From contig JAJRZD010000015.1 in the NCBI GenBank assembly GCA_024275415.1, positions 1 to 32,000 on the forward strand: 32,000 bases of DNA. The letters run 5' to 3'. The stretch comes from an archaeon (lineage in GTDB: Archaea > Asgardarchaeota > Thorarchaeia > Thorarchaeales > Thorarchaeaceae). The notes beneath the pieces were generated by a model, which did no database searches, was not told the DNA's origin, and was given only the letters and a program-made list of their open reading frames with translations. The translations under genes were made by a program, and so were the position numbers. Below are positions 1-32,000 of this stretch, in pieces (position 1 is the first letter of the stretch; each line of letters begins with the position of its first letter).

Positions 1-151
1 ATTTAATCTCCTTATACGTTTATAGCGAATCCCCTGACAAGGGAACCTGCTCGCTGTCACTTCGGGGGATGCTTTTAACGCTTTCGACAAGACCACCTGA
101 CCAATGGAATGAAGGAGCGAGTCAAGAAGAGATATATCTTGGATCTGGCCA

Positions 152-799
152 GTGGGTAATCGGTGGAGAGTCGTGCTGGAGCAGGAGTCTGCAAGAAGGG
201 GGGCGGTTGTGATGCTGAGTGTGCAGATAGTGTACGTTGTTTCTTTGTTCTTCGTGATGTTAGAACTCAAACATACAGGCAATCTGCCGGAGTATCTAAC
301 AGGTTTGCCAGTGGGTATCAGCGAGGGATTCTATCCCCTTGTTGCACTAATCCTTCTTTTGAAAGGGGATAAAGCAGAGCATGTCAGAGTCCTTCTATAT
401 GGCGTGGTTTTCATCAATCTTGCAACTGTAACAGGATACTGGGTTATGCACAATGTGTTTGGTGGGAGCGCGACACCATCTGTACTCATATCATTTCTTG
501 TCATCCCATCAATCTTCATCCTTCTTTTTGTTCGCGATATGGAGTTCGAGCAGGAATCTTACGAGATGGATCAGTTTATGCGTTTAGAGATGGAGATTGA
601 GGAGCATACTAGCATAGAAGAGGGAATGGAGTGTGTCGCGAATCATATTAGGAAACACAGCGATGAATTCGATGACGAATACTATATACGATTCTTGGAG
701 TACCTGTCGAAACGGGATGATATGATAGGAAGTGTGGCAAGGTCTAGGCTGAGAGTGGAACACATTGATGGTGCGTCCAAATCCGGTCAAGTCTTATGA
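152..799 (+). CDS. Hypothetical membrane protein (about 4 TM helices plus acidic C-terminal domain)
   Basis: 215-aa ORF with hydrophobic segments and an E/D-rich tail; start uncertain (GTG 152 or a later ATG). Confidence 0.7.
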   Translation: MGNRWRVVLEQESARRGAVVMLSVQIVYVVSLFFVMLELKHTGNLPEYLTGLPVGISEGFYPLVALILLLKGDKAEHVRVLLYGVVFINLATVTGYWVMHNVFGGSATPSVLISFLVIPSIFILLFVRDMEFEQESYEMDQFMRLEMEIEEHTSIEEGMECVANHIRKHSDEFDDEYYIRFLEYLSKRDDMIGSVARSRLRVEHIDGASKSGQVL

Positions 800-912
800 A
801 CAGGATGGTAGACCAGAAGGCATTTCAGATTAATGGCTGCGAACATATCTCCGACGATTGGACTAGATAGTTCCACGAGAAACTGATTATCGAGCGCAGA
901 GGTGTCCGTAGA

Positions 913-1299
913 TTGAACCGGTTCAGGCTTCGATTTGATGATATCCAACCGAGTCAGCTCTATATCAGTAGAACCAAGTATGTAGAGGTATTGAAGCACT
1001 TTGATCTGGGACTGGAGCCAATCCCAATCAAGGAACTCGACGGGAAACTTGTTTCAACGGATGGCCATACAAGAAGTGTTGCTTGGATCCTGAAGGGATT
1101 CAAGGAAGTCGAGTGTGAGTGGGAGGACACAGAACTGAACTGGGATGCATATCGAGTCTGTGTCAAATGGTGCAGGGAAGTCGGAATCAAATCAATGTAC
1201 GACCTACAGGACAGGTTCCTTGACCACTCTCAGTATGAAGTGCTATGGCTTGAGAGATGCCGTGTCATGCAGGAAGATCTCCAAAGACAGGGAATTTGA
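913..1299 (+). CDS. ParB/sulfiredoxin-like domain protein
   Basis: IQPSQ...PIPIKELDGKLVSTDGHTR resembles the ParB N-terminal DGHHR motif; TTG start after GAGGTG. Confidence 0.6.
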   Translation: MNRFRLRFDDIQPSQLYISRTKYVEVLKHFDLGLEPIPIKELDGKLVSTDGHTRSVAWILKGFKEVECEWEDTELNWDAYRVCVKWCREVGIKSMYDLQDRFLDHSQYEVLWLERCRVMQEDLQRQGI

Positions 1300-1347
1300 C
1301 CGCTAATGCACGAGGGAGTTCATCGGCACATCTGAGCATTGATATTA

Positions 1348-1920
1348 CTAGTTCTGCACCAGTCCACTAATCCATCCTCGGATCTGATTCCAGTCCCTGA
1401 AATCCATCACATCAGGAACCTCAGCTCCCTCGGGAAGACGGGCCTTGACTATCTTCTTGACGAGCGCGCGGGTCACGAAGTTGTATCGCTTGAAGTCGAA
1501 CATGCCGCCAAAAAGCCCAGTCGAAACAAATGCGATCTCGGGGTACTGCGCAGCAATCTTGTCCAAGTATTCGCTTTGCGCATGGTCGCAGTATTCAGGA
1601 CTTCCTGCATCTCCACACACTACAAAAAGCGCCACTTTAGATGTGGAGAGCTTGTCACGATGTCGGTCTATGAATTCTAAAGGTTCCTTTGTCCATCTAC
1701 CTGCCTGTATCCCACTCCCAACTATCACCAGGTCGTAGTCTGTGATAGGGGACGGAAGAGAGCCTTCTTTCAGGTCAACCGCATCGACCTTCGCTCCTGC
1801 TTCTTCAGCGACCTTGACCATCTCCTTGACAATCTCAGTGGTAGTCCCGTATCGAGAACGATAACATATCGCAATGTGTCCCATAGGCATCGAGTGCGAG
1901 CGCACAGAACACCTGTACAT
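1348..1920 (-). CDS. Flavodoxin-domain protein (HemG/flavodoxin_5-like)
   Basis: SRYGTT FMN phosphate loop, VIVGSGIQAGRW, FGGMFDF, DFRDW motifs; real start may be ATG 1890 or 1884. Confidence 0.85.
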   Translation of the reverse strand: MYRCSVRSHSMPMGHIAICYRSRYGTTTEIVKEMVKVAEEAGAKVDAVDLKEGSLPSPITDYDLVIVGSGIQAGRWTKEPLEFIDRHRDKLSTSKVALFVVCGDAGSPEYCDHAQSEYLDKIAAQYPEIAFVSTGLFGGMFDFKRYNFVTRALVKKIVKARLPEGAEVPDVMDFRDWNQIRGWISGLVQN

Positions 1921-2295
1921 ATACTTTCGGGAGGGGGAGTTTTATTTGGAGGGATGATGGTCTTCGCGTCATGTACTATGACAAGCTCGTGTGTCTGCGT
2001 CCTCTAGAGATGGATAATCTTTGAGGGCATCATCCCATTCCACAACCAGTGGGAACTCCGCAGATGGGCTAAGGTCTCGTCTATTACGATATCTTTCAAA
2101 ACGAGTTTTTTGACAGGTTCCCGGTAGGTGTCTCGATTGGGGCGCCTCGAGACCAATAAAAAATGAGCGCACTCACGTTGCTTCCAACGCGAGCACATCT
2201 TCGAGAGTCACATCGTGTTCCTTGCTAGGACGAGATGATTGTGCTGGGGAGGACTCGTTTGCAATGGAACGTAAAGCCGGATCCTTCAAGGAGGC

Positions 2296-2394
2296 TTATC
2301 TCCTGAAGTATGCCTCACATATTGCATTAGTAGAAACCTTCTGCCTTGGAGCCCTCGAGAGGGTTTCGCGAGCTGGAACTTTCGCTGATGCCAT
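2296..2394 (-). CDS. Putative small peptide (32 aa) MASAKVPARETLSRAPRQKVSTNAICEAYFRR
   Basis: ATG preceded by GAGGT; similar to the upstream peptide; below the ORF-track length cutoff. Confidence 0.35.
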   Translation of the reverse strand: MASAKVPARETLSRAPRQKVSTNAICEAYFRR

Positions 2395-2399
2395 GATTA

Positions 2400-2501
2400 T
2401 TACCTCACAACAAACGCGAAGGCATAGCCTACCGCCTTGGTCGAGATGACTGGAGCGTTCTTCTTCGTGTTCCGAGTCCGGTTATTAGTTGCTAGAGCCA
2501 T
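2400..2501 (-). CDS. Putative small peptide (33 aa) MALATNNRTRNTKKNAPVISTKAVGYAFAFVVR
   Basis: TATATATA box at 2534-2541, about 33 nt upstream of the ATG; ends in TAATAA. Confidence 0.35.
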   Translation of the reverse strand: MALATNNRTRNTKKNAPVISTKAVGYAFAFVVR

Positions 2502-2533
2502 GATGTTTCACGAGAATTACTGCTCATCTTCAG

Positions 2534-2541
2534 TATATATA
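2534..2541 (-). promoter_or_regulatory. TATA box candidate for the small-ORF cluster
   Basis: TATATATA in intergenic DNA at archaeal promoter spacing from ATG 2501. Confidence 0.4.
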
Positions 2542-2597
2542 GCGAAGCCACAACACAGGGTCACAGAAGTGGGTCACAATTTGTTACTATGGTCTGG

Positions 2598-3524
2598 TCA
2601 AGAAGGAGTGGTTTCATCGTGGTGCCGAGTAGTGAGATACCTCTGCGAAACGACCACTCCAAGGATGGTGAGAGCCCCGCCTGTGACCTGAAGGAACGAG
2701 GTAGGTTCTCCCAGTAAGAAGACAGCCATAACAAGTCCCCAGACTCCGATAAGATTGAGTGCTATCTGCACTCTCGATGCTTCGATGTGTTTCATGCTCT
2801 CATAGTAGAAAATGAACGCGATGACCGAGTTCACAACCCCGACCCAGACGACTACCAGCCACGAAATCGGGCCAAGCCTGGGCAGGACGGATAGATCCTC
2901 ATAGATTGCCGCTGATAGCCACAGGAAAGGCACTGCAAAAAGCGTGCTGAACGCGGTGACAGAAATCGAGTCCACTTCCGCCACCGCGATTTTTCCTGCG
3001 ATACCATTGAGAGCGAACAGAAGCGTGGAGATGATGATGAGCAGGTCGCCGGCTATTCGTACAAGCCCAAACTCACTATCTAACGGGACACCTCCCAAAA
3101 CGATGAACGATGCGCCAACAGTCGCAAGAACCAGCCCTCCAACCTTGTCTATCGTTATCGGTTCCTTGAGCATTGGGGCAGCGAGGATGACCGCAAAGAC
3201 GGGACTCATATTAAGTAACAGGAGAGTTTCACCCGCACTCGTCATGCTCAGACCGATGTACTGCAAGACCTGAGAGAGAAAGGGGCCGAGCAGTCCGGCC
3301 AGTAGGATGCTCTTCCAATATGCCTTGGAGTTCGATAGTTTCTCCTCACTCCCCTTGGACAGCAATACAAGGACAACAAGGAATGGGCTTGCGATAGTAT
3401 AGCGGAGTGCCACGAAGATGATGGGCGTCATCTCCACATAGATCATCTTTGCAAGGATGAGCGAAGATGCCCACATCAAGGTCGTGAGCAGCAATGCTGC
3501 CCATGCAAGATAGAGCTTCTTCAT
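2598..3524 (-). CDS. EamA/DMT family transporter
   Basis: 308 aa, about 10 TM helices in two repeats, LLLNMSPVFAVILAAPMLKEPIT motif. Confidence 0.92.
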   Translation of the reverse strand: MKKLYLAWAALLLTTLMWASSLILAKMIYVEMTPIIFVALRYTIASPFLVVLVLLSKGSEEKLSNSKAYWKSILLAGLLGPFLSQVLQYIGLSMTSAGETLLLLNMSPVFAVILAAPMLKEPITIDKVGGLVLATVGASFIVLGGVPLDSEFGLVRIAGDLLIIISTLLFALNGIAGKIAVAEVDSISVTAFSTLFAVPFLWLSAAIYEDLSVLPRLGPISWLVVVWVGVVNSVIAFIFYYESMKHIEASRVQIALNLIGVWGLVMAVFLLGEPTSFLQVTGGALTILGVVVSQRYLTTRHHDETTPS

Positions 3525-3615
3525 CGCAAAGTCCCTCCGTCAAAATACTACTATCCTGTGTCACTCCTAGCATCACATCAGGTGACTCACTAGATGCAAA
3601 GATTGGAATCATTGT

Positions 3616-3909
3616 TCAGAAGTGCCGAGCTTCTGCACCCCACTTATACTCTTCCACCGCCGACCGCTCAAGAACCTCTCTGGCGAATGCCCACATGACC
3701 TTGGCGAAGTTCTCACTCTCAATCTCCAAGACCCAGCCTGTCCATGGTGTGTAGAGGTCGATCTCCGGTCGGTAGTCACGTTCCCTGTGCTGTAAGACGA
3801 AGACCCCTGAGTCCAGTCTGAGAATACGGATGTGATACCGGTCTGTTCGATACTCAGCCCTAACCGTGGTGTCATCCGCTTGGAAGTCACTTATGTCAGG
3901 TTCGAACAT
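3616..3909 (-). CDS. Hypothetical protein (about 97 aa)
   Basis: Protein-like composition from MFEPDISDF onward; start assigned to ATG 3909. Confidence 0.65.
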   Translation of the reverse strand: MFEPDISDFQADDTTVRAEYRTDRYHIRILRLDSGVFVLQHRERDYRPEIDLYTPWTGWVLEIESENFAKVMWAFAREVLERSAVEEYKWGAEARHF

Positions 3910-4066
3910 CGTATCATGCCCAGTAGTATAATGACATCTTCCGGCTAAGTGCTTTCGTATTACCAATGGATATCGAGATTGATGCCAGAATTTTATTTCT
4001 GATATGCATGATTCTCATGTAATCTGGTGGAGGATTCGAATCTAAGGTGTTCCGTGTCACCTCGGT

Positions 4067-4813
4067 TCACTTTTTGAATCCGACGTATACCAACACGCTT
4101 ACTTTCAATGCCAACGAATATGTTATCATATCCAGTCGCATCTTTCTCAGGAAGCGTACCATACGAGAGGTCAGGCGATCCCCGATGGGGTTAATCCCTA
4201 GGAACTTGTGCTGGACATATATCTTCGTTAGGTCGGTGAACTTGAAATTCCTCCTCTCAAGTAATGAGTCGAGCCTTTTACGGGTGTACGGCCAGTAGTT
4301 GATGTAGTCCTTGTTCCTGACCCTCTTACAGACGGGATGCCATGCCACTCGCGGAAGCCATGTCAGCAGAGGAATCAGGGTGTGAGGCTCAATCAGCTGC
4401 CATCGATTCATGACACTGATGTATACCAGACCGGCAGGCTTGAGGACTCGGTGAACCTCTTTCATGACCTGCTCTATGTTGTGATATGAGATATGCTCAA
4501 GGACATCATTGAGGAGAACTGTGTCAAAGCTTGCGTCTTCAAAGGGGAACTGAATACCATCATAATGACGGAACTCCGTGTTCGGGAATTGCTCTCGTGC
4601 CTTCTTCACGAACCCCTCGTTGACCTCGATTCCTACTGAGTCAATCCCTCGATCAGAGAATGCACTGATTATTGCCCCGTTGCCAAATCCAACATCCAGT
4701 ATCCTTGAAGGGCTATGATTGGCAATACGAAATGCCCTGTCTATCTCTCGTGCCCTGATACGTCGCTTCGCCAGAGTTTGCTTGCTGTGATGCGCTTCCG
4801 ATGGCCCTGTCAT
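4067..4813 (-). CDS. Class I SAM-dependent methyltransferase
   Basis: ILDVGFGNG motif I, FPFEDASFDTVLLNDVLEH, VLKPAG. Confidence 0.92.
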   Translation of the reverse strand: MTGPSEAHHSKQTLAKRRIRAREIDRAFRIANHSPSRILDVGFGNGAIISAFSDRGIDSVGIEVNEGFVKKAREQFPNTEFRHYDGIQFPFEDASFDTVLLNDVLEHISYHNIEQVMKEVHRVLKPAGLVYISVMNRWQLIEPHTLIPLLTWLPRVAWHPVCKRVRNKDYINYWPYTRKRLDSLLERRNFKFTDLTKIYVQHKFLGINPIGDRLTSRMVRFLRKMRLDMITYSLALKVSVLVYVGFKK

Positions 4814-4992
4814 TTGCTTGTGGATGACCTGGTTGTAGATAATAACCTTGTCCTGCTATCGAATGAGGGATTTCTATACGCTCTGATTGATTCACATACC
4901 ATACTGCAGATAGTCCAACATAATCGCACTCGTGTGCTTTTTGCCCAAAGGACGATGTTCGGTACGGATATCCGTGCTCGTGTCGATTCTGA

Positions 4993-5661
4993 TTATCGTG
5001 CGGAACGTGCCACACGCTCACGCTCTTCCTTCCTTGCGATAGCGAAACTTGCAGTGTCACCCTTGTATGCAAGAAGGAGCTCATCCACGACACATTCCTC
5101 AAGGCTCTTGGCACTCTTGTGAGCGTTACGAACCGCACCTACAGCCAGATATCTGAGAGCCAAGTCGATGCGCCGCTGCGGTGCGACGTCTACTGAACGC
5201 GGATATGCCATTCCACCGTAGGATATTCGGGTGGTCTCCTCTGCCGGAGCTGCGTTCTCCACCGCCGTGACTAGCACTTGAATAGGATTCATTCCGGTCC
5301 TGTAGTGTATCATCTCAAACGCCCTATGAAGGACATTGATAGCCTTTGCCTTCTTCCCCGCATTCCGACCTGTGCGGGTCTTCTTGTCTTTCCGGCGCCC
5401 TGCATTCAGCAACTTGTTGACGTATCGCTCTACTATTGGTACTCGTGATTTCCTGAACCTTCTGTGTGCATGCCGCCCTGATGTGTGCGGAATCAAAACC
5501 GGCCTCAGTGAGATGTACTTGACCAGCCCGGGATCCTTTACCTCCACCTCGCTTGAGTCCCACTTGCCGAATAACAATAGGTCGGGCGCTACTCGCATCA
5601 CCGTCGTTTCGACCTCTACCTCGCCTTCACTGATTCGCTCTTCTTCAGACATCTCTACCAC
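4993..5661 (-). CDS. rps7: 30S ribosomal protein uS7
   Basis: NPIQVLVTAVENAAPAEETTRISYGG, VDVAPQRRIDLALR; GTG 5661 or ATG 5652 start. Confidence 0.98.
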   Translation of the reverse strand: MVEMSEEERISEGEVEVETTVMRVAPDLLLFGKWDSSEVEVKDPGLVKYISLRPVLIPHTSGRHAHRRFRKSRVPIVERYVNKLLNAGRRKDKKTRTGRNAGKKAKAINVLHRAFEMIHYRTGMNPIQVLVTAVENAAPAEETTRISYGGMAYPRSVDVAPQRRIDLALRYLAVGAVRNAHKSAKSLEECVVDELLLAYKGDTASFAIARKEERERVARSAR

Positions 5662-6105
5662 CTATCGTATCGGCTTCTCCCTCTTCCCGTATATTAAGGA
5701 CTCCAAACTCACGCCGTTCACCTTGACAACTTTCCATCTTACGCCTGGCAAATCTCCCATAGCGCCACCCATGGCACCACCAATCCCCTCGACCGTCACC
5801 CTATCATGCTCGTCGATGTATTTTAGAGCTCCATCACCGGGTAAGAACGCAGTGATCTGTTTACCATTCTTAGAGAGTTGCATCCGAACTGCCTTACGGA
5901 TGGCAGAGTTTGGCTGCTTGCTTTCTATGCCAACCTTCTCAAGGACTATGCCTCTTGCCTGCGGGGCACCTTCGAGAGGGTCAGTTTTCTTCTTGAGTTT
6001 GAGGGTACGGCTTTTGTAGCTTGCCTTCTTCCATCTGAAGCGTTTGCGTTTTCGACTGAGTGGCCTTGCGGCGAACTCTCCGAGTGGACTTTTAGTTGGT
6101 GACAA
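5662..6105 (-). CDS. rps12: 30S ribosomal protein uS12
   Basis: [26 protein letters not shown]; TTG 6105 preceded by GAGGT. Confidence 0.98.
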
Positions 6106-6218
6106 TGTGAATGACCTCTTTGTAGATATACGGTGCATACCCGAGTGGGGTGTGCGAAGTGAGTGGTCAGAGCACCCGCTTTTCGTATGCTTAAAAGCAT
6201 TATGAAACGGAGAGGGAA

Positions 6219-6653
6219 TCAGGCTATCATGACGTTCTCGAGTTCAAAGTGACGGCGGACGAGGATACGGGCGCGGGCGACATTACGTCCGCCTTTGCCG
6301 ATGGCAATGCCACGGTCTTCCTTCTTCACGGTGACGTAGGCGATGAGGTTGCCTTCGCGGTTCTCGGTGACCTTGACCTTCTCGACTCGGGCTGGTGCCA
6401 GAGCGCTCTTGACGAAGTCCTCCACAGTGTCAGCCATCTCGACGATATCCACATCCCTGCCGAAGGCATCGGCCACTGCGCGAACCTTCTCACCGCCCCT
6501 TCCGACGGCGAGCCCGAGCTGTTTCTGACGGACGACGAAGATGAGTCTGTTGCCCTTGTCGTCGCGTACCACATCCACAGCGCTGACGTTAGTGATGCGC
6601 TCGAATATAGCAATGAGCTGCATATCGTCCATGGAAAGCTTGATGTTGGGCAA
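6219..6653 (-). CDS. nusA: Archaeal NusA (two KH domains)
   Basis: GLAVGRGG and [12 protein letters not shown] motifs; canonical operon position. Confidence 0.96.
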
Positions 6654-6664
6654 ATCCTATCGCC

Positions 6665-6982
6665 TCAGCCCATTTTCAGGATCTTGGAGTCTCCGGGTTC
6701 AAGCACTGCGATGGCAGAAATCATGAATGGTTTCCCAACGGTTTCACCGAGGTCCCACGAGGTGCCCTCGAAAGTCTGTACTTTGACCCCTCCGAGCTGG
6801 GCATATCGCTCGATGTCGTCGCGTTCGTTCTGTGGGCAGTTGGCGGCGACCACGACTAGCTTGGCCTCGCCGTTCTTGATGGCGTCGATGGATGACTTGG
6901 CGCCGATCTTGCACTTGCCTGTGCTCACTGCGCTGGCGATTTGCTGATTTAGGCTCAATTGTCTAACCTCTTTCTTGTTCAA
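6665..6982 (-). CDS. rpl30e: 50S ribosomal protein eL30
   Basis: AKLVVVAANCP, GTSWDLGETVGKPF, PGDSKIL. Confidence 0.96.
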   Translation of the reverse strand: MNKKEVRQLSLNQQIASAVSTGKCKIGAKSSIDAIKNGEAKLVVVAANCPQNERDDIERYAQLGGVKVQTFEGTSWDLGETVGKPFMISAIAVLEPGDSKILKMG

Positions 6983-7056
6983 CTGTGACTTGTGATAAGC
7001 CCAGAAACTGGTCTGCTACTTGGGCTCTTTTGTTTTAACGATTCCGCTCTAGCACG

Positions 7057-8292
<1,236 letters not shown>

Positions 8293-8567
8293 CTACCTCC
8301 TTGGTAGTATTCTGGACGATAATGACCAAATTACTCTTTGACATGTCTAAAGTGAAGAATCATTGGGTTCTAGAGATTGCTCCAACGGGGATTGTATAAA
8401 ACCATTTGGATAAGCTCCACCTGTCCATTCATGTTCTGAAATTATATCTTTTTACTAAGACCACACAGTAGAATCTTGTTCCGAATGCTTGTCGTACGTT
8501 TCAATTGCCTATTGTTAGGTCACAGACACGAAGATATACATCCCAAGATTCCTTTCAGTGGTGGTTG

Positions 8568-11219
8568 CTACACTCGTCCTTTCCCAAGAACCTTCTCGAT
8601 AGCGATATCAATGTTCACCGAACGCCCGTGGTCGGACTTGCTCGGATCCACGCCATCATCACCGAACCTGAACTGGACAATCCGTCCAGGGGCAGTCCGG
8701 ACAGTCCCATCGGACTCGACCTTCAGGTCTTGTAAGGCTGTCATGAGCCGTCGCTGCATATACCCAGATGTAGACGTACGTACCGCGGTGTCGACGAGAC
8801 CCTCTCGACCTCCTGCCGCGTGGAACCAGTATTCTATGGGATCCAACCCGCTCTTGTAGCTTGACTTGACGAATCCCCGCGCTCTAGCACCGAGATCACC
8901 ACGTTCGAAGTGAGGAAGGGTTCGTCCGATGTACCCTCGGCTGATACGGCCGCCACGGACAGACTGCTGTCCGACAACAGCTGCCATCTGCGAAAGATTG
9001 AGTCGTGAACCGCGGGCACCAGTCTGTGCCATGATGACAGCAGAGTTCTCCAGACCCAGATGTTCTCCTGCGACAGCACCTGCCGAGTCACGTGCTTCAG
9101 CAAGGGTTGCCTGTATCCGTTGCTCAAGGGTTTCAAGAAGGGTCTGTCCGGGGTTCGCGTCAAGCTCGCCGCGCTTGTATGCCTCGATTAGCTGGTTGAC
9201 TTTCTGGTCTGCTTCTTCGAGGATGATACGGATACGCTCTGATGCCTCGCGGGGCAGTGTGACATCGTTCAGTCCCATTGAAAAGCCACGGTCTGTGATA
9301 AGACGAACCAGCAGTCTACCTACTGAGTCCAGGAACTTCCGTGCGGTGGTGGAACCTCGCTCCTTGATGATCCGATGGAACAGTGAGTCGGGCTCACCTG
9401 CACCGAATGCCTTCTCATCAACGACACCAAAGAGGAGCTCTCCATTGCGGACGACCACATACGAATCGTAAGGACAGTCCTCCATCTCGCACTTGTCGCA
9501 CTTCCTGCAGACGTTTGCCTTGAAGGAGATGTTGATGTCGTCAGGGATGAACAAGCTGAATATCTGCTTCCCAGTCCACAGCGGGATAGGCGCCTTGATG
9601 GCAGGAGCTGGTAGCTCACCAGCAAAACCTGTGACTGCTGTGAGCTGGTTCACTTGGTTCAGGGTGTACAAGCTCGATTTCCGTGTGAGTAGGAATGCTG
9701 CTGAGATATAGTCCTGAAGGGCCCCTATGATGGGACCGCCGTATCGTGGCGACAGGATCTGCTCCTGCACCCTCATCAGAACCCGTGCCTCAGCACGAGC
9801 CTCTTCAGATTGTGGCACATGAAGGTTCATCTCGTCCCCATCAAAGTCTGCGTTGTACGGAGGACAGACGTATAGTGCCAGCCGGAAAGTCCTGTAGGGC
9901 ATCACTCGAACCTCGTGTGCCATGATGGACATCCTGTGCAGTGATGGCTGCCGGTTGAATAGGACGATATCACCCGAGTCCAGATGCCTTTCCACGATGA
10001 ACCCTGGCTCAATCGTGTCCGCGATAATCGACCTGTCCTTCACGAATCGCAGGTCCACTCGCCGCCCATCCGACCGGATGAGATAGTTGCACCCAGGATG
10101 CCTGTCAGGACCCCGAATGACCAAATCCTTCATCCTCTCGATGTTCCACTCCGTCACTCGCTCCGGTATCGTCAGTATCGTCGCAATCTGCTCCGGCACA
10201 CCCACCTCGTTCATGCTCAGGTTCGGGTCGGGGGAAATCACCGTCCGTGCCGAGAAATCCACTCGTTTGCCCGAGAGGTTCGACCTGAATCGCCCCTCTT
10301 TGCCTTTCAGTCGCTGTGAGAGTGTGCGCAACGCCCTCCCCGACCTGTGTCGTGCCGGCGGTATCCCGCTCACTCCATTATCGAAGTAGGTGGTCGTGTG
10401 ATATTGGAGAAGTTCCCATAGGTCCTCGACAATTAATTGTGGCGCTCCAGCTTCTAGGTTTTCACGGAGCCTCTGATTGATACGGATGATGTCAATGAGT
10501 TTATGGCTCAGGTCGTCCTCTGACCTGACACCTGACTCGAGAGTGATAGAGGGTCTTACAGTGACAGGAGGGACGGCAAGAACGGTGAGGATGGACCACT
10601 CAAGCCTAGCGGCTTCGGGGTTGATCCCAAGGAGGCGATAATCATCGTCAAGGATATTCTCCAATCGTGCTCGGATGTCAATAGGAGTGAGCCGGACAGA
10701 GCCTGCGTCGCTGACCTCGTAGATTGAGGTGGGTTTCTCAAGTTTGAGTTTAAGTTGTTCAGATTCACAATGGGGACAGGTCTTAGCCTTGGAGGCGCGT
10801 TTGATGATCTCTTTAGAGAGGTTGGCTGTCTTTTGTCCAATCTCAGGATATCGTTTGAAGAGGCGTTTGAAATGATCTATTTCTTCTTCTGTCAGAAGGA
10901 TGCGTTGACAGGACCTGCACACAGATCGAAGGACTTTGTGTATGACCTTTGCATATCCAGCATGCATCACTGGACGTGCCAGTTCGATATGTCCGAAATG
11001 GCCAGGGCAGTTCCCGACACGGTTTCCGCAGGTTCTACACCGTTGACCAGGGTCAATCACGCCAAGCCGAGTATCCATAATTCCGCTCTCAATAGGATAA
11101 CCATCTTCATCATAAGTGTCGGCTACAACTATCTGGGCGACAGACATCTTACGGATATCATCGGGACTGAGCAACCCGAATTCGATTTCAGCAATCTTCT
11201 TGGTAGTACTAACCATCAT
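8568..11219 (-). CDS. rpoA1: RNA polymerase subunit A' (Rpo1N)
   Basis: YNADFDGDEMN catalytic motif, GHFGHIELARP, GKRVDFSARTVISPDP. Confidence 0.99.
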   Translation of the reverse strand: MMVSTTKKIAEIEFGLLSPDDIRKMSVAQIVVADTYDEDGYPIESGIMDTRLGVIDPGQRCRTCGNRVGNCPGHFGHIELARPVMHAGYAKVIHKVLRSVCRSCQRILLTEEEIDHFKRLFKRYPEIGQKTANLSKEIIKRASKAKTCPHCESEQLKLKLEKPTSIYEVSDAGSVRLTPIDIRARLENILDDDYRLLGINPEAARLEWSILTVLAVPPVTVRPSITLESGVRSEDDLSHKLIDIIRINQRLRENLEAGAPQLIVEDLWELLQYHTTTYFDNGVSGIPPARHRSGRALRTLSQRLKGKEGRFRSNLSGKRVDFSARTVISPDPNLSMNEVGVPEQIATILTIPERVTEWNIERMKDLVIRGPDRHPGCNYLIRSDGRRVDLRFVKDRSIIADTIEPGFIVERHLDSGDIVLFNRQPSLHRMSIMAHEVRVMPYRTFRLALYVCPPYNADFDGDEMNLHVPQSEEARAEARVLMRVQEQILSPRYGGPIIGALQDYISAAFLLTRKSSLYTLNQVNQLTAVTGFAGELPAPAIKAPIPLWTGKQIFSLFIPDDINISFKANVCRKCDKCEMEDCPYDSYVVVRNGELLFGVVDEKAFGAGEPDSLFHRIIKERGSTTARKFLDSVGRLLVRLITDRGFSMGLNDVTLPREASERIRIILEEADQKVNQLIEAYKRGELDANPGQTLLETLEQRIQATLAEARDSAGAVAGEHLGLENSAVIMAQTGARGSRLNLSQMAAVVGQQSVRGGRISRGYIGRTLPHFERGDLGARARGFVKSSYKSGLDPIEYWFHAAGGREGLVDTAVRTSTSGYMQRRLMTALQDLKVESDGTVRTAPGRIVQFRFGDDGVDPSKSDHGRSVNIDIAIEKVLGKGRV

Positions 11220-11220
11220 C

Positions 11221-14200
11221 TTAGATCATCTCCTTGAGTCGCAGCCTAGTGGCCAGACCGAGTGACATCATTTCTTGAATCAGTAATTTGAACGCGTAAG
11301 ACACGACCACATTGCTGATCTTGGATCCAGTGCCGCATATGGGGCAATAGTAGGTATCCCTGTTCCGGTCATAGACACCTATGAGACCACATTCCTCACA
11401 GACGAGCATATTGCTCTTGTCAGACTCATCGAGTAGTCTGCCCTTCAAGAGAATGGCAGCACCGTGTCCGATGAGCACATCACGTTCCATCTCTCCGAAC
11501 CGGAGTCCTCCTTCCCTAGCACGTCCTTCGGTGGGTTGGCGGGTCAAGATCTGGACGGGTCCTCTGGCTCGAGCATGTATCTTGTCTGCGACCATGTGAT
11601 GCAGTTTCTGGTAGTAGATGACACCGATGAAGATGTCAGTCTTCAGTTTCTGTCCGGTGATGCCAGAATACATGACCTCGCGGCCGTTGTGTTTCAGGCC
11701 GTGCTTCTTCATTATTTCGAAGAGTTCCTCTTCAGTCACTCCACAGAAGGGAGTGGCATCTTGTTGTCTGCCAGCCATCGCCCCTGCTTTCCCTGCAATC
11801 ATTTCCATGATCTGGCCGATGGTCATCCGGCTGGGAATTGCATGGGGGTTGATGATGAGGTCAGGCACGACACCGTCCTCGGTAAAGGGAACATCCTGTT
11901 GTGGGACTATGTACCCAATAACGCCCTTCTGTCCGTGACGGGAGGCGTATTTGTCACCAAGCTCGGGGATTCGTAGATCCCTTACTTTTACTTTTACCAA
12001 TCGATTCCCATCGATGGTTTCTGTGAGGATGACGCTATCAACCACTCCTGCCTCGCCATGGCGTACAGCCACTGAGGTCTCTCGGCGGTTGGGGGAAGCA
12101 ATCTCGAATTCCGAGTATTCCTCAAGGAACCGCGGAGGTTAGGTTCTTCCAATTAGGACATCGCCGCCCTGCACCTCGACTTCTGTTTCGATGATACCGT
12201 CCTCGCCAAGGTTCCTGTAGGACTCCGAAGCACGATACCCACGGACACTTCTGTCTGGAACCTCGAAGCGATCCTCCTGACCGCCAGGGTACTTTCGTTC
12301 TTCGCTCTCATAGACACGGGCGAAGGTGCTTCTGCCAAGGCCTCGCTCGATAGAGGCTTTATTCATGATAAGAGCGTCCTCGATATTGTAGCCCTCGAAG
12401 GACAGAATTCCGACCACGAAGTTCTGGCCGGCGGGTCGCTCCTCGAACCCGATGGAATCCATGGCACGGGTCTTGACTATGGGTATCTGTGGATAATGGA
12501 AGAAATGTGAGCGAGTGTCAGCACGGAACTTGAAGTTAGCAGCCGGGACACCCACACTCTGCTTGGCCATCCCTGCCATGTACACGTTACGGGGCGACTG
12601 GTTCCGCTCTGGGAACGGGATGAGTGCTGCCGATATACCAAGAATCGTGGAGGGCACTATCTCAAGATGTGTGGTTCGCGGACCGATATCGTCAGGGGTC
12701 ATGGCAATGAGTGTGTTCTCTTCTTCCTCGGCATCCACAAACTCGACGATGCCATTCCTCAACAAATCCGTGAATGTCCATTCACCATCTGCAACCATGC
12801 GTAGGTGCTCATCTGTCAACCGGCTCTTGCCGTTCTCTACGACTATAACGGGTCTCCTGACACGACCTGCATCGCAATTGACCTGCACCTCGTTCGTGTC
12901 CTCATAATATGCGATATTGACCTCCTCATTGATTTCGCCTGCACGACGCTTCTGCCGGATGGTCTTGGCAAGTACTTGAGGGGCGGGATGGATGCCTACT
13001 AGACGACCGTTAAGAAAGACATCAGCCCATTTCGCACCCCGTTTTCCTCGGAGCTTCTCGATGGATTCTACCTCAGCCTTGTAGAGCGCTCTTTCGACAG
13101 CATCCTCGCCTGTACCTACCGAGATGTATGCCATCATTGCAATGTTTTTGACAAGCCCGCAGTTTGGTCCTTCGGGAGTTTCGTTCGGACATATCTTGCC
13201 CCAATGTGTGGAGTGAAGGTCTCGTGCCTCAAAATGAGGCTGTGATCGTGAGAGGGGGGATACGACTCGTCTCAGGTGAGAGAGAGACGAGATATAGTTC
13301 GTCCGGTCAAGGAGCTGTGACACTCCGGCCTTGCCACCTACCCAATTGCCTGTGGCTAATGCATGCTTCAGGCGCTGTGTGATGACATCGGCGCGTACAG
13401 CTGTCCGGATGTTCGGTTTCCTGCCACGGACTGCTGTCCGTTCGAGTTGATACTTGATATCACGGGTCAGGGAATAGAGTGCCACACGGAACAGCGACAT
13501 GAGTAGGTCACCGGAGAGTTTGAGGCGCTTGTTGGCGTAGTGGTCCTTGTCATCCTGAGTGCGCTTGCCCAGAACGAGCTCAAGCAGACGTTCCACCATC
13601 TGCCCAAGATAGTATGCTTTCTGGAGCCTGTGATGCTCCTCAGTCCCGATGTGTGGAAGCAGGTATCGATCTAGCACTTTCTCTGCGCGCGCAAGACGAT
13701 ACTCTTTGGTCTGACCCACTGCGACTCGTTTCCCAATGAAATCAAGCGCATTGTTCCTAGTAGAGGTCTCTTCATCCTCTTCGCCCCTCATGACATTGAT
13801 TGGTGTTGCCTGCTCTATGGTGACGATGAGCTCGTTTCGAATCTCATCATCATCAGAGATGACTTCGGCAATGTCCCTGTCAGACTCGAGCCCTAGGGCT
13901 TTCATAAGTATCGCAAGAGGAATCTTCCCGGGCACAGATGGGAAAGAAACCCTGAGTTCTCCTGTGCGCTTTCGTTCGATGGTAACTGGTGCACGGAAAC
14001 CCCTGCTTGTCGAGAAGACCTTTGCAATGTGGGTGTAGCTCGAGCTCTTGCTCGCCTCCTCGATAAGGATTCTATTAGGCGCCAAATCCTCCTGTGTTAC
14101 TAAGACGCGCTCAGACCCGTTGATGATGAAGTAGCCTCCCGGGTCATTTGGATCCTCACCGTGCTTGATGAGATCTTCTTCGGACATACCATGAAGAAGA

Positions 14201-14595
14201 CAGGTTTCACTCCTCAGCATGATTGGAAGGTCACCAACATAGATACGCATCGTTTCAAGCCTCGTGGTCACTGAGCCCTCTTGGCGGACAGGAGTCATAT
14301 CAAGGAACAACTTGCTGGCATATGTGAGGTTGCGTATCCTTGCCTCGTTTGGGTAGAGGGGATGTTCGCTTCCATCTGCCTCCCGCACTGAGGGCGGCAT
14401 TACTGTTATCTCTCCAAGATCCACAAAATATCCCTCGACCTTGGGATTGAGTCGTCCAACACTGTCTACGACTTGCTGCAACTCCTCTCGTACAAACCGA
14501 TTGAACGAGTCAAGATGCTGACCCACAAGTCCTTTTTCTGCGAAATATGACTCGATTACTGGCCAATACTTCTGCCTCTCGCTTAAACTCGACAT
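11221..14595 (-). CDS. rpoB: RNA polymerase subunit B (unsplit Rpo2, about 1124 aa) with an in-frame TAA at 12139-12141
   Basis: Both ORF-track pieces are in one frame; [31 protein letters not shown]; the stop replaces Ser of GRTSPPRF. Confidence 0.95.
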
Positions 14596-14747
14596 TGAGC
14601 TACACCCTTTCCATTGTGGACGGGGTAACTACTGCAGTCCGTGTCGCTTCCCAAAGCAGTCCCAGAGAACCCGAGCTTGCTCATCTGCCGCAATAGCCGC
14701 CCCGTTGTTTTGTCTCTCACAACCTTCCCCAAAACAAGCCTAAATTA

Positions 14748-14889
14748 TGGCGGGCTCGGCGGGAAATTCCACCTCCATGGGAGTCATGGGGGTATTTGAA
14801 CCCGCGGCCCATCCCCGTGCAAAGAGAGAGATGCTCTCTTGCTCTTCAGGTTAAAAGCCTGCTGCGCTACCTAGCTGCGCCACGAGCCC
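14748..14889 (-). tRNA. tRNA-Lys(UUU) with two introns (14811-14845, 35 nt, at about 43/44; 14765-14794, 30 nt, at 59/60)
   Basis: Acceptor stem GGGCTCG/CGAGCCC, loop CTTTTAA, TTCAAAT, encoded CCA; 77 nt after intron removal. Confidence 0.92.
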
Positions 14890-15406
14890 CTATTGCCATA
14901 TGATTCCCGAGCAACGATGAGATGCACGTTGGCATATGACTACCATACAGCATTGCTAACGGTCATGCATGATCTGGGAAGCGGTTGTGCTGAGCACTCG
15001 AATCCACCTGTGTGAAAATAAAAGGTTTTCCTTGGAACGAAATTTAGAGTATCAACTAACTTGGAGATTTGCGGCCTATGAGCTTGTCCACATATTGTAT
15101 TCTGAGGTAAAAAGGATTTTGCTGGCACGGGGAACGTGTCAGGTATAACGGGTAATGGAAGTTCCGGCTGAAAGAAGACGTGTGGAGGTCACAATAAGAC
15201 AGACTGCGACCGGGTTTGTTTATGCCAAGATTGTCCTGCTGGCGTTTTTACTCAATGAGTCGGTCATGGGTCTCTTTTAATACATGTCACAATGTTTTTA
15301 TTATGACCATCGAAAGTCGGCGAGGTTCTACTGGAATGACCGGGAGAGCCGTCTATTCTCTGGACCAGTTGTGCGATCCTGTCCGGAACAAGAGCGTGAT
15401 AATAAC

Positions 15407-16060
15407 ATGTCATCAAGAAGTCGTCAAGCAGCGGCACGAACAAGGGACAAATGGAGAGAGAAAGTCTGGTATCAAATCAGGTCTCCGGAGTATTTTGGCG
15501 AGAAGGATATCGGGATGACCCCTGCTGGAAACCCCGAGTTATTGATCGGTCGCACTGTAAAACCCACGCTCTACGATTTGACAGGTAATTTCGACCAAAT
15601 CCATGTGAAGCTGAGATTCAAAATCATCGAGGTTGTAGGTCAGGAGGCTAAGACCGTATTTCACGGTCATGAATGGAGTTCAGATTATCTCAGAGGGCTA
15701 GTCAGGAGAGGTACTTCTCGTATCGACTGGATAGGCCCTATTCTTACAAAAGATGACTACCTCATGCGGATCTCCGTAATCGTATTCACTACGTCACGGT
15801 CAAAGACCAGTCAGGAGCATTCAGTTAGGAAAGCTATCGAGAAGGTCATCAGGGCACATGCAAAGAAGCATGTCTTTGACGAGCTGGTCACTAAGGTCGT
15901 CCTTGGCGAGCTTGCTTCGGAAGTCCGTGAAGAGGTCAAGAAGATAGTACCGATCCGAGAATGTGAGATTCGAAAGAGCAAAGTGCTCAAAGGGCCCGAA
16001 GAGGTCAAGGCGCGCAGAGCAAGGCTTCGAAGGGGCACCGAGAAGAAGAAGTCGGGCTAG
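15407..16060 (+). CDS. rps3ae: 30S ribosomal protein eS1 (S3Ae)
   Basis: DKWREKVWY, GRTVKPTLYDLTG, YLRGLVRRGTSRID, EIRKSKVL; start at ATG 15407. Confidence 0.96.
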   Translation: MSSRSRQAAARTRDKWREKVWYQIRSPEYFGEKDIGMTPAGNPELLIGRTVKPTLYDLTGNFDQIHVKLRFKIIEVVGQEAKTVFHGHEWSSDYLRGLVRRGTSRIDWIGPILTKDDYLMRISVIVFTTSRSKTSQEHSVRKAIEKVIRAHAKKHVFDELVTKVVLGELASEVREEVKKIVPIRECEIRKSKVLKGPEEVKARRARLRRGTEKKKSG

Positions 16061-16136
16061 ACCTGTCCCTCAAGTCAGAGGGACAGATGTGTGCTCTCAG
16101 ACGCAGACCATTCACAATCAGGCAATATTACCCAGT

Positions 16137-16490
16137 TCAGGCATTCATCCGTTTCAGCTTGTCAAGCGCCTGAAGAAGAAGCACCATCAGGTTGGCAAGT
16201 TTTGTGAGGGCCTCTGTATCGTTCTCTCGTTCTATGAGGACATTAAGCGTTCTTAGCTTGATGAGGAGTGTTTCTTTGAGTTCTGGGAGCAGTTCTTTCA
16301 CAGTCCGTGTTTCGACTTCCTCATCAGAAGATGCATAGACAATCCTCCTGTCGCACATCGCACAATAGATGTCATCACCCACCTTGAGGAGGGGTGTCCC
16401 GCACTTAGGACAACCATCTGCAAGCATTGTCGCACCCTGCTGTAACAACTGGGCCATCCTCTTCACCGATGTGTCCTTTCTATCGTTCAT
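16137..16490 (-). CDS. UPF0148/Auto_anti-p27 zinc-ribbon protein
   Basis: LLQQGATMLADGCPKCGTPL...CAMC; start at ATG 16490. Confidence 0.85.
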   Translation of the reverse strand: MNDRKDTSVKRMAQLLQQGATMLADGCPKCGTPLLKVGDDIYCAMCDRRIVYASSDEEVETRTVKELLPELKETLLIKLRTLNVLIERENDTEALTKLANLMVLLLQALDKLKRMNA

Positions 16491-16652
16491 CGTGAATCCA
16501 GTGATGGATGTCCTCAATCCTTTATGAGAGTTGTTGGATGCTATGTACATCCATTCCTCTGCCGAAAGAATGATATGAGGATGTTATCCACCTCTCACTT
16601 GTTAGTTCGCACTGCATTTCGTGCGTCGAGACAATTTCAGAGGTGAGTCCCA

Positions 16653-16916
16653 ATGGACCCCGAAGTACAGAGAAGCATAGACCAATCAAAGCACCTTTTG
16701 AGGCAAATCGCTGATGACTCGTCAGTGCCTCGAAACATAAGACGTGCAGCCAATGAAGCTATTGCGGTTCTTGAGAATGAGAGCGATTCACCTGCTGTCA
16801 GGGCTCAGAATGCGATTGCAATACTTGATGACCCTAGTCAGGATCCGAACTGTCCGAACCATGCCCGAACTAAAATCTGGCATGTATCCAGTTTACTGGA
16901 ACCAATTCGCGACTAG
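16653..16916 (+). CDS. UPF0147 family protein
   Basis: DSSVPRNIRRAA, LDDPSQDPNCPNHARTKIW. Confidence 0.9.
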   Translation: MDPEVQRSIDQSKHLLRQIADDSSVPRNIRRAANEAIAVLENESDSPAVRAQNAIAILDDPSQDPNCPNHARTKIWHVSSLLEPIRD

Positions 16917-16999
16917 AGCTAGTGCGGACCAAGAACTGAGATTCGTACCTTCCTGTCAAAGAGAAGGTCTGTAGCTCATGTAGCACGGACGGAAAATGC

Positions 17000-18457
17000 G
17001 TGATTAAGGCTCGAATAAGAGGAATCTATTCACAATCATTGACGCGGATAATGCTGCAGAACCATTTTGAGATGGTTCAACCTACTCCTGAAGTGGCTAG
17101 AAGGTTTGGCCTCCCCTATCGAGCGGAAATCCCAGATGTTGATATCTGGGATAGAAGTGACCTACAGGGCATCGTGGCCATTGCTTACGAGTCAATCCTG
17201 AGAAAGCTCACCGATGTGCTTCGGAGAAGGCTTGGATGGGTGATAACCCGCACCCCAAGAGTCGCAAAGAGCTCAATCTACAAGGGAGTTGTGATAGGTA
17301 GGGATGATAAGACTGGATACACTCGCGTGAACATAGGGCCAATCATTGGGTTGCTACCAGAGTTTTCTCCCGAAAGGGGAAGGTCTATCATGGTTCAAGT
17401 GAAAGCGCATGATTATGGTCGGAAAGCACCAGTACTCTCCTCTAACATCACGATTCCGGGAAAAGCCGCCGTACTTCTTCCAGATCCTGTCGTTCGGCTG
17501 AGCACCAAAATCAAGGGACAAAAAGAACGTGGGAGCCTCTTGGCGATAGGAAGGAAACTGAGAGTTCATACAGAGCCATGGGGAATCCTCTGGAGGACAG
17601 CAGCAACTAGGCTCACTGATGAAGAACTCTACAATGAGATTGAGAACCTGTTGGACACTGCACAAAAGATAGAGGATAGCTTCAATCAGATTGCAGAAAC
17701 TGGTCTCCTGTTCGAGGGAACCAGCAATGCGGATATAGAGTTCCCAGCAGAGGTGAAAGAAGCACTGGATAAGACCCGTGCGAAGATACGACCGACCATC
17801 CAACATCATCATTTCTACAAGAGTGCTGGATATGCTTCGTTAGTGGATTTCGCAGAGATGATGATTGAAGATAGGCCAAATGACCGTGAATATGTCAGGT
17901 CGAAGCTCGAAAAGGTGATTGGCAGGGATATGCCCAAAGTTGAAGATCCCATCAATATAGTGCACACGAAACTAGACGGACGCTGCATAGTATTGTCGAA
18001 AGGAAGAGTTGTGGATAGCAATAACAATGCGTTTCTGATACGAAGACAGTTCAGGCATACCACACGAAAGCTAAAGATGACTCCTGAAAGCGTTGACGGT
18101 GTAGTTGTTCCTAGAGATGAAGGCGACTATTCCATCACGAGGGTAGTTCCAGGGTCGATGATCCTCATCACAGACTATTATTCACGAGAGAACAAACATA
18201 AGGGAACCTATGTGAATATCAACACTGGTGTAGAGGTATATCCAAGCAATGGTTCTGTCCCGAGCACTATACGGTATGTTGACCTTGAGATAGATGTTGT
18301 CGCACCAAAGAGAGGACAGACACGAATCATCGATCAGCATCTCCTGAAGCGTGCTGTACAAAGGGGATTCATAACTGAGGAAATGGCAGACCTAGCACGG
18401 GCAAAGGCAAAGGCGGAGTATAGACGCTTGGTATCGAATGTGAAAAGTATTGCATGA
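17000..18457 (+). CDS. fau-1: FAU-1-like ribonuclease (RNase G/E-like plus DUF402)
   Basis: ARIRGIYSQSLT, GILWRTAA, GTYVNINTGVE, YVDLEIDVV. Confidence 0.88.
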   Translation: MIKARIRGIYSQSLTRIMLQNHFEMVQPTPEVARRFGLPYRAEIPDVDIWDRSDLQGIVAIAYESILRKLTDVLRRRLGWVITRTPRVAKSSIYKGVVIGRDDKTGYTRVNIGPIIGLLPEFSPERGRSIMVQVKAHDYGRKAPVLSSNITIPGKAAVLLPDPVVRLSTKIKGQKERGSLLAIGRKLRVHTEPWGILWRTAATRLTDEELYNEIENLLDTAQKIEDSFNQIAETGLLFEGTSNADIEFPAEVKEALDKTRAKIRPTIQHHHFYKSAGYASLVDFAEMMIEDRPNDREYVRSKLEKVIGRDMPKVEDPINIVHTKLDGRCIVLSKGRVVDSNNNAFLIRRQFRHTTRKLKMTPESVDGVVVPRDEGDYSITRVVPGSMILITDYYSRENKHKGTYVNINTGVEVYPSNGSVPSTIRYVDLEIDVVAPKRGQTRIIDQHLLKRAVQRGFITEEMADLARAKAKAEYRRLVSNVKSIA

Positions 18458-18458
18458 G

Positions 18459-18707
18459 TCATTCTAACGATTCACATGTGCGAATTGCAAGATCAATCGC
18501 GCTCATGATGTCCTCTATCGTCGCACTGAAACTATTGATACCCCGATTGCACTTGATATAAATCCTAAGAGATTCATTAACTGTTTCAGAACATATCTCG
18601 ATTCCTGTTGGGAGTGGCGAATTATCAGGGCTGATTGCTTGTAGGACGAGATTGGCATCAGTAGATGATTTGAATTCTAGTTCGATGGTTGCTTGCAGAA
18701 CGGTCAT
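18459..18707 (-). CDS. pcc1: KEOPS subunit Pcc1
   Basis: Size 82 aa, AISPDN motif, position after the DHH gene in the rps15 cluster. Confidence 0.75.
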   Translation of the reverse strand: MTVLQATIELEFKSSTDANLVLQAISPDNSPLPTGIEICSETVNESLRIYIKCNRGINSFSATIEDIMSAIDLAIRTCESLE

Positions 18708-20023
18708 GCCTCCTTGAGAAGTATTGTCAAAGCTTCTATTATGGTTTCATGGGTGTCAGCAGAAGTATCCGGTATCCTGACCGCTCTTGCTGAAACAGAC
18801 GAGTGTTCGATAGCCCTATTGAAAAGTGCAGCTGACACGGAGAATAACGTGAGTGGTTTCTTCCATACCAAGGTGGTTGACCCTTCAGAAACCATTATGA
18901 CGAACATGCACTCCTTAGTAATGTTAGAATCAAGAGCTATGCGTCCTACATCAGCAAGCGTGTGTTCTGAGAGGGCTCTTGTGTCTACAATGACATAAGT
19001 ACTGGAGATATCTACGCTACCATCGTTCTCATCCAACAGAATATTCAACTTGGCGACATCTGAAATGGTTTCCTTGCAATGGCGTCGATATTCAGATATC
19101 ATGTCTGAGAGAGATCGAGCACGATCTCCAATCAAGACGCTCAACAGAACTCCTGTGATTTGTCTGCTCCATGCCATACGTGCGAGGGAAGATATACTTG
19201 AGAGATATCGCAGAGGGCTTGTCCGAGGTTCTAACAGGAATTCATAGTCATTGCCAAGGATATGTTCCACTACTGAAGGATGTAATGATGGTAAGAGCAC
19301 TCCGTTAAGTTGGCGAGCTTCGTCGGATGCAAGCTCGCTGAGAGGGGATCTCCACTTGCTGAAACGTATGCCTGCGTCATCAAAAATCTTCTGGCAGGCT
19401 TCAGGATTACCACTGAGCGAGTCAAGATAGGGATAGATGTTATTTGTAAATACCTCATCTAAAGTGAGAAAGTTGAAACCAGGAATCTTGAAGCCTTTTC
19501 GAGGGGCAAGCAGTCCTTCCTCGACCGAAGTTTGGATTATCTTAGAAGCTTCGTTTCCAGAGGCATCCTGAAGCAGTGAGCCGATTGCAGCAAGGGCCAC
19601 TTCAGCAGCCTCAATGTCCATCGTTGCCAATCCAAATGCACAAGCCTCGACGGCAGCAGGGGATGAAACAGGTTCCTTTTTGATAGAGGTGGTCTTAGGA
19701 TAGAACGTACCTCCAATCGGAAGAAAACAGTCGGGGTTGCTTGGTTTACCAATGACATTAACGCCAACCGACAAAATCAGTGTTTCAGTGCCATCATAAT
19801 AGTACTTCTCAGCTTGGGCGACAGGGATGATGGGGTTGCAAAAGGTCACATGAAAGAGAAACTTTGCTCGTAATGCCGCACGACAGAGTATTGATGTTGC
19901 TGTTACAGAGTGAGGTAGATAAGAACTGATAATCACGACCTTTTTGAAACTCTTCAGATCAATATCTACGAATCTGCTCTTGAGCTGATTCCTAAGAGAA
20001 TCAGGGAGGATGCTATCAGTCAT
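18704..20023 (-). CDS. Degenerate DHH/RecJ-Cdc45-like protein
   Basis: Conserved rps15-DHH-pcc1 synteny; RecJ-like layout with no intact DHH motif. Confidence 0.65.
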   Translation of the reverse strand: MTDSILPDSLRNQLKSRFVDIDLKSFKKVVIISSYLPHSVTATSILCRAALRAKFLFHVTFCNPIIPVAQAEKYYYDGTETLILSVGVNVIGKPSNPDCFLPIGGTFYPKTTSIKKEPVSSPAAVEACAFGLATMDIEAAEVALAAIGSLLQDASGNEASKIIQTSVEEGLLAPRKGFKIPGFNFLTLDEVFTNNIYPYLDSLSGNPEACQKIFDDAGIRFSKWRSPLSELASDEARQLNGVLLPSLHPSVVEHILGNDYEFLLEPRTSPLRYLSSISSLARMAWSRQITGVLLSVLIGDRARSLSDMISEYRRHCKETISDVAKLNILLDENDGSVDISSTYVIVDTRALSEHTLADVGRIALDSNITKECMFVIMVSEGSTTLVWKKPLTLFSVSAALFNRAIEHSSVSARAVRIPDTSADTHETIIEALTILLKEA

Positions 20024-20059
20024 CTCAAGGAGGACAAGACAGAGTGACCCATGATAAAA

Positions 20060-20518
20060 TTATCTAAGGAGCACCGCGGCCTTGTCAGGCGAGTATTTCC
20101 AGTCGGCAGGAAGAACCTGTTTCTTTCGATAATATTTTGAGAGCCTGTGAATCTTGCTCTCGACAAGCTGGAGTCCCCGTTTGGAAACAAAGTCTTTCTT
20201 TCCGTGTTCCTCAAGGTGGCGCCTAATCTTGAGTGCCTTTGCGATCATGTTCCGCAAATCCTCAGGAACTCTGCGCTGAAGGTCATGTTCTTTGATAATC
20301 TGATTGATTCTTTTGCCGGTAATCACTTTCACAAGGGGGATTCCATACTGGTCACGAAGGATCAGCCCAATCATGCTTGGAGTGTTACCTGCCTTTGCAA
20401 GCTCTACAACTTTCTCTTCGATCCAAGCTGCATCCTTGTCCATCCATTCAGGGACTTGTAGTGTAGATGGGCGCTTGCTACTTGACTGACCTTTTCGTCG
20501 TGTGTGCATTCTTGCCAT
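20060..20518 (-). CDS. rps15: 30S ribosomal protein uS15
   Basis: MARMHTRRKGQSSSKRP, LRDQYGIP, ESKIHRLSKYY. Confidence 0.98.
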   Translation of the reverse strand: MARMHTRRKGQSSSKRPSTLQVPEWMDKDAAWIEEKVVELAKAGNTPSMIGLILRDQYGIPLVKVITGKRINQIIKEHDLQRRVPEDLRNMIAKALKIRRHLEEHGKKDFVSKRGLQLVESKIHRLSKYYRKKQVLPADWKYSPDKAAVLLR

Positions 20519-20638
20519 AGTGTTAACCTCTTGAGGGGAAGGTTTGACATAAACCGGCTATTCTCGATGGGCTTAGGACTGTGGATATAAACATTATCGT
20601 TTGTACGACATCGCCGGCAAAGGATTGACAAGCACATG

Positions 20639-21274
20639 TCAATGATACCGGCCTCGCTCACGAATCGCATCCATCCTTTCGAGAACAGGCTCAGCCTCTT
20701 TGCCCAACTCATCTACGTACCCTTCAATCGTTCGTGAGAGCATATTCTCTTGCATATCCCAATGCGATGTTTCCAACGCCCGTTTGATGAGGTGCAAGTC
20801 CACCCCTTTCATCTCAACAGTGGCGTTCATTTCAGACAGACCAAAATCAATTATCCATGTTTTTTCATTTGAAGTTATCAACAAATTGCTGGTAGTAGGA
20901 TCTCCGTGAACCATCCCACCCCGATGGAGTTTGGCAATGATGCGACCAAAGCGATAACACAAGTTCCCCAAGGTGGTCGAGCCCAGTGTTGAAGCGACCT
21001 GCTTCAGAGGTGTTCCGGGAATATAATCCATCAAGATGCTATAATCATTAAGGTCAATAGCATGCACAGCGGGGGTGGGCACTCCAAGAGACCGCGCAAC
21101 ATTGAGACCCTTGCATTCGCGGCTAGTCCTACTTGCTCGAAGTGAACTGTCGATAGCAGGGATGAGATAGGGTTTACTGGGACGTGTCTTCAGGACAAAT
21201 GACCGATCCCATAGCGCGACCTTTGTGATGATCGATTCTGCTCCAATGGCTATGTGTGCTCCCTCAAGTCTCAT
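20639..21274 (-). CDS. bud32: KEOPS kinase Bud32
   Basis: GAES, VHGDPTTSN, IDFGLS, KGVDLHL; ATGA overlap with the kae1 stop. Confidence 0.93.
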   Translation of the reverse strand: MRLEGAHIAIGAESIITKVALWDRSFVLKTRPSKPYLIPAIDSSLRASRTSRECKGLNVARSLGVPTPAVHAIDLNDYSILMDYIPGTPLKQVASTLGSTTLGNLCYRFGRIIAKLHRGGMVHGDPTTSNLLITSNEKTWIIDFGLSEMNATVEMKGVDLHLIKRALETSHWDMQENMLSRTIEGYVDELGKEAEPVLERMDAIRERGRYH

Positions 21275-22257
21275 TCTTTCCACCCGATATCCTGTTCATC
21301 AGTCCTCCATTTCGGGAGGACTCCCGAAGATGAAATTTCAAGGGTATCGCCAACCCCATATTGCAGAATCCCAGTCCATGCAATCATCGCGCCTTGATCC
21401 CCAGCCAGAGGAGGAGACACACGATGGAATCTTGCACCATGCCGGTCTGCCACACCTTGGAGTATCTCTGTGAGCCTGTTATTCCTTGCAACGCCACCTG
21501 TTAGGAGTACTTCATTCTTCTTTGTATGCGCAATCGCCCGTTCAGCAACCTCTGCCAGCATCCCAAAAGCTGTTTCTTGGATGCTATAGCAGATGTCATC
21601 CAGAGGCAGTCCTTCGTCAAAAAGACGACGCGCAGACGTGAGCATTCCCGAATAGCTTATGTCCATCCCTTTCACGGAATATGGAAGCGTATGATATGTA
21701 GAACCCATTTTTGCCAATTTCTCGACCTTTGGACCCGCTGGGAACCGCATCCCCACATGTCTTCCAAAGACATCAAGCATATTCCCAATCGCAATATCAA
21801 GAGTTTCGCCAAAGGTACGGTATCTACCTCCTGCAAAGGCGATGACCTGAGAGTTCCCGCCCGATACATAGATGGTGACTGGGTCATTAAAACCAGACTC
21901 CAAGCTTCCAATCTCTATGTGTGCCACACAGTGATTGACACCAATCAATGGTACTCCCAGATGGAGGGACAATGATCGCGCCATGGTGGCAGTAGTGCGT
22001 AGGCACGGTCCAAGACCTGGGCCTTGTGAAAAAGCGATAATGTCAATTTGCTTAGGGGAAATGCCGGCATCATCGATAGACTGCCGTATCAGTAATGGAC
22101 CAAGATACGCATGGTGCTGACTTGCCTCGCGCGGGTGTATTCCGCCCTCATCAGGTCGTAACATGTCCCATACATTCGATAACACCAGACCCTCACTAGA
22201 AACAATCCCTGCACCGAATGAATGAGCGGTTCCTTCCAGACCGAGGCAGATGGTCAT
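21271..22257 (-). CDS. kae1: tRNA threonylcarbamoyltransferase Kae1
   Basis: LGLEGTAH, HPREASQHH, VNHCVAHIE, YVSGGNS, GDQGAMIA; start at ATG 22257 or 22290. Confidence 0.97.
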   Translation of the reverse strand: MTICLGLEGTAHSFGAGIVSSEGLVLSNVWDMLRPDEGGIHPREASQHHAYLGPLLIRQSIDDAGISPKQIDIIAFSQGPGLGPCLRTTATMARSLSLHLGVPLIGVNHCVAHIEIGSLESGFNDPVTIYVSGGNSQVIAFAGGRYRTFGETLDIAIGNMLDVFGRHVGMRFPAGPKVEKLAKMGSTYHTLPYSVKGMDISYSGMLTSARRLFDEGLPLDDICYSIQETAFGMLAEVAERAIAHTKKNEVLLTGGVARNNRLTEILQGVADRHGARFHRVSPPLAGDQGAMIAWTGILQYGVGDTLEISSSGVLPKWRTDEQDIGWKE

Positions 22258-22364
22258 ACTGATATGCTCCTTGCACTTGTTGACCAGCATCTTCTTGACG
22301 CTGTCATGCTTTGTAGCAAAGCCTTTATAATCCACACTAAGGGGCACATCGAGAGGTAAAGGCA

Positions 22365-22610
22365 ATGTCACACGAAAAAATGCCCATCAAAGCACTCGAG
22401 CAGAACATCCACGAAATTGTATCAATCAAGCTCAAGGATCAACGGATTTTCAGAGGGCGCCTGTCCCGATGTGACGTCTATATGAACCTCACTCTGGAAG
22501 ACGCTGAGGAACTCGTGCTTGGAGGGGATGAAACAACGACCATTGCCAAGTATGGCGAGATTCTTCTGAGAGGGAACAACATCCTCTGGATACAGATTCC
22601 CGAGGAATAG
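22365..22610 (+). CDS. Sm-like (SmAP/Lsm) protein
   Basis: Sm1 motif GRLSRCDVYMNLTLEDAEE and Sm2 motif ILLRGNNI. Confidence 0.93.
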   Translation: MSHEKMPIKALEQNIHEIVSIKLKDQRIFRGRLSRCDVYMNLTLEDAEELVLGGDETTTIAKYGEILLRGNNILWIQIPEE

Positions 22611-22748
22611 ATGTGCTGCTTCGTTTCGATAGTGAGCAATAGGTGGCCAAAGCATCCAATTAGTCCCTTCGATGTTTTATAACGACAACTTTAATATAAA
22701 ACCGAGATTCGATGCAGATTACCTGATGTGCATCATCAGGACAACAGA

Positions 22749-22886
22749 GCCCCTGTAGTGTAGTCCGGCCTAGCATTCAAGACTGTCAATCCAATGCGAT
22801 TGGCATCTTGGAGCGGACCTCTTGAGACCCGGGTTCAAATGTGTCCATGATTCCCATGAACATTGGAAATCCCGGCGGGGGCGCCA
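22749..22886 (+). tRNA. tRNA-Asp(GUC) with two 30-nt introns (22789-22818 at 37/38; 22840-22869 at 59/60)
   Basis: Stem GCCCCTG/CGGGGGC, mature loop CTGTCAC, both introns fit BHB geometry, encoded CCA. Confidence 0.93.
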
Positions 22887-23035
22887 CATCATCTCTCATT
22901 CTCAATTGTTCAAATCGATAAGTTGCAGGAATCTCTCTGTCAATCTCACATCTTCTCTGCAGCGATTGTTATAATAATTAGATGTGCATTGTTAATAATA
23001 ATGATTTATATGAGTAAAATCAGATATATCCTTGT

Positions 23036-23254
23036 GTGAGTGATATGTGGTTGGGCATCTTTATTGTAAGCATTCTGCTAATTCTCACAGCCATGGGGTA
23101 TTTGGTAGGCCATACCGAGAGGAAGTACTGCCCATCAGATAGATCATTCACCAAATCGCTGTACAGATCTAAAATTTGTGACAATGGATTCTTCCCTCTC
23201 GAGGTAGAGGAATATCAGCGGGCCGTTTCAGGAAGCACGATTCGTGGGAGATAA
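23036..23254 (+). CDS. Small hypothetical membrane protein
   Basis: N-terminal hydrophobic stretch; no recognisable family. Confidence 0.4.
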   Translation: MSDMWLGIFIVSILLILTAMGYLVGHTERKYCPSDRSFTKSLYRSKICDNGFFPLEVEEYQRAVSGSTIRGR

Positions 23255-23408
23255 AAAGTAGTGCGGTTTTTGGATGCGGTCAAAAGGTAAACAATCGCGA
23301 CTATGATAAGGTTATTCGGTAGATTCCTTAGGCATGCTTACTTGCATTGCGATGCTCCTTGAGCATATGTTCTCAATCGGAGCACCACTACTACAATCAT
23401 TGCAGAAG

Positions 23409-23636
23409 TTATCCATGGATAATCGTACTCGGCACCTCGACCATGGAAGCGAATTGATTCGTGACCTGGTCGTCCACCTGATGAACACCGAGCTGTTCTG
23501 GCTCAATGTACTCAATGACGTGGGTCTTTTATGAAAAAAAACGGAAGTCAGTCTGCAATATGTAAAGCGTCTGTGAGTCGATCCAGACAATATCAGCTTC
23601 ACTATCGCACGGGCGGTTCTCCTTCTCATCACCCAT
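23409..23636 (-). pseudogene. Small hypothetical ORF (75 codons) with an in-frame TAA at 23529-23531
   Basis: MGDEKENRPCDSEADIVWIDSQTLYILQTDFRFFS*KTHVIEYIEPEQLGVHQVDDQVTNQFASMVEVPSTIIHG; protein-like on both sides of the stop. Confidence 0.4.
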
Positions 23637-23728
23637 GATGCGCACCACCGAGGCTTTATCATAGGCCTTCTGAAGGAGATGGAGTATGATTCGCCGAAAG
23701 GTCAATATGCTACAGGAGCTGACATAAG

Positions 23729-24730
23729 ATGACAGGCTTTTACAATATCATTCATTCATGTATCAGGCAACAGGCGAGTGCAATCCCAAACACTTTGAAA
23801 AATGTAGATGGCAAGAACCTCGATGCATTGCAAGGGAAGAAACTGATATTCACAGGATGTGGTGATTCCTACGCAGTGGCTGACTATGGGAGATGGGCAT
23901 TCCGTCAACTCGATCTCGATGCTTCCGTCCTTTCTCCATCAGAGGTGCCGTTGGTGCCAATCCGCAAGGATACCGTCGTAATCGGCGTGACCGCGTCAGG
24001 AAGGAGCGTGGAAACGATAGCAGCCTTGGGATACGCACGCAAGAACGGAGCATCGACTGTAGTCCTTACTGATGACAGAGATGGTCGAGCCAGCGGGAAG
24101 GCCGACCATATCTGGGAAACCAAGTCGGGAGTGTCGACCTACAACACAAGTCCATCAGCCCCCACGACATGTGCAATGGCATACCTTATGAAACTCTCTG
24201 CACTTCAATGCGGAGATACAAGTAGTGATGTCTTCAGGGATATCAGGCAGCTGGAAAACAGCTGTACCAACATTGTAGAGTGGGCAAGAGGCACTGGTAA
24301 GGAATTGGCTGCTATCACTAAAGAGAAACAAATCATCTACCTAATCTCTGAGGGCGCAAACTATGTCGCGGCGCAACTTGGGATGATGAAGTTCAACGAG
24401 TACTCGATTATTAAAGGAGTAAGCGTCCTACGAGAGGAGTTCAGGCACCATTGCAATCTCTCAGTGAAGGACGGGGATCCAGTCATACTGATATCGGATG
24501 CACCAACAGACGAAAGAGACCGTACCTATATCAGGGTGCTTTCGGACACGCTAAAAATGAAACATTCTCACCTCTTCTGTCCTGAGTCGTTACAGTTGAC
24601 AACGCCATTTGGTCAGGCAATTGCAAATACAATCGCATTGCAGCTTGCTGCTTATCATTCTGCGAAAAGTGTTGACCCCAAAAAGAAGGGGTTTAGAATC
24701 CCACATGCAGAAGCCTTCAAAATCTACTGA
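23729..24730 (+). CDS. SIS-domain sugar-phosphate isomerase (GlmS isomerase-like, no glutaminase domain)
   Basis: FTGCGDSY, GVTASGRSVET, EEFRHH. Confidence 0.85.
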   Translation: MTGFYNIIHSCIRQQASAIPNTLKNVDGKNLDALQGKKLIFTGCGDSYAVADYGRWAFRQLDLDASVLSPSEVPLVPIRKDTVVIGVTASGRSVETIAALGYARKNGASTVVLTDDRDGRASGKADHIWETKSGVSTYNTSPSAPTTCAMAYLMKLSALQCGDTSSDVFRDIRQLENSCTNIVEWARGTGKELAAITKEKQIIYLISEGANYVAAQLGMMKFNEYSIIKGVSVLREEFRHHCNLSVKDGDPVILISDAPTDERDRTYIRVLSDTLKMKHSHLFCPESLQLTTPFGQAIANTIALQLAAYHSAKSVDPKKKGFRIPHAEAFKIY

Positions 24731-24769
24731 TTGTTTGCCTGATAGAAAAAGGTAACATGCGGTACTCGA

Positions 24770-25756
24770 ATGTATGAGAGTGTTGTGAATGTTGTGAGAG
24801 AATTGATACTTGGAGCACAGGATCATGGTAGAAGACAGGAGATAGTAGAAAGCATAAACGAATCCCCAGCGGAGTTCAAGGCGTTCCTCGATGGAATATT
24901 CGACTCCGAAGAAAACCATACCGAAGAGAAGACATTGGTGCTTGACTTGGTAGATTTCCTCAGCCCCATCCTTGGAATGGAAGTTGTAAGGCGGGCAATC
25001 AGCGACTCTGATCGCCAGACCAGGATACGGGGGTTTCAGGCAGCCTATCGCAGGCAGTTCGACACATTGAATCGGAGAGTCCTTGAAGTGCTTCAGGACT
25101 CGACCGAATGTTTTGAGGTTCGAAAATGGGCAGTCCATATCCTAGGGGGAACTGATCCTGTGGAATACGCGAAATACCTGCGAAAAATCATGCGAGATCC
25201 AAATGAGGATGTGCGTGTGCGCAAAGAGGCTATCTATGCTCTGACAAACGCCTCATCTAATGTGACTATAGGTGCTTTTTGTGCTCTTCTGGGGGATACA
25301 AATGTCGAGATTAGACAAGCCAGTGCATGGGCATTGGGAAAGGTCGGGACAGATGTTTCAGTCGACTGTCTCCTTGCAGCATTAGAGGATACAGATGAAA
25401 TTGTCCGGGATTGGGCAATTAGAGGTCTTCGAGATTCTGACAATACCCGGGCATTACAGGGATTGGCCGAAGCGATGAAGATCCTTGATCCTGCACATCA
25501 AAGGCAACTCATACGATTAGTGGTTGAGAAGCGCTCCGAAGTCATCTCTAGAGCGATTGTTGAATTGCTAGGCACCTCCGATGTGGAGGTAAGAAAGCTT
25601 GCAGCATGGGCGATGGGAGTGTCGCCCTATCCTCCTGCGACGAGCGAGCTTGAGAGGCTCCTTGACGACGATGACGCTCAGATAAGAGAATATGCCAAGA
25701 AGGCCTTGGAACGACTTGGATGGGCAAATCCAACTGATTTTGGTTTGATGATCTAG
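24770..25756 (+). CDS. HEAT-repeat (PBS lyase-like) protein
   Basis: Repeated D..VR..A..ALG units. Confidence 0.88.
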   Translation: MYESVVNVVRELILGAQDHGRRQEIVESINESPAEFKAFLDGIFDSEENHTEEKTLVLDLVDFLSPILGMEVVRRAISDSDRQTRIRGFQAAYRRQFDTLNRRVLEVLQDSTECFEVRKWAVHILGGTDPVEYAKYLRKIMRDPNEDVRVRKEAIYALTNASSNVTIGAFCALLGDTNVEIRQASAWALGKVGTDVSVDCLLAALEDTDEIVRDWAIRGLRDSDNTRALQGLAEAMKILDPAHQRQLIRLVVEKRSEVISRAIVELLGTSDVEVRKLAAWAMGVSPYPPATSELERLLDDDDAQIREYAKKALERLGWANPTDFGLMI

Positions 25757-26536
25757 TCACATCATTCCTTTGTACATTCCGCCATCAACCAGAATGAGCG
25801 CGCCATGAACATAGCTTGCCATGGGACTCAACAGAAACGCACAGACAGCGCCAAACTCAGCGGGCCGTCCCATCCTGCCCAAGGGGATGCTAGAGGTAAT
25901 TCGCTCCATCGCCTCATCGGGGTTCCCAGTCGCCTTCATGAGTTCTTGGACGCGCTCGGTGTTGATGTATCCAGGGCATACAGCGTTTGTTCGCACACCA
26001 TCACGGCTGATCTCTTCAGCCAGCGTCCGCATCATGCCAATGACCGCGGGACGCAACGAGTTCGATAAAAGCAGATTCCCGATAGGCTGTTTGACAGAGA
26101 TTGATGTGCTGTACAAGATGGAGGGTGAAGACGATTCTCTAAGGAGGGGCAATGCCTCGCGTGTTAGACGCACCGCGCTCATCAATGTGAGGTGGAAGCT
26201 CCGTTCCCAGTCCTCATCGGTGAGTTCGGAGAATTGTCCGGGTGGAGGGCCTCCTGCATTCACGAACATTCCATCAATAACCCCCTTCTCTCGTTCGATA
26301 TTGGTAATCAGTTGCGAGATGTCCTCAGCTTTCGATACATCTGCGACAACATATCGGGCATTAGTCCCTAGTTTATGAACTGCACGTTCTAGAGACCCCT
26401 TCGTTCTCCCACATAGTATGACTTCTGCTCCCTCCTGAATCAACGTCTTTGCTACTCCGAAGCCCAGTCCACGTGAGGCAGCAGTCACCAGCATCCTCTT
26501 GCCATCAAGTTGCAGATCCATCAGAACGCCCACCAT
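25757..26536 (-). CDS. SDR family oxidoreductase
   Basis: TAASRGLG, NAGGPPPG, NAVCPG, PLGRMGRPAEF. Confidence 0.93.
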   Translation of the reverse strand: MVGVLMDLQLDGKRMLVTAASRGLGFGVAKTLIQEGAEVILCGRTKGSLERAVHKLGTNARYVVADVSKAEDISQLITNIEREKGVIDGMFVNAGGPPPGQFSELTDEDWERSFHLTLMSAVRLTREALPLLRESSSPSILYSTSISVKQPIGNLLLSNSLRPAVIGMMRTLAEEISRDGVRTNAVCPGYINTERVQELMKATGNPDEAMERITSSIPLGRMGRPAEFGAVCAFLLSPMASYVHGALILVDGGMYKGMM

Positions 26537-26574
26537 TTTGCTCGCAGAGTTCTATAATATCCCTACGACCTGTG

Positions 26575-26871
26575 CTATTGTGCATTGATTGTTGTTTTAT
26601 GCTCTGTGCGAGCGCCCATTCGCACCTCAAGATGAAGGAAAGCAGCACTTAATCGCTGGAAGTCACTCGGCACCTCGAACTCACCTGCCCCAAGTTGGTT
26701 CAGGGCGTGCCTAATCTTTCTTGTCGTAAGATGGGGATTCTTTTGAGAGTCAAAGGCCAGCAGGACGCGCAGCTCATCTGGGTCTGGCATCTTGTAGACC
26801 GAATGGCATTTGATGCCCCGCGCCTTCAGGTTCTCCCTGATCATCCTTTCAATTCTATCCATTCGTCTCAC
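26575..26871 (-). CDS. Hypothetical protein
   Basis: 98-aa protein-like ORF co-oriented with the SDR gene. Confidence 0.65.
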   Translation of the reverse strand: MRRMDRIERMIRENLKARGIKCHSVYKMPDPDELRVLLAFDSQKNPHLTTRKIRHALNQLGAGEFEVPSDFQRLSAAFLHLEVRMGARTEHKTTINAQ

Positions 26872-27094
26872 CGATACTCAATTTCACTTTCCAGTACTTT
26901 AACTGCGATGTTACACGAGTATTATCACTCGGAAAGCGCCAATCCCCGTAGGGACACTCGAACATCCTAACACTTATCGAAAAGGAGTGCTAGTATCACC
27001 GATTGAAACGGCATACCACTTCCTCTCGACTGTTTTGGTGGGCCCGAACCATCACTATCTGACAAGTCTATAATCTCGTTGTTCAAAAGCAAGT

Positions 27095-27231
27095 TGGTCG
27101 GGACGGCCGGATTTGAACCGGCAACCGATGGATAGCTGTGAACGCCATCCGAACTGGCAGCTCTCTACAGTCCATTGCTTATGGCCCGATACTCGGAAGA
27201 GTATCGGACTGCCAGATTGAGCTACGTCCCG
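27095..27231 (-). tRNA. tRNA-Tyr(GUA) with two introns (27180-27208, 29 nt, at 22/23; 27134-27164, 31 nt, at 37/38)
   Basis: C1-G72 and A73 identity elements, loop CTGTAGA, central helices TGGC/GCCA and CTGT/ACAG, encoded CCA. Confidence 0.94.
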
Positions 27232-27389
27232 GGTGAGCAAACCGCAGTATTGTTTTGCCTATAAGGATTACTCCGTGGCATTTGCTATCTAGATGTGGCG
27301 GGTCTGGACATGTTAATTGAAGAGGCAGTAGATAATACGTACCACACAGGTTTTAACTGGTTCGCGGTGGCCATCTCAATGAGTTTGCA

Positions 27390-27608
27390 ATGTCCGAAAG
27401 AATATGCAATACCAAAAGGAACCTCGAACGATGTGGTTGTTCATATCCGGGATGCTCTCGCAAGGGCTATTGTTGTGACTGTCTGGACTACCACTGGAAG
27501 CATCGGGAACTCCCAGGGTGCCTTTTCCCAAAAGAGGCTGAGAGAACATACAATAGGTCACTCGAGTATTTCCTAGAGGTCTGGACAGAAAAGCTTGGAA
27601 AGAGCTAG
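27390..27608 (+). CDS. Small Cys-rich protein (DUF6485-like)
   Basis: CGCSYPGCSRKGYCCDC..YH...ELPGC.FP..ERTYNRS. Confidence 0.8.
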   Translation: MSERICNTKRNLERCGCSYPGCSRKGYCCDCLDYHWKHRELPGCLFPKEAERTYNRSLEYFLEVWTEKLGKS

Positions 27609-27616
27609 AAATCTGA

Positions 27617-27694
27617 TGGCGGGCCCGCCAGGATTTGAACCTGGGACATCCAACTTCGAAGGCTGGCGCCCTATCCAGACTAGACTACGGGCCC
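27617..27694 (-). tRNA. tRNA-Arg(UCG), intronless
   Basis: Full cloverleaf, loop CTTCGAA, encoded CCA. Confidence 0.96.
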
Positions 27695-27887
27695 CGATAC
27701 TCCAATTTTGGATTTCCCTTTAAGCTCTTCTGTATCATCATGATTAAGGATCAGAGGTACGATCAGTAGACTGGGGACATGAAGCTTAAAGGTGAAAGTA
27801 GGTCGAGGTATTATATCGACAAAGGAACACTCCTCATTGCAATCTGTTGTTGCTGTTCTGTCCGCCCTTAAATATACGCCAAAGTTT

Positions 27888-27985
27888 TGGCGGGCCCGGT
27901 GAGATTCGAACTCACGAAAACCAACTTTCTCCGAATGTATTGATTATAGGAGGCTGGTGCCCTATCCTGGCTAGGCAACGGGCCC
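27888..27985 (-). tRNA. tRNA-Arg(CCU) with a 20-nt intron at 37/38 (27927-27946)
   Basis: Central helix CTCC/GGAG with 3-nt bulges; encoded CCA. Confidence 0.93.
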
Positions 27986-28030
27986 ACAGGGTGTCGAACT
28001 TACGATAATCTTGTTAAACCTTTTGCAGTG

Positions 28031-29296
28031 TCATTGAGCGACTCTTGCAGTAATGGAGGCTCCTTCTTCCATGGCATCTACGATCATGCTGCCTTGGCGG
28101 GTCTTGATACGGATAGAGCTCTCACCGTTCCGTCCGACCATGATAGTGGTCAGGTACATATCATCGGCGAAAATCTCAAGGCGTTGCTTGGCATATTTTC
28201 GTCCCGCGTGGATCGTGACCTTCTTCTTGGAGTAGCTGATTGAAACCTTGACTGTTTCACCGGGTCTGGCACGACGTGCCACCTGTTCTCTTGAAGTGGT
28301 GCGGGGGCCTCCTCTAACTGGGACAACGACCTTCTCGCCTCCGAAAGTGAACATCTCGTATTCTAACACACCAAGCTCGAAGTCACGAACCTCCACTACC
28401 GGTCGCGCGAGGTCTCGTTGGGAGCTGCTCATCCCGGTGGGCATCTTCACCTTCAATGAGAGAGATGACACCTTCGCCACTCGCCCTGCTTCAATATGGA
28501 TGACTGTATCCACAGTGCTTGGAAGTTGACCAAGTTCTACCCGGCCCCCAAGGGTAAGACGCTGAATTGCATCGATTGATGAACCTGCATGGACAACTCC
28601 CACCATTCCAACTCCGGCAGATCGCAGGTCAGCATAGGCTGAGAAATCACTTGATTTCCGCAATTCGTCGTATATCACGTAGTCAGGTCGGACAAGAAGA
28701 AGGATATCGGCTGCTTTCTCCATGCTCTTGTCAAGAGGAGAGTATTGTACGATGTCATCCGACACTTGAAGGTCACGCGGTTGTTCGAGAGTCTTTACTA
28801 CGTTACCCTTCTTGCTGTAGAATTCGGCAAGCGCAGCAGAAAAAGTCGACTTGCCAGAGCCAGGACTGCCAGTAACGAGAATTCCTTCGGCACGTGTTTC
28901 CAATCGCTTCATCAACTTCGGGCTGAGGTCATAATCGCCAATTGCAAGCTTCTTGATTGGCCTGATTGCAGAGATTTCGTATTTGTCAGCGAAAGGAGGC
29001 ATAGCGATGGCTATCCGCAGATTTCTTAACTGGACGACGGCAGCACCTTCCTCCTCAATCTCGATGAATGACTGACGGTCGTTCCGAGCGGTTTCGATAA
29101 TTGCCTCAGCTAAGATATCGAGTTCCTCATGAGTAAGGATTCTGTCAGATAGCTCCACCAATGACCAATCACCAGGAGCACCGCGTTTTGCACGGGGAGG
29201 GTTGTTCTCAATCAAGTGCACACTCATGGTGTGTTCGTCAAAGAAAGCGTCCAGCTTTAGGAGCTCCTCATCATCATCAATCCAGTCATCATTCAT
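28031..29296 (-). CDS. PINA/MJ1533-like ATPase lacking the N-terminal PIN domain
   Basis: Walker A GSPGSGKST, Walker B YVIYDE, GMVGVVHA, RDLARPVVEVRDF; start at ATG 29296. Confidence 0.85.
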   Translation of the reverse strand: MNDDWIDDDEELLKLDAFFDEHTMSVHLIENNPPRAKRGAPGDWSLVELSDRILTHEELDILAEAIIETARNDRQSFIEIEEEGAAVVQLRNLRIAIAMPPFADKYEISAIRPIKKLAIGDYDLSPKLMKRLETRAEGILVTGSPGSGKSTFSAALAEFYSKKGNVVKTLEQPRDLQVSDDIVQYSPLDKSMEKAADILLLVRPDYVIYDELRKSSDFSAYADLRSAGVGMVGVVHAGSSIDAIQRLTLGGRVELGQLPSTVDTVIHIEAGRVAKVSSLSLKVKMPTGMSSSQRDLARPVVEVRDFELGVLEYEMFTFGGEKVVVPVRGGPRTTSREQVARRARPGETVKVSISYSKKKVTIHAGRKYAKQRLEIFADDMYLTTIMVGRNGESSIRIKTRQGSMIVDAMEEGASITARVAQ

Positions 29297-29930
29297 CGTT
29301 CGTGTTCTCTCCAATCTTGCGAAGTTTCGTCTGAGCGACCTTGTAGTAGTTGACCTCCCCATTCTGATCAACAAGCGCGAACAACAGGTTCTTTCGAGCA
29401 GCAACCGCTGCGTCAGTAACCATGTTCAGGTCGTGCAGCGATATGGGATTTCCTTCCTTCATGACGTAGATTAGTTGTTTTGCTGTAGCCACGCCAGGCT
29501 TATCACCACGAGCATAGACCCTGAACCCGATTCCGCCACCGAATCCTTGACGGACAGCATATCCCCTGCTACGCAGATCTCGGAAGACCAAATACTTCAC
29601 CCAAAGATTCGGGTCTTCAGGCAACAGCGTCTTTACAATGTAGGGTGCACCGATTCTTGTACCATCAGGAAGAGAGAGAGTAATGCGCTTCCTTTCGAGA
29701 AGGTGCAAAATCTCGATGGGTTCGAGTTCTAATCGTCCATCATCAAGACGGGCACCATAGAAGCCTTGTTGTGATATCCTGTCAGCATCGCTTCGGTTCA
29801 CATACCCTTTCAGATTTTCGAATATCATCTCTGAAGGTTCTTCCTCAGTTTCATCGGCATCCTCTTCTTTTTGTTCTGCCAAACCGGGTGTCATTTGAGG
29901 ATTGCTTTCGTCGGGATCGGACAAATTCAT
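29289..29930 (-). CDS. endA: tRNA-splicing endonuclease subunit, probably structural (β)
   Basis: YLVFRDLRSRGY, FRVYARG, RKNLLFALVDQNGEVNYY; catalytic Tyr and His positions appear substituted. Confidence 0.88.
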   Translation of the reverse strand: MNLSDPDESNPQMTPGLAEQKEEDADETEEEPSEMIFENLKGYVNRSDADRISQQGFYGARLDDGRLELEPIEILHLLERKRITLSLPDGTRIGAPYIVKTLLPEDPNLWVKYLVFRDLRSRGYAVRQGFGGGIGFRVYARGDKPGVATAKQLIYVMKEGNPISLHDLNMVTDAAVAARKNLLFALVDQNGEVNYYKVAQTKLRKIGENTNDE

Positions 29931-30026
29931 ATCGCCTACTCAGGAGTGTAGCTGTTCCTTAAGCTGAAAAAGCCTTCGACATACCAATGATAAGAACTAT
30001 AGCAAGGGGATGCAGGATTATCGCTT

Positions 30027-30536
30027 GTGTGCGATTCAGAAATAAGAAAGCATTTAGAGGAATTCATTAACGACGCGAAGCGTGTTGCGATTCTAGGCAT
30101 TGGTAACGACCTTCGCACTGATGATGGGATTGGCCCTTACATCGTCAATCATTTGAGAACAAAACACCAAAATGTATTCATTGAGGATGTGGGGTCAATC
30201 CCAGAGGCCTTTGTAAGTCCATTGGCTGAATTCGGTGCGGAGAGAATCATCATGATTGATGCAGCGGATATGAGAAAGCCTGTGGGACACATCGAGTTTG
30301 TGGCAAAAGATCGCATAGGAGGGATAGCAATCAGTACACACAGCATGCCTCTTTCGTTCTTGATGCAATATCTTGAAGACTCTACGGGAGCAGAAACCAT
30401 TTTGCTCGGTGTGCAGCCAAGAAGCATAGTATTCGGCGAAGGGCTTACTCCTGAGATAGAGGAGGTTGCTCGGAAGCTTATTATTTTGATTGATGCAGTC
30501 TTGGAAGTACATCTCCGAGGGACGAAGAATGTTTAG
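30027..30536 (+). CDS. hycI: HycI-like hydrogenase maturation protease
   Basis: LGIGNDLRTDDGIG, IDAADM, STHSMPL. Confidence 0.88.
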   Translation: MCDSEIRKHLEEFINDAKRVAILGIGNDLRTDDGIGPYIVNHLRTKHQNVFIEDVGSIPEAFVSPLAEFGAERIIMIDAADMRKPVGHIEFVAKDRIGGIAISTHSMPLSFLMQYLEDSTGAETILLGVQPRSIVFGEGLTPEIEEVARKLIILIDAVLEVHLRGTKNV

Positions 30537-31566
30537 GACAATCGAGTGGATGGATGATGCCAACAATGTTCGTCTTGTGGATCAGACGAAACTGCCATTG
30601 AAAACTGAGCACCTGATTATCTCAAGTCATAAGAGAATGGCTCAGGCTATCAAGACTATGGAGATTCGAGGCGCTCCTGCAATTGGTGCTGCAGCTGGGA
30701 TGGGGATGGCACTAGCCGCATTAGAAAGCGGAGCTAGTACTAAGAATGAATTACTAGAGTTTCTTGAGCATGCAGCAGACACCTTAAACACTAGACCCAC
30801 GGCTGTGAACCTTACGTGGGCAACCACAAGGATGCTCAATGTTGCTAGGGCTGCTGAGGGGGATCCAAACAAAATAGTGCAACTCCTGATTTCAGAAGCA
30901 AAAGAGATTGCAGAAGAGGATGTTCGCATGTGCAGGGACATCGGCGAGAATGCTCTGAGGTACATCAAGCCGGATTTCACAATTCAGACTATATGTAACG
31001 CTGGCTCACTAGCAACTGTCCATCTTGGTACAGTAGGTGCTGTGGTAAGGGTGGCACATGAAAGATATAGTGGGCGTATTAGGGTCTACGCAGCTGAAAC
31101 ACGTCCTCGACAGCAAGGGGCGAAATTGACTGTCTTCGAGATGATGGAGGACAACATTGATACAACGCTGATAACGGATGGAATGATTGGAACTGTCTTC
31201 AAAGAGGGGAGGGTCGATTGCTGTGTGGTAGGAGCTGATAGGATATTGCGAACAGGACATGTCACTAATAAGATTGGAACCTATACGATGGCGATCACAG
31301 CAAAATACCATGACATCCCATTCTATGTTGCAGCGCCCATGTCTACGATTGATTGGGATACAGACCCAGAAAATCTCGTAATAGAAGAGAGAAACCCTGA
31401 TGAGATTCGGGTCATCAACGGCACTCCTATCACAGTCCCGACTGCTAAGGTCTACAATCCGGCTTTTGATACTACTCCACCCGAGCTTGTGACAGCGATT
31501 ATAACTGACAAGGGAGTTGTTGAGCTTCCAGACGAGGATAAGATGCGTGGGTTGCGTGACTGTTAG
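30529..31566 (+). CDS. mtnA: S-methyl-5-thioribose-1-phosphate isomerase (eIF-2B-alpha family)
   Basis: IRGAPAIG, TRPTAVNL, CNAGSLAT, ETRP..QG, VGADR, NKIGT, NPAFDTTP. Confidence 0.92.
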   Translation: MFRTIEWMDDANNVRLVDQTKLPLKTEHLIISSHKRMAQAIKTMEIRGAPAIGAAAGMGMALAALESGASTKNELLEFLEHAADTLNTRPTAVNLTWATTRMLNVARAAEGDPNKIVQLLISEAKEIAEEDVRMCRDIGENALRYIKPDFTIQTICNAGSLATVHLGTVGAVVRVAHERYSGRIRVYAAETRPRQQGAKLTVFEMMEDNIDTTLITDGMIGTVFKEGRVDCCVVGADRILRTGHVTNKIGTYTMAITAKYHDIPFYVAAPMSTIDWDTDPENLVIEERNPDEIRVINGTPITVPTAKVYNPAFDTTPPELVTAIITDKGVVELPDEDKMRGLRDC

Positions 31567-31700
31567 ACGGGATTAATGACATTCCAGCTTGCGCTTGTGT
31601 GAGACGTGAGTGTGTATTGAAGCACTATGAAGCCATGAACGGCTCCAAGTCAATGTTTATCTGCGTCACATCATAATTGAAAGACGAGAGGAATCATACT

Positions 31701-32000
31701 ATGCCTAGTTGTGAACTGTGTGGCAGAAATATGAAGAGCAAAGGACGAAAGGTCACAATTGAAGGGGCTGAGATGATTGTTTGCCCCCAATGTGCAGCAA
31801 AATTTGGAGGCCGATCATCCGACACATTCAGCAAGCCACAGTATGATAAGCCAAGCAAACCTTCATGGACAAGCACACCAAGTTCTAAGCCATCGAAGGT
31901 CGCTCCCTTACGGGTGCCGGCCAAACCAGCACCTCTAAAGAAAACAAGACCACCAAGGACGAGGTCAGCGCCCCTCATCGACGACATGGTTTTGATTGAG
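31701..32000 (+). CDS. mbf1: Archaeal MBF1 (partial, runs off the window)
   Basis: MPSCELCG...IEGAEMIVCPQCAAKFG zinc ribbon; read manually, not in the ORF track. Confidence 0.85.
   Translation, partial: MPSCELCGRNMKSKGRKVTIEGAEMIVCPQCAAKFGGRSSDTFSKPQYDKPSKPSWTSTPSSKPSKVAPLRVPAKPAPLKKTRPPRTRSAPLIDDMVLIE

Follow-up and report, generated by a model that had tools for sequence, protein, structure and literature searches.

To our knowledge, cbf5 is essentially the only archaeal protein-coding gene described in print as being spliced by the tRNA-splicing machinery; splicing of its pre-mRNA intron in Crenarchaeota has reportedly been shown experimentally. The distribution of the cbf5 intron among relatives is patchy, and both gain and loss have been inferred (Watanabe 2002; Yoshinari 2006; Yokobori 2009, PMC2738675). 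In Thermoproteales, families of introns with at least 80% identity span different tRNA types (Sugahara 2008; Fujishima 2010, cited in PMC4090602 and in bioRxiv 10.64898/2026.10.13.758758). Heavily interrupted tRNA genes, with a median intron length of 22-23 nt, have been described in the Asgard groups Atabeyarchaeia and Freyarchaeia/Jordiarchaeia, in papers that cover neither Thorarchaeia nor mRNA introns (PMC11291895; bioRxiv 10.64898/2026.10.13.758758).

Here, we analyze a 32,000-nt stretch of DNA (the window) from a genome of Thorarchaeia, Asgard (denoted G000). Positions 7983-8012 of the window are probably an archaeal tRNA-type intron residing in the mRNA of rpoA2 and belonging to the population of tRNA mini-introns of this lineage, as judged from sequence comparison. 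Like the cbf5 intron, the rpoA2 intron is patchily distributed among relatives. Unlike cbf5, the host is the trigger loop of RNA polymerase subunit A'' in an Asgard thorarchaeon, splicing is predicted from sequence, and the intron shares a 30-nt template with the tRNA introns of its own genome. G000 resembles the Thermoproteales in the abundance of non-canonical tRNA introns, the presence of related introns at different sites and the restriction of the sites by the bulge-helix-bulge (BHB) requirement; in contrast to the families described there, the best cross-gene pair in G000 reaches 60% identity, and layout and loop motif are shared instead. G000 shares with the Atabeyarchaeia, Freyarchaeia and Jordiarchaeia numerous tRNA introns, non-canonical and multiple, that escape standard finders; its modal intron length is 30 nt, the hairpin being fixed at 9+5+9, whereas the median in those groups is 22-23 nt.

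The 30-nt insert in rpoA2

The single rpoA2 gene of G000 lies on the minus strand and consists of exon 1 (8013..8244), delineated by its open reading frame and translation, and exon 2 (7057..7982), identified by its reading frame and the Pfam domain RNA_pol_Rpb1_5 and ending in the stop codon 7057-7059. The assignment of the start codon to the ATG at 8244 is a guess. The insert that separates the exons (7983..8012, minus strand; AATCACGTACATTTCGTACGTGATGTGAAA) contains stop codons and has the layout A / ATCACGTAC / ATTTC / GTACGTGAT / GTGA / AA, in which ATTTC is the loop on a perfect stem of 9 bp; an in-frame TAA arises at its 5' junction. The insert interrupts the catalytic trigger loop, such that exon 1 ends with the first base of a Phe codon and exon 2 opens with the other two bases. 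Removal of exactly 30 nt restores the universal motif TLRTFHYAGV, which is unbroken in the genes of 27 of 30 relatives, other Asgard families included.

Among 86 genomes of the family, the 30-nt insert was found at the same rpoA2 codon in G000, G006 and G007, and the metagenome contigs L041 and L044 carry it as well; a pattern search of the genome and metagenome collection yielded four archaeal matches that were kept, the remaining matches being bacterial and due to chance. In these five carriers, whose third codon positions are just 35-46% identical, compensatory changes on both sides affect 5 of the 9 stem pairs, and 97.8% of cells are paired, which was matched by no shuffle and no slid register. 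The 11 nt of the apex, TACAUUUCGUA, are invariant in all five. In two non-sister species, the introns are identical in 29 of 30 nt, with saturated synonymous sites and different flanking exon bases. All five carriers have GCAC as their exon tetramer, vs 1 of 19 intron-less family members, and intron-less sisters carry GAAC or AGAAC in its place. The stem covariation, the GCAC tetramer and the restored motif speak for a true BHB intron, and the claim of the first-pass annotation that the rpoA2 insert has the layout of the tRNA introns is supported. The palindromic tetramers that it reported on both sides of the loop (GTAC and CATG) are present as well, but they are not a conserved feature because the G007 intron has ATAC and GTAT.

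The 5' bulge of the rpoA2 intron, AU/A, is canonical. Of the four possible pairs of the central exon-intron helix, G007 has all, and the other four versions have three each. A conserved outer exon-exon helix that would close the 3' bulge was looked for in the carriers and none was found; hence, the motif is read as a relaxed BHB. It falls outside the strict hBHBh' definition (4-bp central helix and two flanking 3-nt bulges) and within the relaxed one (helix, bulge, intron helix) that applies to broad-specificity endonucleases. The minimum-energy fold of the G007 intron consists of exactly a helix, a 3-nt bulge and a 9-bp hairpin, and the folding z-score of the G000 hairpin is -3.1. With this combination of covariation, pairing and folding, the insert is very likely a spliced BHB intron.

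The machinery that such splicing would employ is encoded in the genome: one paralogue of the tRNA-splicing endonuclease EndA is located in the window (29289..29930, minus strand; PF01974, 70 bits), a second one is on contig C69 of G000 (PF01974, 102 bits), and a single RtcB ligase is on contig C127. Asgard EndA has been reported to be an (alpha-beta)2-type enzyme, with an L1 loop for broad specificity (PMC5829648). In the rpoA2 transcript, the insert would fold as a 9-bp hairpin with the pentaloop AUUUC on top, and the intron bases GUGA that follow the hairpin (GUGU in G007) would pair with the exon GCAC of the Arg-Thr codons, so that the 5' splice site (AU/A) would fall within a bulge of 3 nt and the 3' site (AA/U) just past the short helix. 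A heteromeric endonuclease composed of the two EndA paralogues is then predicted to cut on both sides behind the second base of the bulge, and RtcB to ligate the exons, which would thereby regain the Phe codon and the trigger-loop motif, while an unspliced message would terminate at the junction TAA.

Interrupted tRNA genes and the shared template

The genes for tRNA-Lys and tRNA-Asp were missed by ARAGORN and by Rfam at the gathering threshold; a permissive Rfam search matched tRNA-Lys partially and below threshold (28.7 bits) and again failed to find tRNA-Asp, and a loose search for tRNA genes anchored on the acceptor stem produced mostly noise. Both genes were rebuilt by removal of BHB introns together with comparison to intron-less orthologues, and after this removal, both form cloverleaves that match those orthologues. 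The tRNA-Lys(UUU) gene (14748..14889, minus strand) encodes CCA and contains two introns, without which it is identical to the intron-less orthologues of G004, G012 and G010. Its 35-nt intron at 43/44 (14811..14845, minus strand), with boundaries derived from intron-less orthologues, has orthologues in G001, G003, G005, G008, G011, G013 and G018. Its 30-nt T-loop intron (14765..14794, minus strand; TACCCCCATGACTCCCATGGAGGTGGAATT), with the layout T / ACCCCCATG / ACTCC / CATGGAGGT / GGAA / TT, is absent from four species of the same genus with a complete gene (G003-G006), the gene copies of G001 being incomplete. The tRNA-Asp(GUC) gene (22749..22886, plus strand), which also encodes CCA, has a canonical 30-nt intron at 37/38 (22789..22818, plus strand) and a 30-nt T-loop intron (22840..22869, plus strand; TGTGTCCATGATTCCCATGAACATTGGAAA) with the layout T / GTGTCCATG / ATTCC / CATGAACAT / TGGA / AA; introns at the same site, with different stems, are present in G001, G003, G004, G011 and G018.

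Both T-loop introns are inserted at 59/60, with TTCAAA before and T after them; both form 8 of 9 stem pairs and use the T stem as the outer helix, and their common core CCATGAYTCCCATG occurs twice in the window vs 0.02 occurrences expected. All intron sequences quoted in the first-pass annotation, including the core shared by the two introns at 59/60, are present in the window. The range 14765-22869 that it assigned to them is right for the Lys and Asp introns, with the rpoA2 insert (7983-8012) and the tRNA-Tyr intron (27180-27208) lying outside it. The latter, a 29-nt D-arm intron (22/23) of the tRNA-Tyr(GUA) gene (27095..27231, minus strand), has the 9-bp stem and TTCC loop attributed to it, and the same gene contains a 31-nt intron at 37/38 (27134-27164).

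The 1+9+5+9+4+2 layout had been taken as the mark of a family comprising the Lys, Asp and rpoA2 introns, a view that did not survive the genome-wide comparison: 16 tRNA introns of G000 fit this register exactly, being located at 37/38, 43/44, 53/54, 56/57, 58/59 and 59/60 as well as in the D loop and the variable arm, and the layout is the default for G000 and its whole family of genomes. The catalogue of G000 introns is incomplete, with 35 rebuilt tRNA genes and partial coverage of multi-intron genes; of its 32 introns, 13 are exactly 30 nt long and 26 are 28-33 nt. The similarity of the loops fared better. The loop motif AYTYC, which includes the rpoA2 loop, is found in 7 of 17 in-register introns (4 of 14 when the three introns that define the motif are left out) vs 0.58% of the 14,912 hairpins in the genome that have 5-nt loops, an approximately 70-fold enrichment. 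The template starts with one bulge base, continues with a 9-bp stem carrying a pyrimidine-rich loop of 5 nt (often AYTYC) and ends with two bulge bases behind a 4-nt tetramer that would pair with the exon, so that a match to the host site would be needed only in the intron tetramer. Because the rpoA2 intron follows the template of most tRNA introns, it is read as a member of this population that now resides in an mRNA, and the strong enrichment of the AYTYC loop likewise places it there; on this comparison, we are inclined to consider the rpoA2 and tRNA introns as drawn from the same population. The Lys and Asp T-loop introns are read as further members.

Additional mRNA introns, which the first-pass annotation expected a hairpin scan to reveal, were not found in G000. 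The scan for hairpins of at least 8 bp with a 4-6-nt loop and at least 3 central pairs, joining two frames of at least 50 codons, gave 200 candidates, of which 16 had a perfect stem and a stop inside the insert; among these, only rpoA2 is flanked by protein-like sequence on both sides. Hairpins with AYTYC and AATCC loops outside tRNA genes are short, mismatched and located in ordinary frames or intergenic regions. In rpoB, the Ser codon of six relatives is replaced by an in-frame TAA (12139-12141), a break that, being a single codon, was rejected as an intron.

Similarity among the introns and rival readings

The sequence similarity of the introns stands out in one part only. No two introns of the set are more alike than the T-loop introns of tRNA-Lys and tRNA-Asp, which are identical in 18 of 30 nt (60%; P 0.26 under a structure-preserving null), and it is their apical part that stands out (13 of 15 nt, P ~0.009-0.01 under a null that keeps the hairpins). 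Among the tRNA introns of G000, the best match to the rpoA2 intron agrees with it in 15 of 30 nt overall and 10 of 15 nt in the apex, which, the loop apart, does not exceed chance (P 0.13). Orthologous Asp and Lys introns of relatives diverge about as much as Lys does from Asp. No pair in G000 reaches the identity of Thermoproteales-type families (~70-80% or more across tRNA genes or positions), and the apical 13-mer RTACATTTCGTAY has 29 matches in 86 genomes vs 25 for a reversed control, with no overall excess and with 9-bp stems in only 5 of the 29. Specific homology among the Lys, Asp and rpoA2 introns is weak on these comparisons; the apical ~14 nt shared by Lys and Asp may come from copying or gene conversion.

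The shared shape could also be the result of convergence, whereby unrelated introns drifted to one form demanded by the splicing enzyme or by fast folding and the Lys, Asp and rpoA2 introns have no common ancestor. We consider this somewhat unlikely. We know of no requirement of EndA that concerns the loop or the stem length of the intron, which counts against convergence, and the Lys/Asp apical match is above the structure-preserving null; moreover, other Asgard lineages, with the same enzyme type, have a median intron length of 22-23 nt, so 30 nt is no general demand (bioRxiv 10.64898/2026.10.13.758758). Convergence is nevertheless consistent with the presence of the layout at eight or more tRNA positions, the stems having no sequence in common, with the complete turnover of stems in orthologous same-site introns that kept the layout, and with a census of other Asgard lineages that found almost no intron families common to several tRNA types (bioRxiv 10.64898/2026.10.13.758758). 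In the rpoA2 intron, the 11 invariant apical nt next to a covarying outer stem point in the same direction, to a loop under selection; selection rather than inheritance could account for the common layout and loop.

A stronger version of common origin, in which the 30-nt hairpin introns of Thorarchaeia form one mobile population that moves among tRNA genes and into mRNAs, with the tetramer alone adapting to the site and AYTYC being functional, appears doubtful. If it is true, the AYTYC pentaloop and its closing pairs would serve mobility or splicing, for example, as a protein-binding site or a fast-folding nucleus, and the near-identical rpoA2 introns of the two non-sister species would represent recent lateral insertion of the intron alone. 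The patchy occurrence of the introns is compatible with spread by reverse splicing, a route that we regard as unlikely.

Programmed translational bypassing, with ribosomes hopping over the 30 nt of rpoA2, is extremely improbable. Phage T4 gene 60 has a stop codon and a hairpin behind its take-off codon, and the rpoA2 insert resembles it in that TAA comes directly after the last sense codon, ACA, with a stable hairpin starting right behind; however, gene 60 has matching take-off and landing codons, whereas the take-off ACA of rpoA2 has no matching landing codon (the resumed frame is preceded by the codon AAA in G000 and by UUA in G007), the Phe codon is assembled from both sides of the insert, which is impossible by hopping, the exon and intron tetramers pair as in BHB introns, and the layout is common to sixteen tRNA introns. 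Equally hard to credit is a pseudogene, a split into two polypeptides or a 30-nt misassembly: the assembly does have an odd in-frame stop in the essential rpoB gene (TAA 12139-12141), but the rpoA2 insert is present in five independent assemblies with compensatory changes, the gene is single-copy with both exons otherwise intact and conserved, no in-frame start codon is present downstream of the insert, and a break would hit the trigger loop.

Implications for Asgard archaea

Under the preferred reading of the rpoA2 insert as a tRNA-type intron, gene callers would split or truncate essential genes at inserts of this kind, and most tRNA genes are hidden from standard finders. The conserved pentaloop provides a concrete testable feature. 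Given that the rpoA2 intron follows the tRNA-intron template, the locus would tie the arrival of tRNA introns in Asgard archaea to a presence or absence that can be read in close species. An essential subunit of RNA polymerase appears to depend, at its catalytic trigger loop, on the tRNA-splicing machinery in this Asgard archaeon, which is related to the ancestor of eukaryotes.

A candidate intron in the trigger loop of rpoA2

The gene rpoA2, which encodes the RNA polymerase subunit A'' and is present in one copy in this draft genome of the Thorarchaeia lineage (Asgard; 3.5 Mb, 47% GC), lies on the minus strand of the window in an operon of the order rpoB, rpoA1, rpoA2, L30e, NusA, S12 and S7. 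It is interrupted by a 30-nt insert (7983-8012, minus strand) that, judging from comparative sequence data, very probably is a spliced intron of the tRNA type. Exon 1 ends in a T, where the insert brings a TAA into frame, and exon 2 restarts as TT CAC TAT. Excision of the 30 nt yields TLRTFHYAGV, the trigger-loop motif, which is unbroken in 27 of 30 genes read from relatives, other Asgard families included; the predicted spliced junction would join ...CGCACAU to UUCACUAU. A matching 30-nt insert occurs at the identical codon in one genome of the same genus (G006) and one of another genus (G007), these and the window's genome (G000) being the only carriers among 86 genomes of the family, and two metagenome contigs bring the number of carrier sequences to five.

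Across these five sequences, five of the nine stem pairs are altered on both sides and 97.8% of the cells are paired; neither shuffles nor slid registers come near this pairing score. No change is seen in the loop or in the three pairs that close it (TACATTTCGTA), even though the carriers' rpoA2 genes are just 35-46% identical at third codon positions. In all five carriers CGC ACA precedes the junction, giving an exon tetramer, GCAC, that pairs with GUGA or GUGU of the intron. The same tetramer is found in only one of 19 intron-less family members; those that are sisters of the carriers read GAAC or AGAAC at this site. For the G007 version, the fold of lowest energy consists of exactly a helix, a 3-nt bulge and a 9-bp hairpin. 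The motif, of the bulge-helix-bulge (BHB) type, is relaxed, with three of the four pairs of the central helix formed in most versions, and no conserved outer helix was seen around the intron in the carrier sequences. Other readings of the insert are contradicted: an artefact by its presence in five independent assemblies, a split gene by the lack of an in-frame start downstream of it, and translational hopping by the lack of a matching landing codon.

The machinery required for excision and joining is represented by two paralogues of the splicing endonuclease EndA and by the ligase RtcB, and for Asgard endonucleases an (alpha-beta)2 type with broad specificity has been reported (PMC5829648). 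One EndA paralogue is encoded inside the window (29289-29930, minus strand) and the other on contig C69; the former is separated by about 1.3 kb from three clustered tRNA genes (27095-27985), of which two carry introns.

Elsewhere in the operon, the stop codon of rpoA1 (8568) and the first rpoA2 ATG (8244) are set apart by a spacer of about 320 nt (8245-8567, minus strand) in which no reading frame is obvious. An in-frame TAA in rpoB (12139-12141, minus strand) falls where six relatives have a serine codon (TCA, TCT, TCG or AGT); an intron was rejected for this one-base difference, which involves no insert, and either a nonsense variant or an error of assembly may account for the TAA.

The established archaeal mRNA intron of the BHB type in print is that of cbf5 (PMC2738675). 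Neither Thorarchaeia nor introns of mRNAs come up in papers on Asgard tRNA introns (PMC11291895; bioRxiv 10.64898/2026.10.13.758758), and a full-text literature search found no published report of an rpoA2 intron.

The mini-intron layout in tRNA genes of the lineage

The first-pass annotation described one 30-nt architecture common to tRNA-Lys, tRNA-Asp and rpoA2. The sequences quoted there for both T-loop introns and for the rpoA2 insert are exact, and the common architecture is real; it is, however, lineage-wide and does not define a three-member family, and the range assigned to it (14765-22869) leaves out both the rpoA2 insert and the tRNA-Tyr gene (27095-27231). Standard finders detect only about 30 tRNA genes in the genome, and taking out BHB-like introns allowed the reconstruction of 35 genes with 32 introns, 13 of them exactly 30 nt and 26 between 28 and 33 nt long. 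With a cut-off of at least seven of nine stem pairs, 16 tRNA introns fit a register of one bulge base, a 9-bp stem with a 5-nt loop, a 4-nt exon-pairing tetramer and two bulge bases (1+9+5+9+4+2), at positions 37/38, 43/44, 53/54, 56/57, 58/59 and 59/60 as well as in the D loop and the variable arm. In other genera, the orthologous introns of tRNA-Asp and tRNA-Lys have the same layout and quite different stems. Since the layout is kept across positions and genera with differing stems, it is the standard mini-intron of the lineage, which the rpoA2 intron matches base for base.

In the window, tRNA-Lys(UUU) (14748-14889, minus strand) contains two introns, one of 35 nt at 43/44 and one of 30 nt at 59/60, and tRNA-Asp(GUC) (22749-22886, plus strand) contains 30-nt introns at 37/38 and 59/60. 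The tRNA-Lys(CUU) gene on contig C10 of the same genome (33964-34129, plus strand) has three introns, those at 43/44 and 56/57 matching the 30-nt layout with the loops ATTCC and ATTTC. Among orthologues of tRNA-Lys(UUU) (loci L076-L102), intron sites vary by genus (anticodon loop, 43/44, 53/54, 58/59 and 59/60), and some species have no intron in this gene, a pattern that points to fast intron turnover inside one family.

Loops of the form A(C/T)T(C/T)C are found in seven of 17 in-register introns (ATTTC and ATTCC three times each, ACTCC once), against 0.58% of the 14,912 hairpins with a 5-nt loop in the genome. Once the three introns that defined the motif are dropped, four of 14 retain it, with an estimated binomial probability of about 1e-6 at the background rate; such a loop is about 65 times likelier in a hairpin of the intron population than in a random one. 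This loop is the chief positive evidence tying the rpoA2 intron to those of the tRNA genes. It may be inherited or selected; that it is invariant in rpoA2 as the outer stem covaries speaks for selection.

Sequence kinship and history of the introns

Two copies of the 14-mer CCATGAYTCCCATG are present in the window, with 0.02 expected. The 59/60 introns of Lys and Asp are the closest pair of the intron set, yet their identity of 18/30 is equalled in 26% of null trials with permuted stem pairs and loops; over the apical 15 nt they agree at 13 positions (P ~0.009, same null). The Asp 59/60 intron is found in four species of the genus and two other genera. In the four congeners whose gene is complete (G003-G006) the Lys 59/60 intron is missing, the copies in G001 being cut short; three other genera have it, with different stems, and in a fourth (G018) the Lys intron lies one position off, at 58/59. 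Two histories would be compatible with this distribution: a recent copy from Asp to Lys, or old introns followed by many losses.

Compared with the tRNA introns of its own genome, the rpoA2 intron shows no match better than chance (P 0.13 for the best one). Family-wide, structured occurrences of its apical 13-mer are limited to the three rpoA2 introns and to the T-loop intron at 58/59 of tRNA-Leu(CAA) in genomes G070 and G072, two species of another genus (loci L124 and L125, near position 1500). The latter, A CAATCATAC ATTTC GTATGATTG GAAC AA, agrees with the rpoA2 intron of G007 in all of its 15 apical nt, a match that by a rough count could arise by chance and is a lead only. Intron copying between genes and reverse splicing, by which short introns had been supposed to spread among tRNA genes and into mRNAs, are hypotheses; the genome scan revealed no mRNA intron beyond rpoA2 in G000, and no general copying between tRNA genes was found in bioRxiv 10.64898/2026.10.13.758758.

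The rpoA2 gene tree agrees with taxonomy and pairs every carrier with an intron-less sister, well-supported branches forcing at least four gains or losses of the intron; the sisters of G000, G006 and G007 are G005, G003 and G022. G000 and G006 are not sisters, and the third codon positions of their rpoA2 are 42% identical; yet their introns differ by a single base, and the exon bases beside the junction are not the same. Strong selection acting on the entire intron, together with repeated precise loss, would agree with this; so would a recent lateral arrival of the intron alone. As 30 is a multiple of three, the TAA conserved at the junction would stop an unspliced message that could otherwise yield an extended A'', and would thus block the production of a subunit with ten extra residues in its trigger loop.
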